A stretch of 64,000 nucleotides of DNA from Hyalangium minutum (GCF_000737315.1 NZ_JMCB01000004.1:124001-188000); one strand, 5' to 3'; shown: positions 1 through 64,000, numbered from the stretch's first letter. Numbers and translations are program-made. The notes: generated by a model not told the origin, from the letters alone.

Positions 1-188
1 TTCAGCTGGTCGCGCTCCTGGCGCACCTTCTGGAAATTCCCCTCCAGCTCGGCGAGCTGGGTCTTCAGCTTCGTGTTCTCCTGGCGGAGGGCATCCGCGT
101 CTCCCTTGGCCCGCTCCAGCTCTTTGGAAGGTCCGCACGCCACCAGGGGAGCGAGCGCCAGCACCAGGGCTGCCATCCACGCCTTCAT
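1..188 (-). CDS. Coiled-coil lipoprotein, 5' part (runs off the window start)
   Basis: Not in the ORF track. Manual translation from ATG at 188: MKAWMAALVLALAPLVAC-GPSKELERAKGDADALRQENTKLKTQLAELEG...; lipobox LVAC followed by a heptad-like segment. Confidence 0.75.
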   Translation of the reverse strand, partial: MKAWMAALVLALAPLVACGPSKELERAKGDADALRQENTKLKTQLAELEGNFQKVRQERDQL

Positions 189-430
189 TCGTCTTCAACC
201 TCCTGACAGGTCCGAGCCGGAGTCCGTCTCCGGGCTTGGCCTGAGCGGGAGGAGCCAAAGCAAGACGCGTTCCTCCCGTGCGTCCCGAGGGGCGCCCTGC
301 GTGAGCTCAAGAAAACCGTGGCAGGAAGCCATGGCCACCCAGGTGTGTTGCCATGGCTGGATGCTCCCTTTTTCCGTTGTGTCGAGGGGGGCACCGCCCC
401 ATCCTGAGGAAGGCTGTCATCAACGTTCCC

Positions 431-3343
431 ATGACTTCCTCCCCCTCCGAGCAGGAACAGGCCCTCCTGGGCGAGATCGCTCGCCTTCGCGCACTGGAGG
501 ACGCCCTTCGCGTGGCCAACGAGCGCATCCAGCTGGCGCTGAACGCTGGAGCGGTGATTGGCACCTGGGTGTGGGACGTCCGAAGGGACCACTTCACGGC
601 CGATGAGCGCTTTGCCCGGTCCTTCTCAATCAATCCGGAACTGGCGGCGCAAGGCCTTCCGTTGAGCGTGGTCATCACCTCCATCCACCCGGAGGACCGT
701 CCTCGAATCGAAGCCCTGGTCGCCCGGACGGCGGAGATGGGGGGGCCCTATCGCGCCGAGTACCGGACACGCCAGCTCGATGGCTCCTACCTCTGGGTGG
801 AGGCCAATGGCCACTGCGAGCACGGACCCGACGGCAAGCCGGACCGTTTCCCGGGGGTGCTGATCAACATCGACGAGCGGAAGAAGGCGGAGCTGCGCCA
901 GGCCGCCCTCGTCGAGGTGGGCGACAAGCTTCGAGAGCTGGGCGACGCCGGCGAGGTGGCCCACGCCGCCATGGAGGTGGTCGGGCGGGTCATCGGCGTC
1001 ATCCGCGCCGGCTATGGCCGGGTCGACCCGGCCCTGCGAAAGGTGGAGATCGAGCAAGACTGGGTCAGTGCTCCCGGCGCGCTCAGCGTCCGGGGCGTGC
1101 ACGAGTTCACCCGGTACGGCACCTACATCGAGAACCTCGAGCGGGGCGAGGTGGTCAGCATCCGGGACATCGAGGTGGATTCCCGGACCATGGTGGGCGT
1201 GGAGAACCTGCGGCGGTTTGGCATCCGCGCGATGGTCAACGTGCCGTTGCTGGAGCAGGGGCGCCTGGTCGCGGTCCTGTTCCTTCATGACCGGGTGGTG
1301 CGCGACTGGTCTCCGGACGAGATCGAGTTCATGCGCAACGTGGCCGACCGCATCTGGGCAGCCAGCGAGCGCATCAAGGCCGTGGCGGAGCTGCGGCGGG
1401 CCAAAGAGACGCTCGAGCAGCGTGTCGCTCAGCGCACCCGCGAGCGCGATCGCCTCTGGAACGTCTCGCAGGATCTGCTGCTGGTGGCGGACTTCGAGGG
1501 CCGCTTCCTCAGCGTGAACCCCGCGTGGACCTTGGTGCTGGGCTGGACGGAAGCGGAGCTGTTGGGGAAGACCTCCCGCTGGCTGGAGCACCCGGAGGAC
1601 GGAGGAAAGACGCAGGCCGAGGTGGCGAGCCTGGCGGCGGGCTTCGCGACGCTGCGGTTCGAGAACACGTTCCGGCACAAGAACGGCACGTACCGCACCT
1701 TGTCCTGGACGGCGGTGCCGGTGCCGGAGGAGGGCGTGCTCTACGCCGTGGCGCGCGACATCACCGAGCAGCGCCAGACCGAGGATCAGCTGCGCCAGGC
1801 CCAGAAAATGGAGGCCATTGGCCAGCTGACGGGCGGCGTGGCGCACGACTTCAACAACCTGCTCCAGGTCGTCAGCGGCAACCTCCAGCTGCTCCAGCGG
1901 GACGTGGGCGGCAACCCGAACGCCCTGCGCCGCCTGCAGACGGCCGTCAGCGCCGTGGAGCGAGGCGCCAAGCTCGCGTCCCAGCTGCTCGCGTTCTCCC
2001 GCCGCCAGCCGCTCGAGCCACTGGTGCTCAACCTGGGCCGGCTGGTGCGCGGCATGGACGACATGCTGCGCCGCTCCCTGGGCGAGAACGTGGAGGTGGA
2101 GACGCTGGTCTCACCAGGGCTGTGGAACACCTCGGTGGATCCCAACCAGCTCGAGAACGTCATCCTCAACCTGGCCATCAACGCCCGGGATGCGATGGCG
2201 GGCACGGGCACGCTGACCATCGAAGTCAGCAACACCACGCTGGACGAGCGCTATGCCCAGCGTCACCCGGAGGTGGTGCCGGGGCCCTACGTGCTGCTGT
2301 CCGTCTCCGACACGGGCAGCGGCATGACTCCCGAGGTGCTCGAGCGGGCCTTCGAGCCCTTCTTCACCACCAAGCCCGAGGGCCGCGGCACCGGGCTGGG
2401 CCTGAGCATGGTGTATGGCTTCGTCCGGCAGAGCGGCGGCCACGTGACGATCCAGAGCGAGGTGGGGCGCGGCACGACGATTCAGATCTACCTGCCGCGC
2501 TCGTTCCAGGATGAGTCGGCGCCCGTGGAAGGCCTCACGGGCCCTGTCGAGGGCGGCACCGAGACGATCCTGGTGGTGGAGGATGACGCGCAGGTGCGGG
2601 CCACGGTGGTGGAGCTGCTGAGCGAGCTGGGCTACCAGGTGCTCAAGGCCGTGGATGGGCAGAGCGCGCTGGCGATCATCCAAAGCGGGGTGCCGGTGGA
2701 CCTGCTGTTCACGGATGTGGTGATGCCGGGGCCGGTGCGCAGCACGGAGCTGGCGCGGCTGGCCAAGGAGCTGGTGCCGCACATCGAGGTGCTCTTCACC
2801 TCGGGCTATGCGGAGGACGCCATCGTCCACGGGGGGCGGCTCGATCCCGGACTCCACCTGCTGAGCAAGCCCCACCGCCACGAGGACCTGGCGCGCAAGG
2901 TGCGGCAGCTGCTCAACCACCGGCAGCAGCGGCAGGCCCCCGAGTCCCCAGGTGCGAGGAAGACGCCCGTGCCCATTCCCTCTCTGCGGCTGCGCGTGCT
3001 GCTGGTGGAGGATGACGAGGAGATCCGCACGTCCACCCAGGAACTCCTGGACTTGCTCGGGCACGAGGTGGTGGCGGTGTCGAGCGCGGAGGCGGCGCGG
3101 GGCGCCTTGGCGGCGGGCGCCTTCGAGGTGCTCTTCACGGACGTGTCACTGCCGGGAGGCTCGGGCGCGGACCTGGCGCGTGAGGTGATGAAGCGCCATC
3201 CCGGGATGCGGGTCATCATCGCCTCGGGGGATGGGAGCGAGGCGATGAACGGGGAGCGCCCGGGCGTGGCCGTGCTGCTGCCCAAGCCCTACGCGCTGGC
3301 TCAGATTCAAGAGGCGCTCGCGCGAGTGGTGGCCTCTCGCTGA
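431..3343 (+). CDS. Hybrid sensor histidine kinase (PAS-GAF-PAS-HisKA-HATPase-REC-REC)
   Basis: H-box LTGGVAHDFNNLL, G boxes FFTTKPEGRGTGLGL, two receiver domains (ILVVEDD...LLFTDVVMPG; VLLVEDD...LFTDVSLPG). Start moved from 353 to the ATG at 431 (MTSSPSEQ). Confidence 0.92.
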   Translation: MTSSPSEQEQALLGEIARLRALEDALRVANERIQLALNAGAVIGTWVWDVRRDHFTADERFARSFSINPELAAQGLPLSVVITSIHPEDRPRIEALVARTAEMGGPYRAEYRTRQLDGSYLWVEANGHCEHGPDGKPDRFPGVLINIDERKKAELRQAALVEVGDKLRELGDAGEVAHAAMEVVGRVIGVIRAGYGRVDPALRKVEIEQDWVSAPGALSVRGVHEFTRYGTYIENLERGEVVSIRDIEVDSRTMVGVENLRRFGIRAMVNVPLLEQGRLVAVLFLHDRVVRDWSPDEIEFMRNVADRIWAASERIKAVAELRRAKETLEQRVAQRTRERDRLWNVSQDLLLVADFEGRFLSVNPAWTLVLGWTEAELLGKTSRWLEHPEDGGKTQAEVASLAAGFATLRFENTFRHKNGTYRTLSWTAVPVPEEGVLYAVARDITEQRQTEDQLRQAQKMEAIGQLTGGVAHDFNNLLQVVSGNLQLLQRDVGGNPNALRRLQTAVSAVERGAKLASQLLAFSRRQPLEPLVLNLGRLVRGMDDMLRRSLGENVEVETLVSPGLWNTSVDPNQLENVILNLAINARDAMAGTGTLTIEVSNTTLDERYAQRHPEVVPGPYVLLSVSDTGSGMTPEVLERAFEPFFTTKPEGRGTGLGLSMVYGFVRQSGGHVTIQSEVGRGTTIQIYLPRSFQDESAPVEGLTGPVEGGTETILVVEDDAQVRATVVELLSELGYQVLKAVDGQSALAIIQSGVPVDLLFTDVVMPGPVRSTELARLAKELVPHIEVLFTSGYAEDAIVHGGRLDPGLHLLSKPHRHEDLARKVRQLLNHRQQRQAPESPGARKTPVPIPSLRLRVLLVEDDEEIRTSTQELLDLLGHEVVAVSSAEAARGALAAGAFEVLFTDVSLPGGSGADLAREVMKRHPGMRVIIASGDGSEAMNGERPGVAVLLPKPYALAQIQEALARVVASR

Positions 3344-3352
3344 GCCGTGGCG

Positions 3353-4936
<1,584 letters not shown>

Positions 4937-5063
4937 GGAAGAGCTTTAATCGTGTCCAGGAAAGCCGGGGAGTGAGGGATCTCCCGCTGGGGCCGAATGC
5001 GTCCACCAGCGCACGGTGCCGTGAGCGCTCGGTTCACTCCTGGACGTCTGCGTCACTTCTCGT

Positions 5064-5630
5064 TTAGAGCACCCGGCCGCGCAGCTCGGGGCTGGGGCGC
5101 TGGATGATCTCTGTGGTGAGCAGCAGGTGGGGTTCCACTGCCGCCGCCGCTCCTTCGAGCGCCGCCTCCACCATATGGAGCTCTCCGGCCAGGACGAAGA
5201 CGCCCTTGCCGCCGATGCCCCGCGCCAGCTGCAGCCGCTCCAGCACCACCTCGGCGCGCTTGAGCGCCGTGTCCGCGCACAGCAGCGCCGCGGCCACCGT
5301 GTGCGTCTCGACGATGCCCACGCTCTCTCCGAACGTGCCCGGGAAGCGGCCCTGGAGCCCGGCCACGAGCCCGTCCGCGGCCATGGGCAGCAGCAGCTTG
5401 TCCAGCAGCGTGCGGCCGGCCACCTCGAGCCCCTCCTGGAAGGACTCCTGCACCTCGGCCACGCCGCCGGAGAACAGCAGCAGGTACTTGCCCGGCGTCA
5501 CCGCCTCCGCCATTGCCAGTGTCACCGGTGCGCGCTTCACCACCGCGTCGGCCACGACGTAGCCGCGCGCGATGGAGTCCAGCTCCAGGAGCGCCAGCGC
5601 AGGGCCGGGAAGTGGCAGGGGATCAGACAA
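5064..5630 (-). CDS. BMC shell protein, tandem-domain BMC-T (PduT-like, single-layer type)
   Basis: Two BMC domains (LALLELDSIARGYVVADAVVKRA; VGIVETHTVAAALLCADTALKRA), terminal IIQRPSP. TTG start overlaps the ALDH stop. Confidence 0.9.
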   Translation of the reverse strand: MSDPLPLPGPALALLELDSIARGYVVADAVVKRAPVTLAMAEAVTPGKYLLLFSGGVAEVQESFQEGLEVAGRTLLDKLLLPMAADGLVAGLQGRFPGTFGESVGIVETHTVAAALLCADTALKRAEVVLERLQLARGIGGKGVFVLAGELHMVEAALEGAAAAVEPHLLLTTEIIQRPSPELRGRVL

Positions 5631-7149
5631 TGCGGAACGAGTCCTTGAGGGTGCAGCGCCGCTCGCGGGTGAAGCTCAGCGCGGTGGTGAGCCCCTCGCC
5701 CGTGGGGGAGGCGATGGTGAAGGAGGTGTAGCCCTCGCCCGTCATTCCCAGCCCGGCGAACGAGGGCCCGTTCTTCACGAAGATGGAAGTGTTGATGAGG
5801 CGCGCCATCGTGCTGAGGTGGTCCACGTTCGTGGAGTGCATGGTGGCCGTGTGCCCGAAGCCGTGCTCGGCCTGGACAGCGGCGGTGATGCAGTCCTCCA
5901 CGTTGCGCAGCCGCGTGAAGCCCATCACTGGCAGCAGCAGCTCCGCCTGGATGAACGGGTGGGTGGCGTCCACCTCGGCGAACAGCAGCCGCGTGCCCTG
6001 GGGCACCCGGATGCCCGCCGCGTCCGCGATCTTCTCCGCGTCCTTGCCCACCCAGTCCTTCACCGGGTGGCCGTCGTGGACTACCAGCTTCTCCAGCCGG
6101 TGGATGGCCGCGCCCGTCACCTCGTAGGCGCCGTAGCGCTCCATCTGCGCCTTGAGCTCGTCGGCGATGGAGGCCACCGCGAAGACTTCCTTCTCCACGA
6201 TGCAGACGATGTTGTTGTCCAGCGAGGCCCCGTCGACGATGTCCTTGGCCGCGCGGGCAATGTGAGCCGTCTCGTCCACCACGGCGGGCGGGTTGCCCGG
6301 GCCGGCGGCAATGGCCCGCTTGCCCGAGTTCATCGCCGCGCGCACCACCGCGGGCCCGCCCGTCACCACCAGCAGGCGCACGTTCTTGTGCTTCATCAGC
6401 GCCTGGGCCGAGTCGATCGTCGGCTCGGCCAGCGCGCACAGCAGGTTCTCCGGCCCGCCCGCGGAGACGATGGCCTCGTTGAGCAGCTGGATGTGGTACG
6501 CGCTCACCCGCTTGGCGCTCGGGTGCACGTTGAACACCACCGCGTTGCCCCCGGCGACCATGCCGATGCCGTTGTTGATGATCGTCTCGGTGGGGTTGGT
6601 GGTGGGGGTGATGGAGCCGATGACGCCGTAGGGCGCGCGCTCCAGCAGCGCCAGCCCGTGATCCCCGGTGAAGGCCACGGGCTTGAGGATCTCCGTGCCC
6701 GGCGTCTTGTTGGCGCACAGGAGGTTCTTCTTGATCTTGTCCTCCACGCGCCCCAGCCCCGTCTCTTTCACCGCCATCTCGGACAGCTCGCGGGCGGCGC
6801 GGCGGGTGGTCTCACGCATGGCCTCGATGGCGCGGTCCTTCACCTCGAGGGACAGCTCGCCCCACTCCTCGAAGGCAGCGCGGGCGGCGGTGGTGGCGGC
6901 GTCGAGGTCATCGAAGATGCCCTTGCGGCCCTTGTGGAAGGCGGGCGCGCGCGAGGGCACGGGAGGACGGGCCTCGGGGGTGAGGGGAGCGGTGCCATAG
7001 CGGCGCTCGCTGCCTCGCCGGTCATCCGCGTGGCCCTGAGGGGGCTGGGCGGGGGCGGGGACCGGCTGGGGGAGATCCGACAGCTCCTTGGAGAGCTTGC
7101 GGACCACCTGATCGACAATCGCGTCGATCTGCTTCGCGTCAAAGCTCAT
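5623..7149 (-). CDS. BMC-associated acylating aldehyde dehydrogenase (EutE/PduP family) with N-terminal encapsulation peptide
   Basis: ITPTTNPTET, VTGGPAVV, AGPGNPPAVVDETA, catalytic Cys in DNNIVCIVEK, EAELLLP-type motif. N-terminal amphipathic helix (KQIDAIVDQVVRKL) followed by a Pro-rich linker. Confidence 0.92.
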   Translation of the reverse strand: MSFDAKQIDAIVDQVVRKLSKELSDLPQPVPAPAQPPQGHADDRRGSERRYGTAPLTPEARPPVPSRAPAFHKGRKGIFDDLDAATTAARAAFEEWGELSLEVKDRAIEAMRETTRRAARELSEMAVKETGLGRVEDKIKKNLLCANKTPGTEILKPVAFTGDHGLALLERAPYGVIGSITPTTNPTETIINNGIGMVAGGNAVVFNVHPSAKRVSAYHIQLLNEAIVSAGGPENLLCALAEPTIDSAQALMKHKNVRLLVVTGGPAVVRAAMNSGKRAIAAGPGNPPAVVDETAHIARAAKDIVDGASLDNNIVCIVEKEVFAVASIADELKAQMERYGAYEVTGAAIHRLEKLVVHDGHPVKDWVGKDAEKIADAAGIRVPQGTRLLFAEVDATHPFIQAELLLPVMGFTRLRNVEDCITAAVQAEHGFGHTATMHSTNVDHLSTMARLINTSIFVKNGPSFAGLGMTGEGYTSFTIASPTGEGLTTALSFTRERRCTLKDSFRIV

Positions 7150-7190
7150 CGGCGAGGCTCCTGGCGGGGCAGGGCGCCCGCCGCTTCACT

Positions 7191-7379
7191 TCACGAGGCG
7201 CGTGGCAGGGGCGGCACCTGCTCGGAGCCCTCGTAGTAGATGCTGGCGGTCTCCTTGCCGTAGACAACGAGGACCCGATCGCTCTGGGCGAGCAGATCGC
7301 CCGTCGCCTCGGTGACCTTGCGAACCAGGGAGTCAGACTGCGCCGAGCGTTTGGAGGCTCGGACTTTGACGACCGGCAT
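7191..7379 (-). CDS. Small 4-oxalocrotonate tautomerase-like protein (Pro1, beta-alpha-beta)
   Basis: MPVVKVRASKRSAQSDSLVRKVTEATGDLLAQSDRVLVV...IYYEG matches the 4-OT pattern (P1, strand, R-S, helix LxRxVxEA, RVxV strand). AGGA ribosome site just upstream; co-oriented inside the operon. Confidence 0.62.
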   Translation of the reverse strand: MPVVKVRASKRSAQSDSLVRKVTEATGDLLAQSDRVLVVYGKETASIYYEGSEQVPPLPRAS

Positions 7380-7388
7380 GGGGGATTC

Positions 7389-7679
7389 CTACTCCTTGAC
7401 GTACTTCAGTGTGCCGCCCACTTCCAACTGATCGACGATGGCCATGACGGTCGCGTCGACGGGGCGGTCCTTCGTCACCTTCGTCTGCCGGGCGCTGGAG
7501 CCAGAGCAGTAGAGCACCACCTCGCCCACGCCGGCGCCCACCGCATCCACGGCGACGACGACGGGGCCGGTGACTTTGCCCTCCAAGTCCATGCCGCGCA
7601 GCACGAGGAGCTTCAAGCCCTCGAGCTCCTGCTCTTTGCGCGTGGCGACCACCGTCCCCACGACCTTGCCCATCAGCAT
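7389..7679 (-). CDS. BMC vertex pentamer, EutN/CcmL family (BMC-P)
   Basis: [15 protein letters not shown]...[15 protein letters not shown]...GSSAR...[11 protein letters not shown]. Confidence 0.95.
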
Positions 7680-7712
7680 GCGCGGCTCCCGGGTGACTTA
7701 GAGGGGGACAGG

Positions 7713-8015
7713 TCAGGTCGTCCCAGCGTCCGTCTTGCCCTTGCGGCCGAGCGGCAGGACCTGGTCCAGGTTGCCGTGGGGGCGGGGAATCACGTGCACG
7801 GAGACCAGCTCGCCCACGCGCTCGGCGCCACGGGCTCCGGCCTCGGTGGCCGCCTTCACTGCCGCCACGTCGCCGCGGATGATGGCCGTCACGTAGCCGC
7901 CGCCGATCTTCTCGTAGCCGACGAACTCCACCTTCGCCGCCTTCACCATCGCGTCGGCCGCTTCGACCATGCCGACGAAGCCCTTCGTTTCGATCAGCCC
8001 GAGTGCATCCGCCAT
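7713..8015 (-). CDS. BMC hexameric shell protein (BMC-H, PduA/EutM-like)
   Basis: [31 protein letters not shown] pore loop, VHVIPRPH. Confidence 0.96.
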
Positions 8016-8084
8016 CTGTTCGTTCCTCTCCGCTGCTGCGGTGAAATCACGTCACGCCGTCCCCGAGAGGGGCCGGCTGAAAAC

Positions 8085-8723
8085 TCACTTGTCCTTGAGA
8101 GACGCCGGCTCCTTGCCGGTGAGGCCCTTGAGCGCCGCCACCGCCGCCGCCGCCGCCGCGTCGATCTCCGCCTCGGAGCCGGCCATGTAGAGCCGGCCGA
8201 AGGCGCCGTACGGTGTCACATCCACCAGCTTCACGTTGGCCGCCTTCTCCGCCTCGTTGGCCGCCAGCGCCGCGTACGCCGCGGGCTCGCACTCGAGGAT
8301 GAAGAGGGACTCGCCGGGCTCAATCAGCGAGCCGAAGCGGATCTTGTCCAGGATCATCGCGTGCATCGGCTCGATGGCGCGGATGACGGTGTTGGAGACC
8401 AGCTTGGGCTTGATCCGGTCCTCTTCCTTGGCCTCCAGGAACTTGAGGATGGAGTCACCGGCGCTGCGCACCTCGCCCTTGTCCTCGTGGTGGACCTCGA
8501 GCATGCCGTAGGCGCGCTCGACCACCAGCGTGGCGGGGAACACCCGCGTGTTCTTGAGCGCGGTGTCGATGATCCCGTGGATGGCCATACCCGGCGCGAT
8601 CTCCACGAAGAGCGATGCCACGTAGGGCACCGGGAAATAGCCACGGCACGTGGTGCAGATGTGCGCGGCGAGCTGCGGCTGCAGCGAGTCGAGGAAAACG
8701 AACGCCCGGAGCGACGTGGCCAA
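8085..8723 (-). CDS. BMC-T shell protein, double-stacking (CcmP-like) type
   Basis: [47 protein letters not shown] start behind GGAGG. Confidence 0.9.
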
Positions 8724-8817
8724 AACAACCCTCCCGGTACTGCCGGTAGAGGGACCTTGCTATAGCGAACCGAACACTTCGTTGACAAGCGCCGTCTGGA
8801 GTGGCGGTAAAGGTCGC

Positions 8818-9423
8818 ATGTCCCCCCAATTGCTCTTGATTTCCCTTGTATTCGGGCTCTCCACGGTGGCGGCCGCGCAGCCGGAAGAGGCTCCCCCTGC
8901 CACCCGCCGCGTAGGGCAGACGCCCGTCTGGCTGCCCCGTGGCGCCTTCCTGGGCACCTTCATCCGGAAGGGGGCGGTGGTTCCCCAGGCCCGGCTCCAG
9001 TGGCAGTTGACGCTCTTCCAGCAGAAGAAGGACGGCATCGTGCTCTTGATGGAGGGCGGAGGCGGGTGGGCCGCGGGGCTGCCGGACACGGCCGTGGAGG
9101 GCTTCGACGCGCCCATCCACTCTCTGTATGAGCACACGCTCATGTTCGGAGTGGGCTACCGCAACCAGGACCCGGCGGGTTTGCACTGGGGGTTTCAGGT
9201 CACGGGAGGACCTGTCTGGTATGGTGCGCATTACCGGGATCTCCCGGTTGAGCATGACTCGGCGGGGTTGATGGAGGGGCGTATCCACGTGGGATACCGC
9301 TTCGGGCCGGTGGTTCTGGGAGTGAGCGGCGGGTACGCCGAGCCCTTCAGCTACACGCGGCGCAGCGTGGCGCGTCAGTTCCTCGGGGGAGCGCAGTTCG
9401 GGTTCTTCGCGGATTGGAGATAA
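8818..9423 (+). CDS. Exported hypothetical protein, possible outer-membrane beta-barrel
   Basis: Signal peptide (MSPQLLLISLVFGLSTVAAA), alternating amphipathic strands, aromatic-rich C-terminus (QFGFFADWR). Start set at ATG 8818. Confidence 0.6.
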   Translation: MSPQLLLISLVFGLSTVAAAQPEEAPPATRRVGQTPVWLPRGAFLGTFIRKGAVVPQARLQWQLTLFQQKKDGIVLLMEGGGGWAAGLPDTAVEGFDAPIHSLYEHTLMFGVGYRNQDPAGLHWGFQVTGGPVWYGAHYRDLPVEHDSAGLMEGRIHVGYRFGPVVLGVSGGYAEPFSYTRRSVARQFLGGAQFGFFADWR

Positions 9424-9509
9424 CCCTAGGCTCCTACCTGTCCTTGCCAGTCCTTCACAGGGCTGCGTAACGTGCGAAGTCATCCCCTCGGAGTCACGGG
9501 AGTGTCGCG

Positions 9510-10784
9510 GTGGCATTGACCACAGAAGCATTCGGTTTGACCGACGTTGGCCGGAAGCGTCAGCACAACGAAGATGCGATGTTGGTGGAGTCCCAGCTGG
9601 GGCTCTACATCGTCGCTGACGGCATGGGCGGTCACGCCGCGGGAGAGGTGGCCAGTGCGCGGGCGACCGAGGTCGTCAAGCAGCACATCACCGCGAACAA
9701 GCACCTGCTGAAGGATCTGGCCTCCAACCCGTCCCAGGACAGCCGGGCGGCGGCGGCGGCGCTGGTGGAAGTGGCCATCCAGCGGGCGTGCGCGGACATC
9801 TACAAGATGGCGCTGGCGGACGCGGCCAAGCGAGGCATGGGCACCACGTTCGTGTGCCTGGCGCTCAGCGGGAACAAGGGCGTCATTGGCCACGTGGGCG
9901 ACTCGCGCGTGTACCTGGTGCGCCACGGGCAGTGTCACCGGCTCACCGAGGACCACACGCTGGTGGCCGCACAGCTGAAGGCCGGCACCATCACCAAGGA
10001 GCAGGCGGCCAGCTCGCAGTACCGCAACGTGATTACCCGTGCGGTCGGCATCCAGGAGTCCGTGCAGGTGGACACCCTGATCGTCGACCTGATGCCGGGT
10101 GATGTCTTCATCCTCTGCTCGGACGGCCTGCACGGCTACATCGAGGACGAGGAGATGCTGCCGCTGGTCAGCACGGTGGCCATTGGCGATCTGCCCAAGA
10201 AGCTGATCGACACGGCCAACGAGCGCGGCGGCAAGGACAACATCACCGCCGTGGTGGTGAAGGTGGCTGGCGACGGCGCGGTGGCCAGCGAGGAGACGAG
10301 CGAGGCGCAGTCGCGCATGGAGGCGCTGCGGAAGATCCCGCTCTTCCGGCACCTCACGTACAAGGAGCAGACGGCGGTGCTGTCCATCGCCACCACGCGC
10401 ACGTTCCCCGCGGGGCGGGAGATTGTGGTGGAGGGCCAGCCGGGCGAGGAGCTGTTCGTCGTCATCCGCGGCCGGGTGGTGATTGAGAAGAACGGCGTGG
10501 AGATCGCCGAGCTGCGCGCCGGTGGGCACTTCGGAGAGATGGGGCTCATCGACAACGCGCCGCGCTCGGCGACGGTGCGCGCCACCGAGCCCACGCGAAC
10601 GATGGTCATCTCCCGGCCGGACCTGATGAGCCTGATGAAGCGCGAGTCCATCCTCGCGGTGAAGATGCTCTGGAGCTTCGTGCAGGTGCTGTCGGACCGG
10701 CTGCGCGCGACGAACTCGGAGCTGAGCGAGGCGCGCCAGGAACTGGCGGTGGCGCAGTCCGTCCAGCCCTTCGCCGAGGAGTAG
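9510..10784 (+). CDS. PP2C-family Ser/Thr phosphatase with C-terminal cyclic-nucleotide-binding domain
   Basis: GRKRQHNED, VADGMGGH, MGTT, GHVGDSR, LCSDGL, GGKDNIT; cNMP cassette FGEMGLIDNAPRSATVRA. Confidence 0.93.
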   Translation: MALTTEAFGLTDVGRKRQHNEDAMLVESQLGLYIVADGMGGHAAGEVASARATEVVKQHITANKHLLKDLASNPSQDSRAAAAALVEVAIQRACADIYKMALADAAKRGMGTTFVCLALSGNKGVIGHVGDSRVYLVRHGQCHRLTEDHTLVAAQLKAGTITKEQAASSQYRNVITRAVGIQESVQVDTLIVDLMPGDVFILCSDGLHGYIEDEEMLPLVSTVAIGDLPKKLIDTANERGGKDNITAVVVKVAGDGAVASEETSEAQSRMEALRKIPLFRHLTYKEQTAVLSIATTRTFPAGREIVVEGQPGEELFVVIRGRVVIEKNGVEIAELRAGGHFGEMGLIDNAPRSATVRATEPTRTMVISRPDLMSLMKRESILAVKMLWSFVQVLSDRLRATNSELSEARQELAVAQSVQPFAEE

Positions 10785-10838
10785 GGTCCCCGGCGCCCCG
10801 GTGCCGCCCAAGGGCCGCGCACCGGGGCAGGCTGTGGG

Positions 10839-11603
10839 TCAGCGGAGGGAGTCCGTCACCTCGTAGGTGAGGGTCTGGAAGGAAGCCTCTCGGTACACCT
10901 GGAGCTGCACCGTGCCGCCGGGTGTGGACAGCCGATCGGCCAGGGCTCCCAGTTGGTCAGGGGAGAGCGGCGCTCCATTCATGCGGAACAGCACATCTCC
11001 CTCGTGGAGGCCGAGCCGCGCGAAGACTCCGTTCTCCTGAACGTCGGTGAGCTGGATGGCGGGCTGTGGAAACACCCTCAGGGTCTCCGCATGCGCGCCC
11101 AGGCCGTATTTGCCGCGGAGCTGCGACACCACGCTGCTTTTCACCTTCCAACGGAGCCGGCCCTCGTGGACGGCGGCCGTGTCGAAGCGGTGGCGGATGA
11201 CGCGCAGGGACACGTCCCGGCCCACCGGGAGCAGCTGGGAGCCCTCGGGCCCCGTGAGCTGGAGCCCTGCGGAGGTGATGGCCGTCACCCGGAGATTGCG
11301 GCCCAGCAGCTCTCCCACGTGCAGGTTGCGCGTCTCCCAGGTCTCCGTGTCCGCCAGCGTCGCGAAGGACTCGGTTCGAACGGGGCTGAGCTGGACTCCG
11401 AAGAGGCGATAGCGGGCGGTGCGCGCCTCATACGCCGCCGCCGCGTCGCCCAGCTCCGGTGCCAGCAGGTCCGCGAGCTCCGCCTCACCCACCTCCGTGC
11501 GCGGTGCCTCCCCAGTGTTTCCCTCCGGCGGCTGCGCTTCATTGGAGCAACCGGCGAGCGTCACCACAACCATTCCCCACAGCAACACAGACATGCTCTT
11601 CAT
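10839..11603 (-). CDS. Lipoprotein with C-terminal PDZ-like domain
   Basis: Lipobox LAGC after MKSMS start (11603); C-terminal FARLGLHEGDVLFRMNG is PDZ-like. Confidence 0.7.
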   Translation of the reverse strand: MKSMSVLLWGMVVVTLAGCSNEAQPPEGNTGEAPRTEVGEAELADLLAPELGDAAAAYEARTARYRLFGVQLSPVRTESFATLADTETWETRNLHVGELLGRNLRVTAITSAGLQLTGPEGSQLLPVGRDVSLRVIRHRFDTAAVHEGRLRWKVKSSVVSQLRGKYGLGAHAETLRVFPQPAIQLTDVQENGVFARLGLHEGDVLFRMNGAPLSPDQLGALADRLSTPGGTVQLQVYREASFQTLTYEVTDSLR

Positions 11604-11629
11604 GGTGGTTCCCCCTGGAAGGACGGCCG

Positions 11630-12535
11630 TTACTGGAAGCACTCCCCGACAACGCCCGCGCCATCCGGGTTGGTGGCCCAGGCTGCGCACGCCAGCTTTC
11701 GCTGCGCCGACACGCTGGGGTGGAAGCAGTCGGTGCCGTTGAGGTCCGACGCGCGGAAGACGTACGTGCCCACCGAAGTGTTCTGGAAGCCCTCCTCGAG
11801 GGAGCCCTGCCAGTCCGCCACGAAGCGCACGCCTCGCGGGTTGCGGCCGTCGATGTTGGCTGCGTAGAGATCGACCTCGGCACGGGTCGCCGCGTTGTAT
11901 TCATTGATGCGAGCGCCGATCTGCGCTCGCCGGCCGCCGTTCCTCTCTGCGGTGACGATGCGGCAGATGCCTGCGGCGGGCCAGATGACGTACGAGCAAT
12001 ACAGGCTCTTGGCATTCCCAGCGGCGTAGAGGAAATCCACCCGAGGGAAGCTCAGCACGTGTACCGTCGCGCCCGGCGAGAGGCAGGCCGCCAGCTGATC
12101 CAGCCCCGCGCGCAGCGCGTTGACCCAGGTGTCGAGCGAGTACATGTTCGCGGTGGCATCCGAGCTGGAGGATCTCGGCCGGTTGCACACGTCGTTGGCG
12201 CCGAGGAGGACAGAGACGTGCTGGGGCTTCTCCTCCTGCGCGCAGATCCGCGATGCCTGGACGGCGAAGTTGTTGCTCCCGCCGACCATCTCCGCGCCCG
12301 AGACGGACTCGGGTTGCTGGGTGAAGGAAGGGACGAGCTCCCGATACCGCATGAAGATCGAGAAGACGCTGCTGGAGGTGCCTTGCACCCAGCTCAGCTC
12401 CGGGCGATCCGCGGGCCACCCATCCGCGATCGCGCCTTGGGACATGCTGTCACCCACGTTGGACTGCTTGGTGGGGAGCTCGGCCCATGCCACACCTGCC
12501 AGGAGCCCCGCTGCCACTGCGCAGAGAATCCGCAT
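11630..12535 (-). CDS. Secreted SGNH/GDSL-family hydrolase
   Basis: Signal peptide, block I VGDSMSQG, block III LLGANDVC, block V DCFHPS. Start at ATG 12535 or GTG near 12550. Confidence 0.85.
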   Translation of the reverse strand: MRILCAVAAGLLAGVAWAELPTKQSNVGDSMSQGAIADGWPADRPELSWVQGTSSSVFSIFMRYRELVPSFTQQPESVSGAEMVGGSNNFAVQASRICAQEEKPQHVSVLLGANDVCNRPRSSSSDATANMYSLDTWVNALRAGLDQLAACLSPGATVHVLSFPRVDFLYAAGNAKSLYCSYVIWPAAGICRIVTAERNGGRRAQIGARINEYNAATRAEVDLYAANIDGRNPRGVRFVADWQGSLEEGFQNTSVGTYVFRASDLNGTDCFHPSVSAQRKLACAAWATNPDGAGVVGECFQ

Positions 12536-12957
12536 TCGAGATGTGCTCACGACGTGTTCCTCCGGTGAGTGAAAGCTCTGCGGTGTGTACAGGAAGGGCC
12601 TGGGGCGCCCCATCCGTCGGCGAGGCAGACGCGTTGGCCACCACACGAGGACGAGCGCGGAAATCCACGGATGATCGTCACCCTGTGCCCGGAGTCGTGC
12701 GCGGTGATGCCTGATGAGCAGGGGAGGTGGGGTGGGCCCTCGCAGGTAGGTCTTCCCGCTACCGTCTCCCAGGGTTCCCTCCGTGGGGAGCAGAGAGGCG
12801 CAGAGCCGCGCCGTCGTGTTTCGTGCAACGGGCCTGTGGCTGTTGCCACGGGGTATCACCTGGAAGACGCGAGCAAGCAGTCATGCACGGGGGGCCCATT
12901 CCGGTGGGGATCCCCGTGTCCATTCCTGTCCGGCGAGAACAGCGGGCGGGGAGCGGC

Positions 12958-15477
12958 ATGGGCGGATTGCGTGGCGCGTGGGTGGTGCTGGCGTGCGTGG
13001 GCGTGCTTGGGGGGCGGGCGGTGTGGGCCCAGGCTCCTGGCGAGGAGGCTCCGTCCGACGAGGTGCTGTCGGAGGAGCAGCTCGAGCAGCTGCTGGACTC
13101 TCCAGCCGAGCAGCCCTCGGGCGCGGACCTGAATGAGGCGATGTTCGGGCTGGAGCAGCTCACGCCCTACTTCGCCGAGGGGACGCTGGCCAAGGCCCGG
13201 GCTGAGTACGACCGGGGCCGGTACCGCAAGGCGCGGACACTGCTCTCGCAGGAGCAGCAGACGCTTCCGGTTCGCTTCCTGATGGCGCAGAGCGCGCTGA
13301 ACCTGCGCGATGACGTCACCGCGGCCGAGGAGTTCGCGGCGCTGGCCGAGGAGTACGTGCCGCTGAGAGACCACTGCTTGATGCGCGCGGCCCAGTCCAA
13401 CGAGAAGCTGCGCAAGCTGGAGCTGGCGGCCACCCAGTACCAGGCGGTGGATCCGAGCTCGCCGCTCTATCCGGACGCGCGGTTCAACCTGGCGCGGGTG
13501 CTGGAGCGGCGGAGGGACTTGAACGGAGCGCTGAACGCGCTGGCGGAACTCATCGAGAGCCGCAAGGCGCGCGGACCAGACGCCGTCCGCATGCAGGCGC
13601 TGCTGGCCACGTGTGATTTGGCGCGCAAGCAGGGCCTGTACAACGTGGAGCACAAGGCGCTGCTCGAGGTGTGGGCCACGAGTCCGTTGTCCCGGGAGGC
13701 GGAGCGCGCCCGGCGGCGGCTGCAGGGGCTGCCGCTGCCGCTGAAGTGGCGGGTGCGCCGGGCGGATGCGCTGGTGGATCTGCACCGCAACCACGCGGCG
13801 ATGGAACTGCTCGACGGGGTGGTTCCCCACGTGGCGCTGCCGGACCCGGTGGGGTGCAATGCGCGCCTCATCTATGGCGAGGCGCTGCGCAAGGAGCGGC
13901 AGCACCACAAGGCGATTCAGGTGCTCTCGCCGGTGGTGGAGCAGTGCCACCTACCGGAGGTCCGGCCGCAGGCGCTCTACGTGCTGGGCTACTCGCAGTC
14001 CGTGGTGGACAAGGACGCGGCGGTCGGCACGTACGACACGCTGGCGCGCGACTACCCGGAGCACGGCTATGCGGATGACGCCCTGTTCTTCGCGGGCTGG
14101 CTGTTCCAGCGCAAGGGCGAGCTGGATGCCGCGATGACCCGGTACGACGAACTGGCCAGGAAGTACCCCACGGGCAACTTCGCGTCCGAGGCGCTCTTCC
14201 GCTCGTACTGGCTGCACCAGCGGCGGGGGGAGCATGCGGCGGCGCTGGGGGCGCTCCAGGCGGTGGAGAAGATGCCGCAGGCGGCGCGGACGGACGAAGC
14301 GCTCTGGCGGGCGCGGTACTGGATCGCCCGGACGATGGAGATGCAGAACGAGGTGCCTGCGGCGCTCGCGGGCTATGAGCGCATCGCGGCCGATCGGCCT
14401 GCGACGTGGTACGGGATGCTGGCGCGCTCGCGGCTTGCGCTGCTGGCGCCGGGGCGGCTGGTGCGTGCACCGCCCGTCTCCGCGACGCCGATCGCCATGG
14501 TGGCTCCCGTCTCCACGGCTCCTGTCTCCGTGGCACCGGCCTCCGTGGCGCCTGTTTCTGGGGCGCCGGTCTCGGCGACTTCGGCCACCCTGACGTCCAT
14601 GCAGACGGTGGCGCCGGAACCCACGGCGGAGCCTGCGGTGATCTGGCCGCTGCCGATGGGTGGGCTGGCCAAGGATCCGCGCTTTGCGGCGGGAGTGGAG
14701 CTGATCCGGCTGGGAATGTCCGGTGCGGTGCAGGAACTGCTCGCGGTGGAGCAGCGGGCGCTGCCGGAGGGCCCGGCGCGGCTGCTGTACCAGATTGTCC
14801 AGCGCACGGGGCGGGGCTGGGCGGCGCGCAAGGTGGCGCGCTCCACGCTGCGGGACGAGGTGCGAGGCCCGCTGAGCTCCACGTCCCGGCCGATCTGGGA
14901 GGCCACGTGGCCGCTTGCGTTCCGCACGCTCATCGAGCGCCAGGCGAAGACGAACCGGCTGGATCCGGACCTGCTGCAGGGGCTCATCCGCGAGGAGAGC
15001 CGGTTCAATCCTCGGGCGCGCTCGTCCACGGGAGCGCTGGGACTCACGCAGCTGATGCCCGCGACGGCGCGCCAGGTGGCGGCCTCGCTGAAGCTGGCGG
15101 CGGTGGGGGAGCAGACGCTGCTGCAGCCGGACCAGAACGTGCGGATCGGCGCGGCGTACCTGGGGCAGCTGCTCAAGCACTTTGGAGGGAACGCCGCGTA
15201 CGCGGTGGCCGCATACAACGCGGGGCCTGGAGCGGTGGAGCGCTGGCGGAAGGCGCTGCCGCAGGCGGACCTCGACGAGTGGGTGGAGCACATCACCTTC
15301 GACGAGACGCGGGACTACGTGAAGAACGTGCTGGGCAGCTACAACGCCTACAAGCAGCTCTACGGCTCGCAGTCGCCGCTGCTGCAGATCACCACCATGA
15401 CTCCCGCCAATGGTGCGGGGCTGGCGGAGCGTGAGGCGGGAATGGGCGGCTCGGGTTCCGAGGTCCTGCAGAAGTGA
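12958..15477 (+). CDS. Soluble lytic transglycosylase (SLT domain) with TPR-like helical repeats
   Basis: LIREESRFNPRARSSTGALGLTQLMP, AAYNAGPG, ETRDYVKNV; signal peptide at the MGGLRG start. Confidence 0.9.
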   Translation: MGGLRGAWVVLACVGVLGGRAVWAQAPGEEAPSDEVLSEEQLEQLLDSPAEQPSGADLNEAMFGLEQLTPYFAEGTLAKARAEYDRGRYRKARTLLSQEQQTLPVRFLMAQSALNLRDDVTAAEEFAALAEEYVPLRDHCLMRAAQSNEKLRKLELAATQYQAVDPSSPLYPDARFNLARVLERRRDLNGALNALAELIESRKARGPDAVRMQALLATCDLARKQGLYNVEHKALLEVWATSPLSREAERARRRLQGLPLPLKWRVRRADALVDLHRNHAAMELLDGVVPHVALPDPVGCNARLIYGEALRKERQHHKAIQVLSPVVEQCHLPEVRPQALYVLGYSQSVVDKDAAVGTYDTLARDYPEHGYADDALFFAGWLFQRKGELDAAMTRYDELARKYPTGNFASEALFRSYWLHQRRGEHAAALGALQAVEKMPQAARTDEALWRARYWIARTMEMQNEVPAALAGYERIAADRPATWYGMLARSRLALLAPGRLVRAPPVSATPIAMVAPVSTAPVSVAPASVAPVSGAPVSATSATLTSMQTVAPEPTAEPAVIWPLPMGGLAKDPRFAAGVELIRLGMSGAVQELLAVEQRALPEGPARLLYQIVQRTGRGWAARKVARSTLRDEVRGPLSSTSRPIWEATWPLAFRTLIERQAKTNRLDPDLLQGLIREESRFNPRARSSTGALGLTQLMPATARQVAASLKLAAVGEQTLLQPDQNVRIGAAYLGQLLKHFGGNAAYAVAAYNAGPGAVERWRKALPQADLDEWVEHITFDETRDYVKNVLGSYNAYKQLYGSQSPLLQITTMTPANGAGLAEREAGMGGSGSEVLQK

Positions 15478-15522
15478 GCAGTTTCCCTTGCGAGCAGCTG
15501 GACACCGGCTCACTCTCCGGGG

Positions 15523-15999
15523 ATGGAAAACGCTGCGCCTGAATGGAAGCTGCCGTGGGAGGGTGGGTGCCGCTGCGGGAAGATCCGCCTGCGCGTCACT
15601 CAGCCTCCGCTCCTGACCATGGCGTGTCACTGCACGGGCTGTCAGCGCATGAGCTCGAGTGCTTTCAGCCTGTCGATGGCGGTGCCGACGCCCGGCTTTG
15701 AGGTCCTCTCCGGCGAGCCGGTGGTCGGGGGGCTGCATGGGCCGACGAAGCACATGTTCTGCGGCCACTGCATGACGTGGATGTTCACGCGGCCCGAGGG
15801 CATGGACTTCTTCGTGAACCTCCGGCCGAGCATGCTCGACGACTGGAGCTGGTTCGTGCCGTTCATCGAGACCTACGCGGAGGTGAAACGGCCCTGGGCG
15901 GCAACGGGCGCGGTGCACTCCTACCCGCAGTTTCCGGAGATGTCCGCGTACGAAGGGCTCATCGCCGAGTTCGCCGCGAAGGGTGTGCGTCCCAAGTAG
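15523..15999 (+). CDS. GFA/CENP-V family Zn-binding protein
   Basis: GGCRCGKIR, ACHCTGCQR, FCGHCMT. Confidence 0.9.
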   Translation: MENAAPEWKLPWEGGCRCGKIRLRVTQPPLLTMACHCTGCQRMSSSAFSLSMAVPTPGFEVLSGEPVVGGLHGPTKHMFCGHCMTWMFTRPEGMDFFVNLRPSMLDDWSWFVPFIETYAEVKRPWAATGAVHSYPQFPEMSAYEGLIAEFAAKGVRPK

Positions 16000-16151
16000 C
16001 GAGCCGCAGCCGCAAGGGGCTCGGGTGTGTTCCCTCGTTGCCGGTAGCCCAGGTGCAGTGGCAGGTGCTCCATCCCGCGCGACAGGGTGGACGAGCGCCA
16101 CCGCGAACTGCGAGGCGTGAAGCGCGTGCGGCTCGTGCTTGATGCGGCGGT

Positions 16152-16628
16152 TCAGCGCGCGGTGCACCTGTTGCTGCGGCAACTACCGCCCGGACACTCC
16201 GAGTCGGAGTAACACTCGCCGCCTGCGGTGGTGCACTTGCCGCTACGGCAGCTCCCGCCGTTGCACTCCGAGTCGGAGTAGCACTGGCCACCGGCGGTAG
16301 TGCACTTGCCGCTACGGCACCTGCCACCCGGGCACTCGGAATCCGAGTAGCACTCGCCACCCGCAGTGGTGCACTTGCCACTGCGGCAGCTCCCGCCGTT
16401 ACACTCCGAGTCGGAGTAGCACTGGCCACCGGCGGTAGTGCACTTGCTGCTGCGGCACCTGCCACCCGGGCACTCGGAATCCGAGTAGCACTCGCCACCC
16501 GCAGTGGTGCACTTGCCACTGCGGCAGCTCCCGCCGTTGCACTCCGAGTCGGAGTAGCAGTCGGCGAGCGCGGTGGGGGCGAACAGGAGCGCAGTGAGCG
16601 CGAGCGGTACGACCAGCAGTCGGGACAT
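16152..16628 (-). CDS. Secreted Cys-rich tandem-repeat protein (six 23-aa units)
   Basis: Signal peptide MSRLLVVPLALTALLFAPTALA, then CYSDSECxGGxCRSxKCTTAGG(E/Q) six times, the last copy truncated. Confidence 0.85.
   Translation of the reverse strand: MSRLLVVPLALTALLFAPTALADCYSDSECNGGSCRSGKCTTAGGECYSDSECPGGRCRSSKCTTAGGQCYSDSECNGGSCRSGKCTTAGGECYSDSECPGGRCRSGKCTTAGGQCYSDSECNGGSCRSGKCTTAGGECYSDSECPGGSCRSNRCTAR
16160..16560. repeat. 69-bp tandem repeat with a 138-bp higher-order period
   Basis: Odd units encode CNGGSC and even units CPGG(R/S)C; the DNA recurs every 138 bp. Confidence 0.9.
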
Positions 16629-17030
16629 GGTCACCTCTCCGAGCGCTCCATCCTGCTGGCAAGCGTGGGCTGCGCGCAACGAGTGGGAGGCAACACTCCT
16701 TCGTGTGGTGCTCGTCCGCCCACGCATACAGCGCCTGATGCCCGAGCGGTGCCAGCTGGAGCCACTCCAGCGTTCTTCTTCCGATGGGCGGGGAGGCGTG
16801 GCTTACTACACGGCTGGATGGGAGCAGGCCGGATCGGAGTGTCCTCGCGGTACCGGGCCTGCGAGCAAGGAGGGCTCTGGTGAAGGAGCATCCCGGAGGG
16901 GCTTCCCTGGTGCCACTGGCTCCGATGCTTGGGTGTCTCCTCCTTGTGGCGAGCTGTCAGGGATGCGAGAGGCCCGCGGCGCAGGTGTCGGCCATCGAAG
17001 GGGTGGAGGCCGGTGTCAGACCCTCCGCAG

Positions 17031-18029
17031 CTACTCTTCAGTGCTTGTGAGGTTTGGCGGCATGAATGTCAGCGAGATGGGATTCCCCAGCCCACCGCTG
17101 CCGGGTTGAACAAAGAGATCGATGAACGCGCCTGTCTTCCCGTCGAAGCGAAACACGGAGGCGCCCTGGAAGCTTGGCAGGTAAAGGTTTTCGTCGGGCC
17201 CGAAGACAAGATCATTGACCGTGATCAGCCCATTGCTGCCAGCAGGAATGAAGACATCGATCAAGGCGCCCGTCGTCCTGTTGTAGCGCCGCACGTCGTT
17301 GTCAAACGTGGCGACATACAGCTGGCAGTCGGGTCCGAAGGCAAACTTGGGGTATTTCACGCCGGTGATGAAGACCGCTCCCGGCTGGCCCTCGGCTGGC
17401 AGGGGAGCTCCCGTCCATTTGTCGTAGCGCATGATCTGGTCGGTCAAGACGCTCTCGACGAAGAGGTGCCCCTCTGGGCCAAAGGCCAGGATCTGCGGGA
17501 CCTTCAGTCCTCCCCCGGAGGCGAAGACGCCCAAGAAGGCGCCCGTCTTCCCGTCGTAGCGCAGCACGCTGTTGGTGCCGAAGAAGCTGTCGCTGACGTA
17601 CAGGTTCCTGTCGGGACCGAAGATGAGGTCGCCCGGAGTCCCGAGCCCCCCTCTGCCGGCTGGCACGAACACGCCCATGAACGCGCCCGTCCTCCCGTTG
17701 AAGCGCAGGATGTTCTTGGTAGCGAAGCTCGCGATGTAGAGGTGTCCATCCGGGCCGTAGGCCAGGCCCTGGATATTGGACAGCCCGCCACTGCCGGGAG
17801 GGATGAAGACGCTGACGAACTCTCCCGTTGTCCCGTCATAGCGCAGCACGCTGCTGTTGACGTTGCTGCTGACCAGCAGATCACTCCTGGGAACCAGCCC
17901 TTCTTTTTGAGCGTCCCCTGCCTCCCAGCGCTCGGTGAGCTTCGCCTGCTCCGCCACCTCGGATACTCCGCACCCGGCAGCCAGCCACGTCACCAGCAAA
18001 GCACTCCACAACCCCTTCCCACTCACCAT
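17031..18029 (-). CDS. Beta-propeller lipoprotein (NHL/Vgb-like repeats)
   Basis: Lipobox LAAGC; repeated units VLRYDGxTGxFxxVF...GLxFGPDGxLYV. Confidence 0.85.
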   Translation of the reverse strand: MVSGKGLWSALLVTWLAAGCGVSEVAEQAKLTERWEAGDAQKEGLVPRSDLLVSSNVNSSVLRYDGTTGEFVSVFIPPGSGGLSNIQGLAYGPDGHLYIASFATKNILRFNGRTGAFMGVFVPAGRGGLGTPGDLIFGPDRNLYVSDSFFGTNSVLRYDGKTGAFLGVFASGGGLKVPQILAFGPEGHLFVESVLTDQIMRYDKWTGAPLPAEGQPGAVFITGVKYPKFAFGPDCQLYVATFDNDVRRYNRTTGALIDVFIPAGSNGLITVNDLVFGPDENLYLPSFQGASVFRFDGKTGAFIDLFVQPGSGGLGNPISLTFMPPNLTSTEE

Positions 18030-18252
18030 GTCCCCCTCCTGTAGGTGGATAGAACTCCCACATCCACTCCCGCCAGAGTGTAAAGAGGATCAGGTGAAGA
18101 CCAGTGGCTGGCAGGGTCAGTCCGCGTCCATGGGCGAGCCTTTGATGGGCCTCTGGGCTCGAACTGTCAGGCCCGCATCATCCTGCGCTCGCCCGTGGCG
18201 CTGCTCCTCCCGCGTGGGGAGTGACACCTCCACGTCACTCCCCACGAGTGGC

Positions 18253-18885
18253 TCAGCCCTGGCGGCGCCGGAACAACATCAAGCCTGCCAGCATGCAGCC
18301 CCAGATGGGCGCACTCCCAGCAGCGGCGCATCCACCCCCATCCGCGTTCTCCTCTGGCTCTTCCTCCTGGGGGACGTCCACGGGTGTGCCCTTCCCAATC
18401 TTCACGCTCAGCTTCGCGGTGGAAGACCTGTCCCCATCGCTTTTGAGGTCCGCGTTGGTGGAGTTACCGGCCCCAAAGAGCGTGAGCGTCACATCGGTCG
18501 CGGGCGCGACGAGCGAGAAGTCGAAGCGCAGCACCCCGGCGTTGAAGGGCTGGGGAGCGGAATGCGTCAACTCGGTCCCCAGCTTCTTGAGCCCGGCGCT
18601 GCTGGCCAGGAGAGAGGTCTCCGCGCTGTCCACGGCGATGTTGATCCCACCCGTCTTCGCGGCGCCTCCCCGGATGATGAGGGCGTACTGGCCCGTGGCC
18701 CCTGGCTCCAGGCTCGTGGGGCCCTCGAACTCCACGGTGGGAAGCTCTCCCCCTTTATGACACGTGCTGCACGTCATCCCGTCCTTGCCAGACTGCCCGG
18801 TGATGCCCGTGCTGGTGGCGAGAGCAGGGGAGGACCACAGCGCCAAAGCGGCGAACACGCTCGTGATACGGAACTGAGGATGCAT
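18253..18885 (-). CDS. MYXO-CTERM-anchored surface protein with single CxxCH motif and Reeler-like domain (MXAN_6652-like)
   Basis: Signal peptide, STGITGQSGKDGMTCSTCHKGG, acidic linker, C-terminal GGGCAAAG...hydrophobic...RRRQG. Start at ATG 18885. Confidence 0.8.
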   Translation of the reverse strand: MHPQFRITSVFAALALWSSPALATSTGITGQSGKDGMTCSTCHKGGELPTVEFEGPTSLEPGATGQYALIIRGGAAKTGGINIAVDSAETSLLASSAGLKKLGTELTHSAPQPFNAGVLRFDFSLVAPATDVTLTLFGAGNSTNADLKSDGDRSSTAKLSVKIGKGTPVDVPQEEEPEENADGGGCAAAGSAPIWGCMLAGLMLFRRRQG

Positions 18886-18929
18886 TGAATCTCCAAGAAG
18901 TGATGAGAGACACGGCGTGACTGCAGCCG

Positions 18930-20138
18930 CTAGCGAAGCTGGAGGAAGGAGAAGGAGAGCCCTGGCGTCGTCACCGTGGCCCTGCCGTTGTCCCCCAGCA
19001 TCCGCAGGGTGGTGGACGCGGCGCCCGCGGCGAACTCGGTGTAGAGGATCTGGTTCTGCGACTCGAAGAGGAAGGTGCTGCCCGACGTCGCCGGGAAGCG
19101 GGTCTTGTGCACCGCCGTCATCGTGTCGAGCTTCAGCTCCCACCACTGCCAGCCCTTCCCGCTCGCGATGGTGCGCGGATGGGTGCCTTCCGTGATCGGG
19201 GCCACCGTCTCATCGAGCACGCGCACGTACGCGGTCCCCCGAGGGCCGGGCACGAGCGTGCCCGCCGTGCCACCGCCCACCAGTTCCGAGAGTGTCCGGT
19301 GGAAGCTCGGATCAAAGGTGCGGGTCTGGGGATCGAACTTGAGCAGGCACGGCGTGGGTGCCTCCGCGCCCACCACCCGGCGCACCGCCGCGCCATAGGC
19401 CTCCGTCGCGATGTACACCTTGCCGTCCAGGCCGACGGCGGCATCCTGCGTGTAGCCACACCGCTCATCCGTGGCGAGGGTGGCCACATCCGTCGCCGTG
19501 TCGACGGAGACCACACCCGCCTTGGGGGTGATGCCCACGCCCGAGACGGGACGCCAGCCCACGGGCATGATGATTTGGCCGGTGAGCTGCACGGCCAGTC
19601 CCGAGAAGGCCACGACCGTGTCCGGGAAGGCCACAGCGTCGAGGGGGATACGGCCGGTGACCGTCATCAGCTCGGGGTTCCAGATGACGATCTGGGCGGT
19701 GGCCCCATCGAAGAAGTAGGCCTTGGTCTCCGAGATGAACTGGAAGTTGGCCTGGTACTCTCCCAGGGACGTCACTCCCACGCTGGCGAAGCTCACGGTG
19801 CCAGCCGGCTCCAGCGCCCCCGTGGCGGAGAGCTTGTAACGGGTCACCGTCGCGCTCTCGTCGCTCACGACATAGAGCGTGCCGGACTTGGGGATGCCCA
19901 ATCCCAGGGCACGACCGGGCACGCGGATGGCGTTGTCCAGGGAGAGCGATGCCGGCTGCTCCGCCTGGTCCGTCACGATGACGTAGCTCTCCGCCGGATC
20001 GGCGGCGAGCAATTGCGTGGTGATGGCGTACAGCGGCTCGGTGTCGTCACCGTCCTCTTCTCCACAGCCTGTGAGCAGGGACAGGGCCAGCATGGCGGCG
20101 GAAAACCGCAGGGAAGAGAGGGCACCCAGATGCTTCAT
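18930..20138 (-). CDS. MxcI-like lipoprotein
   Basis: Lipobox LTGC; KAYFFDG...IVIWNPELMTVTGRI pattern recalled from myxobacterial MxcI-type lipoproteins; Fur-like box upstream. Confidence 0.6.
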   Translation of the reverse strand: MKHLGALSSLRFSAAMLALSLLTGCGEEDGDDTEPLYAITTQLLAADPAESYVIVTDQAEQPASLSLDNAIRVPGRALGLGIPKSGTLYVVSDESATVTRYKLSATGALEPAGTVSFASVGVTSLGEYQANFQFISETKAYFFDGATAQIVIWNPELMTVTGRIPLDAVAFPDTVVAFSGLAVQLTGQIIMPVGWRPVSGVGITPKAGVVSVDTATDVATLATDERCGYTQDAAVGLDGKVYIATEAYGAAVRRVVGAEAPTPCLLKFDPQTRTFDPSFHRTLSELVGGGTAGTLVPGPRGTAYVRVLDETVAPITEGTHPRTIASGKGWQWWELKLDTMTAVHKTRFPATSGSTFLFESQNQILYTEFAAGAASTTLRMLGDNGRATVTTPGLSFSFLQLR

Positions 20139-20160
20139 CGCAACAGCCTTTCCATGGAAA

Positions 20161-20187
20161 TGAAATCGATAATCATTATCAATTTCA
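20161..20187. promoter_or_regulatory. Fur-box-like operator
   Basis: TGAAAT-C-GATAAT-C-ATTATC-A-ATTTCA. The core CGATAATCATTATCA differs from the 7-1-7 Fur consensus TGATAAT-N-ATTATCA at one position; AT-rich island 23 bp upstream of the 20138 start. Confidence 0.8.
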
Positions 20188-20292
20188 GTGCTCTATTAGG
20201 AGGTGGCCGCGCCCCCTGTCAAGAAGAAGGGCTCTGTGGGTGGCGTCGTGTGGCTCGTGGGGATCGCGATCAGGGACGCGTTGCTACAGGTG

Positions 20293-20309
20293 GTGTACGT
20301 CTGTACAGT
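20293..20309 (+). promoter_or_regulatory. Putative myxobacterial LexA (SOS) box
   Basis: GTGTACGTCTGTACAGT matches 14 of 17 positions of the M. xanthus consensus CTRHAMRYBYGTTCAGS; 10 bp before the helicase ATG. Confidence 0.55.
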
Positions 20310-20319
20310 GCACGGCCCC

Positions 20320-22734
<2,415 letters not shown>

Positions 22735-22746
22735 GCGAGGTGCAGG

Positions 22747-24141
22747 GTGGACCTGAAGCGCAAGCTGGCACGGCTCTCGAGCATTGGCCCTGGCGGCAAG
22801 CCCGTGGCCACGGCTGCGCCCTCCGAGCCTGTTGCTGAGGCGGCTCCCGTCGCTTCGCCGCCCGCTCCCGAGCCGGAGGTGCGCAAGCCGCAGGATCCGC
22901 GTATCGCGGCGTTGCGCCAGATGCTGGGGGAGTGGTCCCAGCGCCGGGTCACCGCCGCAGGCCGCCGAGCTGCTCCGCCGCCGCCTCCGCCCCCGGGCCC
23001 GCTGCCCGCCGAGCCTCGGACGACGCCTCACGGAGTGGTCCACATCGCCGAGCGGTTGCTGCTGCCGGATCACCACCATGGCTCGGCTCCCGTGGCGGGC
23101 GCGTGTGACGTGGAGTCCGCGCTGGTGGCGAGCCTCGCGCTGGATCCCCGGCTGGCGGGCGTGGACTTCCAGCGGGTGCTCTACCTGGACACGGAGACGA
23201 CGGGGCTCGCGGGCGGCACCGGCACCGTGCCCTTCCTGGTGGGCCTGGCGTGGTTCGAGGGGCGCTCGCTCCGCGTGCAGCAGCTCTTCCTGAGCCGGCT
23301 GGGCGAGGAGGGACCCATGCTGCGCGTGCTGGCCGAGCGCATGGCCGGGTCCTCCTGCCTCATCACCTTCAATGGAAAGAGCTTCGACTGGCCGCTGCTG
23401 CGCACCCGCTTCGTGCTCAACCGCGTGCCCGTTCCCTCCGAGCTGCCGCACCTGGATCTGCTGCACTGCTCGCGGCGGGTGTTCAAGCACCGGGGCTCGG
23501 GGACGCGGCTGGTGCAGTTGGAGGAGCAGATCCTCGGGCACCGGCGCGTGGGCGACGTGGACGGCTCGCTGATCCCGGACCTCTACTTCCGCTTCCTGCG
23601 CGGCGGCAGCAGCGCGGCCCTCACGCCCGTGCTGGAGCACAACGCGAACGATCTCCTGCTCCTGGCGGCGCTGCTGGGTGAGCTGGTGCGGCGCTTCCGC
23701 ACCAGCCGCGGCGAGGAGGAGGATCCTCGGGACTTGCTCGGCTTCGCGGGCGTGGCGATGCGCGCCGGGGATTTCGAGCGGGCGCAGACCTTTGCCCAGG
23801 CTGCGGCCCGGGGCGGTGGCACGGTCAGCGTGGAGGCGCTCTCGCTGGCTTCCCGTCTGTCCCGCCGGGCAGGGGACTCCAAGAGCGCGGTGGACTTGCT
23901 GGAGCAGGCGCTCACCTCCGCGAGGGGCACCCAGGCCGCGCCGCTGCATCTGGCGCTCACCAAGCTGTACGAGCACTCGCTCAAGGATCTGGAGCGGGCC
24001 CTGCACCACGCGCGGCTCACCATGACCGCCGAGCTCCCCGAGGAGCAGCGCCACCGCATCTCTCGCCTGGAGCGCAAGCTGGGCCGGGGCTCAGGGGAGA
24101 ACGTGCTGGCGCTCGGGATGCCGCCTCGCGCCGGGCTCTAG
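22747..24141 (+). CDS. RNase H-like DEDD exonuclease with TPR tail (YprB/MrfB-like)
   Basis: LDTETTGL, FNGKSFD, HLDLL, HNANDL; TPR-like helices at the C-terminus; directly follows the helicase. Confidence 0.85.
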   Translation: MDLKRKLARLSSIGPGGKPVATAAPSEPVAEAAPVASPPAPEPEVRKPQDPRIAALRQMLGEWSQRRVTAAGRRAAPPPPPPPGPLPAEPRTTPHGVVHIAERLLLPDHHHGSAPVAGACDVESALVASLALDPRLAGVDFQRVLYLDTETTGLAGGTGTVPFLVGLAWFEGRSLRVQQLFLSRLGEEGPMLRVLAERMAGSSCLITFNGKSFDWPLLRTRFVLNRVPVPSELPHLDLLHCSRRVFKHRGSGTRLVQLEEQILGHRRVGDVDGSLIPDLYFRFLRGGSSAALTPVLEHNANDLLLLAALLGELVRRFRTSRGEEEDPRDLLGFAGVAMRAGDFERAQTFAQAAARGGGTVSVEALSLASRLSRRAGDSKSAVDLLEQALTSARGTQAAPLHLALTKLYEHSLKDLERALHHARLTMTAELPEEQRHRISRLERKLGRGSGENVLALGMPPRAGL

Positions 24142-24818
24142 GTGGACGCAGGGCCCGTCCAGGTGAGCTCGTACTCGCTGTCGAGCGTCCCCGTCACCCG
24201 GCTCCGCACCTCCACGCCTTCCAGGCGCAGGGTCTCCATCAGGCACAGGAGCGCGCCCTCGTGGTACGCGGCGGGCATGAAGTCGCGCTTCATGACGAGC
24301 CGGCAGTGGCGGGGCCCCAGCCACTGCACGGTCCGCTCGCCGTAGCTCGTCGTGGTCCGGAAGAGCACGGGCAGGCTCGACAGCACGCGCCGCGGCTCGC
24401 TGAACGAGAAGGAGAGGAAGGTCTTCCCCGCGCTCGAGCCCAGGAAGTCCTTCATGCCCCGCTTGCCGAGCTTCCGCAGGGCACCCGAGAAGTCCTCGTC
24501 GCGGGTGCTCAGGCACTGCGCTCCCATGTAGACCAGGCGCAGGAAGTCCGGGATGGCGTACGGCAAGAAGTCGAAGTAGGGCGCCTGCCCGAGCAGCTTG
24601 CTGCAATGCCGCTCCTCTCGCTCGGTGGCCAGGTAGCGCACAGTGTCGAGCACGCCACTGAAGAACAGGCCGCGCACGGTGTCCGTGGGGGTCGCCAGCG
24701 CCAGGCGCTTCTTGAGATCCAGCAGCGCGTTGAGCGGCATCTCCATCTGCGCGGCGACGTCATGCGCGATCGCAGGGGGGCTGCTTCCGGCAGGTTCGTG
24801 GGAGAAGGAGGGGGTCAT
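24138..24818 (-). CDS. DUF2378 family protein (myxobacterial paralog family)
   Basis: DTVRGLFF, FDFLPYAIPDFLRL, TTTSYGERTVQW, MPAAYHEG, YELTW. Confidence 0.8.
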   Translation of the reverse strand: MTPSFSHEPAGSSPPAIAHDVAAQMEMPLNALLDLKKRLALATPTDTVRGLFFSGVLDTVRYLATEREERHCSKLLGQAPYFDFLPYAIPDFLRLVYMGAQCLSTRDEDFSGALRKLGKRGMKDFLGSSAGKTFLSFSFSEPRRVLSSLPVLFRTTTSYGERTVQWLGPRHCRLVMKRDFMPAAYHEGALLCLMETLRLEGVEVRSRVTGTLDSEYELTWTGPAST

Positions 24819-25140
24819 AGGCCGTTCACCTAAAGCAACAGGAGTGCCAACAGCGGGCGCTCCACTGGAGGCCCTGGCGAGCGACTGGGCGCCCTCTCAC
24901 CGGAAGTGTTTCGTCCTGCCACGGCCCCCAGGTCCACACCCGGCTTCCTCGCTCTGAAACTGTAAAAAGGAGGGCCCTCCTGCGATGGGGGAGGCGAAAA
25001 GATTCAGTGCACTTTAGGGAGGGTTGCGCGGCCTGGCGGGCGGCCGCCTGGGATCGTCCACGGGGGAACGAGCAGGGAATTTCCGGAAAAGAAGGGCGGT
25101 TCGCGGGCACGCCGCGGATTAAGTTCCGGCCCGGCAACCG

Positions 25141-28110
25141 ATGCGGAAATGGCTCGTCATAGGGGCGGTGTGTGTCCTGGCGGTGGTGGGCGCGGCTGTG
25201 TTCTGGCTCCAGCCCGAGCCCGTGACGCCCTTGCGTGTTCCGGCATCGGAGACTGCCGCGGCGCGCCCCCTGCCGGACTTCCAGGCGGTGGAGGTGTCCT
25301 CTGGGGAGGCCGAGGGGCTGGCCCTCACGGGCCGTGTCTTGGAGCCCTCGGGGCGTCCCATCCCGGGCGCGGAGGTGTTCCTCGCGGCGAGCGCGCAGAA
25401 GACGCTCACCTCCGTGCGCTGTGACGAGTGCGGCTTGCCGCTGCTGTCCTGTCCGGCCCGTGAGAGTGGCATTCAGTCGCTGGCCTTCTTCGAGCACCAG
25501 CACGGCTTCCTTACCCCACGGGCCACCGTGCGCACGGACGCTCAGGGGAAGTTCCGCTTCGAGCGCTTGGCCGGAGTCTCCTTCTCGGTGTGGGCGAAGG
25601 CGGCGGGCTTCGGCGTGGCGATGCGCGAGCGCGCCGCCCCAGGCGAGCCGGTGGAGCTGTTCCTGCCCGCCCTGCGCACCATCACGGGGCAGGTGGTGGA
25701 TGACGGCGGGCAGCCCATTCCGAACGCCCACATCTACGCAGTGTCTCGGCGCACGGCGCTGCCCGCCGAGGCGGTGGCGGGAGGCGAGGGCCTCTTCACG
25801 TTGGACGGGCTGGGCGAGGGGCCGTTCTACCTCGTGGCCAGCGCCGAGGGCTTCCTGCCCACGGTGGAGCCGCAGGTGGAGGCGGGTCCGCAGAGGGTGC
25901 GACTGCGGCTGACGCCGACGCGCACGCTCGAGGTGCGCGTGGTGCGCGATGGCGCACCCATGGCGGCCACCGTGAGGCTGAAGGCCGATCACCTGTCGCG
26001 CGAGCTGCGCACGCAGGGCGAGCCGGCTCGGTTCACCGGGCTCTACCCGGACGAGGTGGTCATCACCGCTGAGTCCGGGAGCCTGGGGTCGACGCCTCGC
26101 ACCATCACCCTGCAGGAGCGCGTCACCCAGGTGACGATGGAACTGGAGGAGGCGGGCAAGCTGCTCGTCACGGTGGTGGATGACGCGGGCCAGCCCGTGC
26201 CCCAGCCCGAGGTGACGCTGCGCACCGTCACAGGCGAGGTGATCCGCCGGGAGAAGGGCGCCACGGGAGCGCTCGTGGAGCTGGGGCCCATCGCCATCGG
26301 AGACTACCTGGTGCACGGACACACCGAGGGCTTCCAGGACGTGGAGCTCCCCGTGCGCGTGCGGTCCGGAGAGACGCCCGTCGAGCTGGAGATGACGCAG
26401 GCGACGCTCATCTCCGGCCAGGTGATCGACGAGTACGGGCGGCCGGCGCCCAATGTCTCCGTGCTGGTGCAGCCCATTGGGGACACGGTGCTCGCGGACG
26501 CGGATGGGCACTTCGTGGCGCAGGTGCCCTCGCCGGGACTGTACGAGCTGCACGCGCACCACTCCGAGTGGGGCGGTGGCAAGGTGAAGGTGACGGCGCC
26601 CGCCTCGGGGGTGCGGCTGGAGCTGGAGCCGGCCGCGGCCATCGAGGTGACCGTCACCGCCGAGGGCCGCCGGGTGGAGGGCGCGGACGTGGTCCTCTGG
26701 GTGGAGCAGCAGGGGCTCTTCCGCAGCGATCGGCCCTCGGGGCCGGACGGCGTGGTGCCCATGCGAGGCTTGCCGGAGGGCACGTACTGGATGGTGGCCT
26801 CGCACCCGGATTACCTGCCCTCGGATCGGAAGCAGGTGAGGGTGGACGGGGAGCAGGTGGTGAAGGTCACCGCCGAGCTCAAGCCGGGGGCCATGCTCTC
26901 TGGGGACGTGATGGACGAGCAGGGAGCTCCCGTGAGTGGGGCCACCTTGACGGTGATGCCTCGGGGCGCGGAGCCCGCGGCGAGCGATGCACGCGGGCAC
27001 TTCGAGATCCGCGCGCTGCGGCCGGAGCGCACCTACCGGGTGGAGGCACGCCACCCCGGCTACGATCAGGTGGACAAGGCCGATGGCACGCCGGGGGGGC
27101 CGCCGGTGAAGGTGGTGCTCAAGCGCCGGCCGGTGTTCCGAGGCCGCGTGGTGGCCGATGACGGAACGCCGGTGAAGCGCTACCGCCTGGACGAGCACGA
27201 CATCTCCACGCCGGATGGGCGCTTCGAGGTCTCCCTGCCAGTGGCAGGGGAGCAGGTCATGGTCTCGGTGGACGCCCCAGGCTACGAGCCGATGATGGTG
27301 GAGCGGCCCGTGGCGCCGGATCTCGGGGACCTGGTGCTGCAGCGCGCGCCCACGCTCTCCGGGCTGGTGCGAGACGAGGGCGGCGCGCCAGTGGCGGACG
27401 CGGTGGTGACGTGCGAGGTGTGCGACGAGTCCGTGCTCTCGGGGCCGGATGGGCGCTTCTCCATCGCCAGTCCGCCGTACGTGGTGCAGTACTCGGTGTC
27501 GGCGCGCAAGGGCCGCCTGAGCGCGACGGAGACGCTGAGCCGGGGAAACACGTCGACCCTGGTGCTGACGCTGCGTCCGGCGACGCGGGTGAGCGGCACG
27601 GTGTACCTGCCGGGCGGACAGCCCGCGCCGGGCTACCAGCTGGACGGGGTGAACACCGAGCGCGGCGATGCGGTCGTCGTGGTGACGGGGCCGGACGGGC
27701 AGTACAGCGTGGACATGGCGCCGGGCAGCTACCGCTTCATGCTCGGGGAGGATCGCGAGTTCGCCGGAGAGCCCGCGCTGCTGGTGCGCGTCGAGGGCCC
27801 GTCGATGCGCCTGGACTTCGGAGCGGCGCCGGGCTCGGGCTCGCTCACGGTGACAGTCAAGCCCGAGCGAGGCAAGGCGCTCTGGGTGGTGGCGGGGGAT
27901 TCGCCTCCGGTCAACTCTCCGCTGGAGCTGATGCGCTCGCGCTATGCGCAGATGGTCTACCAGCCGCGCTCGGAGCGGGTGACGCTGCAGGGCCTGCCGC
28001 CGGGGCGCTACACGGTGGTGTGGGCGAGCTTCCACGCCGAGGCGCCCGAGGGGCCCATGGTCCGCACGGTGGAGATCCCCGGGGCGCAGGAAGTCTCCAT
28101 GGTGCGCTGA
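25141..28110 (+). CDS. Membrane-anchored protein with multiple carboxypeptidase-regulatory-like (transthyretin-like) repeats
   Basis: N-terminal TM, repeated xSGxVxDxxGxPVxGAxV...TDxxGxF units. Confidence 0.85.
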   Translation: MRKWLVIGAVCVLAVVGAAVFWLQPEPVTPLRVPASETAAARPLPDFQAVEVSSGEAEGLALTGRVLEPSGRPIPGAEVFLAASAQKTLTSVRCDECGLPLLSCPARESGIQSLAFFEHQHGFLTPRATVRTDAQGKFRFERLAGVSFSVWAKAAGFGVAMRERAAPGEPVELFLPALRTITGQVVDDGGQPIPNAHIYAVSRRTALPAEAVAGGEGLFTLDGLGEGPFYLVASAEGFLPTVEPQVEAGPQRVRLRLTPTRTLEVRVVRDGAPMAATVRLKADHLSRELRTQGEPARFTGLYPDEVVITAESGSLGSTPRTITLQERVTQVTMELEEAGKLLVTVVDDAGQPVPQPEVTLRTVTGEVIRREKGATGALVELGPIAIGDYLVHGHTEGFQDVELPVRVRSGETPVELEMTQATLISGQVIDEYGRPAPNVSVLVQPIGDTVLADADGHFVAQVPSPGLYELHAHHSEWGGGKVKVTAPASGVRLELEPAAAIEVTVTAEGRRVEGADVVLWVEQQGLFRSDRPSGPDGVVPMRGLPEGTYWMVASHPDYLPSDRKQVRVDGEQVVKVTAELKPGAMLSGDVMDEQGAPVSGATLTVMPRGAEPAASDARGHFEIRALRPERTYRVEARHPGYDQVDKADGTPGGPPVKVVLKRRPVFRGRVVADDGTPVKRYRLDEHDISTPDGRFEVSLPVAGEQVMVSVDAPGYEPMMVERPVAPDLGDLVLQRAPTLSGLVRDEGGAPVADAVVTCEVCDESVLSGPDGRFSIASPPYVVQYSVSARKGRLSATETLSRGNTSTLVLTLRPATRVSGTVYLPGGQPAPGYQLDGVNTERGDAVVVVTGPDGQYSVDMAPGSYRFMLGEDREFAGEPALLVRVEGPSMRLDFGAAPGSGSLTVTVKPERGKALWVVAGDSPPVNSPLELMRSRYAQMVYQPRSERVTLQGLPPGRYTVVWASFHAEAPEGPMVRTVEIPGAQEVSMVR

Positions 28111-28170
28111 GCGCGGGCGGAGAATGGCCGTGAGGTTGCGAGCCCGCCCGCTCGCGCATATGGAAGTCTC

Positions 28171-29406
28171 ATGGACGCATCGGTTCTGCAGGGCCGCCGG
28201 GTCATCGTGGGAGTCGGCGGAGGCATCGCGGCGTACAAGGCGTGCGAGCTCGTGCGCGAGCTGCAGCGAGCAGGCGCTCAGGTGCGCGTCGCCATGACGG
28301 AGGCGGCGAAGCAGTTCGTCACGCCGCTGACCTTCCAGGCGCTCAGCGGGCACCCGGTGCTCACGGACTATTTCGATCCGAACCAGGAAGGAAACTTCGG
28401 GCACCTGGACTTGGCGCGCTGGGCGGAGCTGTTCGTCGTGGCTCCGGCGACAGCGGACCTCATCGCGCGCATCCGGGCGGGGATGGCGGGGGACGCGGTC
28501 ACCACGTCGCTGCTGGCCTTCAAGGGCCCGGTGGTGCTGGCTCCGGCGATGAACGTGGCGATGTGGCAGAACGCGCTGACGCAGCAGAACGTGGCGGCGC
28601 TGGTGGCGGATCCGCGCTTCACGTTCGCGGGGCCGGACGCGGGGCTGCTGGCCTGCGGAGACGTGGGAGCGGGACGGCTCACGGAGGTGAAGGAGATCGT
28701 CGCCGAGGCGGCGGCGCGGATAGGCCAAGGGCCTCTGACGGGCAAGAAGGTGCTGCTGACGGCGGGCCCCACGCGCGAGTTCCTGGATCCGGTGCGGTTC
28801 ATCTCGAATCCCTCGACAGGGAAGATGGGGCTGGCGCTGGCGGAGGCGGCTCGGAAGCTGGGCGCGAAGGTGACGGTGGTGCTGGGGCCGGTGGGGGCAG
28901 TGGATCGCACGGGCCTCGAGGTGGTGGACGTGGTGAGCGCCGAGGACATGGCGCGCGAGGTGCTCTCTCGGGTGGAGGCGGTGGACTGGTTCATCGCCTC
29001 GGCGGCGGTGAGCGACTGGCGGCCGGAGACGCGGGCCCCGCAGAAGGTGAAGAAGGGCGAATCCCCCGAGGTGCTCAAGCTGGTGCGCACGCCGGATGTG
29101 CTCGCGGAGGCCTCGAAGAAGGTGGCGGGAGCGCCGAGGCGGCCGCTGCTGGTGGGCTTCGCCGCGGAGACGGAGCGGGTGCTGGAGCACGCCCGGGAGA
29201 AGCTGGAGCGCAAGAACCTGGACGCCATCGTCGCCAACGACGTGACGGTGCCCGGCGCGGGCTTCGGGACGGACACCAACCGGGTGACGGTGCTCTCCCG
29301 TACAGGGGTACGGAAAGACCTGGAGGGCACCAAGCTCCAGGTGGCGCAGGGGATTCTGGAACTGCTGCTGAGCCTCCCTCCGGCCGTGCCTGGGAGCGGC
29401 AGGTGA
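28171..29406 (+). CDS. coaBC: Bifunctional phosphopantothenoylcysteine decarboxylase/synthetase
   Basis: GGIAAYKA, APAMN, TAGPTRExLDPVRFISNPSTGKMG, GFAAET, IVANDV. Confidence 0.97.
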   Translation: MDASVLQGRRVIVGVGGGIAAYKACELVRELQRAGAQVRVAMTEAAKQFVTPLTFQALSGHPVLTDYFDPNQEGNFGHLDLARWAELFVVAPATADLIARIRAGMAGDAVTTSLLAFKGPVVLAPAMNVAMWQNALTQQNVAALVADPRFTFAGPDAGLLACGDVGAGRLTEVKEIVAEAAARIGQGPLTGKKVLLTAGPTREFLDPVRFISNPSTGKMGLALAEAARKLGAKVTVVLGPVGAVDRTGLEVVDVVSAEDMAREVLSRVEAVDWFIASAAVSDWRPETRAPQKVKKGESPEVLKLVRTPDVLAEASKKVAGAPRRPLLVGFAAETERVLEHAREKLERKNLDAIVANDVTVPGAGFGTDTNRVTVLSRTGVRKDLEGTKLQVAQGILELLLSLPPAVPGSGR

Positions 29407-29554
29407 CGCGGCAGGTTGGATCGGCGGGAGCCTACCTGTAAGATGGTGCCGTTGACCATGGCGCCATGCTCGCCCCTGCGGTAAGCGTGCGGGAGGCGGG
29501 CTCAGGCTGGCTCCTTGAACCGGAGGCACCGCCTCCATTACCGATCGGGCTAAC

Positions 29555-30529
29555 GTGAGCGACCCGCGCGACTCCGCCGAAGAACTGGATGAAGCTGTCG
29601 AGGACCTGCGCCGCCACCTCCTATGGCAGGAGGAGACAGGCGGCCGGGCACTGCTCGTAGACGCGGCCAAGCTGTCGGCCGAGCGCTCGGCTTCCCTCCG
29701 GGCGATGATGCCTCCTCGGGGGGCCAAGGCCCCTGCCGCTCCCGAGAGCCCTGCGGCTCCGGAATCTGCCGCTGCTCCGGAGGCCCCCGCGCCTCATCCG
29801 GCTCCCATGCCTGCCCGCTCGCTGGCTCCCGAGGCCCCTGCCAGAGCCCCGGCTGCCTCCCGAGCGGAGCCTCCCGCTGCGGCGAGCAAGGGGATGCTCT
29901 TTGACGTGCCGCAGCAAGCGCCGCCGTACCCAGGCCCGTTGCCGGGCGTGGTGGAGGGCCAGCGCCCCATGCTGGACGAGATCCGGCGCGAACTCGGGGA
30001 CTGCCGGCGCTGCAAGCTGTGCACGGGGCGCAAGAACATCGTGTTCGGGGTGGGCAACCCGCGGGCGGAGCTGGTCTTCGTGGGCGAGGGCCCGGGAGAG
30101 CAAGAGGACCTGCAGGGGGTGCCCTTCGTCGGCCCAGCGGGTGAGCTGCTGACGAAGATGATCCAGGCGATGGGGTTCTCGCGGGATCAGGTCTACATCT
30201 GCAACGTGGTGAAGTGCCGGCCGCCGGGCAACCGCAACCCGGAGCCGGACGAGATCACCGCGTGCGAGCCGTTCTTGCGCTCGCAGTTGTTGGCGCTGCA
30301 GCCCAAGGTGATCGTGGCGCTGGGGAAGTTCGCAGCACAGACGTTGCTGCGGGACTCCACGCCGATTACGCGGCTGCGGGGGCAGTGGCGGGAGTACCAG
30401 GGGGTGAAGCTGATGCCCACCTTCCACCCGGCGTACCTCCTCCGGAGCCCGGCTGAGAAGAAAAAGGCCTGGGAAGATTTGCAGCAGGTGATGAAGATCT
30501 TCGGTAAGCAACCCGGCTCCCGCACCTGA
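29555..30529 (+). CDS. Uracil-DNA glycosylase family 4 with Pro/Ala-rich N-terminal extension
   Basis: CRRCKLC 4Fe-4S ligands, [23 protein letters not shown]. Confidence 0.93.
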
Positions 30530-30553
30530 GGGGAGCCCGGAGGGGAGTCACGG

Positions 30554-31561
30554 ATGAAGGGAGTACTCGAGACGCGCGAGCTGCCATCGCCCGCGCTGGA
30601 GTCGAACCCGCTGGCGGACGTCGCTCGCCGGCAGCTGAGGGTGTACCTGCCGCCGGGGTACAACGAGGGCAGCCAGCGCTACCCCACCGTGTACTTCCTG
30701 CACGCCTTCTCCAACAGCGGCGCCTCGTGGACGAACGTGTCAGCGTTCGGGCTCAACGCGCTGGACCGGCTGGACGGGTTGATCGAGGCCGGGACGATTC
30801 CTCCGGTGATTGGCGTGTTCCCGGACGGGTGGACGGCGCTGGGCGGGAGCCAGTGGATCAACAGTGACGCGATTGGGCGCTACCGGGACTACGTGGCCAA
30901 GGACGTGCTGGGCTTCGTGGACCGCACGTACCGGACGCTGCCGAAGGCGGCCTCGCGGGCGGTGGTGGGGCACAGCTCGGGCGGGTACGGAGCGCTGGTG
31001 ATGGGGCGCTACCACCCGGAGCTGTTCAGCCACCTGGGGAGCCACGCGGGCGACTGCTACTTCGAGTACTGCTACCTGCCGGATCTGCCCAAGGCGGCGG
31101 GGGCGCTGCTGAAGGCGGGCGGGGTGGAGGCCTGGTACCAGGACTTCAAGAAGCGCTCACGGGAGACGAAGCCGCGGAGTGACGACTTCACGGTGATCAA
31201 CGTGCTGGCGATGGCGGCGGCGTACTCGCCGAAGAAGGGCGAGCCGCTGAACCTGGAGCTGCCGTTCGATCCGCAGACGGGGCGGCTGAAGCTGGACGTG
31301 TGGAACCGGTGGCTGGTGCACGATCCGGTGCGGTTCGTGCCGAAGTTCCTGGATGCGTTCAAGAAGATGAAGTCGGTATTCCTCGACTGCGGGACGCGGG
31401 ACGAGTTCAACTTGCGCTGGGGCACGCGCATGCTGGCCGAGGAGTTCAAGGCAAGCGGCGCGGAGCTGTGCCACGAGGAGTTCGAGGACTCGCACTCGGG
31501 GGTGACGTACCGGTTCGAGCGCTCGCTGGGGTTCCTGGTTCCGCGGATGGCGCGGGAGTGA
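30554..31561 (+). CDS. Alpha/beta hydrolase, putative esterase (Fes-like)
   Basis: VYLPPGY, YPTVYFLH, nucleophile GHSSGG, DCGTRDE, EDSH. Confidence 0.85.
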   Translation: MKGVLETRELPSPALESNPLADVARRQLRVYLPPGYNEGSQRYPTVYFLHAFSNSGASWTNVSAFGLNALDRLDGLIEAGTIPPVIGVFPDGWTALGGSQWINSDAIGRYRDYVAKDVLGFVDRTYRTLPKAASRAVVGHSSGGYGALVMGRYHPELFSHLGSHAGDCYFEYCYLPDLPKAAGALLKAGGVEAWYQDFKKRSRETKPRSDDFTVINVLAMAAAYSPKKGEPLNLELPFDPQTGRLKLDVWNRWLVHDPVRFVPKFLDAFKKMKSVFLDCGTRDEFNLRWGTRMLAEEFKASGAELCHEEFEDSHSGVTYRFERSLGFLVPRMARE

Positions 31562-31562
31562 C

Positions 31563-32600
31563 GTGACGATGATTTCCGATCCCTACGGACTGAGCCGCGT
31601 TGTCGGTGAGAAGGGCGTGCTGCCGCAGCGGGCGCGCAAGCTGGAGCCGTCGCTGCCGTGTCGCGAGGCGGAACTGCTCATCGACGTGGAGAGCCTCAAC
31701 ATCGACGCGGCGTCCTTCAAGCAGATCAAGGACGACGTGGGTGCAGAGCCCGCGAAGATCGCGGCGCGCATCCAAGAGATCGTGCGCGAGCGCGGCAAGA
31801 TGCAGAACCCGGTGACGGGCTCGGGCGGCATGTTGCTGGGGCGGGTGAAGGAGATCGGGCCGAAGCACCCGGCTCGAGGGACGCTGAAGGTGGGCGACCG
31901 GATCGCGACGTTGGTGAGCCTGTCGCTGACGCCGCTGGTGATCGAGGAGATCAAAGCGGTGCACGTGGAGATCGACCGGGTGGACATCCGGGGGCACGCG
32001 ATCCTGTTTGCGTCGGGGATCTACGCGAAGCTGCCGTCGGACATGCCGGACACGCTGGCGCTGGCGGCGCTGGACGTGTGCGGGGCTCCGGCGCTGGTAG
32101 CGCGGTACGTGAAGCCAGGGATGACGGTGGCGGTGCTGGGAGCGGGGAAGAGCGGGGCACTGTGCCTGGCGCAGGCGCGGAAGGATCTGAAGGGGCAGGG
32201 GAAGGTGCTGGCGCTGGATATCTCGGAGAAGGCGCTGGCGGCGCTGTCCGGGATTGGTCTGTGCGACACGGCACTGAAGGTGGACGCGACACAGGCGGTG
32301 GACGTGATGGAGGCGGTGTCGCAGGCGACGGGCGGAGCGTTGTGCGATCTGGTGGTGAACTGCGCCTCGGTGGGGAACACGGAGATGGCCTCGATCCTGT
32401 CGGTGAAGGATGGGGGCACGGTGATCTTCTTCTCCATGGCCACGAGCTTCACGGCGGCGGCGCTGGGGGCGGAGGGGGTGGGCAAGGACGTCACGATGCT
32501 GGTGGGCAACGGCTACGCGCCCGGCCACGCGGACCTCACGCTGGACCTGTTGCGCTCCGAACCCGCTCTCCGCAAGCTCTTCGAGACGCGCTACGTCTGA
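31563..32600 (+). CDS. kdd: L-erythro-3,5-diaminohexanoate dehydrogenase
   Basis: YGLSRV...GVLPQ, LNIDAASFKQI, RGKMQNPVTGSGGML, IATLVSLSLTP, ALDVCGAP, FFSMATSF, MLVGNGY. Confidence 0.9.
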   Translation: MTMISDPYGLSRVVGEKGVLPQRARKLEPSLPCREAELLIDVESLNIDAASFKQIKDDVGAEPAKIAARIQEIVRERGKMQNPVTGSGGMLLGRVKEIGPKHPARGTLKVGDRIATLVSLSLTPLVIEEIKAVHVEIDRVDIRGHAILFASGIYAKLPSDMPDTLALAALDVCGAPALVARYVKPGMTVAVLGAGKSGALCLAQARKDLKGQGKVLALDISEKALAALSGIGLCDTALKVDATQAVDVMEAVSQATGGALCDLVVNCASVGNTEMASILSVKDGGTVIFFSMATSFTAAALGAEGVGKDVTMLVGNGYAPGHADLTLDLLRSEPALRKLFETRYV

Positions 32601-32613
32601 GGAAGGCAGGGCT

Positions 32614-32909
32614 TCAGGTTCTGCCCTTCCACACCGCAGGTCGGCGGCGGACGTGGAGGCACGCGATCACGCTGATGCGCCCCTCATCCACCACGAAGAA
32701 GACGCCATAGGGAAAGCGTCGGAGCAGTGCGCGTCTGATGCGTGGGTGGACGAGCGTGTGGCTGTCGGGCTGCGCTGGATGCCCGCGAGGCAAGTCTCCA
32801 GCGCCTGAAGAAACTCAGCACCCAGGCCCTTGCCCCGTTGCTCGTACCACTGGACAGCGTCCGCGATGTCTGCTTGCGCGGGCTTGCGAAGCTCTAACGC
32901 GCGCTTCAC
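32614..32909 (-). pseudogene. RelE/ParE family toxin, frameshifted
   Basis: Frame 1 gives MKRALELRKPAQADIADAVQWYE...IQRSP. After a shift near 32766 the next frame reads DSHTLVHPRIRRALLRRFPYGVFFVVDEGRISVIACLHVRRRPAVWKGRT*, a canonical ParE C-terminus. Confidence 0.85.
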
Positions 32910-33127
32910 AGGGACTTGAGCAGGCGCGCTTTGACTTCATCCCAGGACTCGCCCGACTCTGGATTCTCGTCCAGCTCCGCCAGACGCCTCTGAAGTTCGG
33001 CAAGCTGCTCGGGAGGCGTCGCCACCTGCTCCGGGTGAGCCGCGACGCTGTCCCAGAGGTCCTCGGCCAACTGGATGCGCTCGGCAGGACTCAAGTGGAG
33101 GAACTCTGAAAAGGTGACCCGCGACAT
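32906..33127 (-). CDS. Addiction module antitoxin component (TIGR02574-like)
   Basis: LSPAERIQLAEDLWDSV...ELQRRL...SWDEVKARL; 4-nt overlap with the toxin start. Confidence 0.88.
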   Translation of the reverse strand: MSRVTFSEFLHLSPAERIQLAEDLWDSVAAHPEQVATPPEQLAELQRRLAELDENPESGESWDEVKARLLKSL

Positions 33128-33183
33128 GACTCCAGTTTAGGGCCGAGGTTTCTCCAGAGCCATAGGGATGCTGGGCAGAGGGT

Positions 33184-33816
33184 TTACTGGGATACCGCCG
33201 TGGGGGCAGCAGACCGTGCAAGCGAGTTCGGGGCCGTGACAGGGGACTCGGGCACCTGAGTCTGGGCCCAGTCCTCTGCTGTGCGGCCACTGGAATCCCG
33301 GCGCTCGGGCGACGCGCCCTTCTGCTGGAGCCGCTCCGCCACCTCCTTACGCCCGAACAGCCGCGCGAACATCAGCGCCGTCTGGCCCACTCCGTTTGAC
33401 TGGTCCACTGCGCACGGCTGCTGCAGGAGCAGGTCCACTACCTCCACGTAGCCCTTGAACGCCGCGCCCATCAGCGCCGTGTTTCCTCGCGAGTCTCCCG
33501 CGCACGCATCCGCGCCCCCTGCCAGCAGCGCCCGCACCGTCTCCGTGTGCCCGTGGTACGCCGCCAGAATCAGCGGAGAGAATCCGCGATCGTCCTGCAC
33601 GTTCACCGGCGTCCCGGCCTTGAGCAGTCCCGCCACCAGCTCCGCGTCTCCCTCGCGCGACGCGGCCAGCAGGTAGCGCTCGGCCTCGCTCACCGCCAGC
33701 ACCCGCTGCGCCGGAGGGCGCTTCCAGGACGTGTAGAAATAGCCCGCCACCGCCACCACGCCCAGCACCAGCACCAGCACCGCTCCAGCCAAACCCAGCA
33801 TCACCTTGCGCAGCAT
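33184..33816 (-). CDS. Membrane-anchored ankyrin-repeat protein (AnkB-like, catalase associated)
   Basis: N-terminal TM; ankyrin units GFSPLILAAYHGH, GNTALMGAAFKG, GQTALMFA; follows the catalase gene. Confidence 0.88.
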   Translation of the reverse strand: MLRKVMLGLAGAVLVLVLGVVAVAGYFYTSWKRPPAQRVLAVSEAERYLLAASREGDAELVAGLLKAGTPVNVQDDRGFSPLILAAYHGHTETVRALLAGGADACAGDSRGNTALMGAAFKGYVEVVDLLLQQPCAVDQSNGVGQTALMFARLFGRKEVAERLQQKGASPERRDSSGRTAEDWAQTQVPESPVTAPNSLARSAAPTAVSQ

Positions 33817-33905
33817 CGCTTCACTCCATGCAGGAAACTTCGAGGGAACCCACCCAACGGACAGAGGCCCCGGGAGCCCGACCTCCCGAGGTCTCCACCT
33901 ACGCG

Positions 33906-35435
33906 CTACCGCGAGGCGATCGTCGCCACCGCCGCCTGCGCGTCCTCCAGTTTCACTCCCACCGCCTTCGCCAGCCGCGTGCCGTACTCCGCGTTCGCGC
34001 TGTAGAAGTAGCCCACCATCCGCGCCTTCACCCGCGCGTCACGCACCTGGCCCAGGTCCCCCGCGAGGTTCTTCACCAGCCGCTCCCGCTCCACCGGGGT
34101 CAGCGCCAGGTAGAACGCCCCCGCCTGAGAGAAGTTGTCCGTCTTCGAGATCGCCACCTGCTGCGTCGTCCCGCTCAGCGCCATTTGCGACAGCAGGTAC
34201 GCAGGGGAGTCCGTTGTCTCACGGGTGATGCTCGGCTCGTAGTTCACGTCCGACTTCGTGTGGGCGATGTTCATCGCGCCACCCTGGTTGTTGTTGTTCA
34301 CCGTGGCCCGCGAGCGGTTCACCGGCAGCGACTGGTAGTTCGCACCCACCCGGTAGCGCTGCGTGTCCGCGTAGGAGAACAGCCGGCCCTGCAGCAGCCG
34401 ATCCTCGGAGGGCTCGATGCCCGGAGGCTGCACGCCCGGAGAGAACGCTGCCTGCTCGGTCTCCTCGAAGAAGTTGTCCGGCATCTTGTTCAGCGTGATC
34501 TTCCCCAGCTTGATCGACGGGACCTTGTCCTCCGGCCACACCTTCGTCGCGTCCAGCGGATCGAACGAGAACGCGTCCAGATTCTTCGGATCCAGCACCT
34601 GCGCCGTCAGCTCCCACGACGGGTCCTGGCCCTTGCCGATCGACTCGTAGAGATCATGCGTGGCGTGCTGGAAGTCCTGGCCCTGGATGCGCGTGGCCTC
34701 CTCGGCCGTGAGCGACTTCACGCCCTGCAGCGACTTCCAGTTGAACTTCACGTAGTGCACCTGGCCCTTCGCGTTGACGAACTTGAAGGCGTGTACGCCG
34801 TGGCCGTTCATCTGCCGGTAGTTCGCCGGCACGCCCAGGTCCGAGTACACCTGCGTCAGCATGTGCGTGGACTCGGGCACGTGAGAGAAGAAGTCGAAGA
34901 ACCGGTTGGGATCCTGGCGGTTCGTGATCGGCGACGGCTTCAGCGAGTGCACCATGTCCGGGAACTTGATGGCGTCCCGGATGAAGAACACCGGCAGGTT
35001 GTTGCCCACCAGGTCCCAGTTGCCCTCGTCCGTGTAGAACTTGAGCGCGAAGCCGCGCGGATCCCGCAGCGTCTCCGGCGAGCCCTGCGGGTGGATCACC
35101 GTGGAGAAACGCACGAACATCGGCGTCTTCTTGCCCTTGGCCGTCAGCAGCGAGGCCTTCGTCAGCTGCGAGAAGTCCCCGTAGCTCTCGAAGGTGCCGT
35201 AGGCGCCCACGCCGCGTGCGTGCACCACGCGCTCGGGGATGCGCTCGCGATCAAAACGCGCGAGCTTCTCGATGAGGTGGAAGTCCTCCAGCAGGATTCC
35301 GCCGCGCGGGCCCGCCGTCTTCGAGTTCTGGTTGGAGCCGACCGGTGCGCCCGAGTCCGTCGTCAGGGGAGGGGGATCGGCCAGGGCCGCGCCACCGCTC
35401 AGCAGCGCCGCCAGGAGGAAAGGCTTCAGGTTCAT
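33906..35435 (-). CDS. katB: Monofunctional heme catalase with signal peptide (KatB-like, exported)
   Basis: RFDRERIPERVVHARG (distal His), RDPRGFALKFY, RLFSYADTQRYR (proximal Tyr); N-terminal signal peptide. Confidence 0.92.
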   Translation of the reverse strand: MNLKPFLLAALLSGGAALADPPPLTTDSGAPVGSNQNSKTAGPRGGILLEDFHLIEKLARFDRERIPERVVHARGVGAYGTFESYGDFSQLTKASLLTAKGKKTPMFVRFSTVIHPQGSPETLRDPRGFALKFYTDEGNWDLVGNNLPVFFIRDAIKFPDMVHSLKPSPITNRQDPNRFFDFFSHVPESTHMLTQVYSDLGVPANYRQMNGHGVHAFKFVNAKGQVHYVKFNWKSLQGVKSLTAEEATRIQGQDFQHATHDLYESIGKGQDPSWELTAQVLDPKNLDAFSFDPLDATKVWPEDKVPSIKLGKITLNKMPDNFFEETEQAAFSPGVQPPGIEPSEDRLLQGRLFSYADTQRYRVGANYQSLPVNRSRATVNNNNQGGAMNIAHTKSDVNYEPSITRETTDSPAYLLSQMALSGTTQQVAISKTDNFSQAGAFYLALTPVERERLVKNLAGDLGQVRDARVKARMVGYFYSANAEYGTRLAKAVGVKLEDAQAAVATIASR

Positions 35436-35478
35436 AGGAGATCTCCGGAGTGAAGGGGTGAAGATGGGAGACCCCTAG

Positions 35479-35494
35479 AGCACTCGGTGTGCCA
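35479..35494 (-). promoter_or_regulatory. Sigma54 -24/-12 promoter facing the catalase gene
   Basis: Minus strand TGGCACACCGAGTGCT has exact GG-N10-GC spacing and a perfect TGGCAC; about 45 bp upstream of the ATG. Confidence 0.65.
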
Positions 35495-35546
35495 AGCCTC
35501 TGAGCCCAGTGGTATTCAGAGGTTATGAACTGGAAGTGCCCCGTTA

Positions 35547-35632
35547 CACCGATATATCAGTGCACCCAGCGCGATTTCGGTGGAGAGTGGTACCGATATT
35601 TCGCTGCAGCTATCTTCACCGAGATATCGGTG
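35547..35632. promoter_or_regulatory. Four 16-bp palindromic operators, consensus CACCGA(T/G)AT(A/T)TCGGTG
   Basis: 35547 CACCGATATATCAGTG; 35567 CAGCGCGATTTCGGTG; 35591 TACCGATATTTCGCTG; 35617 CACCGAGATATCGGTG. Confidence 0.75.
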
Positions 35633-35748
35633 TAAACGCATTGGACACAGCCGGGCAGGCTCCAGAGGCAGGCGCCGCATGACGCTCCAAGTCATCGGTG
35701 GACCAGAAAAGTTCAACATTTCTGATGGTTTAGGGGTAAGGTGCCGCC

Positions 35749-37305
35749 ATGCCGGGACCGTTCATCCAAGACGAGCAGATTGCGCACGCGCGCAAGCTGG
35801 CCGAGGAGATCGTCAACCCGATCTTCGACCTCATCCACCACAACACCACTGTGTCCATTGAGCGCACCGTGCTGCGCTTCTTCGGGATTTCGGGGGCGGG
35901 GGCTCGCGGTGTGCCGCTGGCCAACTTGATGGTGGACAAACTAAAGGCGGCCGGGGTGCTCAACCGCGGCGCCGCCTACTGGTATGGCCGGGCGCTGCAA
36001 CTGGGCGCCAAGAGCCCGCTGGAGGCCGTAGAGCGCCTGACCGCACTGCCCACCGAGAAGCTGGGGCCCCTGTCTCCGGAAATGGAGCAGAACCTGCGCG
36101 CCGAGGTGCGCGCCGAGGGCCGCGCCGCGCTCGAGGACATGCAGGGTCGCATCGCCCAGCGCAACGCGCTCCGGCAGCAGTTCCCCATGTCCCCGACGCC
36201 GCACAAGTACGTCATCGTTGCCACCGGTAACATCTATGACGATGTGGACCAGGCGCGCGCGGCGGCCCAGGCGGGCGCGGACATCATCGCGGTCATCCGC
36301 TCCACGGCGCAGTCGTTGCTGGACTACGTGCCCCACGGTGCCACCACCGAGGGCTACGGCGGCACCTACGCCACCCAGGAGAACTTCCGCATCATGCGCG
36401 AGGCCCTGGACGAGGAGAGCAAGAAGCTCAAGCGCTACATTCAGCTGACGAACTACTCCTCCGGCCTGGCCATGTCGGAGATTGCCTTCTGCGCGGCGTA
36501 CGAGAAGCTGGACATGCTCCTCAACGACGCGATGTACGGCATCCTCTTCCGCGACATCAACATGCGGCGGACGTTCATCGATCAGTACTTCAGCCGCCGC
36601 ATCTGCGCCCTGGCCGGCATCATCATCAACACAGGCGAGGACAACTACATCACCACCGCGGACGCGTATGACGCGGCCCACACGGTCATCGCCAGCCAGT
36701 TCATCAACGAGTGCTTCGCCAAGCGCGCGGGGCTCAAGGACTGGCAGCTGGGCATCGGGCACTCGTACGAGATCGATCCGCACCGTCCGGACACGCTCCT
36801 GCTGGAGCTGTCGCAGGCCATGCTGGTGCGGCGCTGCTTCCCTGACGCCCCGCTGAAGTACATGCCGCCCACCAAGCACAAGGAGACGGACATCTTCTTC
36901 AGCCACGCGTACGACGTGATGGCGGACCTGGTGGCCGTCTGGACGCGGCAGGGCATCCAGCTGCTGGGCATGATGACGGAGGCGATGCACACGCCGCTGC
37001 TGGCGGATCGGTACGTGGCGCTGAAGTCCGCTGCCTACCTCCACCGCGCCGCGCGGGGCATCGACGAGGAGTTCACCGTGCGCGAGGACGGGAAGATCGC
37101 CAACCGCGCGCGCGAGGTGTTCGCCAAGGCCATGGAGCTGCTGGAGGAGTGCCACAAGGAGGGCATGGTGGCGGCCATCGGCAAGGGGCGCTTTGGCGAC
37201 GTGAAGCGCACGGAGACGGGCGGCAAGGGCCTGGATGGCGTGCTCGAGAAGGCGCCGGACTATTTCAATCCGTTCTTGGAGATTCTGGAGGGTACGCACT
37301 CATGA
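35749..37305 (+). CDS. kamD: D-lysine 5,6-aminomutase (beta-lysine mutase) alpha subunit
   Basis: TTVSIERTVLR, YVIVATGNIYDDV, IAVIRSTAQSLLDYVP, NYSSGL, INTGEDNY, KYMPPTK. Confidence 0.95.
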   Translation: MPGPFIQDEQIAHARKLAEEIVNPIFDLIHHNTTVSIERTVLRFFGISGAGARGVPLANLMVDKLKAAGVLNRGAAYWYGRALQLGAKSPLEAVERLTALPTEKLGPLSPEMEQNLRAEVRAEGRAALEDMQGRIAQRNALRQQFPMSPTPHKYVIVATGNIYDDVDQARAAAQAGADIIAVIRSTAQSLLDYVPHGATTEGYGGTYATQENFRIMREALDEESKKLKRYIQLTNYSSGLAMSEIAFCAAYEKLDMLLNDAMYGILFRDINMRRTFIDQYFSRRICALAGIIINTGEDNYITTADAYDAAHTVIASQFINECFAKRAGLKDWQLGIGHSYEIDPHRPDTLLLELSQAMLVRRCFPDAPLKYMPPTKHKETDIFFSHAYDVMADLVAVWTRQGIQLLGMMTEAMHTPLLADRYVALKSAAYLHRAARGIDEEFTVREDGKIANRAREVFAKAMELLEECHKEGMVAAIGKGRFGDVKRTETGGKGLDGVLEKAPDYFNPFLEILEGTHS

Positions 37306-37787
37306 TCGGTTCCTTGGTGATGACGGTGGCGCTGGCCGTGAGCAGTGGCGGCTCGGCGGATGCGCTGGTGAAGCACCAGGCGAAGACGCTGACCCTCCAG
37401 GTCCCTGGCGCGTGGGACCGCACCAACGAGGAGGGCACCGAGAAGTTCAAGGCTCCCTCGGGGGATGGGTGGTTCACGCTGGACGTGGGCGCCGTGCAGA
37501 CGGCCGGCATGCAGCCCAAGGTCTGCCTGGACAAGATCCTCACCGCCATGGGCGGCGGCGAGGGCTGGGAGAAGATCAGCCTGGGCCTCAACCCGGCCGC
37601 CAAGAAGGTGAACGTGGACGACGCCACGGAGGATGGCGAGGACAAGGTCCGCTCGGTCACTTACGTGGGCTGCAACGGCAAGACGACGTGGTCCCTCATC
37701 TTCTCCATGAACGACAAGAAGAAGGACCGGTTCGAGCCCCTGGCAGCCAAGATCGCCCAGAGCGTCAGCTACGCAAAGGGGAAGTGA
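37302..37787 (+). CDS. Exported hypothetical protein (PsbP/DcrB-like pattern)
   Basis: Signal peptide; LTLQVPGAW motif; two Cys; ATGA overlap with the kamD stop. Confidence 0.65.
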   Translation: MIGSLVMTVALAVSSGGSADALVKHQAKTLTLQVPGAWDRTNEEGTEKFKAPSGDGWFTLDVGAVQTAGMQPKVCLDKILTAMGGGEGWEKISLGLNPAAKKVNVDDATEDGEDKVRSVTYVGCNGKTTWSLIFSMNDKKKDRFEPLAAKIAQSVSYAKGK

Positions 37788-37794
37788 GCGCCTC

Positions 37795-38580
37795 ATGGTG
37801 AAGCCGACCAAGCAGATCATCCGCCCCTATGGAGACCGCCGCGACGATGGCGTGGTGCAGCTGTCGTTCACGCTCCCGGTGCCGCTGTCAGAGAAGGCCA
37901 AGGAGGCCGCCGCCCAGTTCACGAAGAAGATGGGCTTCTCGGACGTGAAGGTGGCCGCTGCCGAGCGCGCCGCGGACAACTACACGTTCTTCATCGTGTA
38001 CGCCCGGTCGGGCATGTACATCGACTACGCGGAGATCGACGTCCCCGAGGTCGTCATCAAGAAGATGGGGTTCGACGATCTCAACACCTTCATCCAGGAC
38101 AAGGTGGGGCGGCGCATCGTGGTGTTCGGCGCGTGTACCGGCACGGACACCCACACGGTGGGGATCGACGCCATCCTGAACATGAAGGGCTATGCGGGCG
38201 ACTACGGCCTGGAGCGCTACCCGTGGTTCGAGGCCTTCAACCTGGGCAGCCAGGTCCCCAATGACGACCTCATCACCAAGGCACTGGCGAAGAACGCGGA
38301 TGCCATCCTGGTGAGCCAGGTGGTGACTCAGCGCGACGTGCACAAGGACAACTCGCGCCAGTTCATTGATGCGGCCAAGGCGCGGGGTATCCACGGAAAG
38401 ACGATCCTGCTGCTCGGCGGGCCGCGCGTGGACCACAAGCTGGCGCTGGAGCTGGGCTTCGACGCGGGTTTCGGTCCGGGCACCAAGCCGTCCGACGTGG
38501 CCAACTACATCGTGCACGCGCTGCTCAAGAAGATGGGCAAGGAAGACCCGAACGCGCACTACCAGGGAGAGCCCAAGTGA
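37795..38580 (+). CDS. kamE: D-lysine 5,6-aminomutase beta subunit (AdoCbl/PLP binding)
   Basis: [20 protein letters not shown], base-off motif [25 protein letters not shown]. Confidence 0.95.
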
Positions 38581-38972
38581 GCACGACCAAGGCCATCATC
38601 CGGCTGCGCATGAGCAGCCATGACGCGCACTACGGCGGCAACCTCGTGGACGGCGCGCGGATGCTGGGGCTCTTTGGCGATGTGGCCACGGAGCTGTGCA
38701 TCCGGCACGACGGGGACGAGGGCCTGTTCCGCGCGTATGACTCGGTGGAGTTCCTGGCACCCGTGTACGCGGGGGACTTCATCGAGGCCGAGGGCGAGAT
38801 CATCAGCACCGGCAATACGTCCCGGAAGATGAAGTTCGAGGCACGCAAGGTCATCCGGCCGCGTACGGATGTGAACGACTCGGCGGCGGACCTGTTGCAG
38901 GAGCCGGTGGTGGTGTGCCGGGCTTCGGGTACCTGCGTGGTTCCCAAGGACAAGCAGCGCATCCAGCGCTGA
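38577..38972 (+). CDS. kal: 3-aminobutyryl-CoA ammonia-lyase (hotdog fold)
   Basis: [58 protein letters not shown]. Confidence 0.92.
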
Positions 38973-39007
38973 CTTACTCACTCACGCATTCAGAAGAGGG
39001 GGCATCC

Positions 39008-39835
39008 ATGAGTACGCCCATGGTCATCACCGCCGCGATGGTCGGCGCGGAGACGACGCGCGAGCAGACGCCGCACCTGCCCATCACCGCGGAGGAGATC
39101 GCCGAGGACGCGGTGAAGTGCCGCGAGGCCGGCGCGGCGATGGTTCACCTGCACGTACGCACGCCAGATGGCAAGCCGTCGCAGGACGCGGAGCTGTTCC
39201 GAGCGGCGATCCGGGCCATCCGCAAGCGCACGGACATCCTGATTCAGACGTCCACGGGCGGCGCGGTGGGCATGAGCGTGGACGAGCGCTGCGGCCCGCT
39301 GACGCTGACGGGCGCGGATCGCCCGGACATGGCCACGCTGACGACGGGCACGGTGAACTTCGGCCCGGACGTGTTCTGGAACCCGCGTCCGCTGGTGCGG
39401 GACATCGCCAAGCGCATCCGCGCCCTGGGCCTCAAGCCGGAGATCGAGTGCTTCGACGTGGGGATGATCGATGAGGCCAGCATCCTCGCGAAGGAGGGGC
39501 TGGTGGATCTGCCCGCGCACTATGACTTCGTGCTGGGCGTGCCGGGCGCGCTGACGGCGCGGGTGGACGCGCTGGAGTTCATGATCAAGTCGCTGCCCGA
39601 GGGCAGCACGTGGACGGTGGCGGCGGTGGGCCGGCACCAGCTGCCGTTCGTGGAGCACGCGGCCGAGCGCGGCGGCAACGCGCGCGTGGGGCTCGAGGAC
39701 AACATCTTCGTGTCCAAGGGCGTGCTGGCGAAGGGTAATTGGGAGCTGGTGGCGGAGGCGGCCAAGCGCGCCAAGGCCAAGGGCCGCACGCTGGCCACGC
39801 CGGAAGAGGCGCGGAAGATCCTGCGCCTCACCTGA
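39008..39835 (+). CDS. kce: 3-keto-5-aminohexanoate cleavage enzyme
   Basis: ITAAMVGAE, PHLPITAEEIA, HLHVR, STGGA, PEIECFDVG, RVGLEDN. Confidence 0.93.
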   Translation: MSTPMVITAAMVGAETTREQTPHLPITAEEIAEDAVKCREAGAAMVHLHVRTPDGKPSQDAELFRAAIRAIRKRTDILIQTSTGGAVGMSVDERCGPLTLTGADRPDMATLTTGTVNFGPDVFWNPRPLVRDIAKRIRALGLKPEIECFDVGMIDEASILAKEGLVDLPAHYDFVLGVPGALTARVDALEFMIKSLPEGSTWTVAAVGRHQLPFVEHAAERGGNARVGLEDNIFVSKGVLAKGNWELVAEAAKRAKAKGRTLATPEEARKILRLT

Positions 39836-39897
39836 GCGAGCGCAGCGGGGCCAGATGGAGGCCCGCCCCAGGCCGGGCCGCAGGAGGGAGCCAAGGC

Positions 39898-40674
39898 ATG
39901 GAGACGGAGCTGAGAGGCAAGGGCGTCCTGGTCACAGGAGGCGCGGGAGGCATTGGCAGCGCCACGGTGCGCGCGTTCGCGGAGGAGGGTGCACGGGTGG
40001 CCGTGCACTACCGCTCGAACGAGGACAAGGCGCGGGCCCTCGCGACGGAGGTGGGCGGCGCGGCCGTGCGCGCGGACCTGACCTCCGAGGCCGAGGTGGA
40101 CGCGCTGATCCCCGAGGCGGTGAAGGCGCTCGGGCGGCTGGATGTGGTGGTGGCCAATGCCGGACACTGGCCCTCGCAGGATGAGCCGGTGTGGAAGATG
40201 TCCCTGACCCGCTGGCGCCAGACGCTGGCGGAGAATCTGGACAGCGTGTTCCTCACGTGCCGGGCCTTCCTGCGGCACGTGGAGACGACGAAGGTCGGGA
40301 GCCTGGTGCTCGTGAGCTCCACCGCGGGCCTGTTTGGCGAGGCAGGGCACTCGGACTACGCGGCGGCCAAGGGCGCGCTCGCGAGTGGCTTCGTGAAGAG
40401 CTTGAAGAACGAGCTGGGCCGCATCGCTCCGATGGCCCGAGTGAACGTGGTGTGCCCGGGCTGGACCGAGGTGGATCGCAACCGGGGTAAGCTCCAGGAC
40501 CCAGCGTTCCTGGCCCGAGTAACGCGGACGATGGCGCTGCGCAAGGTGGGGCGGCCGGAGGACATCGCGCGGGTCATCGTGACGCTCGCGTCAGACCGTA
40601 TCTCTGGCCACGTGACGGGCGAGGTCGTCACCGTCGCTGGCGGCATGGAAGGAAGAGTGCTTCATGACACTTGA
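39898..40674 (+). CDS. Short-chain dehydrogenase/reductase
   Basis: [25 protein letters not shown]. Confidence 0.92.
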
Positions 40675-41455
40675 TGTGGATATTCGCGCCTACAACCGTG
40701 AGGCGTGGAATCGGCAGGTGGCCAAGGGAGACCGGTGGACGGTGCCCGTGGGCCCCGAGGTTATCGCCGCCGCGCGCCGGGGCGAGTGGAGCGTCATCCT
40801 CACCCCGCACAAGCCCGTGCCCCGCGAGTGGTTCGGCGAGCTGAAGGGGAAAGAGGTGCTGGGGCTCGCGAGCGCGGGTGGACAGCAGGGCTCGGTGCTC
40901 GCGGCGGCGGGCGCTCGGGTGACGATCTTCGACAACTCGCCGGCTCAGCTTGGACAGGACCGGCTGGTGGCGGAGCGCGAGGGCCTGGAGATTCGCCTCG
41001 TCGAGGGGGACATGCGGGACCTGTCCGTGTTCCCGGACGCAAGCTTCGATCTCATCTTCCACCCGTGCTCCAACTGCTTCGTGGACGACATCCGCCGCGT
41101 CTGGCGCGAGGCCTATCGCGTCCTGCGTCCGGGAGGAGCGCTGCTCTCCGGGTTTTGCAACCCGATCATGTTCCTCTTCGATCCGGAGCTGGAGCCCGAG
41201 GGCATCCTCCAGATGAAGTACCGGATGCCATACTCGGACTTCACCAGCCTCACGGACGCGGAGCGGCGCCGCTACACGGACAAGGGCGAGCCCCTCTGTA
41301 TTGCCCACTCGCTGGAGGAGCAGATCGGTGGGCAGCTCGCTGCGGGTTTCCTCCTGTCCGGGTTTTACGAGGACAAGCACGTCGCCGGAGATCGGCTCGC
41401 GGAGTACATGTCGAGCCTCTGCGCGACGCGAGCGGTGAAGCCCCCAGTTCCGTGA
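40664..41455 (+). CDS. Class I SAM-dependent methyltransferase
   Basis: [35 protein letters not shown]. Confidence 0.9.
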
Positions 41456-42507
41456 ACTGCTCGCGCGTGGCCCTGTTCGCCTGTTTCCTGGTGCTCGGCG
41501 GGTGCCCGCAGGAGGGTGGGCCCAACAAGCCATCCGGACGTCTCCAAGGCCAGGTAGTGGGACCTGGCAGCCCTCGGGGAGACGCATACGTGTTCCTGTT
41601 CGCTCCGAGCGAGGGCCCTCCTCGGGGGCAGGCTGTGCCTCGCTACGTCACGGCAGTGCCTGATCTGCGGCTGGGAACTGGGGATGCCCGGTTCCTGTTC
41701 GCAGAGGTGAATCCAGGGCCATACCGGCTGTGGGGCTTCTTGGATGCGAACGGAGATGTGGACCTCTCCGTGGACGTGCTCGCCCAGCCGGGCGCGGGCG
41801 ACTGGCTGCCCGCGGCAGGAGTGGAGCTGGAGATTCCTGCGGGGAGCGTCGTGGAGCACGAGCTGACGCTCACTCAACGGAGGCGTCACGATCCTCCCGC
41901 GTTCCGGGTGACAGGGGAGGGGACGGATGGGGGCGTGGTGACGGTGCCGGACTCACTGCTGTCGCTTACGTCTCTCGATGTCGAGGCGGAGGGGCTGGGG
42001 CTCCTGCGCGGCGAGGAGGCACGGTTCTTCGTCCGGCTGGTCGATCGAGACGGAGACGGGAACGCGGATGATCTGAACGGAGACGGAGTGCCGGAGCTGT
42101 TCCCCCAGTTCTTCCTGCGCTTCATGCCGAGGCCCGGGCAGACGGTGCCGATGCAGACGGATGGAGGGCCCTCCCAGGTCATCGTGCCCCTGGTCATCAA
42201 CCCGGTGCCCTTCGTTCCCATCCTTCAGGGAGACGTGACGCGCGAGGCCTCTGCCACGAGCCTGCAGCTCTTCGTCGTGCCGGTGGCGCAGGCCGTCTCG
42301 GAGGCCACGGATGGAGGACAGGTGCTGACGCCGCTCGCGGCCATGCCGGTGGGCGAGTACCAACTCTGGGCACTCTCAGCGGAAGGGGCCTTCTGGTACA
42401 TCCCGAATGCGCTGGGAGCACGAGACTCGGAGGTTTTGCACTCGCAGTCCTTGCGGTTCGAGATTGTCCGAGGGGGCTCGCCCGACGCAGGAAATCCCAT
42501 TAGATAG
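41452..42507 (+). CDS. Hypothetical lipoprotein with DxDxDG Ca-binding motifs
   Basis: GTG start 41452, lipobox LGGC; DANGDVD and [18 protein letters not shown]. Confidence 0.7.
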
Positions 42508-42542
42508 GTGCGCGCTTCAACCCCGCCGATCCGAGGAATCCC

Positions 42543-43079
42543 ATGTCCGAGTCCAAGAGCCTCGACAATCCCCACGAGCTGGCGCTGCGTGACTTCGCGC
42601 TGAGTTTCCCCGGCACCCACGAGGACTTTCCCTGGGGCCACCGCGCCCTCAAGGTGAAGGGCAAGGCCTTCGTCTTCATGGGCCACGAGAGGGGCGGACT
42701 GGGGCTCTCGGTGAAGCTGCCGCAATCCAACGCCGCAGCGCTGATGATGCCGTTCGCCACGCCCACTGGGTACGGCTTGGGCAAGAGCGGCTGGGTGTCG
42801 GCCGACTTCCCCAGGGGGGAGGCGCCTCCCATGGAGATGCTGCGCCAGTGGGTCGAGGAGAGCTATCGCGCCGTCGCTCCGAAGAAGCTCGTGGAGCAGA
42901 TCGGCTCCACGGCCAGCGCTCCCGTTGCTGCGCCGGCCAAGAAGTCCGCGAAGAAGTCCGCGCCTGCCAAGAAGGCTGCATCCGCCAAGAAGTCCGCGCC
43001 GGCCAAAAAGGCTGCACCTGCCAAGAAGGTCGCTGCCGCGAAGAAGAAGCCCGCAGCCCGCGCGAAGCAGGCCCGCTGA
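42543..43079 (+). CDS. MmcQ/YjbR family protein with histone-H1-like PAKK tail
   Basis: FPGTHEDFPWG, KVKGKAF, YGLGKSGWV, ESYRAVAPKK; tail APAKKSAKKSAPAKKAASAKK.... Confidence 0.88.
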   Translation: MSESKSLDNPHELALRDFALSFPGTHEDFPWGHRALKVKGKAFVFMGHERGGLGLSVKLPQSNAAALMMPFATPTGYGLGKSGWVSADFPRGEAPPMEMLRQWVEESYRAVAPKKLVEQIGSTASAPVAAPAKKSAKKSAPAKKAASAKKSAPAKKAAPAKKVAAAKKKPAARAKQAR

Positions 43080-43095
43080 TCAGCGGCACAGGGCC

Positions 43096-64000: not shown

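Follow-up and report, generated by a model that had tools for sequence, protein, structure and literature searches.

A conserved tautomerase-like microprotein gene in the Hyalangium minutum HO-type microcompartment operon is kept by relatives that lack the organelle genes

Structural and engineering work on bacterial microcompartments (BMCs) takes the HO shell, whose native function is enigmatic, as its main model. The HO-type operon of Hyalangium minutum analyzed here lies in a 64,000-nucleotide stretch of DNA (NZ_JMCB01000004.1, bp 124001–188000; "the window", from whose first nucleotide all positions are counted), and between its BMC-P and aldehyde dehydrogenase (AldDh) genes there is a 62-codon open reading frame whose product starts with Met-Pro and resembles the 4-oxalocrotonate tautomerases (4-OT). 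A previous interpretation of this DNA (the sequence-only reading) saw in this microprotein a candidate for the missing signature enzyme of the compartment, one that would generate or isomerize the aldehyde for AldDh. Is the reading frame a gene, is its product a tautomerase, and could it be the signature enzyme?

The operon (Table 1) has the order of an HO-type main locus, BMC-Tdp, BMC-H, BMC-P, the small gene, AldDh and BMC-Ts, and all members of the HO-type gene set are present, namely BMC-H, BMC-P, a tandem-domain BMC-T, a PduT-like BMC-T and an AldDh with an N-terminal extension. Residues 1–25 of AldDh form an amphipathic helix that is followed by a Pro-rich linker, and the Aldedh domain begins near residue 80. 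The BMC catalog (PMC8217296) lists the orthologous Hyalangium locus, DB31_6364–DB31_6369, as "HO (main)", and the numbering of this locus leaves space for exactly one extra gene, the small gene. The statement in the sequence-only reading that the HO-type locus has no signature gene and no known substrate agrees with this catalog, which gives only shell proteins and AldDh and regards the function as enigmatic. No further shell genes are present across the 64 kb window; it contains only one BMC-P gene, and the remaining two of the HO "triplet" must be elsewhere. A promoter and terminator scan of the operon gave nothing informative.

Table 1. Features of the HO-type operon and its flanks in the window
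Feature	Position (bp)	Strand	Remarks
PAS histidine kinase gene	3353–4936	−	Downstream of the operon; directly follows the orphan microprotein gene in Stigmatella
BMC-T, PduT-like, 188 aa	5064–5630	−	Overlaps the AldDh stop by 8 nt
Aldehyde dehydrogenase (AldDh), 508 aa	5623–7149	−	PF00171; 41 nt downstream of the microprotein gene
Microprotein gene, 62 aa	7191–7379	−	Diverged 4-OT-like, predicted beta-alpha-beta; family core DRVLVVYGxxxAxIYYE
BMC-P (EutN/CcmL pentamer)	7389–7679	−	PF03319, E 5e-29; directly upstream of the microprotein gene
AAGGAG ribosome-binding site of the microprotein gene	7392–7397	−	Last two (Lys-Glu) codons of BMC-P; 12 nt before the ATG
BMC-H shell hexamer	7713–8015	−	Pfam match
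BMC-T, tandem-domain, CsoS1D-like, 212 aa	8085–8723	−	First gene of the operon
Signal-peptide protein, 201 aa	8818–9423	+	No Pfam match; divergent from the operon
PP2C phosphatase with cNMP-binding domain	9510–10784	+	Syntenic anchor in BMC-bearing and BMC-less genomes

The length of the small reading frame is by itself no evidence for a gene, since at the 68% G+C of this sequence a stretch of 20 kb contains 119 ORFs of 50 aa or more. It was correctly placed between BMC-P and AldDh by the sequence-only reading, which gave no strand; it is on the minus strand and its 62 codons translate as MPVVKVRASKRSAQSDSLVRKVTEATGDLLAQSDRVLVVYGKETASIYYEGSEQVPPLPRAS. A chance ORF or an untranslated spacer in high-G+C intergenic DNA would draw on the fact that random ORFs of such size are very common in DNA of this composition, but it must contend with a coding-like GC3 (0.85, similar to that of the neighboring genes), with an ORF, start site and motif that are kept across more than 100 sequences from several genera, and with a dN/dS below 0.5 (median pairwise values of 0.48 among copies within BMC operons and 0.39 among the "orphan" copies discussed below). 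This conservation already refutes a chance ORF, whose probability is next to nil. Because of the coding-like GC3, the many homologs, the conserved position in dozens of loci and the low dN/dS, the ORF is a real gene, and it is restricted to the Myxococcaceae/Archangiaceae.

A word-indexed search returned 45 clusters of close homologs (65–95% identity) from Hyalangium, Stigmatella and Myxococcaceae MAGs, and an exhaustive HMMER profile search of 1.84 billion representatives returned 59 clusters at 50% identity; overall there are more than 100 homologs, all of them from the Myxococcaceae/Archangiaceae. Loci were also collected with a degenerate DNA pattern of the core motif, which found 66 genome and 39 metagenome loci, essentially all from the same two families. 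This pattern was made by hand, was tested on the window first and biases the loci toward intact RVLVVY...IYYE motifs; statements about family-wide conservation rest on the unbiased HMMER search instead. One cyanobacterial locus (L057) was dropped as a chance DNA match without protein similarity. A sequence recorded as "Comamonas sp. KCTC 72670" (BNCN01000007.1) carries a Myxococcus-type small gene and a PP2C gene whose product is 88% identical to that of the window, and its organism name looks wrong. Homologs of the microprotein are annotated as hypothetical by NCBI, many are "phenylpyruvate tautomerase PptA (4-OT family)" in IMG, and one UniRef entry is called "4-oxalocrotonate tautomerase domain-containing"; the 4-OT resemblance has thus already been caught by automatic pipelines. 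Among open-access papers, none was found that discusses the small gene.

The ATG of the small gene lies 9 nt from the BMC-P stop codon, and the expectation that it has its own ribosome site is borne out by an AAGGAG within the end of the BMC-P gene. This AAGGAG-stop-ATG junction is kept in nearly all of about 18 related loci that were compared. BMC-P ends in ...Y-V-K-E-stop in almost all of them (bp 7389–7397 in the window, and the equivalent positions elsewhere). Since the terminal AAGGAG codons of BMC-P double as the ribosome site, both the C-terminus of BMC-P and the start of the small gene are constrained. Farther downstream, the 8-nt overlap between the AldDh stop and the start of the PduT-like BMC-T gene (bp 5623–5630) suggests translational coupling at that junction too.

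The motifs that had been pointed out as tautomerase-like (P1, R10-S, LVRKVTEA and R35-V-L-V) are all found in the protein. AlphaFold2 models built from two alignments (pLDDT 74 and 77) have a strand at residues 3–7, a helix at 15–32 and strands at 36–40 and 44–49, a predicted beta-alpha-beta-beta layout that matches 4-OT. Among solved structures the YwhB tautomerase gives the best sequence match (residues 4–49 without gaps, E 0.15), and 4-OT chains recur among the profile matches. The window protein matches NCBIfam TIGR00013 over residues 1–44 at E 0.0096 (16 bits; the cut-off is 56.9) and the DmpI model at 13.4 bits (cut-off 70), and it reaches none of the curated cut-offs of PF01361, TIGR00013 and NF041920. 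Among 56 diverse family members, 12 match DmpI (best E 1.2e-5), eight match TIGR00013 and three match NF002524 (best E 1.1e-5); the best member on PF01361, P0215, scores 21.5 bits where the cut-off is 22. With hhalign the microprotein family aligns to a 4-OT alignment along the helix and strand 2, at 67% probability (P 5e-5). On the other side of the ledger, a search of the window protein against PF01361, which had been put forward as a check, gave no match even at E ≤ 10, and two Foldseek searches of the AlphaFold models against the PDB placed no tautomerase among the best 50 matches (best E 0.3–0.4). The Foldseek matches, to small alpha/beta domains such as the DAHP synthase N-domain, ribosomal proteins and MinE, are insignificant and were not used, and the sole Pfam match of the window protein, to Ketoacyl-synt_2 (E 0.004, below cut-off), was judged spurious. 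Thus, of the 4-OT pattern first described, a weak but repeated in-register resemblance to 4-OT models stands, and recognition by PF01361 or by Foldseek does not. It is probable, if unproven, that the microprotein is a distant and highly diverged descendant of the 4-OT (beta-alpha-beta) fold.

P0215 is the family member closest to true tautomerases. Its gene is followed, after 210 nt, by a different Aldedh-family gene (L073, bp 138–943), on a 944-nt contig that has no BMC-P gene, and it may be a link from this family to the classical tautomerase/ALDH gene pairs.

In the tautomerase superfamily catalysis depends on Pro1, and the window protein indeed starts Met-Pro-Val-Val, its start being fixed by the conserved junction. 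In the close clade (alignment A1) 28 of 29 sequences start Met-Pro and the 29th has no N-terminus. Across the wider family, Met is often followed by T, A, G, S, K or L. Among 37 distinct copies that lie between BMC-P and AldDh genes, 26 have Pro, and in the other 11 this position is occupied by T, K, A, G or V; the starts without Pro include MTVVT (L025, L032 and L075), MTIVT (L030), MAVMK (L070), MGVVT (L074), MKVIK (L072, L078 and L093) and MKKLK (L067). These start sites are secure at the DNA level, where an ATG or GTG lies 8–14 nt after the BMC-P stop and an AAGGAG is present as in the window; in L067 the start overlaps the BMC-P stop as ATGA. Conservation of Pro1 in orthologous BMC loci, on which the idea of a Pro1 enzyme leaned, therefore breaks down in 11 of 37 distinct operon copies with secure starts. 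In the orphans, about 95% have Pro at position 2. Most of the replacements (T, A, G and V) would leave a free N-terminal amine after removal of Met, and the 4-OT mutants P1A and P1G keep reduced activity.

The invariant part of the family lies elsewhere, in the core D-R-V-L-V-V-Y-x4-A-x-I-Y-Y-E. Its segment RVLVVY-x4-A-x-IYYE is a beta-hairpin, hydrophobic on either face, a feature that suggests an interface, whether within an obligate oligomer or with a binding partner. R35, just before strand 2, is nearly invariant, and hhalign places it two residues from Arg39 of 4-OT, whose equivalent it could be. The region equivalent to Arg11 is basic in this family, but no single Arg is conserved there. 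A C-terminal LPRAS (residues 58–62) or R-x-S is common to Hyalangium operon copies and the orphans of Archangium and Cystobacter; the tail before the terminal LPRAS is variable, and Stigmatella has SGSHVS instead.

How closely does the small gene follow the HO operon? In a differently located HO-like locus, L067, a divergent homolog (E 1e-7 to the family profile) lies between BMC-P and AldDh; this site has no PP2C gene, and the small gene there travels with the BMC operon. In the related HO-like loci L068 and L069, the gap between BMC-P and AldDh is 76 bp and no homolog of the small gene was found within 8 kb. Co-occurrence with HO-type loci, which the sequence-only reading had made a point of inquiry, is therefore a mixed matter: the place of the gene is fixed in all operon copies, but it is absent from L068 and L069 and present in genera without a BMC. 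The degenerate pattern gave no match in Haliangium, and it would also miss divergent forms such as that of L067. Only a single tag, Hoch_5813, separates Hoch_5812 from Hoch_5814, which we take to be the BMC-P gene, and thus no annotated small gene is expected there; Hoch_5812 and Hoch_5816 are each known from the literature to be BMC-T genes. Two further features of other loci deserve mention. In L067 (bp 9437–10115 and 10732–11814) AldDh is followed by two unannotated genes (100 and 127 aa, no Pfam match) and an aminotransferase gene, none of which has a counterpart in the window. In the metagenomic HO locus L105 (bp 2361–3945) AldDh aligns in three pieces in different frames, which points to frameshifts, due either to a pseudogene or to assembly errors.

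The small gene occurs in two classes of context. The operon copies lie inside a full operon, beside the divergent 201-aa secreted protein gene and the PP2C-cNMP phosphatase gene. The orphans, from Myxococcus, Corallococcus, Pyxidicoccus, Citreicoccus, Archangium, Cystobacter, Vitiosangium and one uncultured clade, lie at the same PP2C-anchored site, and no shell or AldDh gene is present within the DNA examined around them. Shell-protein trees of the BMC catalog do not contain Myxococcus, Corallococcus or Cystobacter, and Myxococcus xanthus has an orphan copy only. The clearest case is Stigmatella erecta, in which the order is PP2C, small gene and PAS histidine kinase (L115, bp 6424–9966) and the encoded protein is 83% identical to that of the window over 85% of its length; here the three upstream shell genes and the downstream AldDh and BMC-T genes are gone, and the 190-bp gene that they once flanked is still there. 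A neighbor-joining tree built from the PP2C proteins has the BMC-bearing loci branching at its base as a paraphyletic set, with the orphans in at least two derived clades. These two clades and Stigmatella together imply at least three independent losses of the organelle that spared the small gene. Insertion of BMC genes around a pre-existing small gene was rejected, as it needs two insertions, and it is also countered by L067, where the small gene is in a BMC operon at another site, and by the basal position of the BMC-bearing loci in the PP2C tree.

Homologs of the 201-aa protein are a conserved neighbor of both BMC operons and orphan microprotein genes. They are also found, again divergent, beside the differently located HO-like loci L067–L069, as well as with the orphans of Myxococcus, Archangium and others. 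This protein may be an unrecognized accessory of HO loci, such as one of the cell envelope. The secreted-protein and PP2C genes of Myxococcus have an FHA-domain gene between them.

Could the microprotein nevertheless be the HO signature enzyme, a Pro1-dependent member of the tautomerase superfamily (a tautomerase, isomerase, dehalogenase or decarboxylase) that makes or isomerizes the aldehyde for AldDh? Its Met-Pro start in the window protein and close clade, the Pro kept by nearly all orphans, the weak in-register matches to 4-OT models and the gene's position directly upstream of AldDh all speak in favor of this, as do the similar position of the P0215 gene just upstream of an Aldedh-family gene, the N-terminal amine that most Pro substitutes would still expose, the possibility that R35 is the Arg39 equivalent, and the lack of an assigned native HO function. 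However, 30% of the distinct operon-embedded orthologs have no Pro1, the Arg11-equivalent position is not conserved and no curated family cut-off is reached. Nor does the gene behave as one that defines a compartment type, since it is not in all loci of the type (L068 and L069 have none), is not confined to compartment-bearing genomes and is kept where AldDh and shell have both been lost. An architecture of encapsulation peptide plus linker is not evident; the only predicted helix (residues 15–32) is internal and would pack on the sheet, and the C-terminal tail is Pro-rich and non-helical. Moreover, other sources of the HO aldehyde have already been proposed, namely class II (pfam00596) and DeoC-type (pfam01791) aldolases, with encapsulation-peptide-like extensions, in satellite or distant loci (PMC8217296). 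The identification of the microprotein as the missing signature enzyme thus founders on the loss of Pro1, on L068 and L069 and on its retention in BMC-less genera, and it appears unlikely.

The explanation that fits best, to which we give about an even chance, is that the microprotein is an oligomer with an accessory or regulatory role, that this role is non-catalytic or at any rate independent of Pro1 and is played both in the cytoplasm and next to the compartment, and that the microprotein is not the signature enzyme. The small gene would belong to the ancestral HO operon of this lineage, set between BMC-P and AldDh, and the microprotein would be translated from the ribosome site within the BMC-P end, its expression being coupled to that of BMC-P. 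It would form a small oligomer with an accessory or regulatory function that can also operate in the cytoplasm, and selection would maintain that function with need of neither Pro1, shell nor AldDh; an aldehyde-generating signature enzyme does not fit such a function. The data show that the gene is real, where it lies in the operon, how it is distributed, that Pro1 has been lost and that orphans are retained, whereas fold homology, oligomerization and a non-catalytic role are inferred. A point against this explanation is that all operon copies keep the gene tightly coupled to BMC-P and AldDh, which speaks for some function connected with the compartment. The fallback offered in the sequence-only reading, a non-catalytic shell accessory, fares better than its main proposal: a non-catalytic accessory fits the data, and it is the strictly shell-bound role that is weakened by the orphans. 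Those members that retain Pro (the window protein, its close clade and about 95% of the orphans) may still be catalytic.

A more specific role in the compartment would be that of a structural adaptor, with helix 15–32 acting like an encapsulation peptide or with the protein bridging BMC-P or the shell to the AldDh cargo during assembly. This accords with the invariant position between BMC-P and AldDh and the translational-coupling-like junction in all operon copies and L067, with the dispensability of Pro1 and with the conserved hydrophobic hairpin, which suggests a binding surface. But the orphans, in genomes that have no shell genes, show the same constraint, L068 and L069 have the same gene set without the small gene, and in the models the helix, which is equally conserved in the orphans, lies against the sheet in the manner of a beta-alpha-beta unit. 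We consider a compartment-specific adaptor somewhat less likely even than the signature enzyme.

The orphans might instead suggest that the small gene belongs with its other neighbors, as a small regulatory protein tied to the FHA, PP2C-cNMP phosphatase and PAS histidine kinase genes with which the BMC genes happen to share a transcription unit. Wherever the BMC genes have been lost from the PP2C-anchored site, the small gene alone is always left beside the PP2C operon, and its neighbors in Stigmatella are PP2C on one side and the PAS kinase on the other. Against this, in L067 it travels with the BMC operon at a site without PP2C, no DNA-binding or signalling domain was detected in the microprotein, and synteny alone is weak evidence; this explanation is improbable, the more so than the adaptor.

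Two broader readings of the family may be set beside the accessory protein that we prefer. One is that a 4-OT-fold protein was made non-enzymatic and arose as a fixed part of the HO operon, coupled to the BMC-P vertex protein and AldDh, and that it proved useful enough alone for at least three lineages to delete the organelle and keep the protein; the other is that the catalytic activity of the microprotein would reveal which substrate the HO compartment uses. Even when these two are counted together, their probability is rather low, comparable to that of the adaptor.

A conserved and overlooked sixth gene at a fixed place in many HO loci is relevant to any reconstitution of the native organelle, and the search for the HO signature enzyme is redirected, as the small gene is probably not it. 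For specialists in microcompartments and in tautomerases alike, the interest of the microprotein lies in what is probably a strongly diverged form of a known fold, a tautomerase-like scaffold with its hallmark proline repeatedly lost, that is conserved, has been overlooked and outlives its organelle. Its survival after organelle loss also offers a genetically tractable entry, since Myxococcus xanthus has the orphan only.

Comparison with known systems places the microprotein as follows. The Hyalangium operon matches the HO type I main locus (Sutter et al. 2021, PMC8217296) in its BMC-T, BMC-H, BMC-P, AldDh with N-terminal encapsulation peptide and PduT-like BMC-T genes and in their order. It differs in that the catalog text, which has shell proteins and AldDh only, does not mention the small gene, and in that only one BMC-P of the HO triplet lies within this window. 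The sequence-only reading knew of no BMC type with a tautomerase, but this is wrong, since some ARO loci of Actinobacteria encode a 2-hydroxymuconate tautomerase as part of a catechol pathway (PMC10470539). Those loci resemble the present one in having a tautomerase-superfamily gene together with BMC shell genes and an aldehyde dehydrogenase; unlike them, the Hyalangium locus has no pathway genes, and the microprotein is far more diverged and is also found in BMC-less genomes. About 3% of the tautomerase superfamily lack Pro-1 (PMC5818174), and these proteins are likewise tautomerase-like, with Ser, Ile, Ala or another residue after Met, and of unknown function. In the microprotein family, by contrast, the loss is ten times more frequent, it occurs within one small family, and it has happened repeatedly among otherwise orthologous operon copies.

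With the 4-OT family itself (DmpI/XylH and YwhB; PF01361, TIGR00013) the microprotein shares a length of about 60 residues, the Met-Pro start, a predicted strand-helix-strand-strand at nearly equal positions, the helix motif L-V/I-R-x-V-T/S-E-A and an Arg just ahead of strand 2. On the other hand, it is without two residues in the loop between strand 1 and the helix, its loop between the helix and strand 2 is shorter, and its own invariant RVLVVY-x4-A-x-IYYE is absent from 4-OT; in addition, Pro1 is replaced in about 30% of the operon-embedded microproteins and the Arg11 position is not conserved in the family. Another kind of microcompartment operon, that of alpha-carboxysomes, offers a precedent in acRAF, a small pterin-4a-carbinolamine dehydratase-like protein with an enzyme fold that has lost catalytic residues, works with RuBisCO and serves as an assembly factor. 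The fold of acRAF is unrelated to that of the microprotein and its cargo, RuBisCO, is a different one.
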